NCBI RefSeq assembly: GCF_020745735.1
Contig: NW_026867444.1
Location: 248,001 to 312,000 of the forward strand
Reading direction: 5' to 3'
DNA: 64,000 bases
Origin: Hemiscyllium ocellatum
Taxonomy: Eukaryota
Shown: piece by piece, positions 1 through 64,000 of the stretch
Layout: each line of letters opens with the position of its first letter
Numbering within the stretch: the stretch's first letter is position 1
The notes under the pieces: model-generated
Database searches by the model: none
What the model was told of the DNA's origin: nothing
The model's input: the letters and a program-made list of their open reading frames with translations, nothing else
Translations under genes and position numbers: made by a program

Positions 1-325
1 GTCTCACTGAGTTCTGATCCCTGTCACTGAAATGCTTCCCCATTGATAGCCCTTCCAGCTGCCCACATTCATTCTCTAAGCAATGGTCCAAAACTGTCCC
101 TTTTCTTTCACCATCACCTTCTCAGGGGCAATTAGGGATGGGTAATAAATGCTGGCCGTGCCAGTGACACATCCCAAGAAGCAATTTTTAAAAATCCCTG
201 TCCTTTTATGGGGTTTGTTAGGTATTGGATACAAGTGTTCAAACGGATTGTTTTACCAGTGAATGTTCAGAGAGTTGAAATCAGTTTGAATGGCAGGGAT
301 TAAAATTGTTTCTCTTGCCTTTCAG

Positions 326-654
326 GCCGTGAGAACTCTCAGCCCAAGCTGACCCTGCTGCCCCCCTCCCCGGAGCAGGTCAATGCCAAGGGCACTGCCA
401 CCCTGGTGTGCCTTGCCAATCACTTCTATCCTGATGAGCTGGAGGTGCAGTGGAAGAAGGACGGTGCAGTCATTTCGGACGGGGTTCAGACCAGCAACTA
501 CCTGCGAGCTTCGGACAGCACCTACAGTGTCAGCAGCCTGCTGACCCTCTCTGGGTCTGGTTGGGAGTCCGACGCTCACTTCTCTTGTGCCCTCACCCAT
601 GTGACCCTCCCCTCTTCCCTCAGCAAGAGCATCAGGAGATCAGAATGTGTATAG
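326..654 (+). CDS. Ig light chain constant-region exon, cluster A (type I / sigma-cart-like), intact
   Basis: Acceptor tttctcttgcctttcag ends at 325. Phase-1 exon reads (S)RENSQPKLTLLPPSPEQVNAKGTATLVCLANHFYPDELEVQWKKDG...STYSVSSLLTL...FSCALTH...RSECV*. Both C1-set cysteines, the Trp and the penultimate inter-chain Cys are present. Confidence 0.97.
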
Positions 655-1166
655 AATGTTCAAGACAGTCCACAGAGGAGACACAACTTTCAATAGAACT
701 GGACTGAGCTGGTAGGTCAAAGGTCATTGTCAGCACTGAATTTCAATTCTCTTCCTTCTCAGGACTGGCTCAGAGACACTTCTGAGGTTCAAGGGTTAAG
801 GCAGGTCATTGCGATCATCAAAAAGAAGCTTTACTCTGTATCAAACCCCATGCTATCCCTGTTTTGGGAGTGTTTGACTGGGGCAGTGATGTCCTGTGAT
901 GCCAACTCAAACCTCTCGAAAATGCTGAAGACTGTCAGCTGTACAAAACAATGTGAACCTCAGAAGTCTCTGCTTCAGTAAACCAGATCTCCTTCCTGCT
1001 CAGCTGCCAGTTCCAATTTCAGGTTTTGTCACTGTTTAAAGGGACAGGATTCTCATGTTATTGAGAAAATCTCCACAAGTGTTTTCCTCAAGCTCCATTG
1101 TGGCTGTGAATTTGTGCAGCTTCCTCTGTCTGGGCTGCTTTCCGTCAATGTCAATCTAGAAAAGGG

Positions 1167-1172
1167 AATAAA
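1167..1172 (+). terminator. Polyadenylation signal of cluster A C exon
   Basis: AATAAA ~510 nt after the stop, followed by a GT-rich tract (tctctgtctcgtgtgtgctttg). The same signal is kept in the paralogous cluster B position (18681-18686). Confidence 0.7.
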
Positions 1173-1250
1173 GATGAAGAAGATTCCGTCTCTGTCTCGT
1201 GTGTGCTTTGGGAATGGCCCGAGCTGAAGCCTACGGGAAAGGGTGTGTGA

Positions 1251-1460
1251 AGCGTTAACCTCCACCCTCAAGGCCTGGAGAAAGAGGGGGAGAATCGTGG
1301 GGGCAATGGGGTCCCCGGAGCAGGTGGGCAATGCTACCATTGTGTCCAGAAGGGGCACTTACAGCAGGAATGCGGGGTATCAAGGAAATCTTTCCCAATA
1401 GATGGGGAAAAGAAGGAAGGCAGGAGGGGACACGGGGAACACAATAATCTGATAGAAATT
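1251..1460 (+). mobile_element. Retroelement gag fragment with CCHC zinc knuckle
   Basis: The frame through 1332-1373 reads CYHCVQKGHLQQEC (exact C-x2-C-x4-H-x4-C) in a Gly/basic context. No pol is recognisable nearby. Confidence 0.55.
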
Positions 1461-2666
1461 CCCCATCAACCCTCACCCATCCCTTAGGCACAGCAAGATC
1501 ACAAGCCAAGAAATTCAAATCAACTGTTTAGGAGCCAGAGCCACTGGGAACCCTGTATTGATGAATATGACCGGCAGGATTTTGTTACTCAGAATCACAA
1601 TTCCACAGGGTTTGGGAAATAAATATTCTATAAATTAAACCTGGGTTTTCTTTCCTCCTCCAATGAGATGGAATTGCGCCGTGTCCCTGGAGTCACAATG
1701 AGAATGTTCAGTCCGGGAGAGTCTGGGAATCACGGCTGGGGAGGGAAGTCAATGATAAACTGGTTCCACTTTTTGCTGTCATATTCTGTAGCTCCTGGAC
1801 CATCTCAGTGAGGATCATCCAGGGCTCAGGGTGGATTCCAGAGCAGCTCATTGTCCTGACTGTTGTGTTCCTCAGTCCACATGTGGCTCCAGCAATCTCA
1901 CTCCATGGGTCTAGTATCAATGGGAACCCATGGGGCTGAAATCTTATCCAAACAGACCCTCACACAGTGGGGAGGCTACTCAGAAACCCCTTGGATTCAG
2001 TCCCAGATTCCACGGTGGCTCTTTCATTCAAACACAGCATTAGAGGGCAATCCTGAGATGGGGCAAGTTTGGTTCTTGATTCCAATGTGAGGAAATGGGG
2101 GCTGGGTGTGAACTGTCCTACCTCAAACTGTAGCTGGGGGGAGGGGGGGGATACTTTATAATGAAGAATAGTCACTGATGTCAGAATAAAGTCAGGTTTT
2201 GATGGGAGTGAGGAATATCTCAGTGATCTGTCTCCAGAATCCACAGACTACACACATACTTCTGTCAGTCACTGAAGTCTGAGAGAGCAGCTCAACGACA
2301 TCCAATAATTCTCCACCTTTCCCAGAAAAGATGAAATATTCTCTGTCTGAGTGATTCCCCGGGCAGGGCATTTTAAAAAGGGCTGTGGGAAGGGAACTGT
2401 TGCCTCTCAATGACAAAGCCAATGGAAGGATGTGGAGCTGGCACTGTGAACATTAGGGCGCAGAGGATGACACCAGAAGCAATTCAATGTTGTCACTCTC
2501 TCCTTTCCAATTGCTGAACTGGAAATAATTACTTTTTGCTCACAATTTGCACACTCGAGTTTGATCCACTTGCTTTTCTTGCTTTGCTTCTTTTGACTTC
2601 ATTCTGTGGGTAAGTTCCATCAAAACCCAACCTCCTCACACTCATCCTGGCGCCTGAAAAGATTAG

Positions 2667-3007
2667 AGACAAAAAACCCCTGCAAACTCTGGAATTCAAG
2701 GGTGACAAGCAGGAGGCTGGGAGAACACAGCAAGCCAGGCAGCATCAGGAGGTGGAGAGGTCAATGTTTTGGCTGTAACCCTTCTTCAGGACTGGGGAGG
2801 GGTGTTGGGGGAGCTGCAGATAAAGGGGGTGGGAGGGATGAATCCTGATGCATCTCTCCCATCGACCAATCAGGTCACACTCTCTACCTTTCTCAACCTA
2901 TCCCTACTTCACCACCCTGCTCCGCCCCCCCCCACAAACCCATTTATCTGCAGCTCCCCCAACACCCACTCCCAGTCCTGAAGAAGTGTAACACCCGAAA
3001 CGTCGAC
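2667..3007. mobile_element. Inverted pair of Penelope-like terminal fragments with two hammerhead motifs
   Basis: 2667-2838 is a reverse-oriented PLE 3' end. Arms ~2790-2835 and ~2930-2977 are inverted repeats. Hammerhead-like cores lie at 2762-2792 (-) and 2975-3007 (+). Confidence 0.7.
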
Positions 3008-4136
3008 CCGTGAAGAGATTAGACAGAGAAGGTTGGATTGCAACAAGAGTCGCAGGTATTTCATACCTCGTTTCATTGAATCAAACCATCGAGCCCATCA
3101 ATCCTGAAAACAGATTCCAACATTGAAGTCACATTTGCTGGTTGTAAATATAAATCTCTCTCAGTCTGAAAGAAGAAAGCTTTCAACTGAGAAATGAGTG
3201 ATCTTAACCCAGATCCTGAACAATAGCACAACAGAATGGAGTGATATAAATCAGAAACAGTATAAATTTAGGGCGGCCTACATGCTGCAGCTCACACTAA
3301 GTGCAGCCAGCACAGAGGGGAATGCTGGGACGTTTGGTCAGTGTGGTAGTTTGGTGAATTCAGAGAAGGAGTCTACCTTTGCTTTTCCAAACTGATTTGG
3401 AACTGTCACTTCAGCTGCTGGGAGCCTGCACATGCACTTGGTTTGAATGAGACAAAGTGATAAACAAGAGAATAGGAGTCTGGTAAGCAGATCAGCTGGG
3501 AATTGTTCAGTATGAGGGACTGTCTAAGTAGACTGTCTCAGGACATGTCCATTAGGGAAGGTTAACAAAATGGAAAGTACTGAAACTTCAAAACAGACTG
3601 AAGACAATGACTGGTTTAATGAAGGAATGGATATTTTTCATTTGTCAGTGAGAATTGAAATGATTCAGGGTAAAGACATATGAAGTGAATGTACAAAACT
3701 ACGGGAACTCTCACACACAGTGGGTTTGGATTGGAGGCTGAGTTGAAATAAAAAGGAGGACCAGAGATACCTGGAGACTTTGTTCCAGCAGGAAGTTCTA
3801 GGCCTCAGGACCGCACAGTTCAATTCCACGTGTAGTAAGGGGCAGGAGGGTATGACACACGAGGGAAGCAGATAGGGGTTGGAGAATACAGTGGGACAGG
3901 AAAACCCCTCACTCTTCTAAACCCCACTGAGAACAAGGCCAGCCTTTCCGATCTTTCCTCATCACACAGCCCACTCATTCCAGGGATCAATCAGGTAAAA
4001 CTCCTCTGAACCACCTCCAATGCATTCATGTTCTTCCTTCAGTCAGGAGATTAAAACTATACACAATTATTGAGATGTCGTCACACCAACGTCCAGGAAT
4101 AACTGAAAGATCACAGTCTCACTTTCTGGTCCTTAA

Positions 4137-7100
4137 GCAGTTGCTTGCTCCTCCTGCAGAATGTGGCAGGTGAGAGAAATGACACACGTCGCCGCTGGCT
4201 ACATCTGCGGGAAGTGCACCCAACTCCGGCTCCTTGAAAACCGTGTTAGGGAATTGGAGCTGGAGCTGGACGAACTATGGATCATTCAGGAGGCTGAGGT
4301 GGTAATTGAGAGGAGTTACCAGCAGTTGGTCACTCCTGAGTCTCAGGATAAAGATAGATGGGTTACAGTCCAGGGGAGGAAAGGGGACAGACAGACAGTG
4401 CAGAGATCCCCTGTGGACATTGCCCTCAGCAATAAGTATATCGTTTTGGATACTGCTGGGGGGGAATGACCTACTAGAGGAAAGCCATAGCAGTCAGTTC
4501 CCTGGCACTGAGCCTGACACTGTCGCCCAGAAGGGAAGGGGGCAGAATAGAAAACGCTAATGGGAGGAGACTCAATTGTTAGGAGAATTGACAGGAGATT
4601 TTGTTGTCAGGATCGGGATTCCCGGAAGGTATGTTGCCTCCCTGGTGCCAGGGTCTGGGACGTCTCTGATCGGGTATATAAGATTCTGAAAGGAGAGGGC
4701 GAACAGCCAGAAATTGTGTTACATATTGGCACCAATGATATAGCCAGGACAAGGATCGAAGGTATAAAAAATGATTTCAGGGAGTTAGGGTGGAAGCTGC
4801 AGAGCAGGACGAACAGAGTAGTGTTCTCGGGTTTACTACCGGTGACACGAGATAGTGAGGCGAGGAACAGGGAGTGGGCACAGCTTAACATGTGGTTGTG
4901 CAGCTGGTGTAGGAGGGAGGGCTTCAGATATGTAGATAAGTGGGATGCGTTCTGGGGAAGGTGGGACCTGTACAAGAACGATGGGTTGCATCCGAACTAG
5001 AAGGGGAGGAATGTCCTGGGTGGAAGCCTTGCTCAAGTAGTTCAGGAGGGTTTAAACTAGTACGGCAGGGAGGGTGGGAACCTGAGCTGTATACCGGTGG
5101 TGAGAGTTGATGGAGATGAGGCAATAGCAAGAGGTAGCGCAGCCTGTAGGAAAGAACCAAGTGTGTTTGCTTTAATGCAAGGTGTATCAGGAATAAAAGT
5201 GATGAGCTTAAAGCATGGATCAGTACCTGCTGCTATGATGTTGTGGCCATAACAGAGACGTGGGTTTCTCAGGGGCAGGAATGGTTGCTGAATGTTCCAG
5301 GGTTTAGAACAGTTAAAAAGAATAGGAGTGGGGGGGAAGAGGAGGGGATGTAACTCTGCTAATCAGAGAGGCTATCACAGCTACAGAAGCTTCCATTGTC
5401 GAGGATGGTCTGCCTACTGAGTCAGTATGGGTGGAAATTAGGAACAGTTAGGGAGCAGTCACCTCATTAGGGGTTTACTACAGGCCCCACAATAGCAGCA
5501 GGGAGATTGAAGAAAACATAGGTCGGCAGATTTTGGAAAAGTGTGAATGTAGTCGGGTTGTTGTAATGGGTGACTTTAACTTTCCCAATGTTGATTAGAT
5601 TACATTACAGTGTGGAAACAGGCCCTTCGGCCCAACAAGTCCACACCGACCCACCGAAGCGCAACCCACCCATACATTTACCCCTTACCTAACACTACGG
5701 GCAATTTAACATGGCCAATTCACCTGGCCTGCACATCTTTGGACTGTGGGAGGAAACCGGAGCACCCGGAGGAAACCCACGCAGACACAGGGAGAACGTG
5801 CAAACTCCACACAGTCAGCCGACTGAGGCGGGAAATGAACCCGGGTCTCAGGTGTGTGAGGTAGCAGTGCTAACCACTGTGCCACCGTGCTGCCTATTGA
5901 TTGGAACCTCCTTCGAGCAGATGGTTTGGAAGGAGCTGTTTTAGTAAGGTGTGTTCAGGAGAGTTTCCTAACTCAGAACATTGACAGGCCGACGAGGAGA
6001 GAGGCTATTTTGGATTTGGTGCTTGGCAATGAGCCAGGGCAGGTGTCAGATCTTGCGGTGGGAGAGCATTTTGGTAATAGTGACCACAACCGCCTCGCAT
6101 TCTACCTAGCTATGGAGAAGGAGAGAAGCAGGTACAATGGGAGGATACTTAATTGAGGAAAAGGAAACTATGATGCTATGAGACTTGAGTTGGGAAGCAT
6201 GGACTGGGAGCAATTGTTGCATGGAAAGGGCATTATAGACATGTGGAGACGGTTTAAGGAACAGTTGTTGCGAGTGATGCATAAATGTGTTCCTCTGAGA
6301 GAGGCAAAAAGGGTTAAGATAAAGGATACTTGAATGACGAGAGCGGAGCAGCTTCTTGTCAAAAGAAAGAAGGCAGCTTACGTAAGGTAGAGGAAGCTAG
6401 GGTCTCGCTCAGCTCTAGAGGATTACAGGCAGGCGAGGAAGGAGTTCAACAATGGTCTGAGGAGAGCCAGGAGGGGGCACAACAAAGGCTTGGCAGCAAA
6501 TATTAGGGAGAATCCAAAGGTATTTTACACATATGTGAGGAATAAGAGAATGATCAAAGAAAGAATAGGGCCGATCAGGGATTGCATAGGGAACTTGTGT
6601 ATAGAGTCTGAGGCGGTAGGGAAAGCCCTAAATGAGTTTTTTGCTTCTGTCTTTACTGAAGAAAAGGACCTTGTAGTGAATGAACCCATTGAGGAGCAGG
6701 TAAGCATGCTGGAACGGATAGAGATTGAGGAAGCTGATGTGCTGAAAATTTTGGCAAGCATTAAGATTGACAAGTCGCCAAGGCCAGACCAGACTTTGTC
6801 CTCGGCTGCTTTGGAAGCAAGAAATGTGATTGCTTCGCCGATTGCGAAGATCTTTGCATCCTCGCTCTCCACCGGAGTCATACCTGGAACTGGAGGGATG
6901 CAAATGTTATTCCTCTCTTCAAGAAAGGAAATAGGGAAATCCTCAGCAATTATAGAACAATCAGTCTCACGTTCTGTTGTCTGCAAGGTGTTAGAAAGGA
7001 TTCTGAGGGATAGGATTTATGACCATCTGGAAGAGCATGGCTTGATTAAATGCAGTCAGTACGGCTTTGTGAGGGGCTGGTCATACCTCACGAATCTTAT

Positions 7101-8318
7101 TGAATTCTTTGAGGATGTTCCTGGACAAGTTGATGAGGGTCGAGCGGTAGATGTGGTGTATATGGACTTCAGCAAGGCATTTGATAAGATTCCCCATGGT
7201 AGGCTCGTTCATCAGGTCATACAGGGACGTTTAACTGTCTGGATACAGAATTGGCTGGTCGACAGAAGGCAGCGAGTGTGTCGTGGAAGGATAGTATTCT
7301 GCATGGAAGTCAGTGGTGAGTGGTGTTCCACGGGGCTCTGTTCTTGGGCCTCTACTCTTTGTAATTTTTATTAATGACTTGGATGAGGAGATTGAAGGAT
7401 GGGTTAGCAAGTTTGCAGATGACACAAAGGTTGGAGTTGTCGTTGACAGTATAGAGGACAGTTGTAGGCTGCAGCGTGACATTGAAAGGATGCAGAGATG
7501 GGCTGAGAGGTGGCAGATGGAGTTCAACCTGGATAAATGTGAATTGATGCATTTTGGAAGGTCGAACTTGAAAGTTGAGTACAGGATTAAAGAAAAGATT
7601 CTTGGCAGTGTGGAGGAACAGCGGGATCTTGGTGTGCAGGTACATAGATCCCTTAAAATTGTCACCCAAGTGGACAGGTTGTTAAGAAAGCATATGGTGT
7701 TTTGGCTTTCATTAACAGGGGGATTGAGTTTAAGAGCCATGAGATCTTGTTGCAGCTCTATAAAACTTTGGTTAGACCGCACTTGGAATATTGTGTCCAG
7801 TTCTGGTCGCCCTATTATCGGAAAGATGTGGATGCTTTGGAGAGGGTTCAGAGGAGGTTTACCAGGATGCTGCCTGGAATGGAGGGCTTATCTTATGAAG
7901 AGAGGTTCACTGAGTTCGGACTTTTATCATTGGAAAAAAGAAGGAAGAGAGGGGACCTAACTGAGATGTACAAGATAATGAGAGGCATTGACAGAGTTGA
8001 TAGCCAGAGACTTTTTCCCAGGGCAGAAACTGTTAACACGGGGAGTCATAGTTTTAAGCTGTTTGGCGGAAAGTATATAGAGGGGATGTCAGAGGCGGGT
8101 TCTTTACGCAGAGAGTTGTGAGAGCATGGAATGAGTAGCCAGCAGCAGTTGTGGAAGTGAGGTCATTGGGGATATTTAAGAGACTGCTGGACATGCATAT
8201 GGTTACAGAAATTTGAGAGTTCGTACATTAGGTTCAGCTCACATGACGATCAATGGTCGGCACAACATTGTGGGCTGAAGGGCCTGTTCTGTGCTGTACT
8301 GTTCTATGTTCTATGTTC
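4137..8318 (+). mobile_element. Near full-length CR1-clade LINE (HER1-like), decayed
   Basis: ORF1 zinc finger/leucine zipper (CGKC...RVRELELEL) and SGNH esterase (GDSIVR, CLPGARV, HIGTND). ORF2 APE endonuclease (LDLVL, SDHN) and RT (VVYMDFSKAFDK, PRGSVLGP, FADD). Tail ttctatgttctatgttc. Multiple frameshifts. Confidence 0.93.
5597..5894 (-). mobile_element. HE1-type V-SINE inserted in the CR1 endonuclease region
   Basis: tRNA-like head ggcagcacggtggcacagtggttagc, V-domain core (gtgtggagtttgcac...ggtttcctccgggtgctccgg), CR1-like tail with gtaatctaatc. Imperfect TSD tgttgatt/tattgatt. Confidence 0.88.
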
Positions 8319-8324
8319 AAAGCA

Positions 8325-8725
8325 TGCCAACTCATACTTTTACCAGCCGTTTTACTGTCCATCTTTAATTGTCACGGACAAGGTGCTGCTAAGCTGAGTT
8401 CTTGAACCCCTACAGTCTGTGTGCTGGAAGTAGACCCAAAATGCCTTTAGGAAGAGAATTCCAGGATTCTGACCCAGTGATGATGTAGAAACAGTGTTAT
8501 ATTTCCAAATCAAACTGGTGAATGTCTTGGAGGGGATCTTGCTGCAGTGAAGTTCCCATGTATCTGCTGCCCTTGTCCTTGATTTAAATGTCATGGGTTT
8601 GGAAGCTGTTGTCTCAGGATCTTTGGTGAATCTCTGCAGTGCATCTTGTAAATCGAACACACAGCTGTTACTGAGCGTCGGTGTGGAGGGACTGGATGTT
8701 TGTGGATGTGGTGCCAATCAAGCAG
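8325..8725. mobile_element. Fragment of a LINE-derived repeat also present at ~57830-58450
   Basis: Shares long similar runs (ttcccatgtatctgctgc, tgcagtgcatcttgt, ccaatcaag) with 57950-58450. Confidence 0.55.
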
Positions 8726-8944
8726 GCTAAACTTTTTTTCAGCAAAATTTAAATAAAATAATATAAAACAAATAAAATTAAATAAAATATAATTTTGCTG
8801 CCTTTTTGATAAAACATCACTGCACCCAAAAAGCTAACTCCTCCTCTCCCCACCGAGGCTGCACCTGTTCCCTTACTCCAGCATTGTGCTTCTATTTGAG
8901 ATTTGCAGTATTTTTTTGGTTTTGTATCTGTTTTAATGCCATTG

Positions 8945-9155
8945 GTTATAAGAGAAGCATTGGCCAGCACACTGGGAAGAGTTTCCCTGAGACGGTCACA
9001 ACGCCCTTATATTCACATCGACCTGAGAGGGCAGTGGTTTAACCGATCATCCAGCAGATGGCATCTTTGTCTTTGCCAGCCTCAGGATATTGCTCCAGTG
9101 TCTGGAGTGGGGCTTGAAACCTGCAGGTTCAGGTGACGGTGTTACCACTGAGGCC
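8945..9155 (-). mobile_element. Degenerate Deu-domain SINE (SacSINE1-like)
   Basis: The minus strand has a tRNA-like head (ggcctcagtggtaacacc...ggtttcaagcccc), then gatgccatct..ggatga..gttaaacc..tgccctctcaggt and ctggccaat, resembling the Deu domain as I recall it. Confidence 0.5.
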
Positions 9156-11605
9156 GTCTATTCTTTCCTGGGATGTGGGGGTCACTGGCAAAACTAGCAT
9201 TTGTTCTCCATCTCTAACTGCCCTGAAACTGAGTGGCTTGTTCGGCCTTTCAAATGGCAGGTAAGGGTCAGCCACATTGCTGGAGTCCTGGGAGAGTCAG
9301 ACTTCTACAACTGGTCGACAAGAACAAGGCCCTTTGGCCCAATGAGCCAAAGCCAGTCAAACATCCACCTCACCATTCTAATTCCATGTTCCAGCACTTG
9401 GCCTGTAGCCCTGTATGCCTTGGCATCACAGCTGCACATTGAAACATTTCAATGTTATGGGAGGGTTTCTGCCTCAACTACCCTTACAGGCAGTGAGTCC
9501 CCAGACTGCCACCACCCTCTGGGTGAAAATGTGTTTCCTTATGCTCCCTCTGAAACTTCGGCCATTTATCTTTAATCTGTACCTCTCCGATCATTGATTA
9601 TAATATAACCCCATGTCACCAAGTCTCCCTTCATTGACACATGAACAGTCCTTGACTGTAATGCCTCAGAGAGAGTCAGGCACTGGAGGCTCGGGGTCTC
9701 TGACACTCAGCCTGTTTATATCAGTGAGGATTCTCCCTGTTATATCCTCATAACGATTTGAGTTTTCCTTGTGATACCCAGTTGGGAATTTTAATGGCAC
9801 CGAATCTTCCACACACGCCCACCTATCTTGATGCTCACCCTTCTTCCCATTTTCTTCTCCCCTCTGAGTTGATTCCATTTCAGTAGAGTCTGTGATAATT
9901 CCACAGAGGATGTGTTTGAGAAACTGCCATAGGGAAGCTCCCAGCCCTTCAACAGAAGGAAGGCCAATGTTTACAGCAAGCCTGGACTGTGCCCTTGTGT
10001 ACCTTGTCTGAAGGATTCCGTCTGATCTGTCAGCCTCCCTCACAGTCTGCTAACCATCTCGGACATTGGAAGGAAATGCCCAGGATGCAGGATAACATGG
10101 CGCAAAAAAAACCTTTGGCTGAAGCTTCAGTGTTTGCCTTCGGTGTGCATTTTCACTTGCTCACTGCTCCCCTTTTACATAAAAATGTGGAAAGAACTCT
10201 TGTTGATGCAGTTTTTAAAATCATCGCAGAATAGTCAAAGCTGTGAGCATAGAGCAGTCACATTCATAGACAAGATGGTAAGGCCCCACAGACAGTAAAT
10301 GAATAACAAAACAAATGTGTGTTGGTGGCACGAGTTGAATTTTGAGCAGGGCCCCCGAGGGAATCTCCTCAGAATGGGATCTTGTCGAGCCCCCTGAGGT
10401 GGGGTTGGGGATGGTCGGGGTGTGGTGGTGATGGAGTCTCAAATGATGGTGCCAGAGACTGTGCAACTTGTAGCAGTGCACCACAGTCTCAGCCTGGAAT
10501 CTGTTCTCTCATTTCTGAGGTGGCTTTCAATCCGATGACCATTTTGACTATGGGCCAGGAGCATTGTCCATGGAGCCACGGTCAATAACAATGTAAACTG
10601 TGTAGCTCTGAAAGCCTGAGTCTGCATCTCAGCTCGGGATCATATCAGCTCATTCATCAAATCTGTTTCTGCCCCTCTGCAGGCTGACCAGGCTGCCGGT
10701 GCCTTTCCAACACTCCCACGTTTCCTCTTGTGTCACAGCTCATTCTCCTGAGGGATAGTTTGCTCGGAGTCGAAAAGTGTGGTGCTGGAAAAGCACAGCA
10801 GGTCAGGCAGTTGTGCTCAGGCCGAGGACATGATCTTGTCCCTCCTTCAGATCCTCTTCGAGAAACTCATGGCTCACCACTGCCCTCTGCAGGACAGTGA
10901 GGAAGGGCAACAAGCAAGGATGGAGATGGGGACGCGAAGCCTGAAGTGCTGCTCTCTGCAGTTTGGCGGGCACGCTTTGAGAACCGTTTGTTAGATCTTT
11001 GAGTATAATTCAATTTGTTGTTGATTCCAGTGCTCATCCGAAGGACACTCGACCTTTCAATCTGACAAACCAGGTTCACCCATGTCATGGCTCAGTTTCT
11101 GGCTAAGGCTCCAGTCTTTCAAGGAGATGAATTCAAGCCTCACCAGTTTGATCATTTGAACTGTATGCCATTTATTTTGATTTCTCCAGGGATGGGGTAG
11201 ACGTTGACGTGTCGGTTATTTGTTTCCCTTCCTGAATTGTCCTGGAGAGGGCGGTATTGAACCATGTAATTTCAGGGAAGCAGCTGACAGGTCATTTCTA
11301 CTGGAATCGACTGGAATGACTGTGGGTTTACTCATGGCTAATGGAAGGAGTCGTTACCCATAATCCTCAGTGCAGTGCACGTACTCTATAGTTACCAGAA
11401 GGAGGTTGTTTCACTGTGTCCAAACAATACAAAATCAGAAGTCACACAACACCAGGTTCTAACCCAACAGGTTCATTTGCAATCACAAGTTTCCGAAGTG
11501 CTGCTCCTTCATCAGGTGTACCCCAGTCCACCATCGGCATCCCCACATTACTGAACAGTATAAATAAACTCGGGCTCATGAGGATCTTTATAGCCAACTG
11601 CCGCC

Positions 11606-13615
11606 GTGCTCGACCTCTTGATAGCCAACTGCCGCCGTGACATCAACCGACTCAACCTGTCCACCCCTCTCACCCACTCCAACCTCTCACCCTCAGAACG
11701 TGCAGCCCTCCACTCCCTCCGCTCCAATCCCAACCTCACCATCAAACCCGCAGACAAGGGAGGCGCGGTGGTAGTTTGGCGCACTGACCTGTACACCGCT
11801 GAAGCCAAACGCCAGCTCGCGGACGCCTCCTCTTATCGCCCCCTTGACCACGACCCCACCTCCCACCACCAAACCATCATCTCCCAGACCATCCAGGACC
11901 TCATCACCTCAGGGGATCTCCCATCCACCGCCTCCAACCTCATAGTCCCACAACCCCGCACCGCCCGTTTCTACCTCCTGCCCAAAATCCACAAACCTGC
12001 CTGCCCCGGCCGACCCATTGTCTCAGCCTGCTCCTGCCCCACCGAACTCATCTCCCAATACCTCGACACGGTCCTGTCCCCTTTAGTCCAAGAACTCCCC
12101 ACCTACGTTCGGGACACCACCCACGCCCTCCACCTCCTCCAGGATTTTCGCTTCCCCGGTCCCCAACGCCTTATTTTCACTATGGACATCCAGTCCCTGT
12201 ACACCTCCATCCCCCATCACGAAGGACTCAAAGCCCTCCGCTACTTCCTTTCCCGCCGCACCAACCAGTACCCTTCCACTGACACCCTCCTTCGACTGAA
12301 TGAACTGGTCCTCACCCTGAATAACTTCTCTTTTCAATCCTCCCACTTCCTCCAAACTAAAGGAGTTGCCATGGGCACCCGCATGGGCCCCAGCTATGCC
12401 TGCATCTTCGTAGGATATGTGGAACAGTCCATCTTCCGCAACTACACTGGCACCACCCCCCACCTTTTCCTCCGCTACATCGATGACTGTATCGGCGCTG
12501 CCTCGTGCTCCCACGAGGAGGTTGAACAGTTCATCAACTTTACTAACACCTTCCATCCCGACCTGAAATTCACCTGGACTGTCTCAGACTCCTCCCTCCC
12601 CTTCCTAGACCTTTCCATTTCTATCTCGGGCGACCGACTCAACACAGACATCTATTATAAACCGACTGACTCCCACAGCTACCTGGACTACACCTCCTCC
12701 CACCCTGCCCCCTGTAAAAACGCCATCCCATATTCCCAATTCCTTCGTCTCCGCCGCATCTGCTCCCAGGAGGACCAATTCCAACACCGCACAGCCCAGA
12801 TGGCCTCCTTCTTCAAGGACCGCAGATTCCCCCCAGACGTGATCGACGATGCCCTCCACCGCATCTCCTCCACTTCCCGCTCCTCCGCCCTTGAGCCCCG
12901 CTCCTCCAACCGCCACCAAGACAGAACCCCACTGGTTCTCACCTACCACCCCACCAACCTGCGCATACAACGTATCATCCGCCGCCATTTCCGCCACCTC
13001 CAAACGGACCCCACCACCAAGGATATATTTCCCTCCCCTCCCCTATCAGCGTTCCGCAAGGACCACTCCCTTCGTGACTCCCTTGTCAGATCCACACCCC
13101 CCACCAACCCAACCTCCACCCCCGGCACCTTCCCCTGCAACCGCAGGAAATGTAAAACTTGCGCCCACACCTCCACACTCACGTCCCTCCAAGGCCCCAA
13201 GGGATCCTTCCATATCCGCCACAAGTTCACCTGTACCTCCACACACATCATCTATTGCATCCGCTGCACCCGATGTGGCCTCCTCTATATTGGTGAGACA
13301 GGCCGCTTACTTGCGGAACGCTTCAGAGAACACCTCCGGGCCGCCTGAACCAACCAACCCAATCACCCCGTGGCTCAACACTTTAACTCCCTCTCCCACT
13401 CCACCGAGGACATGCAGGTCCTTGGACTCCTCCACCGGCAGAACACAACTACACGACGGCTGGAGGAGGAGCGCCTCATCTTCCGCCTGGGAACCCTCCA
13501 ACCACAAGGTATGAATTCAGATTTCTCCAGCTTCCTCATTTCCCCTCCCCCCACCTTGTCTCAGTCGGTTCCCTCAACTCAGCACCGCCCTCCTAACCTG
13601 CAATCCTCTTCCTGA
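11606..13615 (+). pseudogene. PLE reverse transcriptase / GIY-YIG endonuclease ORF broken by one in-frame stop (13346-13348)
   Basis: Motifs KPADKG, YLLPKIHK, GRPIVS, MDIQSLYTSIP, GVAMGTRMGP, RYIDD, LPFLD, Cys linker CNRRKCKTC and IYCIRC..CGLLYIGET. ORFs 11606-13348 and 13370-13615 are in the same frame. Confidence 0.92.
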
Positions 13616-13748
13616 CCTCTCCGCCCCCACCCCACTCCGGCCTATCACCCTCACCTTGACCTCCTTCCACCTATCCCACCTCCATCGCCCCTCCCCCCAG
13701 TCCCTCCTCCCTACCTTTTATCTTAGCCTGCTTGGCTCTCTCTCTCTT

Positions 13749-13784
13749 ATTCCTGATGAAGGGCTTATGCTCGAAACGTCGAAT
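13749..13784 (+). ncRNA. Minimal type I hammerhead ribozyme in the PLE terminal repeat
   Basis: attc-CTGATGA-a-gggc(ttat)gctc-GAAA-CGTC-gaat. Core intact, 4-bp stem II (one G-U), palindromic ACGT stem III, GUC cleavage triplet ending at 13780, 4-bp stem I attc/gaat. Confidence 0.8.
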
Positions 13785-14403
13785 TCTCTATTCCTGAGAT
13801 GCTGCCTGACCTGCTGTGCTTTGACCAGCAACACATTTGCAGCTGTGATCTCCAGCATCTGCAGACCTCATTTTTTACTCATGAGGATCTAACCGGCTCC
13901 ATCTGTAGAAACGAGGAGAAACAGAGAGAGAGAGAGAGAACAGCTTTCGGACCAGGATACTTATCTCACCGCAATGAAAATGCCCTGCATGCTATGATAT
14001 ATCAAAACGAAGTACTTTGGTGTGACTTTTGATTGTCTCCAGATTATGTCTTTTTCATTCTGTGATACACGGAGATAATGTCAGCATTGAGTATCACAAA
14101 GTATGTTTCCTCCATAAAACACTTTCCAACACAGTGTCTCCGTATTGTTTTACTCCCTGTTGACTCTTCCCTCACTCCGTCCCAGACCCAGAGGGATTGA
14201 TGTCCGGAGTTCATGAACCCGCACTGTGTGGAGGTTGGTGTGAAGTGAGGCCAGTGTGTTGGAGCTTGGGCCCCTGCCTCAGGCCCAGGTGTAGGGACCT
14301 GTTCAACAATCTGCACATTGTCCTTTTCCTCTTTCTGAATGTACTGGATCAAGTTGCAGTAATGAGCTGGCAACAAGGTGCCTTGTCTAAAATGCTCCCA
14401 ACA

Positions 14404-15496
14404 TTGGATACAGAACTGGCTGAGTCAGAGGAGATAGAGGGCAGTGTTGGAAGGGTGGTTTTCAGAATGGAGGGCTGTGATTCCTGGTGTTCCACAGGGA
14501 TCGGTGGTGGGAACTCTGCTGTATATGGTCTGCATTAATGATATGGAGGAAAGCGTATCTGGTCTAATTAATAAGTTTACGGTTAATACAAAGATTGGTA
14601 GAGTTACAGATAATGAGAAAGTATGTCAGAGGATACAGCAGGATGTAGATCAGTTGGTTGCATGGACAGAAAAATGGAAGATGTAGTTTAATCCAGGCAA
14701 ATGTGAGGTGATGCATTTTGAAAGATGATGTACAGGTGGGAATTATACAGTGAATGGCAGAATCCTTTGGAGTATTGATATGCAGCGGGATCTGGGTGTG
14801 TATGTTCACAGATCACTGAAGGTGGCAGCACAGGGAGGTAAGGCAGTAAAAAAGGCTTATGGCCTGCTTGCCTTCATTGGAAGGGGCATTGAGTGTAAGG
14901 ACAAACAAGTTACGTGCAGCTTTATCGAACTTTAGTACGGCCACACTTGGAATATGGCATACAGTTCTGGTCACCACACTACCAGAAGGATGTGGATGCT
15001 TTGAAGATGGTGCAGAAAACGTTTATCAGGATATTGTCTGGTATGAAAGATTTTAGTTCTGAAGAAATGTTGGATAGACTGCGTTTGTTTTCACTGGAAT
15101 GGGGGAAAATGAGGCATGACCCGATAGAAGTTTGTAAAGTTGTGAACGGCATAGGTAGAGTGTAAAATATGAGGCGTTTATTTTCCAGTTTGGAGGGATC
15201 AATTATCAGGGAAGAGAGGTTCAAGGTGCAGAGGTGGGGGAATTTAAAAGAGATGTGGGAGACATGTATTTCACACAAAGGGAGTTGAGTACCTGGAACA
15301 CACTGCCAGAGGAGGGGGTGGAAGCAGACACAATAGAAATATTCAAGAAATACCTGCACTAATGCATGATTAGGAAGGGAATAGGGGGACATGAATCCTG
15401 TAGGTGAAGATAGTTTCAGTGAGGAAGGGCAAAATGTATCAGCACAGGCTTGAAGGGCCGAAGGGCCTGTTCCTGTGCTGTATTGTTCCTTGTTCT
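14404..15496 (+). mobile_element. 5'-truncated CR1 LINE (RT C-terminus and 3' UTR)
   Basis: WIQNWL, GVPQGSVVG, RPHLEYGIQFWSP. Tail ctgtgctgtattgttcc. ttgg occurs at both junctions. Confidence 0.88.
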
Positions 15497-16149
15497 TTGG
15501 TCCCTGCTGTTGAATTGGATTCTCGGGAGCCAGCTCCGTATGAAGAGCCTGTTCTCATTCTTTTGTTGGAGTTCATGGGGCAGCTGCTGCTTCCTTGCTA
15601 CGTCACTGATCAAACCAACAAATTGGGAAGCCTCTTGATATTTTAAATACACTGTCTGCAGGAAAATGTTTGACCGAGGTTTTAATATTGTTTAATAAGA
15701 GAATGACGTCAATACACCAGTGTTGTTTACGGCTGGGAACATTTAATATCATGGTCTGAGAATTCAATGGATCCTCACTCGTGACAATACAGTTTTCAAT
15801 GTTTCTCTCCCCTTACGTGTTATGAAGAAGTTTTCAAACGTGTTATGATGAGGACAGTGCATCTTCAACACCGTGTGACGGAGTGGGTGGCTGTTTGAAT
15901 TCTCACTTATGATAATACAGTTTTAAATGTGTCAGTGTTGCTTTCCCCACTCTCTGGGGGGAATCGCTGTCACTGTCTCCACCCCACCCTTCACTCTCGA
16001 GGTGATACCATTTTTAGCAACCTTTCTGTCTGAGAATGTCCCTGTTCTTGTGCCCCTCTCTCAGGGATGGGGTGGGTGTTTCACATGCACCTGGTTTGTT
16101 AGTTCCACTTACTCTCTTGTGAAATGGGTAATCCCTGTTTTACTCTGGT

Positions 16150-16460
16150 AACAGTGAGTTAAAACCCAGTAGAGTTCACCTTCATCTCCATCATATCTCA
16201 GAGCCTAAGGTTGGTCAGTACTGTCTGGCTCCAGAACAATCCCACCACTTCCCGTAGTTTTCCTTCTTTCCTATCTTTACTGAACACTTTGGATCCAGGA
16301 ATTCCCAGTCCCGCCCGATCTCTGTTAGAGCCACAGCATCAGATTTCTACTTTGCAATCTGCATCTGTAACTCCCCAATACTGTATTATTGACCCATTTC
16401 AGTCTGTTTCCCATCAGTCAGGGTCCTTAATTGGCAAAGGCTGACTTTAAATAATCTCAG
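16150..16460 (-). mobile_element. Old CR1 endonuclease fragment
   Basis: The minus strand gives a degenerate IPGSKVFSKDRKEGK-type APE N-terminal segment. Confidence 0.55.
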
Positions 16461-17141
16461 TGACTGTGGAGACCTGGTGAGGTTGGGAAAAATCAGAAGG
16501 ATCAGTTGCCCCTTTTGTATTATGTACAGGGCCCGGGACACAACAACGGGACCCCAGGGGGCCAGTTGTGCTCGGGTCTGGGACTGAGGAGCAAGAGCGG
16601 GGTCTGTAATCTCTGATCGCTGTCCCTGATTTGTGGGTCCTCTCTGATGGAGACCATTGACAAATCCATTGTCAAGATCGCCACCTCTTGGCCTGGAGAA
16701 GCAAGAACATGCAGTGCTCGTGGGAATAACCTGAAAGTGATCAGAGGACAAGGTCAAAAATCATACGACACCAGGTTATAATCCAATAGGTTTATTATAA
16801 GACACAAGCCTCGCCCCTTATTCAGGTGCTCAAGGAGCAAACAAGGTGAATTTATTCAACAGAGAAAACAAACTCTGCTGTTCATTTCCTTCTCGGTTGA
16901 CTCGGTTGAATATCACACACACACTCAGAGTGGCACCTACAGGCATCATTATGTAGTATACTCGCACTCAGAGGAACACACAGCCTGCAGTGTTAGTGAT
17001 TGGCCTAAGATCACTTCAGGTACAACACAGCATGCAGCAAAGAGTGCAGAGTGCAATCCCAGCATCTGAGACTGGACCACAGAGTGAAGAGGGAATGTCG
17101 AAGATTGTAATTATTGAGTCCTAACAGCTTTGTGTTTCTCG

Positions 17142-18446
17142 GTAAAAACAAGGACTGCAGATGCTGGAAACCAGAGGCTAGATCAGAGTGGTGCTGGAAA
17201 AGCACAGCAGGTCAGGCAGCATCCATGGAGAAGGAAAATCAATGTTTCGGGCAAAATCCCTTCATCAGGAATAGAAGTAGGGTGGTGCAGAGTGGAGAGA
17301 TAAATATGAGGGGGTTGGGGAGAAAGTAGCATAGAGTATAATAGGTGAATGGGGTGGGGACGGAGGTGATAGGTCAGAGAGGAGGGTGGAGTGGATAGGT
17401 GGAAAGGTAGATAAGCAGGTAGGACAGGTCATGAGGATGGTGCTGAGGCTGGAACGTTGAAGTTGGGGTGAGGTGTGGGAAGGTGAAATGAGGAAGCTGG
17501 TGAAATCCACATTGATGCCATGGGATTGAAGTGTTCGGAGGCGGAAGATGAGGCGTTCTTCCTCCAGGCGTCGGGTGGTGAGGGAGCGGCGGTGGAGGAG
17601 GCCTAGGACTTGCATGTCCTCGACAAGGTGGGAGGGGGAGTTGAAATGTTGGGCCACAGGGCAGTGGGGTTGATTGGTGTGCTTGTCCCTGAGGTGTTCC
17701 CTAAAGTACACTTCAAGGAGGCGTCCAGTCTCCCCAATATAGAGGAGACTGCATCGGGTGCAACGGATACAATAAATGATATTGGTGGATGTGCAGATAA
17801 AAATTTGATGGATGTGGAAGGCTCTTTTGGGGCCTTAGATGGAGGTGAGGGAGGAGGTGGGGGGCGCAGGTTTTGCAATTCCTGCGGTGGCAGGGGAGGG
17901 TGTCAGGAAGGGAGGGTGGGTTGTTGGGGGACGTGGACCTGACCAGGTAGTCACGGATGGAATGGTCTTTGCGGAAAGCAGGAATGGGTGGGGAGGAAAT
18001 ATATCCATGGTGGTGGAGTCCGTTTGGAGGTGGCGGAAATGTCGTCGGATGATGTGGTTTATGCGAAGGTTGGTAGGGTGGAAGGTGAGCACCAGGGGGA
18101 TTCTGTCCTTGTTATGGTTGGAGGGGTGGGGTTTGAGAGCGGAGGGGTGGGATGTGGACGAGCTGCGTTGGAGCGCATCTTTGACCACGTGGGAAGAGAA
18201 ATTGCAATCTCTAAATAAGGAGGCCATCTGGTGTGTTTTTTGGTGGAACTGGTCCTCCTGGGAGCAGATATGGCGGAGGCGGAGAAATTGGGAATATGGG
18301 ATGGCATTTTTGCAAGAGGTAGGTTGGGATGAGGTGTAATCCTCAGGGTCAGTAGATTTGTATAAAATGTCAGTGTCAAGTCGGTCATCATTAATGGAGA
18401 TGGAGTGGTCCAGGAAGGTGAGGGAGGTGTCAGAGATGGTCCAGGT
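17142..18446 (-). mobile_element. Second Neptune-type PLE fragment (RT thumb, GIY-YIG, 3' end), decayed
   Basis: CKNAIPYSQFLRLRHICSQEDQF, FREHLRDKHTNQPHCPVAQHFNS, RRLEEERLIFRL. Degenerate hammerhead at ~17240-17272. Confidence 0.9.
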
Positions 18447-18680
18447 GGTCATTAATGGAAATCTGTTTGGAATCTTGTAACCTCAAATGATTCCAGATCA
18501 AAGGGATCATTTGAAAGTGATTGATGATTGGCTGTCAGTATCCTCTACAACGGATGTGTCATTGATTGACAGGCCAATGAGCCAATTGTGACAATGCCAT
18601 GCTGAAATGTAGCCAATCAGCTGAATGGAGTGGTCAATCTCCAAAGCGCACACAGAGACAGAGACTGAATCTTCTTCATC

Positions 18681-18686
18681 TTTATT
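18681..18686 (-). terminator. Polyadenylation signal of cluster B C exon
   Basis: AATAAA on the minus strand, in sequence collinear with cluster A 1140-1210. Confidence 0.65.
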
Positions 18687-19212
18687 CCCCTTTCCAGATT
18701 GACATTGACAGAAAACAGACTGCAATTAACAGCCCAGACAGAGGAAGCTGCACAAATTCACAGCCACAATGGAGCTTGAGGAAAACACTTGTGGAGGTTT
18801 TCTCAATAGCACGAGAATCCTGTCCCTTCAAACAGTGACAAAACCTTAAATTGGAACTGGCGGCTGAGCAGGAAGGAGATCTGGTTTACTGAAACAGAGA
18901 CTTCTGAGGTTCACATTGTTTTGTACAGCTGACAGTCTTTAGCAACTTCAAGAGATTTTACTTGGCATCACAACTCAACTCTGTCCCAATCAAACACTCC
19001 CAGAACAGGGACAGCATGGGGTTTGACACAGTGTAAAGTTCTATCTACAGTGTCCCAATGACCTGCCATAACCCCTGAACCTCAGAAATGTCTCTGATTC
19101 GGTCCTGAGAAGGAAGAGAGTTGAAATTCAGTTCTGACAATGACATTTGTCCTGCCAGCTCAGCCCTGTTCTATTTAAAGTTGTGTCTCCTCTATGGACT
19201 GTCTTGAACACT

Positions 19213-19515
19213 CTACATGCATTCTGATCTCCTGATGCTCTTGCTGAGGGGAGAGGGGAGGGTCACGTGTGTGAGGCCAGTCAGACCCAGAGAGGGTCAG
19301 CAGGCTGCTGACACTGTAGGTGCTGTCTGAAGCTCGCAGGTAGTTGCTGGTCTGAACCCCGTCCAAAATGACTGCACCGTCCTTCTTCCACTGCACCTCC
19401 AGTTCATCGGGATAGAAGTGATTGGCAAGGCACTCCAGGGTGGCAGTGCCCTTGGCATTGACCTGCTCCGGGGAGGGAGGCAGCAGGGTCAGCTTGGGCT
19501 GAGAGTTCTCGCAGC
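19213..19515 (-). pseudogene. Ig light chain C exon of cluster B, pseudogenised
   Basis: Paralogue of 326-654 with an intact acceptor (19516-19520). A +1/-1 indel pair lies near the 5' end. A 26-nt deletion removes the second Ig cysteine and frameshifts the tail. Confidence 0.93.
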
Positions 19516-20099
19516 CTGAAAGACAAGAGAAACAATTTTAATCCCTGTTATTTGAAGGGATTTTAACTCTCTGAACATTCACTGGCAAAACAATCCATTT
19601 GAACATTTGTAGCCAATACCTAACAAAGCCCAGAAATAAACAGGTATTGTTCAAATTGCTTCTTGGATGTGAGTGTCACTGCTAGGATCAGCATTCATTG
19701 CCCATCCCTAATCACCCAGAGGGCAGTTTAGAGTCAACCACATTGCTGTGGGTCTGGAGTCACATGGTAAGGATGGCAGGTTCCTTCCCTAAAGGACATC
19801 AGGGAATCAGATGGCTTTTTCCTGACAATCAACAATTGTTTCACTATCATCATTCGACACTTAATTGTAGATTATTTTATTGAATTCACATTCCACCATC
19901 TGCTGCAGCAGGATTCTAACTCTGGCCCCCAGAACATTAATCTGGATCTCTGGATGAACAGCTCAGCAATAGTACCATTAAATCATCACCTCCTTTATCT
20001 TATTTTTAGTTGCAAGTGAAAGCAAGAAGTTTGTTTCTGAGCAGGGTGATTAGAAATAGAACAACTGAAAGACTCCCAGTTCAACCCAAAAAAGATTAG

Positions 20100-20855
20100 T
20101 TCCTTGAAAGTGGAGTTGCAGGTAGGTAGGGGGGTGACGAAGTCATTTGGCATGCTTTCCTTTATTGGGCAATGCATTGAGTATTGGAGTTGGGAGCTGA
20201 TGCACCTGTATAGAACATTAGTTTGGCCCCTTTTGGAATACTGTGTGGAATTCTGGCCTCCCTGCTGTAGGAAAAATGTTGGGAACCTTGAAATGATTCA
20301 GAAAATATTTCCAAGGATGTGCCAAGTTGGAGGGTTGGAGCGATCGGGAGAGGCTGAATAGGCTGAGGCTATTTTCCCTGGATGGCTGGAGGCTGAGGAG
20401 GTGACCATATCGAGGTTTCTAACATAATGAGGGACATTGATCAAGTGAATAGAGAAGATATTTTGGTCAGAGTGAAGGAGTCCAGAACTAGGGGGCATAG
20501 GTGGAAAGTATCAGGAGAATGATTTAAACGGGAACTAAGGCATAATGTTTTACTGCAGAGAGTGGTACATTTTTGGAATGAGCTGCCAGAGGAAGTGGTG
20601 GAGGCTGGTATGATAACATTTAAAAGGCATTTGGGTGAGTATATGAATAGGAAGGGTTTGGAAGGATATGGGCCAAATACTGACAAATGGGACTAGATTA
20701 ATTTAGGTTATCTGGTCGGCATTGCCGAGTTACACAGAAGGATCTATTTCTGTGCTGTACATCTCTCTGACACTATGACTCTATGTCTCTGTGGTTGACA
20801 TGGATGAGTCAGATCGAAGAGTCTGTTTCCATGCTGTACATCTCCCTGACTCTAA
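20100..20855 (+). mobile_element. CR1 3' fragment(s)
   Basis: YRTLVWPLLEYCVEFW, with a 3' UTR tail ctatgactctatg. Confidence 0.8.
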
Positions 20856-21334
20856 TTGTGTTTCAATCAAGCCCTCGGCACCTCAGGCTCTCCCAAAGAC
20901 AGTTACACTTTGCTTGAAAACCAGTCACTGTTGCAATTTCAGGAAAGGGGCAGCCAATTTCTGCACAGCAAGATCCCACTGGAAGCAATGACATCAAAGA
21001 GCAATAATGATGTTGGCTCAATGAATAATATTGGCCTGAACTCAACCCAAAGAGAAAGTAATTTGGTTCAGTTGAATGGAAACTGAGAAAATAGAAGATA
21101 AAGGAGAAGGTAGGATTGCTAGTTAGTGATGGGATTGATTGTTACAAGTACATTAAAGGAGGAGATGGAATTTTTGAACATCAAAGGAACCATAAAAATG
21201 CAGGGAAAATCAATAATAGATCAAACTTAAAGATTTTGTGTCTAAAGTGCACGAAGCATTCCGAGTCAGGGAGACAAAGTGATGCCCCAAATCGAGGTAA
21301 ATTGAATTTCCAAATAATTTAAACTATTTAAAGT

Positions 21335-23330
21335 GGAGGAGGGCTCAGGAGAGGTTAGCAAAGCTTCTAGAAGATGTAATAGAACTGAGAGCATGGAAGG
21401 GATCAGGAATCAAATGCCAAGCACAGCAGATAAGAGGACAATGATGAGAAGGAGGGCAGTCAATGTAGGACTGAGGGTGTTGTACTTAAATGCACAAGAT
21501 ATACACAATAAGCTTGTAGTACAGTCAGAAGGTGTAGAATCTGTGTGGGGAGTGTTGAGGAACCCAAGAAATAAAGAATCTGATGCAAGTTCAGGTCTCC
21601 AAGCAGTAAACAGGGTGTGGGGAAGGAAATCAATCAGGAGACAGAAAAGTCATAAAAAAAATGTCAGGGCAGACTTCAATGGAGAGGTGGATTGGGTAGC
21701 ACGTCTCAACAAAAAGATTTCATGGAATGTCTATGAGATGGTTTTTGAAGCAGCTTGCGGTTTGGAACAGGCAGTTCTGGATTCAGTGATGTGTAATGAG
21801 GCAAACTTGGTCAGTGAGCTGAAGATGAAAGTGTCCCTCTGGATAAATGACCATAATACGATAGAATTCCCCCTGCAGTTTGAGAGGGAGAAGCTGCAAT
21901 CAGATGGAACAGTATTTCAGTTGAGTAAAGGGAACGACAAAGACGTGAGGAAGGAGCTGGCCAGAGTTGATTGGAAGGGGAGCTGAGCAGGTAAGATGGT
22001 GTGGCAGCAAACAGCAGGGTTTCTGGGGGTAATTCAAGAAGCAGAGTAGGAATTTATCCCTAAAAAGAAGAAACACACTAAGGGGAGGACAATGTAATCA
22101 TGGCTGATGAGGGAGGTCAAGGACAGCATAAAAGCAAAAGAAAAAGCACACAATGTGGTGGAAAATAGTGGGAGGCCAGAGGATTAGGAAGTCTTTAAAA
22201 ACCTGTAGAGGATAACAAAAAAAAACATTCAGGGTACAGAAGGTGAAATGTGGGGGAAAGCGAGCCAGTAATATAAAAGAATATTGCAAGAATTTCATCA
22301 GATATATAAAAAGGAAGAGGGAGGCAGAAATAGACATTGGAAAAGGAATAATAGGAAATGAAGAAAAAGCAGAGGAATTGAATACATACATTACATCAGT
22401 CTGCACAATGGAAAACACCAGCAGTGTCCCAGTACTTCAAGACTGTCAGGGGGCAGAGGTGAGTGCAGTGGCCATTACTCAGGAGGAGGTACTGGGGAAG
22501 CTGAAATGTCTGAGTGTGGATAACTCACCCAGACTAGATGAATTACACCAGTGTGTTCTGAAGGAGATCACCGAGGAGATTGTGGAGACATTTTTGATGA
22601 TCTTTCAGGAATCAATGGAGTCAGGGAGTGGAGGTATTTTCTAAATGAGGAAAGCCTTTGGAAATCTAAAGCACAAACTTCATTCAGGATTTTCTTAAGG
22701 TTAACAGGCAGGTCCAGTTTGTGCTTGGGAAGGCAAATGAAATGTTCGCATTCATTTCAATAGGGCCAGAATAGAAGAGCAGAGATGTACTGCTGAGGCT
22801 GTGTAAGGCTCTGGTCAGTCTGAATTTGGAATATTGTGAGCAGATTTAGGATCCATATTCTTTGAAACGATGTGCTGGCATTGGAGGGGTTTACAAGAAT
22901 GATCCTGGGGATGGAGGGCTTGTCATATGAGGCACGGTTAAGGACTCTGTGTCTGTACTCAATGGAGTTTAGAAGGATGAGGAGGGATCTTATTGAAATT
23001 TGCAGAATACTGATAGACCTGGATAGGGTGGATGGGGAGAAGATGTTTCTGAAAACAGGAGAGACGAGGTAACCAAAGCACAGCCTCAGAATGAAGGGCC
23101 GACCCTTTCGAGATGAGATGAGGAGGAATTTCTTCAGCCAGAGGGTGGTGAATCTGTGGAACTCATTGTTACAGAGGACAGGGAGGCCAAGTCACTGAGT
23201 GTATTTAAGACAGAGATAGATAGGTTCATGGTTGTTAAGGGGATGGAAAGTTCCTGTGGAGTAGGCAGGAGAATGGGGGTGAGAAGCATATCTGCCAAGA
23301 TCAAATGTTTTCTGGAGAGTTTCTCCAAAA
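21335..23330 (+). mobile_element. Internally deleted CR1 (ORF2 endonuclease and RT pieces)
   Basis: LRVLYLNAQ, DHNTIEF, ELARVDW, RMILGMEGLSYEARL. Confidence 0.8.
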
Positions 23331-23429
23331 CCCTGGAACACTGAACCCACTGAACACTGGACTGTGAGCCCTGATTTAGCTGTTTGTCATCACAACTTTG
23401 CAAAGAGATAATCCAAGAGTGGAGAGAGT

Positions 23430-24400
23430 GTGCATCCATGTGAGAACTTCAGAATGTTTCCCAGCTCCTGGAATACCATGAGTACAGGAAGTGTGGTCAG
23501 TGACAGCAGTTGGAGCTCCGGGTTTCGGAGGTGGACCAGCAGCTGGTGTCAGTGTGGAGCGTCCGTGAGGCTGAGAGCTCCATGGAGAAACGTTTCTAGA
23601 TGTGGTCACTCCGCCGCTTCAGAGTATGCAGGGAGAGAGGGAATGGGGGAGCAGCAGACAGTCCAAAAGGGCCAGGCAGCTAGTACAGGAATCCCCTGAG
23701 TGTATCCCACTCTCCAGCCAGGATTCAGTTCAGAATCCTGATGAGAATGATGGTTCATCTGGGGAGTGTAGCCAGGGCGAAGTCCCTGGCACCACGGTGG
23801 GGGGGGGGGGCAGCTGTACAGGGGGTCACAAAGAAGACTGGAAGAGTGATAGTGAGAGGAGATTGGAGAGTGAGGGCAGTCGATAGATGTTTCTGCAGCT
23901 GCAGATGGGAATCCAGGATGGTGTGTTGTCTCCCTGGTGCCAGCGTCAAGGATATCACTGAGCGACTGCAGAGCACCCTGAGGGGAGAGGGGGAACAGGC
24001 AGCAGTCGTGGTCCACATCAGTCCCAGTGACAGAGGGAGGAAAGGGATGTGGTCCTGCAGTCAGAGGTTTTGGAGTTTCCTACTTTTAAGTAATCTGGAG
24101 CTTCCTACTTTTGAGTTCCTCCTGCTAATTAGTAGCAGGAACTCAAAAGTAGGAATCTCCAGATTACTCCCAGTGCCCCACGCAAGTGAAGAAGGGCTCA
24201 GGCCCGAAACATCGACTCTCCTGCTCCTTGGATGCTATCTGACCTGCTGCGCTTTTCCAGCAACACATTTGCAGCACCCCACACAAGTGAGAATAGAATC
24301 AGGAGGTGAACACAGGTGATTGCTGGGCTGGAAAGAGGATCCATGAGGGAGGGCTTTAGATTTTTGTGAGGTGGTTTACTACTGTTAGAGAGAGTTTAAA
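23430..24400 (+). mobile_element. CR1 ORF1 fragment (zinc finger/zipper plus esterase) with a small PLE end at ~24185-24275
   Basis: VIVRGD, MVCCLPGASVKDI, VVVHISPSD. gaagaagggctcaggcccgaaacatcgac is a truncated hammerhead/PLE end. Confidence 0.7.
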
Positions 24401-24677
24401 CTAACTTGGCAGGGCTGTGGGAGCCAGGGGCGAATATCAGAGAGGAATAACAAGGACCACAGAATCCTCAGAGTAGTCAATAAGTCACCACACAGTGGGA
24501 AGGATGTGGAGGAATACAAATGCAAGGAATTTACAGAGACCTGCAAATATGATAGAGCCGTTATAAATGGGGGAGGGGGGTCTTTAATTTCTGAATATAG
24601 TGACCAGAGTGGCAAGAGTGTGTTTTGGTGAATTTTCAGGTGGCATTGGTGGATTCGTGGTGGCTCAGGGGTGGGGG

Positions 24678-25316
24678 TCAGCACGGTGGCTCAGTGGTTA
24701 GCACTGCAGCCTTATAGTACCAGGGCCCCAGGTTCGATTCCAGCCTTGGGTGACTGTCTGTGTGGAGTTTGCGCATTCTCCCTGTGTCTGCGTGTTTCTC
24801 CTCCGGGTGCTCTGGTTTCCTTCCACAGTCCAAAGATGTGCAGGTCAGGTGAATTGGCCATGCTAAATTGTCCATAATGTTTGATGCTGAAAATGTGTTG
24901 CTGGTTAAAGCACAGCAGGTCAGGCAGCAGCCAAGGAACAGGAAATTCGAAGTTTCGGGCCAGAGCCCTTCATCAGGAATGAGGAGAGGGTGCCAGGCAG
25001 GCTAAGATAAAAGGTAGGGAGGAGGGACTTGGGGGAGGGGCGATGGAGATGTGATAGGTGGAAGGAGGTCAAGGTGAGGGTGATAGGCCGGAGTGGGGTG
25101 GGGGCAGAGAGGTCAGGAAGAAGATTGCAGGTTAGGAGGGCAATGCTGAGTTCAAGGGAATCGACTGAGATTTCCCTCTCAGTAATGCATCAAACATAGT
25201 GTTTGATGCATTACTGAGAGGGAAATGGGTCTGGGTGGGTTACTCTTCGGAGGATCGGTGTGGACTTGTTGGGCCGAAGGGCCTGTTTCCACACTGTGGA
25301 GAATCTAATCTAATCA
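24678..25316 (+). mobile_element. HE1-type V-SINE interrupted by a PLE fragment
   Basis: SINE head and core at 24678-24887, tail at ~25195-25316 (aatctaatctaatc). The PLE fragment lies between them. Confidence 0.85.
24888..25169 (-). mobile_element. 3' end of a Neptune-type PLE
   Basis: Close reverse-complement match to ~13557-13845. Hammerhead at 24945-24980 with one stem III change (ACTT). Confidence 0.88.
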
Positions 25317-27120
25317 TTGGCAGTGAAGAAGGCTGTCTAAGAATACAATGGAATCTTGACCAACTGGGCCAGTGGGCTGAGGAATGGCAGATGGAGTTTA
25401 ATTCAGATAAATGTGAGTGCTATATTTTGGTAAGACACAAGAGATGGGTGAGATCCTGAACAAATATTTTAGGTCAGTATATATTGTGGGGAAAGCTAAG
25501 GAATTTGGAAAAACAGTGATGTCTTGAAAAGAGAACACATATAAATGAGGAGACGCTAAAGATCTTAAAACACAGATAAACCCTAGGACCTGATCAGGTG
25601 TATCCCAGAACATTGTGGCAACTGGGGAAGAGATTTTTGGGACCCTTGCTGAGATATATGTATCATCGGCAACCATGGATAAGGTGCTGGAGAAACAGAG
25701 AGGTTGGCTAAGATTATGCCATTATTTCAGAAAAGCTGTAAGGAAAAGCAAGGGAACGATAGACCAGTGAGCCTGATGTCAGTGCTGGGTAAGATGTTGG
25801 AGTGGATTCTGTGGGACAGGATTTACATCGTTTGGATAATCAGTGTGGTTTTGTGCATGGGAACTCACGTCTCCTGAATTTGATTCAGGAGGTGACAAAA
25901 AGGATTGATGAAGACAGAACAGTAGACATTGTCAATATGGACTTCAGAGTAAAGCGTTTGACAAGGTTCCACATGATAGACTGGTTAGTTAGGCTAGACC
26001 ACATGGGATCCAGGGGGAGTGAGTCATTGGAGTCAAAAAATTGGCTTGAAGATAGGAGACAGAGAGTGGTGGTAAAAGGTTGCTTTTCAGACTGGAGATC
26101 TGTGAATAGTTGTGTGCCGCAAGGATTGGTACTGAGTCCACAAATGCTTTTCATCATTTAAAGAAATGATTTGGATGGGAATATAGGAGTTATGGTAAGT
26201 TTGTAAATGACACCAAAATTGGTGGGACAGTGGATAGTGAAGAAGATTATCTCAGGGTACAGCAGGACCTTGATCAGATGGGGCAATGGGCAGAAGAGTG
26301 GCAAATGGAATTCAGTTTAGATAAATGTGAGATGTTGCATTTTGGAAAGGCAAACCAGGGCAGGAGTTATACAGTTAATGGGAGGGCCCTGTGGAGTGTT
26401 GCTGAATAACAGACCTAGGGGTGAAGATGCAGGTACATTATTCCTTGAAAGTGGGTCACAGGTAGACAGGGTGATGAAGAAGGTGTTTGGTTTGCTTGCT
26501 TTTGTTCATCACTGCATTGAGTCCAGGAGTTGGACCATCATGTTGCAGCAGTACAGGAGATTGGTGAGGCCACTTTGGGAATGATGTGAACAATCCTATC
26601 ATCCTGAGATAGGAAGGATGTTGTTAAACTTAAAAAGCTGCAGAAAAGACTTACAAGGATGTGGCCAGGATTTGGAGGGTTCGAGCGACAGGGAAAGGCT
26701 GAAGAAACTGGGGCTATATTCCCTGCAGCATCTAAGGCCTCGGGGTGACGTTATAGATGTTTATAAAACCATGACGGGCATGGACTGGGTGTATATTCAA
26801 GGTCTTTTCCGTGGGAAAGGGATTCCAAAACAAGAGGACATAATTTTACGGTGAGAGGCAAAAGATTCAAAAGGGACCTGAGGGGTAACCTGTCACGCAG
26901 AGGGTGGTGTGTGTCTGGATTGAGCTGCCAGAGAAAGTGTTGGAGGCAGATACAGTTACAGCATTTAAAACACATTGGTATGGGTACATGGATAGGTTGG
27001 GTTTTGAGAGGTGTCAGCCAAATGCTGGCAAATGGGATGAGGTCAGTTTAGGATATTTGGTTAGCATGGACAAGTTGGACTGAAAGGTCTGTTTCCACGC
27101 TGTATGACTCCATGACTATG
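25317..27120 (+). mobile_element. Decayed CR1 RT / 3' UTR segments
   Basis: VDIVNMDFR..FDK, CVPQGLVLSP, WQMEFNSDKC. Tail gactccatgactatga. Confidence 0.82.
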
Positions 27121-27289
27121 AGCGGCTGGAAAAGCTGAGACTTCTTACCCTGAAGCGGAAGGTTCTGAGGAGTGACCTTGTAGAGGTTTGGAAAATCATG
27201 AGGGACATAGATAATGTGAAGAATTCTGGAAGGAGGCGAATGTTTTGTAGCGATTGCAAAAATTGTTCCCAAAGATAATTCCAGGGATG

Positions 27290-27735
27290 AGGAACATCAG
27301 TTATGAAGTTTGATTGGAGAATTTGGGACTGTCTTCTTTGGAGAAGGCTGAGAGGAGATTTGTTCAAGGAATTCAAAATCAGGAAGGGCCTGGACAGAGT
27401 AAATAGGGAGAAAATGTTCCCAATTAAGAAAGGATTCAGACCAAGAGACCACAGATTGAAAGTAATTGGGAAAAGGAACAAAATTGAGATGGGGAGCAAC
27501 ATTTTCAGCCAATGAGTGTTAAGGTATGGAATGCACTGCCTGAGAGTGTGGTGGAGGCAGCTTCAATTAAAACATTCCGAAGGGATGAGGCTGTTATTTG
27601 AAAAGGAACAATGTGCAGAGTGACAGGGAGAAGGCAGGAGAATGACACTCAGTGAATTGCTCATTCAGAGAGCCAGTCCAGACAGGATGGGTGGAATGGC
27701 CACCTTGTGCACTGTAACAATTCTGTGATTGTGTG
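27290..27735 (+). mobile_element. CR1 3' fragment
   Basis: RRLRGDLFKEFKIRKGLDRVNREKMFP. Confidence 0.7.
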
Positions 27736-28182
27736 ATTGAGCAGAGTTAAAGCTGGGGGAGGTGGGAGCTCGGTGTCTCACTGTGCTGCTGCTGCTGCTG
27801 CTGCTGATGAGGTCAGTGAGATCAGAGACTGGGACAGGGAGCCAGAGCTCACATCAAAATCTGCCTGTGTCTGTCACACTGAGACTGGCAGGAGGCTGCT
27901 CACTGATTTCACTCCATGCTGCAGGAATGGGACCACAGGCTGAAAATGGACAGAGCTCCTCCACACAGTGAGTAAAACTTACTGACTTCTGTCTTGCTGC
28001 TTAAGCGGGGCAATGGAACGAAAGAAATACAGCAGGACACCCTGTTCGACACAGTGCTCCTCAATCAACCATTTCATTCACTGCAGCTCCCCACTAACAC
28101 CTTCAACAATTCAGCATTTGTGTTTTAGAAAGTGTGTTTCAGTATTGACAGGTTTAATAATAGACAATTGAGGTTTACTTGC

Positions 28183-28217
28183 TCAGTCTGAGTTTGGTTC
28201 CTTTACCAAACGTGTAC
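28183..28217 (-). pseudogene. J segment of cluster B (YTFGKGTKLRL); splice donor GC instead of GT
   Basis: FGxG motif. The donor reads a|gcaagt (28182-28177), versus a|gtaagt in cluster C. Confidence 0.92.
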
Positions 28218-28256
28218 CACAGTGAGAGCTCCCAGTGCAGAGGCTGTATAAAAACC
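28218..28256 (-). promoter_or_regulatory. 23-bp-spacer RSS of J (cluster B)
   Basis: Heptamer CACAGTG 28218-28224, 23-nt spacer, nonamer ATAAAAACC 28248-28256 (one mismatch to ACAAAAACC). Confidence 0.92.
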
Positions 28257-28700
28257 TCTGCTCTCTGCTTCCCCCTGTCACTCTCAACCTCTCCCTGTCT
28301 CTCTCTGTCTCTGTCTATTCTTGGTCAATCTCATTCACTCCCTACCCCTCTCTGTCTCTCCCTCATTCATGTGTCTTTCTCTCTCTGTCTTCCGGGGTTG
28401 TGTCCAGCTACTCTCGGGGGTTTGTGAAATTGAGTTTTCATTGTTAAATTTTGCAGCTGTTCTTCACATGTGGCCATGGAGTGTAAGAGGGAAACTTGAG
28501 GCCTTCAGTGAGCGGTGGACACCACAGGGACTGGAGTGTGTAGTGGACAGTGACAAACCCAGCATGGGGTAATTTGTTCAATTTACTTTATATATAACTA
28601 TGGATGTGTCAGTGCAGGAGATGGGACTGTTTGTCCATTATTATACATTTCATATAACTGTTGGATGTGTCAGTACAGAAGGTGGTGTTGTGCGTGTTGA

Positions 28701-28728
28701 GGTTTTTGTATGGCACTGTATCACTGTA
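28701..28728 (-). promoter_or_regulatory. 12-bp-spacer RSS of V (cluster B), heptamer mutated
   Basis: Heptamer TACAGTG (28728-28722), 12-nt spacer, consensus nonamer ACAAAAACC (28709-28701). Confidence 0.9.
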
Positions 28729-29024
28729 AAGTCTGCTGCTATACTGCTGACAATAATATTCAGCGACATCTTCATTCTGAACGTTGCTGATTGTCAGGGT
28801 GAAACTGGTCCCTGATCCACTGCCGGTGAATCGATCGGAGACTCCTGTGAATCGATTTGTTCCATCATAGATAAGGAGAGAGGGTTTCTGAACTTCTCAC
28901 TGCTGGTACCAAGCAAGGTAGCTGCTAATGCTTTGACTGGTCATCCAGGTGGTGGTTGCAGTCTGGCCCAGTCCCATTAACAGCACCCGGGGAGACTCGG
29001 ACATGATGATGTCCCCACTGATAA
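28729..29024 (-). pseudogene. V exon of cluster B, pseudogenised
   Basis: [48 protein letters not shown]...[35 protein letters not shown]. The first Cys is replaced by Trp, and there is a TGA at 28899-28897 where cluster C has CGA. Confidence 0.94.
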
Positions 29025-29210
29025 CTGAGGGGTCAGAGAGAAACACAGTGAAGTCAGAACTGTCACAGAAAGAGCCTGTCAAATGAGAGATTGTTGGAGA
29101 CACAGAGCATTCTTCTGGTTTCAGCATTTTCCCTTCAATCACAAGTCAGTGGAATTGGAGTGAAATGGGGAGCAGCTAAAGATTCAAGGTGGAAGGAGAG
29201 AGATTTGTAC

Positions 29211-29259
29211 CTGCAACACAGAATGCCAGGGGCCAAATTAACTGGCTGTGTGAAATCAT
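29211..29259 (-). CDS. Leader exon of cluster B (MISHSQLIWPLAFCVA), intact but part of a pseudogene
   Basis: ATG at 29259, donor g|gtacaa. The 186-nt intron is the same length as in cluster C. Confidence 0.9.
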
Positions 29260-29319
29260 GATGTGTGCTCCTGTCCCTGTGCCTGATTCCTGATAAACTC
29301 TCCCTTCACTGGGCTCTGC

Positions 29320-29416
29320 TTTATAAAGCTGCAGCCTGTGAGAGTCTGACTGGATGTTCCTCAGTATGTAAATGGCATCAGGCAGAGAGAGCCACGTCAG
29401 CCCCTCACATTTCCTC
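29320..29416 (-). promoter_or_regulatory. V promoter of cluster B
   Basis: TATAAA 29325-29320, octamer-like ATTTACAT 29373-29366, TGACGT 29399-29394, GAGGAAAT 29416-29409. Same layout in cluster C. Confidence 0.75.
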
Positions 29417-31299
29417 TTCTCTCTCTCCCTCTCTCGCTCTCTCTCTCTCTGAGAATCATTGATGTGAACAACATTGAATGAGGCCATTTGGCCCATTGTG
29501 TCCGTGTGAGTAAACAAAGATCTAATGACACTAATCCCATTCTCCAGCTCTTGGCCCATCACCCTGGAGGCTACAGCAACACAAGGGAATATCTAAACAC
29601 TGCTCCAATGTCACGAGAGTTTGTGACTCAACCAGCCTTTCAGGCAGTGAGTTCCAGACTCCCACCACCCTCTGGGTGAAAACATTTCTCCTCAATTCTC
29701 CTCTCACTCCAATTTGACTGGGCCTGGACTCACTCAAGTTTAGAAGGATGAGAGGGAATCTGATTGAGATGTATAAAATTCTAACAGGGCTGGGCAGAGA
29801 GGAGGTTTCCCCTGGTTGGGAAGTCTGGATTCAGGGGACCCAGTCTCAGGGGGATACAGGGTAGACCATTTTGGACTGAGATGAGGAAACATTTCTTCAC
29901 TCAAAGGGTAGGACAACTGTGGAACCCAAGGAACTGAATAAATTCAAGAAAAAGAGAGAGATAATTGTTTTGCATTTTAACAGCATGAAGGGAATGGGGA
30001 GAAAGCAGGAATATGGTTTTGAGAGAGAGGATCAGCCATGATCATAATGAATGACAGAGCAGACTCAAAGGGCCAAAAGGCCTACTCCAGTTCCGAGCTT
30101 CTATGTGTCCATGTCTGTGTTACCTGGGACACAGGTTATTGAGTCCTTTACTGATATATAAAGTGCCTTCTTACCCACGCTATCACTGCCCCAAATAATC
30201 TTATCCCCCTCTATCATGTCCCCTCTCAGCCTTCACTGCTCCAAGGAAACAATCCCAACCTTTCCAAGATTTCCCCACAGCTGACCCTCCATCCCAGGCA
30301 GCATCTTGGTAAATCTCTGCACCCTCTCAAGTACAATCACATCCTTCTCAGAATGTGGTGACCAGGACCTATCCACCTCTCTCTCTCTCTGTCTCACATC
30401 TGCCACTTCTTTCTCTCTATCCCTCTCTCTCCTACCATTAATCTCTTTCATGTTCTCGCTCTCTCTCACTCTATCTCATAGCCACTCTCCCCAATTCACT
30501 CATGCTTTCTCACTCCATCTCATAATCTTTATTTTTACATCTCTCACTGTCTCCATAACTCCTTCCCTCTCTCGCTTCAATTTAGATCCTCTGTTATCTC
30601 TCCTCTCCATACCTCCCTCTGTCTCTCTCCCTCCCTCTCTGTATTCCCAAATCTACAATCGTACTCCCTCCCTCTCTGTCATTCTGTTTTTAATCATACT
30701 CATGTCTCTCACTTTCTCTCTCTCTCTCTCTCTGGCGCGCATACACACACACACACACACACACACGTACAGACACTCACCCGTTGTCTCTGACTCACTT
30801 CTCTCTCTTTCTCACAGTGTCCCAGGTTGTGGCAGTTGAATTCAGGATGGATCTCCCTCTCTCTGCCCCACTCATGGATGTTAACCCTTGACCCCAGAAG
30901 CATGTTTTCTCCTGGAGTAAGGCCCCATTTTCCACATTGACCTGGATTTGGCCTCTCTCAGAAAGATGGCTAGATTCTTGTCAAATGAAGGGCAGTTCTG
31001 TGCTGTTGGCCTGTTCTCACTGGGGACTGGTTTGGACACAAAGCTCATTCCATGAAGGCCCAGCAGAGAGAGGAGATCCTCAGGCCATCAGTGTGAGCTG
31101 GAGGGAAAGCACAAGATCTGACCCCCTGATCCAGCATGTCCATTCACAACATTTTCCAATCCCTTCCCCTCTCCTACCCCTCTCCTTCCCTTTCCATGAT
31201 CAGTCTCTGAGTCAGGGTGTTTTACTGGGATACGGGTTGAACCATTATACAGTTACAACAGAAAGGAACTGAACCCCACACTCACCTTGGAGTCCATGA

Positions 31300-32975
31300 T
31301 GCACTGGACTCTCCTACAGAGTCCAGTAAACATGACCTCCTTCCTGCAGGAGCCTCCACTAGAGACCAGTAAACATTGGTCTCCTTCTGACTGGACTCTC
31401 CAAAGGAGACCAGTAAACATGTATCTCTTTCGGACTGGATCGTCTAGTAAAGAACAGTAAACATGGACCTCCTTCCTGCTGGAACCTCCAACACAGACCA
31501 GTAACCATGGATCTCCTTCTGACTGGATCCTCCAAGACAGATCAGTAAATATGGGCCTCCTAATTACTGGAACTTCCAATAGAGATGAGTCGATGGTTGA
31601 GTTTTTGAAGAAGGAAGCAAGAAGATAGGTAAAGATAGAGTAGTACACTCTGTCTACATGGAGTTAATACAAGGTTCCCTATGGTAGACTGCTCAGTAAG
31701 ATTATATCACATAGGATCCAGGGACAGCTCACCAATTGGATATGAAATTGTCCTGATGATAGGAGGCTGAGGCTGGTGAGAGAAGGTTGTTCTTCAGACT
31801 GGAGGCCAGTGACCAACTGTCTGTCACAAGAATCGATCATGGATCCACTGTTGTTCATATTTTATGTGAACAATTTGGATGAGAAAATAGCAGGAATGGT
31901 CAGTAAGTTTGTGGCTGATGTTAAAATTGTTGGCATAGTGGACAGGGAAGAAGGTTATCCAAGAGTGCAATGTCATCTTGATCAACTGGGCCAGTGGATC
32001 AACAAATCCAGATGGAAATTTTGATAAATGGAAGGAGTTGCATTTTGGGAAGACAAATCAGGGCAGAAATTACACAATTAATGGTAGAGCCATGGGGAGT
32101 GTTGTTGAACAGAGAGTCTGAGGGGTACAGGTACATAGTTCCTTGGAAGTGGGGTCACAGGTAGACAGGGTGGTGAAGAAGGTATTTGGCACGCCATCTT
32201 CACTGGTCAAAGCAGGGAGTATAGGAGCTGGGACATCATGTTACAGCTGTACAAGGCATTGGGAAGGCCACATTTGGACACAGTACATTTCTGCTCACCC
32301 TGCTATAGGAAGGAAGTTATGACAGTGGTTTGAATAAAAGAAAGATTAACAGGGATGTTATCAAGATTGGAGGATTTGAATTACAAGATGAGGATGAATA
32401 GGCCAAGATGTTTTTCCAGGGAATGCAGGAGATTGAGGGGTGACCTTATAGAGGTTGTGGAATTAGGAGGGTCATAGATAAGGTGAATAGTCAAAGTCTC
32501 TTCCCCAGGGTAGGAGAGTCCAGTACTAGAAGGAGTAGGTTTACGTTGAGAGGGGAAAGAATTAGTAGGAAACTGAGGGGCAACATTTTCACACAGAGGT
32601 TAGTGTGTATGTGTAATGAGCTGACAGAAGAATTCGTAGAGGTGAGTACAATTACTATATTTCAAGGACATTTTTACAGGAACATGGATAGGAAAGATTA
32701 GAGAGAATTGGGCCAAACACATGCAAATGGGACTAGTTCAGTTTTGGATACTTGGTCGGCATGGATGAGTTGAGCTGAACGGCCTGATCCCATGCTGTAA
32801 ACCTCTATGACTCTTTGGTGATATATACATGGGACACTTTCCCATAGAACCAGTAAACATGGACCTCTTTCCACTGGAACCTCCAATAGACACCAATAAA
32901 CAGGGACCTCCTTCCCATTGGATGCTCCAGAAGAGACTAGTAAACATGGTCCTCCTTCCCTCAGGACTGGCCAGC
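31300..32975. repeat. 44-bp minisatellite (about 6.5 + 3 units) split by a CR1 fragment at ~31590-32815
   Basis: The anchor cagtaaac (or a variant) recurs at 31324, 31367, 31411, 31455, 31499, 31543 and at 32851, 32894, 32938. Confidence 0.85.
31590..32815 (+). mobile_element. CR1 RT / 3' fragment
   Basis: YVNNLDEKIAGMVSKFVADVKIVG, SRKLRGNIFTQRLV. Confidence 0.82.
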
Positions 32976-34952
32976 ACCTGAGCTACAACTCCGACATCCT
33001 CTCCATCATGTAGGTCTCTTATTTCAATCTCAACAACATTGTCTCTGCGTTACTTCGGCCCCTTGACCACAGAAACCCTAATTCCTGCTCGTCCTGCCTC
33101 CTAAATCTATGATTCCAATGTCCTGTCCCAGCTTCCTAAAGCCATATTCCATAAACTCCAACTTGTCTGATATGGAGTGCGCCTTTCCCTGTCTTATCCA
33201 TCTGTCATTCCAGAATGACCCCTGACCTCACTGCTAGCCAATTGCCTCCATGGCCTCCCCCCTCCCTCCATCTGTGTCCTGCTGCAGACTCACATTCCCT
33301 CCCTCCCCCTTTCATCTTCTGTCTCTGGTCTCCTGCCCATTGCTACTTGCTCCAACCCACCATTGACAGCAGAGCATTCAGACCCCTACAGCATGCTCTC
33401 TGACCTCCTGCCCTTGATCCCTCACCCTCTCAATGGTTGTGCTATTGAGTATACTGTTCAATCCCATCACTTTGGTTCACTGTTCCCTTGCCATTGATTT
33501 GCTGAATTCTTCCTCATCAGTAAATCTAGTCTGGCCTGTTCCTTGAGTTGGTTCAAGAGAGTTTCCCTTGAGAAAACATTCTTCTGTAAACTGGGTTGTC
33601 TGTTTCTCCCAGTCTTTGTGTAAAGGTGAGTCTAAGTGTGTGTAAGCTCTAAAACAGCACAGACAGAAGTCACTGGGCTGATTGTGACTGTTAGTCAAAT
33701 GAGTCCAATGAGTTCCCATTTCCCCAGCCCTTCCTGTATAACTGCAATTATTTCCTTTTCAGCTATTTCTCCAAATGCCCTTTTGAAAGTTGCTGTTGAA
33801 TCCACTTCCACTCACCTTGCAGACAGTCACCATGAACTCGCTGGATAAAAAATGTTCCTATCTTCTCTCTTGTGCTTTAGACTCTTTCTGAAATGTGTGC
33901 CCTTGGGTTACTGACCCTCCTGCCTGGAGAAACAATTTGTCCTGTATTTACTGCATCCAAACTCTCTAATTGTGAATCCCTCATTGAGTGAGACCTATTT
34001 CCAGCACAGGGGGAGAACATTCAGCCTGTCAGGTAAATGCTGTCATTTCATGGAGCAATCCATTCAGTCCCACCCCCTCCCCTACTCGACCCCCAGGGCC
34101 TTGCAGGTTTATTTCCATCAAGAGCCCATCCAATCTGCCATTGCAATCACTGAGTGTCTTCACCTGTCTCACCTGAATGGGCACTAATTTCCAAGACTTT
34201 GCCAATTTCTGCTAAAATCAAAGTTCTTTCTGACATTCCATATCTCTTGCCCAACAGAATGTAAGATAATCTCAAAGGGAAGACAGGATTTTGTCTCCAC
34301 ACGGACTGTGCGGTGGTCACTCTTACTGATACTGTCATGGACAGATACACCAACAGCAGGCAGGTTTGGTGAGGGTGATAGTGAGTATGTTTTTCCCTCT
34401 TGTTGGTTGCCTCACCACCTGTCCCAGGTCCAGTCGAGCATCTGAATCAGGTGGACTTGACCAGCTTGCTCAGTAGTGATGCTTCTGAGCAGCTCTTGAT
34501 GGTGGGCTTTGAATTCCCTTACTCAGGGTATATCCGGCATCATTCCCTCCCTCAGTGCTCCCACCAAGTGTTGTTCAACATGGAGGAGGACTGACTGCTC
34601 AGTTGAGGTTGGAGCGGAGGGCGGTGCTATGTGGTAATCAGCAGGAGGTTTCCTTCCCCATGTTTGACCTGCTGTCATGAGGCTTCATGGGTTCCATAGT
34701 TAATGGTGAGGACTCCCAGGGCAACTCCTTTCTGACTGTACACACCACTGTGTTGCCTCCCCTGCTTGGTCTATCCTGCCAGTTATAAACTGAATGAGGG
34801 ATCAATTCTGTGCAGGTTTCACAGCTTGGAGACAGAGCTGCTGCTGGATTCTGTTTCTGATCTCCGAGTGCAGGCGTGTGTGTTTGTGAGAGAGTGACTG
34901 ACACCTTTTCCAAAACTGTGCTGTTTCTGCAAAAAATAAATCCTAGAACCAG

Positions 34953-35201
34953 CCTCCTGTGCTGTCAGATTCCAGGGAGTGAAGATGGTTCACAGTTTTC
35001 TCCCGTCTCAGTAACAAACACCCAGCTGCTCCGAGCTCCTTCTTTCACTTCCTCTTTTTTGTGAAGTTTCAACCTTGCGATCTGACAGTCTTTGCAGTTA
35101 TTTTTTACACTGGGGCTTTCTGCTGTGGTCAGAATCTCTAATAATAAGTGTCCGATCAGTGACAATCACAGCAGCTAAGAGCAGTCAGGACTGAGGAGCC
35201 A
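34953..35201 (-). promoter_or_regulatory. Candidate upstream enhancer of cluster B (paralogue of 57311-57558)
   Basis: About 9 differences in ~250 nt versus the cluster C copy. EICE 35043-35054, CAGCTG 35023-35028, kB-like 35112-35121, RUNX 35124-35129, MEF2-like 35138-35147. Confidence 0.55.
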
Positions 35202-35864
35202 AGCTCATTGTGAAACATATTGGGAAGATCAAAGTCATCCTCTTCAGATCCTGGTATAAACTCCATCCCTCTCCCTGAGCACTATCTGCTGCTCAACCAG
35301 ACTCTTTACAAACTGGGTCTCATGTTTGAGAATGATCTAAGCCCCATATCTTTCATATCACAAAGATCAGCCACTGAAAATCTCAGCCATGTTTATGGGG
35401 CTCCAAACATGACCATTCCAATGGCTGATGCACATCACAGCCACTGCCCTCCGTATCCTTCAGCTCATCCAAAATTCTGCAGCCCGTATCCAAACTTGCA
35501 CCAAGTCCCGTTCCCACAACCCCCTGCACCCCGTGCCTAGATTGGCTCCTGGTCGAGCAACACCTCGATTTTCAAATTCTCATCCTTGTTTTCAAATCCC
35601 TCTCTGCCCTCCACTCTCCCTATCTCTGTAACCTCCTCCAAGCTGCCTCACTCCGTGTGGTCAGCAATCTTGGATAATTGGCTCTCTATTCCTTCATCCA
35701 AGTCATTGAGAAATATTGTGAAATACTGAGGCCCCTGCACAAATCCCTGGGGACACCACTATTCACATCTTGTTCATTAGAGAGCACGCACATTATCCCT
35801 CTTCTCTGTCTCCTACCTCCAAACTAATTCCTCACCAAAGACAAATACTTTTCTGTCACTGTCT

Positions 35865-36730
35865 TGATGATAGGAAGCAGAGGTAATATTGGAAGGATGC
35901 TTGTCAGACTGGAGGCCTGTGTTGAGTGGAGTGCCTCAGGGCTCAGTGCTGGCCCCATTACTGTTTGTTATCAATATTAATGGTTTGGATGAGAACCTGT
36001 AAGGCATGATTAGTAAGTTTGATGTGCAGGTCAGGTGAATTGGACATGTTAAATTGGCCATAGTCTTAGGTACATTAGTCAGAGGGAAATGTCTCTAAAT
36101 GGGTTACTCTTCAGAGGGTCAGTGTGGATTGGTTGGGCCGAAGACCTGTTTCCACACTGGAGGGAATCGAATCTCTAATCCTGTACAGGATGTCAGTGAG
36201 GTCGTACTTGGAATATTGTATTGAGTTTGGTCACCTTGTTATAGGAAGGATATTACTAAACCAGAAAGAGTACAGAAGAAATTGGCAAGGATGTTGCCTG
36301 GACTCAACAATCTGAGTTATAGGGAGAGGTTAGGCAAGTTGGACTTTTTTCTTCGAGCGTAGGAGACTGGTGGGGGAACTTTTAGAAGTGTATAAGATCA
36401 TGAGAGACATGGACAGGGTTGGGGAATCGAGGATGAGAGGGCATCAGTTTAGTGTTAGAGAGGAATGAATAAAAGGGAACCTGAGGGGCAACATTTTTAC
36501 ACAGAGGGTGGCACGCATGTGGAATGAGATGCCAGCTGAAGTGATTGAGGTGGATACATTAACAACATTTAAAAGACATTTGGACAAATACATAGATAGG
36601 AAAACATTTGAAGGATATGGGCCAAGTGCAGGGAAATGGGGTTAGCATGGATGGATATTTTGGTCAGCACGGTCCAGTTTGAACCAAAGGGCCTGTCTCT
36701 GTGCTGTAGGACTCGATCACTCTATGACTC
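35865..36730 (+). mobile_element. CR1 3' fragment with a 5'-truncated HE1 SINE at ~36021-36180
   Basis: SGVPQGSVLAP..., RSYLEYCIEF. The SINE 3' half ends gaatctaatc. Confidence 0.78.
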
Positions 36731-36769
36731 TATAATTCCATATGTTTCCATGTTTCTGAACAGTCTCTC

Positions 36770-38060
36770 AAACATAGAAACAAAGGAACTAGGAGCAAGA
36801 GGAGGCCATTCAGCCCTTCAAGTTGGCTCTGCCATTCAATATGACCATGGCTAATCATCCAACTTAGTCCCCTGCTCCCATTTTTTCTCCATAAAATTTA
36901 ACCCCTTTAGTTCTAAGAATACACTTATCCTCTCTTGAAAATATTGAATGTTTTGGGCTCAACTGCTTTCTGTGACAGACTATCCCACTAGCTTCCCAGT
37001 CTCTGGCAAAAGAAATGTCTCCTCAGCTCAGTCTGAAATAACCTTTCCCTTTTCTTTAAACCATAATTCGTAGTTCTGGATTCCCCAGTCATCAGGAACA
37101 TCCTCCCTGTGTTGTTCTAGTCTTGTCCTGTTCGGATTTTCAAGGTTACAATATGATTCCTTTCAATCTTCTAAGTGCCAATGAATATAATCCTAACTGA
37201 TCCAGTTTCTCATCAGATCTAAGTGCTGTCCTCCCAGGAATCAGTCTGGTAAACCTTCACTGCTCTCCCTCCACAGCCAAAACATCCTTCCTCAATTAAG
37301 GAGCCTGAAACTACCCACGACAGAATCATGAAATCACACAGTACAGAGGAGGCCCTTCAGCCCATTAACTGTGTACCAGCCAAACTACACTAAACCTACA
37401 CCAGTCCCACTTTCCAACATGAGGCCCACAGCTTGAATGTTATGACATTTCAACTGCTCACCCAAGTACATTTTAAACTTTGTGAGGTTTCCCACCTCAA
37501 CTCCCCTCTCAGGCTGTGCATTCCAGATGCACACCAACCTCTGGATGAAAAACATTTTCCTTAAAACATCTTGAAGCCTCCTAGCTTTCACATTGAATGT
37601 GAGTCAACTTGTTATTGACCCTCCCAAAAAGGAGAACAGCTGCTTTCTCTCCTCCCTGCCAATTCCCCTCATAACCTTATACACCTCTATCAGGTCCCCC
37701 CTCCACCTTCTCTGCTCTATAGAAAACAACCCGAGCTGATCCAATTTCTCTTCATCACTGAGAGGTTCCATCCCACACAACATCCTGGTGATTCCCCTCT
37801 GCACCCCATCCAGTGCAATCACATCCTTCCTACAGTGTGGTGACCTGAACTGCACATAGTACTCCAGCTGTGGCCTCACCAATGTTCTGCTTAACTGCAC
37901 CATCTCCTCCTGCTTTTATAACCGATACCTGACATGACAAAGGCAAGTGTCCCCTATGCCTTCATAACTGCTCTGTTAACCTGTCTTGCCATATTCAGGG
38001 ATCAGTGGAGAAGCACCCCAAGATCACGCTGTTCCTTTGAGCTTCCTCAGTTCAAAGACC
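36770..38060 (-). mobile_element. Two stacked CR1 3' fragments
   Basis: RPQLEYYVQFRSP, RWRGDLIEVYKVMRG. Confidence 0.78.
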
Positions 38061-38074
38061 AAAGAGCAATGAAA

Positions 38075-41000
38075 ATTACAGCACAAGAACTGGCCCTTCG
38101 GCCCTACTAGACTGCACTGGTCCAAATCTTCCATCTAAACCTGTCATCAATTTTCCAAGGGTCTATCTCCCTTTGCTCCCTGCCCATCCATGTATCTATC
38201 TAGATATATCTTAAATGATGCTATTGTGCCTGCCTCTACCACCTCCACTGGCAACGTGTTCCAGGACCAATCACTCTCTGTGTGAAGAACTTTCCATACA
38301 TATCTCCCTTAAATGTTTCCACTCTCACCCTGAACTCATGACCCCGAGTAATTGAGTCCCCCACTCTGGGAAAAAGCTTGTTGCTATCCACCCTGTCTAT
38401 ACCTCTCATGATTTTGTAGACCCTAATCAGGTTCCCCCCGCAACGTTCGACTTTCTAATGAAAATAATCCTAATCTACTAAACCTCTCTTCATAGCTAGT
38501 GCCCTCCATACCAGGCAATCCTGGTGAACCTCCTCTGCACCCTCTCCAAAGCATCCACATCTTTCTGGTAATGTGGCAACCAGAACTGTACGCAGTATTC
38601 CAAATGTGGCCAGGCCAAAGTCTGATATAATTCTAATATGACCTTCCAACTCTTGTGCTGAATACCACGTCTGGTGAAGGAAGGTATGCCATATGCCTTC
38701 CTGACCACTCTGTCGATCTGTGTTGTCACCTCCAGTGTACAATGGACCTGAACACCCAGGTCTCTCTGGCCATCAATTTTCCCAGGGTGTTCCATTCACC
38801 GTACAGTTTACTCCAGATTTGGATCTTCCAAATTTCTTCAGATCGCATTTGCCTGGTTTGAACTCCATCCGTCCGTTTCTCTGCCCAACTCTCCAATCTG
38901 TCTATATTCTGCTACATTCTCTGATGGTCCCTTTCAATATCTGCTACTCCACCAATCTTAGAGTCATCTGCAAACTTGCTAATCAATCCACCTATACCTT
39001 CCTCCAGATCATTTATGTATATCAAAAACAAGAGCGGTACCAGCACAGATTCCTGTTCTCCATTTTGAGAAACTCCTTCCATTACTACCGTCTGTCTTCT
39101 GTTGCCCAGCCTGTTCTCTATCCATCTAGTAAGTACACTCTGGACCCTATGCGACTTAAATTTCTTTATCAGGCTGCCATGGGGAACTTTATCAAACGCA
39201 TTCCTGAAATCCATGTGTATGACATCCATAGCCCTCCCTCATCAATCAACTTAATCACTTCTTCAAAAAATTCTATAAAGATGGTAAGACATGACATTCC
39301 CTGCACAAATTCATGCTGCCTATAACTAATAAGTCAATTTTCTTCCAAATATAAATAGATCTTATCCCTCAGTATCTTCTCCAGCAGCTTCCTTACCACT
39401 ACATCAGGCGTGTCACTGGTTGATAGTTGCCTGGATTATCCTGGCTACCCTTCTTAAACATTAGCAATTCTCCAGTCCTCTGGGACCTCATCCATGTTCA
39501 AAGTTGCTACAAAGATATTGATTAAGGCCCCAGCTATTTCCTCTCTTGCTTCCCTCAGTAACCTGGGATCAATCCCATCCCGACCTGGGGGCTTGTCCAC
39601 CTGGATGCCTTTTAAAATACCCAACACTTCCTCCCTCCTTAAACCTACTTGACCCTGAATAAACAAACATCTATCCCCAACTTCAACATCTGTCATTTCC
39701 CCCTCCTTGGTGAATACCAACGTAAAGCACTCATTAAGAATCTCATCAATTTTCTCTGACTCCACACATAACTTTCCTCCTTTGTCCTTGAGTGGGCCAA
39801 CCCTTTCTCTAGTCACCCTCTTGCTCCTTATATATGAATAAAAGGATTTGGGATTTTCCTTAATCCTATTTGTTAATGATATTTTGTGACCCCTTTTAGC
39901 CCTTTTAATTCCTCACTTCAGATTGGTCCTACTTTCACGATATTCTTCCAAAGCTTTGCCTGTTTTCAGCTACCTCGACCATATGTATGCATCCTTTTTC
40001 CTCTTAGCTATGCTCACAATTTCATCTGTCATCCAGCGTTCCCTAATCCTGCCATTTCAATCCCTTATTTTCACAGGGACATGTCTGCCCTGACTCGAGT
40101 CAACCTCTCTTTAAAAGCCTCCCACATATCAAATATGGATTTCCCTTTAAACAGCTACTCCCAATCCACATTCCCCAGCTCCTGCCAAATTTTGCTATAG
40201 TTGGCCTTCCCCCAGTTTAGCCATCTTCCTTTCGGACCACTCTCGTCTTTGTCCAGGAGTATTCTAAATCTTATGGAATTGTGGTCACTGTTACCAAAAT
40301 AATCCCCTAGTGAAATTTCAACCACCTGGCCGGGCTCATTCCCCAATACCTGGCCCCTTCCTGAGTTAGATTATTTCCACATTACTCTGTAAAATCCTCC
40401 TGGATGCTCCTTACAAATTCTGCTCCATCTTAACTTCTAACATTGAGTGAATCACAGTCAATGTTGGGAAAATTAAAATCTTCCATCACCACCACCTTGT
40501 TACTCCTACATCTTTCCATAATCTGTTTACATATTTGTACCTCTATCCCACATTCACTCTTAGAGCCTTGTAGGATAGCACCGACATTGTTACTGCACCC
40601 TTCCTGTTTCTGAGCTCTGCCCATATTGCCCCACTGCTCGAGTCCTCCATAGTGCCCTCCTTCAGCACACCTGTGATAACCACTCTGACCAATAATGCAA
40701 CTCCTCCATCCCTTTTACCTCCCTCTCAAACCCATCGGATACCTCTGTATCCTGGGATATTTAGTTGCCAATCTTGCCCTTCCCTCAACCACGTCTCAGT
40801 AATAGCAATAACATCATACTCCCAGATACTAATCCAAGCCCAAAATTCCTCTGCCTTACCTACTACGCTTCTCACATTAAAACAATACACCTCAGACCAT
40901 CTGTCCCTTTGCTTTCATCATCTGCCCCCGACCTACTCTTAACCTTAGTCACGCTAACTTCAATATCTAGTTCCTGACAGGCTTTAGTTACTCCCTCCTT

Positions 41001-41500
41001 ATTGTCCACTAACTTCCTCATTTGGTTCCCATCCCTCTGCTACACTATTTTGAACGTGATCAAACATATCCCACAGGACACTGGTTTCAGTCCTGCCCAG
41101 GTGTAGACCACTCGATTTGTAATTGTCCCACCTCCCCAGGAACCAGTCCCAATGTCCCAAAAATCTGAACCCCTCCCTCCTGCACCATCTCTCAGGCCAC
41201 GCATTCATCCTGCCTATACTTTCATTTCGACTCTGACTAGCACATGGCACTGGGAGCAATCCTGAGATTACTACCTCTGAGATCCTACATTTTAATATGG
41301 TTCCTAACTCCCTAAATTCTGCTTGTCGGACCTCATCCCATTTATTACCAATATCATCGGTGCCTACATGAACCGTCACAGTTAGCTGTTTACCTCCCCC
41401 TTCAGAATGTCCTGTAGCCGATCTGAGACATCCCTGAGCCGTACAGCTGGGAGGCAACATGCTATTCGTGAGTCTTGTCTTTGACCACAGAACCGCCGAT
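38075..41500 (-). mobile_element. Long decayed CR1 (ORF1 esterase, endonuclease, RT, 3' UTR)
   Basis: VHVGTDDIG, VVVMEDFNFPNID, SDHNSIRF, DVIHMDFRNAFDKVPH, KFADDSKIGG, PHLEYCVQFW. Confidence 0.9.
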
Positions 41501-42384
41501 CTACTCCCTTTACAAAGTCCAAACAAACCGTGTCCATGGGCCCCCCTTATCAAATCCACTCACTACATCCTCAAACAATTCCAGTCGATTTTTTAAGCAT
41601 GATTTCCCTTTCGAAAATTCATGCTTACTATCTCCAGTTCTGTCACTGTTTTCAAAGTGCTAAGCTATCAAATATTTTGTAATGAACTTGAGCATTTTCT
41701 CCACTGCTGATTTCTAGCTAATTGGTCTAAAATGTTTGATTTTCCCCCTCTCTATCTCTCTCTCTCTCTTTCAATAATCGTGTTAAATTAGCTCCCTCCA
41801 CTCTGTTTGACCTATTCCACAGTCGACAAACAGATAACCATCAATGTTTCTAATATTTTACAACCCACTTCCGGAAGCACTCCTGAAAATAGATTATTTG
41901 GCCCTGCTGATTTAACACACTTTAATTTTGCCAGAACCATTTTCCTCAACAACTGATTTCCTTCAGCTCATTCCTCTGATAAAACCCCAAGTTCACCAAC
42001 ATGTCTGAGATTTATTTGAGAATTCATTTGTGCAGCAAGATCCAGAATATGTTTATCTGTCATCTCTTTGTTCCAACGATAACATTATAACACTTATGTG
42101 AAACTTCCTTGAATGTCATCTGGACGTCCATATAAACAACACATTCCCTTATCTCCCACATTAGTGACCTCGTTAAAACATGTAACCAGGTTAGTTAAAA
42201 ATGTCTGACCCTTTTTAAATCCATGCTGACTTACTCTGATCTGTTCATATTTGTCAGACATTCTGTCTCTAAACCAGATTCAATTACTTCCCAACAATAG
42301 ACATTCAATGGAGATGTTCATTGTGAGTGAGGTTAGTAAACAGCTAGCACTGACATGACGGGCTGAACAGCCTCCTCCTAGAGT

Positions 42385-45300
42385 CACAGAGTCAAAGAGA
42401 TATTCAGAATGGAAACAGACCCTTCGGTCCAACTTGTCCATGCTGACCAGACATCCCAAACCAATCTAGTCCCACTTGCCAACTCCTGGCCCAGATCCCT
42501 CCAAACCCTTCCAATTCATATACCCATTCAGATGCCTTTTAAATGTTGCAATTGTACCAGCCTCTACCACTTCCTCTGCTCTCACCACCTTGTGCATGAA
42601 AAAGTTGCTCCTCAAGTCTCTTTTATATCTTTCCCCTCTTACCCTAAACCTATGCCCTCTATTACTGGACTCCACCACCCCAGGGAAAAGACTTGGTCTC
42701 TTTGCCCTATCCATGCCCCTCATGATTTCATAAACCTCTGTAAGGTCACTCCTCAGCCTCCGACACTCCAGGGGAAATATCCCCAGCCTATTTAACCTCT
42801 CCCTATAGCTTAAATCCTCCAACCCTGGTAACATCCTTTTATATCTTTTCCGAACCCTTTCAAGTTTCACAACATCTTTCTGATAGGAAGGAGACCAGAA
42901 TTGAATGCAATACTTCAAAAGTGGCCTAGGTGACCTCCCAATTCCTATACTCAATAATCTGACCATTAAAGGAAAGCATATCGAATGTCTTCTTCATTAT
43001 CCTATCCAACTACTACTCTACTTTCAAGGAGCTATGAACATGCACTCTAAAGTCTCTTTGTTCAGCAACACTCCCGAGGACCTTACTATTAAGAGTATAA
43101 GTCCTGCTCAGATTTGCTTTCCCAAATGCAGCACCTTACATTTATCTAAATTAAACTCCATCTGCCATTCCTCAGCTCAATTGCCCATTGGATCAAGATC
43201 CTATTGTAATCTGACGTAACCTTCTTCACTGTCCACTTCACCTCCAATTTTCGTGTCATTTGCAAACTTACTAACTCTACCGCCTATGTTCATATCCAAA
43301 TCATTTATGTAAATGACAAAAAGTAGTTGACCCAGCACCAATCCTTATGACACTCCACTGGCCACAGGCCTCCAATCTGAAAAACATCCCTCCACTACCA
43401 CCCTCTGTATTCTACCTTTGAGCCAGTTCTGTATCCAAATGGCTAGTTCTCCTGTATTCCATGAGATCTAACCTTGCTAACCTGTCTCCCATGGGGAACC
43501 TTGTCAAATGCCTTATTGAAGTCCATTCAGATCCTGTCTAATGCTCTGCCCTTATCAATTCTTTCTGTTACTTCTTCAAAAGATTCAATCAAGTTTGTGA
43601 GACATGATTTCCCACACACAAAACCATGCTGCCCAACCCTAATCAGTCTTTGCCTTTCCAAATGTATGGACAATTTGTCCCTCAGGATTCCGGCTCATTG
43701 GTCTACAATTCCCTGACTTGTCCTTACCACCTTTCTTAAATAGTGGCACCAATTAGTGAACCTCCAGTCTTCTGGCACATCATCTGTGACTATTGAGGAT
43801 ACAAATATCACAGTAAGAGGCCCAGCAATCACTTCCCTAGCTTCCCACAGAGTCCTAGGGTACACCTAATTAGGTCCTGGGGATTTATCCACTTTTATGC
43901 ATTTCAAGACATCTAGCACCTCCTCGTCTGAAATATGAACATTTTTCAAGATGTCACCATCTATTACCTTACGTTCTATATCTTCAATATCCTTCTCCAC
44001 AATTAAACTGAAGCAAAATACTCGTTTAGTATCTGCCCCATCTCCTGCGGCTCCACACAAAGGTCGCCTTGCTGATCTTTGAGGGGCCCTATTCTCTCCT
44101 TAGTTACTCTCTTGTCCTTAATGTATTCGTAAAACCCCTCTGGATTCTCCTTAACCTTATTTGCCAAAACATTCTCATGTCCCCTTGTTGCCCTCCTGAT
44201 TTCCCTCTTAAGAATACTCCTACTGCCTTTGTATACCTCTCAGGATTCACTCGATCTATCCTGTCTATACCTGACATATGCTCCATTCTTTTTCTTAACC
44301 AAACCCTCAATGTTTCTTGTCATCCAATATTCCCTTCACCTACCAGCCTTTCCTTTCACCCTAACTAAAATATACTTTCTCTGGACTCAAGTTATCTCAT
44401 TTCTGAAGGCTTCTCATTTTCCAGCTGTCCCTTTACCTGTGAGCAACTTCCCCCAATCAGCTTTTCAGAGTTTTAGATTAGATTACTTAGTGTGGAAACA
44501 GGCCCTTCAGCCCAACAAGTCCAGACGGACCCTCCGAAGAGCAACCCACCCAGACCCATTCCCCTATGTTTATCCCTTCACCTAACACTATGGACAATTT
44601 AGCATGGCCAATTCACCTAACCTGCACTTTTTTAGACTGGGGGAGGAAACCCACGCCGACATGGGGAGTATGTGCAAACTGCACACAGACAGTTGCCTGA
44701 GGTGGGAATTGAACCCGGGGCACTGGCACTGTGAGGCAGCAGTGTTAACCACTGTGCCACCGTGCCTGATACTGGCAAAATTAGCCTTCCTCCAATTTAG
44801 AACTTCAACTTCTGGATCTGGTCTATCCTTTTCCATCACTATTTTAAAATGAATAGAATTATGGTCGCTGACCAAAAGTGCTCCTCCACTTGCACCTCAG
44901 TCACCTGCCCTGCCTTATTTCCAAGAGTAGGTCGAGCTTTGCACCTTCTCTAGGAGGTACATCCACATACTGAATCAGAAAATTGTCTTGTACACACTTA
45001 ACATATTCCTCTCCATCTAAATTCTTAACACTATGGCAGTCCCAGTCTATGTTTGGAAAGTTAAAATCCCCTACTATAACCACCCCATTATTCTTACTGA
45101 TAACTGAAATCTCCTTAAAAATCTATTTCTCAATTTCCCGCTGACTACTGGAGGGGGGCTATAATATAATCCCAAGAAGGTGATTATCCCCTTCTTTTTT
45201 CTCAGTTCCACCCAAATAACTTCCCTGGATGTATTTCTGGGAATATCCTCCCTAAGTACAGCTGTAATGCTATCCCTCATCAAAAATGCCACTCCCCCTC

Positions 45301-46300
45301 CTCTCTTGCCTCCCTTTCTGACCTTCCCGTAGCATTTGTATCCTAGAACATGAAACAGCCAGTCCTGTCTATCCCCGAGCCATGTTTCTGTAATTGCTAT
45401 GATATCCCAGTCCCATGTTCCTAACCACGCCCTATGTTCATCTTCCTTCCCTGTTAGGCCTCTTGCACTGAAATAAATGCAGTTTAATTTATCAGTCTTA
45501 CCTTGTTCTCTGCTTTGTCCCTGCCTGCCCTGACTGTTTGACTTGCCTTTGTTCTCAACTGTACCAATCTTAGATTGAAATCTTTCCTCACTATCTCCCT
45601 GGGTCCCTCCCACCCATCTTACTAGTTAAATCCTCCCGAGCAGCTCTAGCAAATCTCCCTGCCAGTATATTAGTCCCCTTCCAATTTAGATGCAATCTGT
45701 CCTTCTTGTTCAGGTCACTTCTACCTCAAAACAGCTTCCAAAGATCCAAAAATGTGAATCCTTCTCCCATACACCAGCTCCTTAGCCATGCATTCATCTG
45801 CTCTATCCTCCTATTCCTGCCCTCACTAGCTCATAGCACTGGGGGTAATTTAGATATTACTACTCTCGAGGATCTCCTTTTTAAATTCCTGCCTAACTCT
45901 CTGCAATCTCCCTTCAGAATCTCAACCTTTTCCCTTCCTATGTCGTTGGTTCCAAAGTGTACAATGGCCTCCTGCTGGTCCCTCTCCACCTTAAGAACAT
46001 TCTGCACCTTCCCTGAGACATCCTTGATCCTGGCCCCAGGGAAGCAACACACCATTCTGATTTTTCACTGCTGGCCACAGAAACGTCTTCTGTTCCTCGG
46101 GCTCGAGAGTCCCCTAACACAGTCGATCATTTGGAACCCGACGTACCTCCCATTACATTAGAGCCAGTGTCAATACCAGGAACTTGGCTGCTCATGCTAA
46201 GTACCCCTGAGTTTCCATCACTCCCTACATTTTCCAAAGCAGCATACTTGTTTGAAATGGGAATAGCCACAGAAGACACCTGCACCTCTCTGGCCTTTCC
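42385..46300 (-). mobile_element. Long decayed CR1 (ORF1 esterase to 3' UTR)
   Basis: LGDSR, CCFPGARIKDV, VHFGTND, IIAITETW, VIVGDFNFPNIDW, SDHNSIHF, YCIQFWSP. Confidence 0.9.
44474..44765 (-). mobile_element. HE1-type V-SINE inserted in CR1
   Basis: Head gcacggtggcacagtggttaac, V-domain core, tail gtaatctaatctaa. Confidence 0.87.
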
Positions 46301-46309
46301 TGAAGTTAT

Positions 46310-49300
46310 GGTAAGAGCCCATGGGATCCAAGGCATTTTGGCAAATTGGATCCAAATATGAGGCAAAGAGTGATGGTGGAGGGTTGTCTTTCTGATTGGA
46401 AGCCTGTGACCAGTGGTTTTAGGCAGGGATTGGGGCTGGGACCCTTGCTGTTTGTAATGTACATTAACAAATTGACTGTGATTGTATAATTAGAAAGTTT
46501 TCAGAGGCCACATAAATTGGTGGTGTTATTGATATTGATTTGATTTTTATTTTAGTTTATTGTCACATGTACTCGAGTGCAAAAGTATTGGAGTACAGTG
46601 AAAAGTGTGTAACGTCACCTCACAAGGTGCCATCTTAGGTACAAGGACCTCAGTACAGAATCGTAAGAACAAGGTAGAAAGAAAGAATAAAGTTCAAAGT
46701 TACACGTTGCAGATCTTTTTAGTTTTAAGTAGAAAATGAAGAAATAAAGCTGAAAGTTCAAGAATTATAGCCTTTCTTTAGAACTTAGCAACCATGGGAT
46801 CATACTTTAAGTAATCATCTCGAGTCCAGAAGTCCGGGCTGAGGCCTTCCCTGGTGGAGAGGCCACCATATACAGAAAGGACCACTATGTGGGCTGAGAG
46901 ACACCCACTCTGGGCCACTCAGAAATCGCTACACTAGGCCAAGTGACCATCACGCTGGGCTGACAGTCTAGCATGCTGGGCTGAGAGGCCACCACATTGA
47001 ACTGAGAGGCCATCATGTTGGACCAAGAGTCTGTCTTGTTGGGCTGGAAGATCTCCCTGCCAGGCAAGGACACTGCCACACCAAGCCAGGAGGCCACATC
47101 ATTAGGTCTGCACTTGGTCAGAGGCCTGGCGACTGAGGCTGGGAGTCGGTGCCCAGGAGAAGAAATAAGGGAGAAGAACAAAAGAAAAACACAAAAGAAA
47201 AGGAAAAGAGAAGTGGAATAGAAAGAAGAAAAGGAAACAGACGAAGCAGATGAACTCGGGCTGAAGCATCCTACTCTGCTGCCATCTTGGATTACTGGGT
47301 CTCAGGCTACAGTCTGATATTGGTCAGCTGGTAACTTGGGCAGAGCAATGGCAGATGTAATTTAATCCTGATACCTCTGAGGTGATCTAACTTGGGAGGT
47401 CTAATAAGGGAAGGATATACACAATGAAAGGCATGTGCCTTGAGTGTCCTTATGCATGAATCACAGAGGGTTGGTTACAGGTACAACAAGCAATTAGGAA
47501 GGCAAATGGAATTTTGTCCTTCATTGCTAAAGGGATTGAGTTTAAAAAGCGGGAAGGTTATGTTGCAGCTGTACAGGGTGTTGGTGAGGCCACACCTGGA
47601 GTACTGCGTGCAGTAATAGTCTCCTTACTTGAAAAAGGCTATACTGGCACTAGAGGGGTGCAGAGAAAGTTCACTCGGCTGATTCTGGGGTGGAGGGGGT
47701 TGGCTTATGAAGGGAGACTGCATAGACTGGGATATATTCATTGGAACTTAGAAGAATGAGGGGAACCTTATAGAAACAAATAAAATTATAAAGAGAATAG
47801 ATAAGACAGAAGTAGAGAGGATGTTCCCACTGGCAGGTGAAACTAAAACATGAGGGTTTTACCTCAAAATTAGGGGGAGCAGATTTAGGACTGAATTGAG
47901 AAGGAACATCTTCATCCAGAGGGTCATAAATCTATGAAATTCCTTGCTCAATGAAGAAAGTGATGCTACTTCATTAAATGTTTTAAAACTAAGATAGATT
48001 TTTCTCACAACAAAGGAATTAAGAGATACAGTGAGAGCAAATGCCAGGTCTTGCACTTTAGAAAAAATAATATAGGCATGGTCTATGTTCTAAACGGTGA
48101 GAAAATTCCTAAAGCCAAAATACAAAGGGATCTAGGAATGCTAGTCCTGGATTCTCTAAAGATTCACTTGCAGGTTGAGTCTATGGTTAAGAAAGCAAAT
48201 GTAATGTTGTAATTTATCTCAAGAGGATTGGAATGTAAAATGAGATGTGCTGCTGAGACTTTATAAAGCTCTGGTTAAGCCCAATTTAAAACACTGTGTC
48301 CAGTTTTTGGTCCCACACCTCAGAAAGAACATACTGGCACTGGACCGTGTCCAGTGGAGATTCACATGGATGAGCCCTGGAATGGTAAGCCTAATATATG
48401 ATGAATGACCAAGGATCCTGGGATTGTATTCATTCGAGTTTAGAAGGTTAAGGGGAGATCTAATAGAAACTTACAAGATAATGCATGGCTCAGAAAGGTT
48501 GGATGCTGGGAAATTGTTTCCGTTAGGTAGGGATACTAGCATCCGTGGGCACCTCCTTAGAGTTAGAGGGGGTCAGCTTAAAATGGAATTGAGGAGACAT
48601 TTCTTCAGCTAGAGAGTTATGGGCCTGTGAAATTCATTGCCACAGAGCACAGTGGTGGTGGAGATATTAAATGTCTTCAAGGCAGAGATTGATAAATTCT
48701 TAATCTTGCAATGAATTAAGGGCTACAGGGAGAGTGCGGGTAACTGTCGTTAAATGCCCATCACCCATGATTGAATGGCCGAGTGGACTCGATGGGTCAA
48801 ATGGCCTTACTTCCACTCCTATGTCTTATGGTCTTATGTGGAACTGAGTCATGAAAAGATCAACCATGATCTTATTGAATGGCAGAGCAGGGTTGAAGGG
48901 CCAGATGGCGTCCTCTTGCTCCTAGTTCTTATGTTCTTATATTCATTGGGAGTACTGAGGAATGAAGGGACCTTGGTGTACAAGTCCATCAATCCCAGAA
49001 GGCATCAACTCGACAGGGTGGTGAAGAAAGCATATGGGATGCTTGTCATCATTAGCCAGGGTGTAGAATATAGAAAGGAAGAATTCTTGTTGTTACCTGA
49101 CAGAGCATTGGTTAGGTCATGTCTGGAATACTGTGCACATTTCTGGTCATGACACTGTTGGAAGAACATGATTGGACTGGAGAGGATGCAGAGGAGATTA
49201 ACCAGAATGTTCCCTGGGATGGAAAGTGTTAGTTCTGAGGAGAGACTGGATAGACTGGGTTTGTTTTCTCTGGGGGGAATCTGATTGAGGTATACAAAAA

Positions 49301-49640
49301 TATGAAAGGCATAGTCAAAGTCAATTGTGAGAATCTTTTCCCCATGTCAGACATGTCTATGACCAGAGGGAATAAGCTTACCGTGTGAAAATGTGGTTTA
49401 GACGGGTTGAGGACTTGTTTTCCCCAGAGGGTGGTAGAAATATGGAAGGTGCTGCTTGAGAAGGTGGTGGAGGCAGCTCCTCTCACAACATTTAAGAAAC
49501 ATCCAGATGAGCACATAAAATGCCAGGGCATGGAAGGCTATGGACCAACTGCAGGTAAATGGAGTTTGGTGATTACTGATTGGCATCAACATGTCGACAA
49601 ACAGAAGGGCCTGTTTGTTTGCTGTATGACTCTATGACAA
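46310..49640 (+). mobile_element. Stack of CR1 RT/3' fragments, with an unrelated ~740-bp insertion at ~46545-47290
   Basis: Several repeated RT C-terminal segments (RLRGDLIETYK, LEYCAHFW) ending in ctatg-type tails. Confidence 0.75.
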
Positions 49641-52600
49641 TGAAGAGAAGGATGTGGAAGCATTTTTCATGTTGTTTCAGAAGATAGCAACACAAGTGAG
49701 GTGGGAAAAACAGGTTGGACCTTGCCCATGCAAAATGAACTTGAGAAGCACAAGAGGTTTCTACATCCCTGTCAGAGGAATGTTCTCGGGATCATGAGGA
49801 AGTGAAATCAGCTATTCTAAGCACATATGAGTTGGCCCCAGAAACATACAGACAGATGTTTCAGAATGGACACAAACAGCCTGGACAAACCTCTACTGAG
49901 TTTAAGAGAGTTTAACAAAATAATATTGACAGGTGGATAAGAGCATTAACAGCTGAGAATACTTACAATGCTCTCAGAGAAGTTATCTTTTGAGAAGAAT
50001 TTAAAGCTTCCTTCCCTTCTAGAGTTAGAAATTAATGTCGAAGACCAAAGGGGAACGACAGTAAGACAAACAGCTACAATGGCTAATGATGATAGACTTT
50101 GTTAAAGCCAAAACCCTGCAGATGCTGGAATCCAAAGTAGACAAACAGGAGGCGGGAAGAGCACAACAAGCCAAGCAGCATCAGGTGGTGGAGAAGTCAC
50201 CTGATGGGAGACCGATCCAGAAACTCTTTTTCCCATCAGGCCCAGAAATGGGAGAAACATAAAAATTGGGAGAGTATGAGGAAGGCAGGTAGCCAGGGCA
50301 GAAAATGGACAGGAGGGAACAGCCCAAGAACTTCTCCTCAGATTAAAAAGGAAATTGCTGAGGGTGGAAGTGATGATCAGAAGCTGAAATGTTTGTCTTG
50401 GAATAAGGTGGGCCATGTGTGTTTGGAATGTTGAAAATTGTGAGATAAACCCATGGGATTTATAGGAGTTAGTAAAATTGAGTCAGAGAGGGGAACACAA
50501 ACTGACAATCCCACGGAGCAGGTTGTAGCTGTCACTATAACAAAAAGGCCGGAGGTGAATTCTGTCATTAGTAAAGGAGGTTGTCAGGTAGATGAGAGGT
50601 GGACAGGACTTTTATCAAAAGGAATGGTGACTCCTTTCTCTTCAGCTAAACCCAGAATCAAACTAAGAGATACAGGGGCAATACAATCACTTTTACTGGA
50701 GAAAGAATTGATTATCCCTCCAGAGAGCTCAATGGGAGCTAATGTATTAACCAATGGGATTGGTGGAGAATATATTCCACTTCCATTGTGTACAGTACAA
50801 CTGGAATGTGATTTGTAATCAGGAGAAGTAATTGTCGGTTTGGGAAAACATTCCCTGTTGAGGGAGTCGATTTCCTTCTGGGGAATGGTTTGTCAGGACT
50901 AAAGGCAGTAGCTTCCCCGATAATTACAGAATGTCCAAAGGAGGGCCAAGAAACAGAACAATGACAGGAACAGGTTCCTGGTCTCTCTCCTTCGTGTGAG
51001 GTAACCAGGGCAATGGTTAAACAAAATCCATCAATAAGGGTTGATGTGACAAGACAGCAAGTGAAAGGATCGCTGAAACTTTCCGAAAGGGTGAAGATAA
51101 TCCAGGTGGAGTGGTTGGTATGATGTCACTAATTACAGCAGATCCAAAAAGCAGATCCTGAATGAAATAAATGAGCACAGTCAGCTCATAATGAGGTCAA
51201 GGCTGAAGGAGTTTCAGAGTGCTATTGTGTTCAGAATGGAGCGCTGATGAGGAAGTGGAGACCCCCTCATAGACCCCCAGAAGAATGGTCGGTTAGACAT
51301 TGGCTAGTGGTCCCACCCAGCTATCAGAGGGAGATAGTACACGGGGCACATGAGACTCCCATGGCAGGTCACATGGGGATTTGGAAAACACAGGCATCCA
51401 GAAACAGATATTTTACTGAGCTACAATTGGATAAAGATGTGGTGCAGTTTTATAAAACGTGTCTTACTTGTCAAGTTATAGGTAAACATCAATACAAAAC
51501 CAGCATCCTTAATTCCTTTCCCAGTTTTTGAGGAACCATCCCGTCATGTACAGGTTTGTCAAGTAGTGAGTATAATAGAGGAGGGGATCAGAAAAAGCTT
51601 GAGATCAAAAAAGACCTGGACACTTCCCAAAGTAAACTTCCTGTTATTAGAGGAACAAATTCAGAGATATTTGAGACTTCAGACACTGTATTTTTGTATC
51701 TGGAGAAAGATCAACAGGTAGATTTAGTGAGGCTGCTCAGACAATACAAAGATGTTTGTATGAGGAGTCGTTGAGGACTTTGGTTCTGTCCTTGATGGAG
51801 CTTAGAAAGATGAGAGGGAATGTAATTGAAACTTACAGAATACAGGGTGGCCTGGATAGAGTGGACATGGAGGGGATGTTTCTAATAATAGGAGAGTTGG
51901 AGACCTGAGGGAACAGCCTCAGAGTGAAGAGATGATCTTTTGAACTGAGTTGAGAAGGACTTTCTTCAGCCAGAGTGTCATTAATCTGTGGAACTGCAGA
52001 GGGCCTTGGAGACCAATTCGTTGAGTGTATTTAAGAAAGAGATAGATTGGCTCTTGATTGGTCAAGGGATCAAGATTTACAGGGAAAAGGGAAGAGATTG
52101 GGGCTGAGAAACATTATCAACTGTAAATGACCAGACATGATGGGCCAAATGGCCCAATTCTGCTCCTTTATCTTGTGGACTTGTATTGGTACACTTAGAT
52201 CTATCACATGAATAAAATATAACATGAATTTGGTAATTCAGACAAAATAAAACAAAAACCAACCGAAACTGGCAATGGAACAAAGGGCTTCCATGTTGGA
52301 GAATCAGCTGATTGAACCATATCAGAGGAATTGGAGTTCTCCTGTAGTATTGGCTCCTGAACCAAACTGTTCAATTTAATTCTATGTAGACTTGAGGAAT
52401 CTGAGTCTCATCATAAAACCAGATTCATTCCCTATTCCCAGCTGAGAAGATTGTATAGAGAGGGTTTGTAGCATATCATTTTTGTATAAAATTGATTTGT
52501 TAAAAGGATGTTTAGATGAACTCACTGATAACTAGAACTAAGCGAGTTTCTGTATTTATCACACCTAATGGATTATACCCAATGGCAAGTTTTGCTATGT

Positions 52601-52650
52601 GGACTTAACAACTCTCCAGTCACATTTGAATGATTATTGTGAAAGTGAAC
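49640..52650 (+). mobile_element. Gmr1-like Ty3/Gypsy LTR retrotransposon relic (gag-PR-INT-RT)
   Basis: gag EEKDVEAFF...EEVKSAILSTYELAPETYRQ...DRWIRAL...LREVI. Degenerate CCHC 50390-50431. PR DTGA 50669-50680. INT HHCC (H 51349, H 51370, C 51460, C 51469). RT N-terminus from 52293 (WSSPVVL, DSFPIP, KIDLLKG). Interrupted by a PLE end (~50110-50205) and CR1 (~51775-52190). Confidence 0.82.
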
Positions 52651-53036
52651 AAGGTCACACTCCCCCACATTACACTCCATCTGCCCAATATTTCTTCAAA
52701 GCCCAGCTGATTCTAATATTCAGCAGGATGGATCTTCATTGAGAAATAGCCATTTGTAACTAGAATAATTATATCTCTGAGAATCACATTAATAATTGTT
52801 TTTATTGAAGCTTTCATAAGTTCTGTGTTGATTGACACAATGCTCTGGTTTGGGCTTTGCTGTCTGTACAAACCATCTGTAATGTCTTTGCTGCAATGGT
52901 TCACATTTACATCATCAAACTCACACTCCAAATATCCCGTCATTATTCTCCATGGGATTCACTGGCATTGGCTCAAATCGAACTCCCAGCAGCTGAAATG
53001 GAGGGAGGGATACGGCTTAGAGAGCAAGAGATGGAA

Positions 53037-53039
<3 letters not shown>

Positions 53040-53088
<49 letters not shown>

Positions 53089-53110
53089 GAGACAGAGAGA
53101 GACAGAGAGC
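53040..53110. repeat. (GA)n microsatellite
   Basis: Pure GA run followed by GACA variants. Confidence 0.95.
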
Positions 53111-53299
53111 AATGAAGCACTAAAAGAGAGGGGGATAGACCTTGGACAGAGAAAGAGGTTTGGAATTCAGAGTGAGATCTATGCAGCTGTGTTAGAGAGG
53201 GGTGGGGAGAGAGAGTGAGTGAGAGAGATGGAGTCAAGGAGTTCTATGTCAAAGATAAATTATACTCTGTTAAAGATTGCACTGGATGAATGCTGACTC

Positions 53300-55720
53300 T
53301 CTTACTCTGTGAACACTACCTCCAAAGCTGTCTAACTTTGTGTCATTAGCAAACTAGAGTATCTGACTTTCTGTACCATTATCCAATGCATTAATAAATA
53401 ATGTAAATAATTGAGATGTGCGCACACATTCCTATTGGACACGACTGGTCACATCCTGCCAATTTCAGCAGTTACCCATTATCTCTGTTTTCTGTCGCCT
53501 GTCACTCAACCAATTTCGGTATGGCAGTATTTTAGCCTCAATTCTGTGGATTTCTAACTGAGTTGAACAGTTTCTTACATGGGATTTTATCAAATGCCTG
53601 CTGGAAGTCCCTATAAACAACATCCATTGACATTACTGTGTCCAGTAATTTTGTTTCCTCTTCAAAAATGTTCAATGAGATTTTTCACCATGACCAACTT
53701 GTCATGAATCCATGCTGATTCTCCCTGATTAACTGACCATTTTCAAGGTCTGCAGTTACCCCCATCCTTGATTATAGACTACAACAATTTCCACACCACA
53801 AACGTTGGCTTAATGACCTGTAATTCCCTGGCTTTTCTCTAACATCTTTGTTAAATGTGAAATGAAATTTGCAATTTTCCAATTCAGAGGTACGACTCCT
53901 GAATCCAGGTAACTCTGAAAGATTATAGTCAGGGTGTCTGCAATGTGGTCTATTACTACTTTTTCACCCTAAGGTCCTGAGGATTTGTCACTCTTTAGTT
54001 CCATTATTTTCCTTATTACACATGTTCTATTGAAATTAACTTTATTGAGGTGACACAGTGGTTAGCACTGCTGCCTCACAGCACCAGAGTCCCAGGTTCA
54101 ATTCCAGCCTTGGGCAATTGCCTGTGTGGAGTTTGCACATTGTCTGCATGGGTTTCCTCCGACTATCCAAAGATGTGCAGGTCAGGTGAATTGGCCATAC
54201 TAAATTGCCCATAGTGTTAAGTGCATTAGTCAGAGGGAAAATGGGTCTGGGTGGGTTACTCTTCGGAGGGTCGGTGTGGACTGGTTGGGCCAAAAGGCAT
54301 GTTTGCACACTGCAGGGAATCTAATCAGTCCCTGATACAGATCCTCTGTTAATTCCTTTGGGACTTCAGGCAAGTCCTCTTCCTTTTCTAGTGCAAATCT
54401 TGAGGTAAAGTATTTATTTAACATGTCTGTCATTTCCCCATTGTCACTGACAATATCCCTCACTTGCAGTCTTTAATGGCCAACATTGCTCCTGACCTCC
54501 CTGCTTCCCTGTTATGGAACTGTAACATTTCTCCTGATTGATTTTGTTACATGTTTCCTTTCAGAATCCCTTTTGGTAGCTCTTAGAAGCTGATATGTGG
54601 CCCTTTTGTATCCTTCCCATTCAGCGGAATCTGTCCTTATTTTTTGCTTTTCTGTAAGCCTGTTTTAACATTTTATTCTTTCCCTGATCTCTTTAATTGA
54701 CCATTGTTGTTTGTTCGCATTTCCCTCTCAGGTATAAACTGGCTTTGTTTTGTGTTGAATGTTCCTTTAAATATTCCCCACTGTCCTTCAGTTGTTTTAC
54801 CCATGAGCAGATTTTCCCAGTTTATTGTGGACAGTTTCTGTCGCATCTTGTTAAAGTCGGCCCTTACCTTAATCTCAAAATCGAGCAGCTGATTCATTCT
54901 TTTTACTTTCAAATGCGACACTGAACTAGATCATGTTATGATCGCTATTTGTTAAATGTTCATGCACAAATAGTTACGAACTAAATCTGGCTCATTATTC
55001 ATTACTAATTCCAATATTGCTTGTCCCCTTGTTGTATCCAGGACCTATTGCTGTTGGAAACTATTCTGGACACACAGCAGCAATTCACTACCTTTCTGAC
55101 AGAGGGCTTGTCTGTCTCCCATTCTAAGTTAAAGTTAAACTTCCCCATTAATAATACACTGGCTTTGCTACACACTTGTCTAATTCCTCCATTTATATAA
55201 TCCAGCACCTCAGAGCTGCTGTCAGGGGGGTCTGTATCCAACATCTACTACAGTTTTAGATCCTTTCCTGCTCCTCAGTCCCACTGAATGTTTTCTCCTC
55301 ATTATGACCTCCCTCACCATTGAAGCCATTTTTTCCCTCATCAATGAAGCTGCTCCACCTCTTCTGCCATTTCCCCATATCCATCCTGTGAACCTTCTAA
55401 CCCGATAGATATCGTTCCCAATCTGAATGATTCTGCAACTATGGCTCAGTAATTGATCCGATACCACAATCTTAAATTTGAATTTGTGCCTGCAGATTAT
55501 TGTATTTATTCCTTACGCTCCGTGCATTCGTATGTAGGACTCTTATTTGGTCCATTCACTGGAATCTGTTCCTCAGCACTGATGCTGTATTCACCTCTTT
55601 CTTATTTCTCTCCATCTGTTTAATCAATATCCTTCTGATAGCTTTCCTGATATTGTCCAAATAGGGCCTTTTGCCGATGTTGTTGGTCCCGACACAGACA
55701 ACAACAACTGGATCCTCAAC
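53300..55720 (-). mobile_element. Old CR1 fragments (ORF1 esterase, endonuclease, RT)
   Basis: VVVCVGTNNIG, VVDVGYRPP, LLMGKFNFNLEW, ADFNKMRQKLSTINWE. Confidence 0.7.
54047..54327 (+). mobile_element. HE1-type V-SINE
   Basis: cacagtggttagcactgctgcctcacag head, V-domain core, tail gggaatctaatc. Confidence 0.85.
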
Positions 55721-55722
55721 CG

Positions 55723-55745
55723 CCCCCCCCCCCCCCCCCCCCCCC
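55723..55745. repeat. Poly-C homopolymer (23 nt)
   Basis: Direct read. Confidence 0.9.
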
Positions 55746-57310
55746 ACCCCCCAAGTCTGTTATAATTAAAAGCTGGCTCGAGGTGCCTTTACCTTAAAAA
55801 CCAGGCAGGCAACACACCATGTGGGGCTCTCAATCCTGCTCACAAAGGATGCTATCAGTTCCCTTCATTATCAAGACCCCTCTTTTCTTTGTGCTCCCCC
55901 AGTCTGAGTGGCCTCCTGGACCATGGTGCAGTGGTTTCCTTCGTTCATTCATAGGAAATGGACATCTCTGGCCATCACTTGATGTGGTCACTCTGAGCTG
56001 CAATGGGCTCCACCAGCTTCCCCATCGTACAATTACTACACATCGCCTGGCCCTGTATGTGGAAATTATTTGAGGAGTTTTTAATTTATATTTTAAAATT
56101 TGCTGCTGGTCTTTAGTTTTTAATCTGTAAAATACTTCTGTCCAGGAGACAGAGAAGGTGCCAGCACAGGAGGAGGCTGTTCAGCCCCTCGTGTCAGTGC
56201 TAGCTGTTTACGAGCCTCAATTACAATGAGCATCTCCATTGAATGTCTGTTGTCAGGAAGTGATTGAGTCTGTTTTTAGAGACAGAATAACGGACAAATA
56301 TGAACTGGTCCGAGAGAATCAGCATGGATTGACAAAGGTTCAGACATCTTGAACTAACCGGGTTACACTTTGTTAGGAGCTCACTAGTGTGGGATATAAG
56401 GGAATGTCGATGGCTATTGTCTATAGGAAATTCCAAAAGATATTTAAAAATGTTCCACAAAAGAAACATTGATTCAGATCTTACACTCCACAACCATCTG
56501 ATGAAGGAGCAGTGCTCCAAACGCTGATGCTTCCAAACAAACCTGTTGCATTAGAACCTGGTGTTGTGTGATTTTTAACATTTACACGACAGTCCAACAC
56601 CGGCATCTCCAAATCATGGAATTGGATGGAATTTGAGAAATGCATTTACCTTGGGTCAGGAATGGGTCTGTCTAGGAGACAGAGAGGAAGGATAATGTGC
56701 GTGTGTTCCAATGAGACAGATGTGAGTAGTGGTATTCCCAGGGATCTGTGCTGGGACCTCAGCTTTTCAAGATATTTCTCAATGACTTGGATGAAGAAAC
56801 AGAGAGCCATATATCCAAGATTATTGATCACACTGAGTGAGGCAGCTTGGAGGAGGTCACAGAGATAGGGAGGGTGGAAGAACAGGGAGCAGATTGAGAA
56901 CAAGGATGAGAATTTAAAAATCGAGGTGTTGCTGGACCAGGAGCTTATGTCAGTCAGTGAGGATTGTGGTGGTTATGGTGGGGTGGGGAGGCGTGGGCAG
57001 GGGTATGGGGTGGACTTGGTGTGAGTTTGAACACAGACAGCAGAGTTTGGGATGAGCTGATGTTTACGGAAGTCAGTGGCTGTGATGTGGGCCTGGATAA
57101 CATTGGAATGGTCTCAAAAACATGGTTGAGATTTTCAGTGGCTGATAATTGTGATGTGGAGGATTTGGGCCTCAAATCAGCCCCAAAGATGAGGCCAAAG
57201 TTGTAAAGAGTCTGGTTGAGCTGCAGACAGTGCTCAGGGAGAGGGATGGAGCTTGTACCGGGAGCTGAAGAGGATGGCTTTGATCTTCCCAATGTGTTTC
57301 CCAGTGAGCC

Positions 57311-57558
57311 TGGCTCCTCAGTCCTGACTGCTCTTAGCTGCTGTGATTGTCACTGATTGGACACTTATTATTAGAGATTCTGACCACAGCAGAAAGCCCC
57401 AGTGTAACAAATAACTGCAAAGACTGTCAGATCACAAGGTTGAAACTTCACCAAGAGAGGAAGTGAAAGAAGGAGCTCGGAGCAGCTGGATGTTTGTTAC
57501 TGAGACGGGAGAAAACTGTCAACCATCTGCACTCCCTGGAATCTGACAGCACAGGAGG
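57311..57558 (+). promoter_or_regulatory. Candidate upstream enhancer of cluster C (paralogue of 34953-35201)
   Basis: GAGGAAGTGAAA 57457-57468, CAGCTG 57483-57488, ACCACA 57383-57388, agaaagcccc 57391-57400, TTATTATTAG 57365-57374. Confidence 0.55.
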
Positions 57559-57829
57559 AGGCCATTCAGCCCATCATGCCTTTGAATGACTCAGTGAGTC
57601 CCACTGCTTCCCCCCTCTCTCCCTGTAACCCAGCAAATCTTTCCTTTACAGCTCAATCTCCAATTCCCTCCTATAGACCTCATGTCCACAGAGTGAGACT
57701 GCCCTGAACCTGGGCTTCAAATTGGCATCTCATTCATTCATTGGGAAACAAACTGCCTGGGCTGGGAAATGGAGTTCAGGACCCTGAACATTCCCTCTCC
57801 CCTCCTGAGGGACACTTCATTTGGTTTTG

Positions 57830-59900
57830 CATATTCACTTGTGGGAAGGGGCTTCACTGGCTGGGCCAACATTTTTTACCCTGTCCCTAGTTGCCCTGGA
57901 GTCGGTGATGGGAAGCTGCCATACTGAATTGTTATCGTCCACAAGCTGTAAGTTGACCCACAATGCCAGCATTTTAACCCAGCAAGGCTGAGGGATCAGC
58001 GACATATTTCCAAGTCCGGATGCTAAGCTTTTTTGAGGGGAACTTGCAGCTCACAGTGTTCCCATGTATCTGCTGCTCTTGTTCTAAATGGAAGTGAACG
58101 TGGGTTTGGAGGGAAACCAAAAGAACTGCAGATGCTGTAAATCTGAGACAAAAATAGAAAGTGCTGGAAAAGCTCAGCAGGGTCTGGCAGCATCTGTGAA
58201 GAGAAATCAGAGTTAATATTTCATGCTGAACCTGTAATGATATTTCTGATTTCTCTCCAAGATGCTGCCAGACCTGCTGAGCTTTTCCCACAATTTCTAT
58301 TTTTGTCCATGGGTTTGGAAGGTGCTATCTGAAGATCGGTGATGAATTTCTGCAGTGCATCTTATCGATAATACACACTGCTGCTATGGAGCGTCAGTGA
58401 CGGTGAGTTTGGATGCTTTGAGAATGCGATGCCAATCAAGGAGTTTGCTTTGCTCTGGATGGTATCAAGCTTTTTGAGTGGATAAGAAAGACATAGGATA
58501 CAATCGACATAGATAGGAAAGGTTTCAAGGGATATGTGTGAAATGCAGGCAAATAAGATGAGTTCACTTCAGAAAACCTGGTCAGCACGTAGAAGTTTGG
58601 CTTAAGGGTTTGTTTCTGTGCTGTATGACTCTGTGACACTATCAATCTATGAATGTTGTTGGAGCTGCACCTGTCCAGGCAAGTGGGGAGTATTTGCTCA
58701 CACTCCTGACTTGGTTGACAGGCTTTGGGGGGATCAGGAGGTGAGTTACTCGATGCAGTATTTCTAGCCTCTAACTTGCTCTTGTAACCACTGTGTTTCT
58801 TTGGTGAATCCAGTTGTGTTTCTGGTCAATGGCACCTCAAGAATGTTGATAGTGGGGATTCAGTGATGGTAATAGCATTGATTGTCAAGGGGCGATGTGT
58901 AGATCGTCTCTTATTTGTGATGGTGATTGGCTGGCATTTGCATGGCACCAATGGGAAATGTCACTTCTCAGACAAAACCTGGATATTGTCCAGATATTGT
59001 TGCATTTGCACGTGGACTGCTTCAGTATCTGAGGAGTTGAGAAGAGTGCTGAGCATTGTGCAATCTTTGGCAATCATCCCCATTTACGAGTTTGCCTTGA
59101 GTTGCAATATCTGTTTGGAGTCTGTCCTATTTAGTACGGTGATAGTACCACACAACACAATGGAGGGGATTCTCAATGTGAAGGTCAGACTTTGTTTCCA
59201 CAAGGACTGTGTGATGGTCACTCTTACCAATACTGTCAAGGATAGATGCATCTACAGCCACAAGATTGGTGAGGATGGGGTCAAGCATCTTTTTCCATCT
59301 TTTTGGTTCCAGCTGCAGAGCCAGTCCCTCAGCTACATCCATGAGGAACCAACCAGCTCGATCAGTAATGCTGCTGCCGAGCCACTCTCAGTGGTGGACA
59401 TTGAAACCCCCCACCCAGAGTACACTCTCTGCTGTCATCACCCTCAGTGCTTCCTCCAAATGTTGTTCAACATCCAGGAGAGACTGATTCATCAGCCGAG
59501 GGAGCAAGATATCTTGTAATCACCAGGAGGTTTCCTCGCCCATGTTTAACTTAGTTTCATTAGTCTTCATGGGGTCCAGAGCCAATTTTGAGACTTCCCA
59601 GGGTAACTCCCTCCTGGCTGTAGACCACTGTGTCATCAGCTCTGCTGGGTCTGCCTTTCTGGTGGGACAGGACACATGCAGGGACAGTGATGGTGGTGTC
59701 TGGGGCATTGTCTGTAAGGTATGATTCTGTGAGTATGGCTGTGTCAGGCTGTTGCTTGTCTAGTCTGTAAGACAGCTCTCCTGAATTTGGCACTAGCTCC
59801 CAGATGTCAGTAAGGAGGATGGAGCAGGGTAGACAGGGCTGTTTCTGTCATTGTCTTTTCGGTGTCTAGATCGATGCCTGTGGTCCGTCCGGTCTCATTT
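57830..59900 (-). mobile_element. Decayed APE-type non-LTR retrotransposon, distinct from the CR1 copies
   Basis: Minus-strand endonuclease remnants PDTAILTESYL, LDPILTNL, IGKSDHHTVLV. Clade not assigned. Confidence 0.7.
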
Positions 59901-62539
59901 CTTTTTTGAAACATTGTCATAATTGATACAACTGAGAGCCTTGCTCGGCCATTTCAGAGGGCACTAGAGAGTCAACCACATTGCTAGAGGACAGTGCCGT
60001 GTACCCCGGCAGTACATTCCGGCCTCCCCACTTCCCCATTCTGTATATGGAAGGCGGAAGCCTGCCAGCTGGATATTCACCGCAGGAGCTATCACAGCCC
60101 GTGTGCAATTCTGTCCCCACATTAAATCCACACAAATCCTGAGTTCACATAACACCTTCAATGTCCAAGCATTCCAAGAATGTTCACAAAGTTGCAGTAA
60201 GAGGGATGGGGGAGAGGGTGGAGGAACATAAGAACTGGAGCAGGAGCAGGCAATTCAGCCCCTCGAGCCCACTCCACCATTTAATACAATCATGGCTGAT
60301 CCCATCTCAGACTCAACTCCACTTTCCTGCTCACTCTCCATCATCCTTTAACCCATTACCCATTAAATATCTGTCCATCTCCTCCTTGGTGTGAGACAGG
60401 GAAGGGACCACTCCATTCAGAAAAGACTGACCATGGAAGGGGAAGGAGAGGGGAAGGGATTGGAACATGTTGTGAATGGACAGGATGGGTCAGTGGGTCA
60501 GAGCCTGTCCTGTCTCCTCCAACTCACGCTGATGATCTGAGGATCTCCTCTCTCTGCTAGGCCTTCATGGAATGAGGTTTGTGTCCAAATCAGTCCCCAG
60601 TGAGAATAGGCCAACAGCACAGAACAGCACAGAACTGCCCTTCATTTGACCAGAATCTGTCCATCTTCCTGAGAGAGGCCAAACCCTGGTCAACGTGGAA
60701 ATAGGGCCTTACTCCAGGAGAAAACAGGGGTCAAGGGTTAACATCCATTAGTGGGACAGAGCAGAGGGAGATTTATCCTGCATTCAACTGTCACCACCCA
60801 GGACACTGTCAGAAAGAGAGAGCAGTGAGACAGAGAGAGATGGAGGGAAAAATAGTGTGAGAGTGAGAGTGAGACTAGCATCTGATATGGTGTAAGATAT
60901 GTGAGGGGACCAAGAGAGAGGTAGAGGGAGGTAGAAATGGTGAGGTTGAGGGATAGAGAGAGAAACAAGATGTGAGACAGTGTGACTGAGAGGGATGGAG
61001 AGAGACAAAGAGACAAGGAGAGAGAGAGTGAGAGACAGGATGGGTGTGAGACTAAGTATGAAGAGAGTTGAGAGGGAGGGTAAGATTGAGTGTGAGGGAG
61101 AGAGATGAGTATGGGTAGATTTATAATGACAGAGAGAGAGGGAGAGAAACTGTAAATTGGGAGGTAGAGAGGGAAGGAGAGAGAAAGAGGGAGGAATAGA
61201 GAGTGACAGGTAACAATTGGAGGCTTTTAATTGAAGTGAGAGAGGGAGCGAGTAACAGAGACAGAGAGAGATGGAGAAACAGATGATAAGATGGAGTGAG
61301 AAAGCATCAGTGAGTTGGAGAGAGTGGCTATGAGACAGAGTGTGTGTGTGAGAGAGAGAGAGGAAGAGAACATGAAAGAGATTAACATTGGGAGAGAGAG
61401 ATAGAGGTAGAGAGAAAGAAATGGCAGATGTGAGTCAGAGAGAGAGAGGGACAGGTCGTGGTCACCACACTCTGGGAAGAATGTGATTGTACCTGAGAGG
61501 GTACAGGGAGATTTCCCAGGATGCTGCCTGAATGTGAGCTTTGAGCAGTGAAGGCTTAAAAGGGACCTGATAGAGAGGATAGGATTATTCAGGACAGTGA
61601 TAGGGTGGGTAGGATGGCACTTTTTACATGAGTAAAGGACTTCATAACCTGGTACAGAGATTGAAGGTAACACAGACATGGACACGTAGAAACTTGGAGC
61701 AGCAGTAGGCCATTCGGCCCTTTGAGTCTGCTCTGTCATTCAGTATGATCATGGCTGTATCAATTTTTGAATTTCATCATTTCTTCGAGGGTCAGTGTGG
61801 GCTTGTCGGGCCAAATGGCCTGTTTCCACACTGTAGGCATTCTATGATCTATGGCTGATCCTCTCTCTCAAAGCCATATTCCTGCCTTCTCCCCATTCTC
61901 TTCAAGCTGTTAAAATGCAAAACAATTATCTCTCTCTTTTTTCTTGAATATATTCAGTTTCTTATCCTCCACAGCCTTCAGTGGTAGAGAATTCCACAGG
62001 TTGACCACCCTCTGAGTGAAGAAATGTTTCCTCATCTCAGTCCTAAATGGTCTACCCTGTATCCCCCTGAGCCTGTGTCCCCTGGTTCCAGACTCCCCAA
62101 CCAGGGGAAACCTCCTCCCTGCCCAGCCCTGTTACAATTTTATATGTTTCAATCAGATCCCCTCTCATCGTTCTGAACACGAGTGAGTCCATGGCCAGGC
62201 GAGTTGGAGAATTGGAGAGTGAGAGGAGAGTTGAGAAGAAATGTTTTCACCCAGAGGGTGGTGGGAGTCTGGAACTCACTGCCTGAAAGGCTGGTTGAGT
62301 CACAAACTCTCGTGACATTGGAGCAGTGTTTAGATATTCCCTTGTGTTGCTGTAACCCCAGGGTAATGGGCCAAGAGCTGGAGGATGGGATTAGTGTCAT
62401 CAGATCTTTGTTTACCAGCACAGACACAATGGGCCAAATGGCCTCATTCAGTGCTGTTCACATCAATGACTCTGAGACAAAGAGAGTGAGATCGAGAGAG
62501 AGAGAGAGGTACAGTGGCGAGAGAGAGAGAGAGAGAGAA

Positions 62540-62636
62540 GAGGAAGTGTGAGGGGCTGACGTGGCTCTCTCTGCCTGATGCCATTTACATACTGAGGAAC
62601 ACCCAGTCAGACTCTCACAGGCTGCAGCTTTATAAA
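62540..62636 (+). promoter_or_regulatory. V promoter of cluster C
   Basis: GAGGAAGT 62540-62547, TGACGT 62557-62562, ATTTACAT 62583-62590, TATAAA 62631-62636, ATG at 62697. Confidence 0.78.
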
Positions 62637-62696
62637 GCAGAGCCCAGTGAAGGGAGAGTTTATCAGGAACCAGGCACAGGGACAGGAGCACACACC

Positions 62697-62745
62697 ATGA
62701 TTTCACACATCCAGCTGATCTGGCCCCTGGCATTCTGTGTCGCAG
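62697..62745 (+). CDS. Leader exon of cluster C (MISHIQLIWPLAFCVA)
   Basis: accATG, donor g|gtacaa, 186-nt intron to the acceptor ending at 62931. Confidence 0.92.
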
Positions 62746-62931
62746 GTACAAATCTCTCTCCTTCCACCTTGAATCTTTAGCTGCTCTCCATTTCACTCCA
62801 ATTCCACTGACTTGTGATTGAAGGGAAAATGCTGAAACCAGAGGAATGCTCAGTGTCTCCAACAATCTCTCATTTGACCGGCTCTTTCTGTGACAGTTCT
62901 GACTTCACTGTGTTTCTCTCTGACCCCTCAG

Positions 62932-63232
62932 GTATCAATGGGGACATCATCATGACCCAGTCTCCCCCGGTGCTGTCAGGGGGACAGGGCCAGACCGCAA
63001 CCATCACCTGTACGGCCAGTCAGTGAATCTGTTAGCAAGTGGGTTGCTGGTACCAGCAGCGAGAAGGTCAGAAACCCTCTCTCCTGATCTATGCTGCAAC
63101 AACTCGATTCACAGGAGTCTCCGATCGATTCACCGGCAGTGGATCAGGGACCAGTTTCACCCTGACAATCAGCAACGTTCAGAATGAGGATGTCGCTGAC
63201 TATTACTGTCAGCAGGTTACAGCAACCCTCGA
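62932..63232 (+). pseudogene. V exon of cluster C, with two in-frame stops in CDR1 as assembled
   Basis: [97 protein letters not shown] 63024-63026 and TAG 63033-63035. Confidence 0.92.
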
Positions 63233-63260
63233 CACAGTGACACAGAGCTGTACAAAAACC
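63233..63260 (+). promoter_or_regulatory. 12-bp-spacer RSS of V (cluster C), consensus
   Basis: CACAGTG 63233-63239, 12 nt, ACAAAAACC 63252-63260. Confidence 0.97.
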
Positions 63261-63696
63261 TCAATATATAAAGCACTACCTCCTGTACTGACACATCCCA
63301 CAGTTACATAAAATGTATAATAATGGACACACAGTCCCACCGCCTGAAGTGATATACCACAGTTCGATCCAAATGAAACTGATCAAATTACCCCAAACTG
63401 GGATTGCCACTGTCCACGACACACTCCAATCCCTGTGGTGTCTCAACGCTCACTGAAGGCCTCAAGTTTCCCTCTTACACTCCATGGCCATATGTGAAGA
63501 GCTGCTGCAAGATTTAACATCGAAAAATAAATTTCACAAACCTCCCGAGCCCAGCTGGAAACACCCAGAGAGACAGAGAGAGAAAGACACATGAATGAGG
63601 GAGAGACAGAGAGGGGCAGGGAGAGGGTGAGAGTGAGTGAGAGACAGACAGAGACAGAGAGAGGTTGACAGTGATAAGAGGGAAGCAGAGAGCTGA

Positions 63697-63735
63697 GGTT
63701 TTTGTACAGCCTCTGCACTGGGAGCTCTCACTGTG
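63697..63735 (+). promoter_or_regulatory. 23-bp-spacer RSS of J (cluster C), consensus
   Basis: GGTTTTTGT 63697-63705, 23 nt, CACTGTG 63729-63735. Confidence 0.97.
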
Positions 63736-63768
63736 GTACGTTCGGTAAAGGAACCAAGCTCAGACTGA
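63736..63768 (+). CDS. J segment of cluster C (TFGKGTKLRL), intact
   Basis: FGxG motif. The donor a|gtaagt gives phase 1, compatible with the C exon phase (Ser codon a+gc). Confidence 0.95.
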   Translation, partial: VRSVKEPSSD

Positions 63769-64000
63769 GTAAGTAAACCTCAATCCTCTGTTATTAACCC
63801 TGTCAATACTGAAACACACTTTCTAAAATACAGTTACTGATTTGTTGAAGGTGTTAGTGGGAGCTGCAGTGAATGAAATGGTTGATTGAGGAGCACTGTG
63901 TCTAACAGGGTGTCCAGCTGTATTTCTTTACTTTCATGCCCTCTTTAAAAAAAGCAAGATATAAGTCAGTAAGTTTTACTCACCGTGTGGAGGAGCTCTG

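Follow-up and report, generated by a model that had tools for sequence, protein, structure and literature searches.

The enhancers of the tetrapod Ig-lambda loci lie downstream of C, and those of the mammalian Ig-kappa loci lie 3' of C-kappa. Teleost Ig enhancers, such as the catfish IgH Emu3' and that of Atlantic cod IgL, serve fishes with repeated V-J-C light-chain clusters; they are located within or downstream of the clusters and contain mainly octamer and E-box motifs. Sharks possess dozens of separate V-J-C clusters, few of which are expressed per B cell. To our knowledge, no enhancer has so far been described for the antibody genes of cartilaginous fishes, and we found no such description in the literature on Ig regulation in sharks and fishes, including reviews, with subscription journals largely outside the scope of this survey. 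Here we characterize a block of DNA that, in contrast to the tetrapod Ig-lambda enhancers, lies 5-6 kb upstream of V, and that is a candidate enhancer of the shark kappa-type light-chain cluster. The E-box, NF-kB, MEF2 and PU.1-IRF4 sites are reported to be conserved across the chicken, mouse and human Ig-lambda enhancers, and these four sites to be required for the hypermutation-targeting activity of the chicken element (Buerstedde et al., PMC3972084).

The DNA analyzed here is a 64,000-nt stretch of the Hemiscyllium ocellatum genome (contig NW_026867444.1, positions 248,001 to 312,000), referred to as the window. It contains parts of three kappa-type light-chain clusters (DIIMTQSP..., FGKGTKLRLSK), designated A, B and C, with the following elements.

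304-651, plus strand: intact C exon of cluster A, the only part of this cluster present
19178-19537, minus strand: C exon of cluster B, frameshifted
ATG at 29259, V exon at 29022-28735, J near 28210, minus strand: V gene of cluster B
62583-62590, plus strand: octamer-like ATTTACAT in the promoter of cluster C
62583-63260, plus strand: V gene of cluster C, with the leader at 62697-62747, the ATG at 62697 and the V exon from about 62928
63233-63260: recombination signal sequence (RSS) of cluster C with a 12-nt spacer, heptamer at 63233-63239 and nonamer at 63252-63260
near 63741: J of cluster C, the C exon of which lies beyond the end of the window

Clusters B and C are arranged head to head, and clusters A and B tail to tail. 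The C-exon regions of A and B share 87% identity over 1.1 kb (131-1211 versus 19712-18641). An inverted segmental duplication is common to B and C (27951-35815 versus 64000-56673); it is collinear, broken by non-shared insertions, and its shared pieces are 79-87% identical. The top protein matches of the light chains in the window were light chains of Chiloscyllium punctatum and H. ocellatum, to which the C region of cluster A showed 93.5-97.2% identity. Assemblies of Salmonella enterica and Aeromonas veronii also include shark-like light-chain fragments (P0144, 80%; P0158, 72% identical to a catshark protein), on contigs measuring 299 and 507 nt, which most likely represent contamination of those bacterial assemblies.

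Cluster B is dead: in its V gene, a stop follows WYQQ and Cys23 is replaced by Trp, and a frameshift disrupts the C exon after ...LSGSDW. Retrotransposon fragments pack the 8.7-kb J-C intron of this cluster. The V gene of cluster C is also defective, with two in-frame stops in CDR1 (63016-63035). Between clusters A and B, we observed a 584-codon stop-free frame (11594-13345, plus strand) with the look of a retroelement protein, a diverged inverted copy of which is located at 17.4-18.5 kb.

An earlier note on this DNA, made from the letters alone, had singled out a block of about 250 nt, present in two copies, as a candidate B-cell enhancer standing upstream of each V gene. We found that global alignment of the reverse complement of 34953-35201 with 57311-57558 gave 8 mismatches and 1 gap column in 249 columns (96.4% identity), in agreement with the near-identity that it had reported. 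The adjoining DNA is indeed less well kept (35202-35508 versus 57012-57310, 83.1% identity excluding gaps, 16 gap columns), and the contrast between core and adjoining flank in the B-C comparison was significant (Fisher p = 1e-7). The two copies are oriented alike with respect to their own genes, 34953 lying 5.7 kb from the ATG of B at 29259 (minus strand) and 57558 lying 5.1 kb from the ATG of C at 62697, and the five strings quoted in the note (GAGGAAGTGAAA, CAGCTG, TGTGGT, GGGGCTTTCT and CTAATAATAA) are present in both, all as described. The extent of the block required correction. Its core is real, but the kept segment amounts to about 340-350 nt, reaching distally to 35307 in B and 57205 in C. 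At the proximal limit, in turn, the final 12-14 nt (57546-57558) belong to the beginning of a dispersed repeat with at least 5 occurrences in the window.

A third copy was reached via kappa V proteins, on L001, the only C. punctatum contig that extended far enough upstream. The three copies are as follows.

34956-35307, minus strand: copy 1, upstream of B; 94.3% identical to 57205-57555 over 352 nt
57205-57545, plus strand: copy 2, upstream of C; 95.7% identical to 3268-3615 of L001
3268-3615 of L001 (BEZZ01005289.1, C. punctatum contig): copy 3, 6.4 kb upstream of a kappa V gene, in matching orientation

The copy in L001, the single contig on which the comparison of the block beyond the window is based, was 95.7% identical to the copy of cluster C and 93.4% identical to that of cluster B, as compared with 79-83% in the flanks. 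The block is a non-coding element present once per cluster, in fixed orientation, in three clusters. A sensitive search of the window and the C. punctatum contigs L001-L003 (about 95 kb) revealed no further copies, and a metagenome scan gave no match to an invariant 33-mer of the block. The distance from the block to V is 5.1, 5.7 and 6.4 kb in C, B and L001, respectively, the spacing being altered by cluster-specific transposon insertions; the DNA from the block to V differs in all three clusters, with gaps of 2.9, 3.8 and 4.8 kb between shared anchors. In L001, transposon insertions are located directly at both edges of the block, and none inside it. The kappa V gene of L001 (protein P0005; about 10290-10300) has Tyr in place of Cys23, so that the V genes beside the readable block copies are defective in three of three cases (B, C and L001). 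Their few disabling changes suggest that these V genes were inactivated recently. Nearer to the genes, 320-460 nt upstream of the ATG, a stretch within a CR1-tail-like repeat (...RVVGVWNSLPERLVESQTLVTLEQCLD...) is 97-100% identical between C (62235-62383) and B (29.6-29.8 kb); it is present in L003, and the insertion is absent from L001 and L002.

To compare the rates of change, B, C and L001 were aligned three ways. The core (57311-57553) varied at 15 of 243 sites, as compared with 54 of 187 sites in the adjoining flank (Fisher p = 2e-10). The branch lengths were as follows.

Flank, 57010-57200: B 0.096, C 0.091, L001 0.070
Core, 57311-57553: B 0.021, C 0.012, L001 0.029

Substitution in the core was slowed 3-8 fold relative to the flank in all three lineages. 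In every lineage, the rate lay well under that of the adjoining homologous DNA (0.012-0.029 versus 0.07-0.10), which is the pattern taken as a sign of constraint. CpG decay of the flanks was considered as a cause of this contrast and rejected, since block and flanks had equally low ratios of observed to expected CpG. All three pairs (B-C, C-L001 and B-L001) share the distal boundary near 57200, and the B-C pair has no insertion there. The proximal end lies at 57545-57558 in every pair, where it coincides with a break of homology in B and with an insertion in L001. The distal 105 nt of the block behave differently among the lineages, B changing at a near neutral rate and C and L001 being almost identical. 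Cluster B, the most decayed, also carries the most changes in the block, including the loss of a CCAAT box. Only 1 of the 15 substitutions falls in the motifs described below, which make up about 21% of sites, an avoidance that is not significant with only 15 substitutions.

Gene-conversion tracts likewise appear as short, sharply bounded segments of raised identity between paralogues in older duplicated DNA. As the earlier note had allowed, the identity of the block might reflect concerted evolution only, that is, recent gene conversion or unequal exchange among the many kappa clusters, with tracts bounded by heterologous insertions and with motifs that are fortuitous. We consider this explanation unlikely, although several observations speak for it. 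High-identity islands occur elsewhere too, namely in the 62235-62383 stretch and in the promoter, leader, leader intron of about 180 nt and FR1 (62535-62950), the latter segments with 95-100% identity across five clusters (B, C, L001, L002 and L003). These segments are more alike among the five clusters than FR2 and FR3, and in the case of the leader intron this points to either constraint on the intron or homogenization; since the promoter, leader and intron are as well kept as the block, homogenization seems to act in this family and may extend across the whole of it. Moreover, the high-identity segment of L001 is flanked on both sides by insertions, the distal 105 nt are mosaic in that the divergence depth of B is unlike that of C and L001, and the adjacent V genes are all defective, so that there is no obvious reason to expect ongoing selection on their enhancer. 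On the other hand, shortening all three branches would take at least two separate events with matching boundaries, the B-C pair shows the distal boundary near 57200 without any insertion there, and the neighboring homologous flanks were left unconverted. Conversion also leaves unexplained why the block overlaps a cluster of motifs found nowhere else in about 95 kb. Unlike a plain conversion tract, the block shows raised identity in all three pairs and coincides with this motif cluster.

We also examined the repeats that surround the block, the two nearest being the following.

35419-35700, plus strand: old fragment resembling a retrotransposon tail, on the distal side of copy 1; it corresponds to about 56880-57110, minus strand, in cluster C
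57546-57817, plus strand: dispersed repeat abutting the proximal end of copy 2; 83% identical between C and L001

The translation of the tail fragment matches the LQxxQNxAAR...LHWLPV...FKxL...PxYL motif of the database proteins P0179-P0183, in which this motif is tandemly repeated (E = 4.8e-10, also found by tblastn). The fragment is only 74-86% identical between clusters, and farther out a CR1-like reverse-transcriptase fragment follows on the opposite strand. The first 17 nt of the dispersed repeat occur 5 times in the window versus 0.01 expected, and the homology of this family starts about 12 nt before 57559. The block and the tail fragment are contiguous and on one strand, and the block might conceivably be the 5' continuation of the tail fragment, within a fish LINE family; putative remnants of reverse-transcriptase-like motifs occur along the block in matching order.

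The earlier note had left room for the block being an unrecognized repeat. In this case, for instance as the 5' continuation of the retrotransposon fragment, its identity would be that of a repeat family. The contiguity with the tail-like fragment on the same strand, the second dispersed repeat abutting the opposite side, and the putative reverse-transcriptase-like remnants would fit this explanation. However, no reverse-transcriptase signal was found in the block with Pfam, with tblastn using the CR1-like reverse transcriptases of the window, or in the protein atlas, and the DNA examined contained no other members of this LINE family. The block has only three copies in about 95 kb, all upstream of a kappa V gene, whereas the neighboring repeats recur there; within the DNA covered, the block is not a dispersed repeat. 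The three copies are collinear in the segmental duplication, and therefore derive from a single ancestral sequence and not from separate insertions. A transposon origin would, in addition, leave unexplained why the block has been preserved 3-8 times better than the remainder of the fragment. We therefore regard a dispersed repeat as very unlikely.

Transcribed elements were assessed in the same way. A sub-threshold match to mir-337 and a 66-codon frame in copy 1 might suggest that the block encodes a small RNA or an exon of an unannotated protein-coding gene. The mir-337 match was the only one obtained with Rfam, at 18 bits as compared with a gathering score of 80 (E = 0.93). The fold z-scores were positive (+0.72 and +0.49), no better than those of shuffled sequences, and none of the 110 predicted pairs was compensatory, the covariation term being unfavorable. 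A 1-nt indel interrupts the 66-codon frame in both C and L001, Pfam gave no match in the block, and a protein search with the overlapping open frame was empty. An RNA gene or an exon is accordingly most improbable.

The block contains a compact set of motifs, located as follows.

57457-57468, plus strand (copy 1, 35043-35054, minus strand): ETS-IRF composite GAGGAAGTGAAA, a perfect match to GGAANNGAAA; invariant in three copies
57483-57488 (copy 1, 35023-35028): E-box CAGCTG, 14 nt past the composite; invariant, with unchanged spacing, in three copies
57365-57374 (copy 1, 35138-35147): perfect MEF2 site YTAWWWWTAR (CTAATAATAA on the opposite strand); invariant in three copies
57382-57388, minus strand (copy 1, 35124-35130): RUNX site TGTGGTC; invariant in three copies
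57391-57400, minus strand (copy 1, 35112-35121): kB-like GGGGCTTTCT; invariant in three copies
57356-57360, minus strand: CCAAT box (ATTGG on the plus strand, CCAATCAG on the other), 3 nt from the MEF2 site; kept in C and L001

In the sense of the gene, the order is CCAAT, MEF2, RUNX and kB-like, followed after 56 nt by the composite and after a further 14 nt by CAGCTG. The sole difference in motif spacing among the three copies is a 1-nt indel upstream of the composite. The CCAAT box is destroyed in cluster B by a change at the equivalent of 57358. No NF-kB consensus GGGRNWYYCC is present in the block, as GGGGCTTTCT ends in T and not in C. Two of the motifs are rare even when taken singly: GGAANNGAAA matches 8 times in the 64-kb window and YTAWWWWTAR 7 times, 2 of the matches being in the blocks in each case. 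The pairing of the composite with a MEF2 site within 150 nt was found in the block only (window and L001-L003). We then scored the window and the three contigs with a panel of six motif types (EICE, i.e., the composite, CASSTG, MEF2, NF-kB, RUNX and octamer), and the only 350-nt windows reaching four types in about 95 kb were the three blocks, with the composite, MEF2, E-box CAGCTG and RUNX; the panel was picked after the motif list was already known, and this result is supportive and not a clean test. A third exact GAGGAAGTGAAA occurs at 49796-49807, in the repeat-rich DNA between B and C, with no other motifs nearby and no duplicated partner.

We compared this arrangement with the described enhancers. 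Like the tetrapod Ig-lambda enhancers (chicken cIgLambdaE, human and mouse), the block is a compact module of E-box, kB, MEF2 and PU.1-IRF4 sites, with a partly different order: the composite and the E-box stand on the other side of the kB/MEF2 group, and a RUNX site is added. Read on the antisense strand, the shark order of kB-like, (RUNX), MEF2 and CCAATCAG resembles by eye the NF-kB, MEF2 and CCAATCAG of chicken, with a gap from MEF2 to CCAATCAG of 3 nt in shark and about 10 nt in chicken Ig-lambda (PMC3972084 Figure S2). The finch sequences in the same figure contain no CCAAT, and the likeness between shark and chicken, which was judged by eye from motif order and includes a shark kB-like site that is off consensus, may be due to chance. 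The combination of a PU.1-IRF4 composite with E-boxes is also found in the mammalian Ig-kappa 3' and distal enhancers, and the shark gene is itself kappa-like, with DIIMTQSP... and an RSS with a 12-nt spacer. Among the sites listed in the legend to PMC3972084 Figure S5, no MEF2 site is given for the mammalian kappa enhancers. The mammalian kappa locus, as a translocon, has one enhancer set, whereas in the shark there is one copy per V-J-C cluster. The CASSTG, EICE and MEF2 sites that mark a light-chain enhancer of lambda or kappa-3' type are all present in the block. Its position is different, since light-chain enhancers of this type lie in the J-C intron or downstream of C and the block precedes the V leader by 5.1-6.4 kb in the three clusters.

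Because its motif set matches those of the chicken, mouse and human Ig-lambda enhancers, and because it is conserved well above the surrounding DNA, the block is a credible candidate for a B-cell switch. We are inclined to favor, by a small measure, the hypothesis that it is a per-cluster B-lineage enhancer of the kappa-type cluster, located 5-6 kb upstream of the V promoter. The starting point of this hypothesis is what we observed in three clusters, i.e., the conservation, motif content, copy number and position of the block; judging from its sequence, the block would also bind the corresponding factors and possess enhancer activity with B-cell specificity. The upstream enhancer proposed in the earlier note is thus strengthened by a conserved island that occurs once per cluster in fixed orientation, by the third copy and by a motif set unique in about 95 kb, but it is held back by the defective adjacent V genes, the off-consensus kB-like site, and a V promoter, leader and leader intron that are equally well kept.

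In the mechanism that we envisage, an ETS factor of PU.1/SpiB type together with IRF4/8 would occupy the composite GAGGAAGTGAAA, and an E protein would bind CAGCTG, 14 nt away. MEF2, RUNX, NF-Y (on CCAAT) and perhaps a Rel factor would occupy the tight motif group 60-100 nt off. The bound factors may jointly open the chromatin and loop to the octamer-like V promoter, so that every cluster would have a separate switch controlling germline transcription, V-J joining and expression.

The block could instead be a functional non-coding element of another kind, such as a germline or antisense promoter, a boundary or insulator, or a hypermutation-targeting element, which we regard as quite unlikely. 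The conservation evidence for such an element is identical to that for an enhancer, two CCAAT boxes and ETS sites could suit a promoter, and Ig enhancers with such a motif set target hypermutation in chicken and human (PMC3972084). Against an insulator, no CTCF-like consensus was recognized in the block by eye; more generally, these functions and enhancer activity look alike at the level of sequence. Returning to the enhancer hypothesis, we also considered a more far-reaching form of it, in which the block would correspond, in cartilaginous fishes, to the Ig-lambda enhancer of tetrapods. Its E-box, kB, MEF2 and PU.1-IRF4 grammar would then go back to the common ancestor of jawed vertebrates and be copied with every cluster, where it would, as in birds and mammals, drive transcription and V-J accessibility and also target somatic hypermutation, with a part of it possibly recruited from an old retrotransposon fragment. 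This form is conceivable, if rather unlikely.

In shark heavy-chain genes, limiting promoter-enhancer complexes have been proposed to account for exclusion (PMC2435157). For the light-chain clusters, the block provides a defined 340-nt candidate with mutable sites and makes the choice among clusters testable. If the enhancer hypothesis is true, the motif set of light-chain enhancers would be older than the split between cartilaginous and bony vertebrates.
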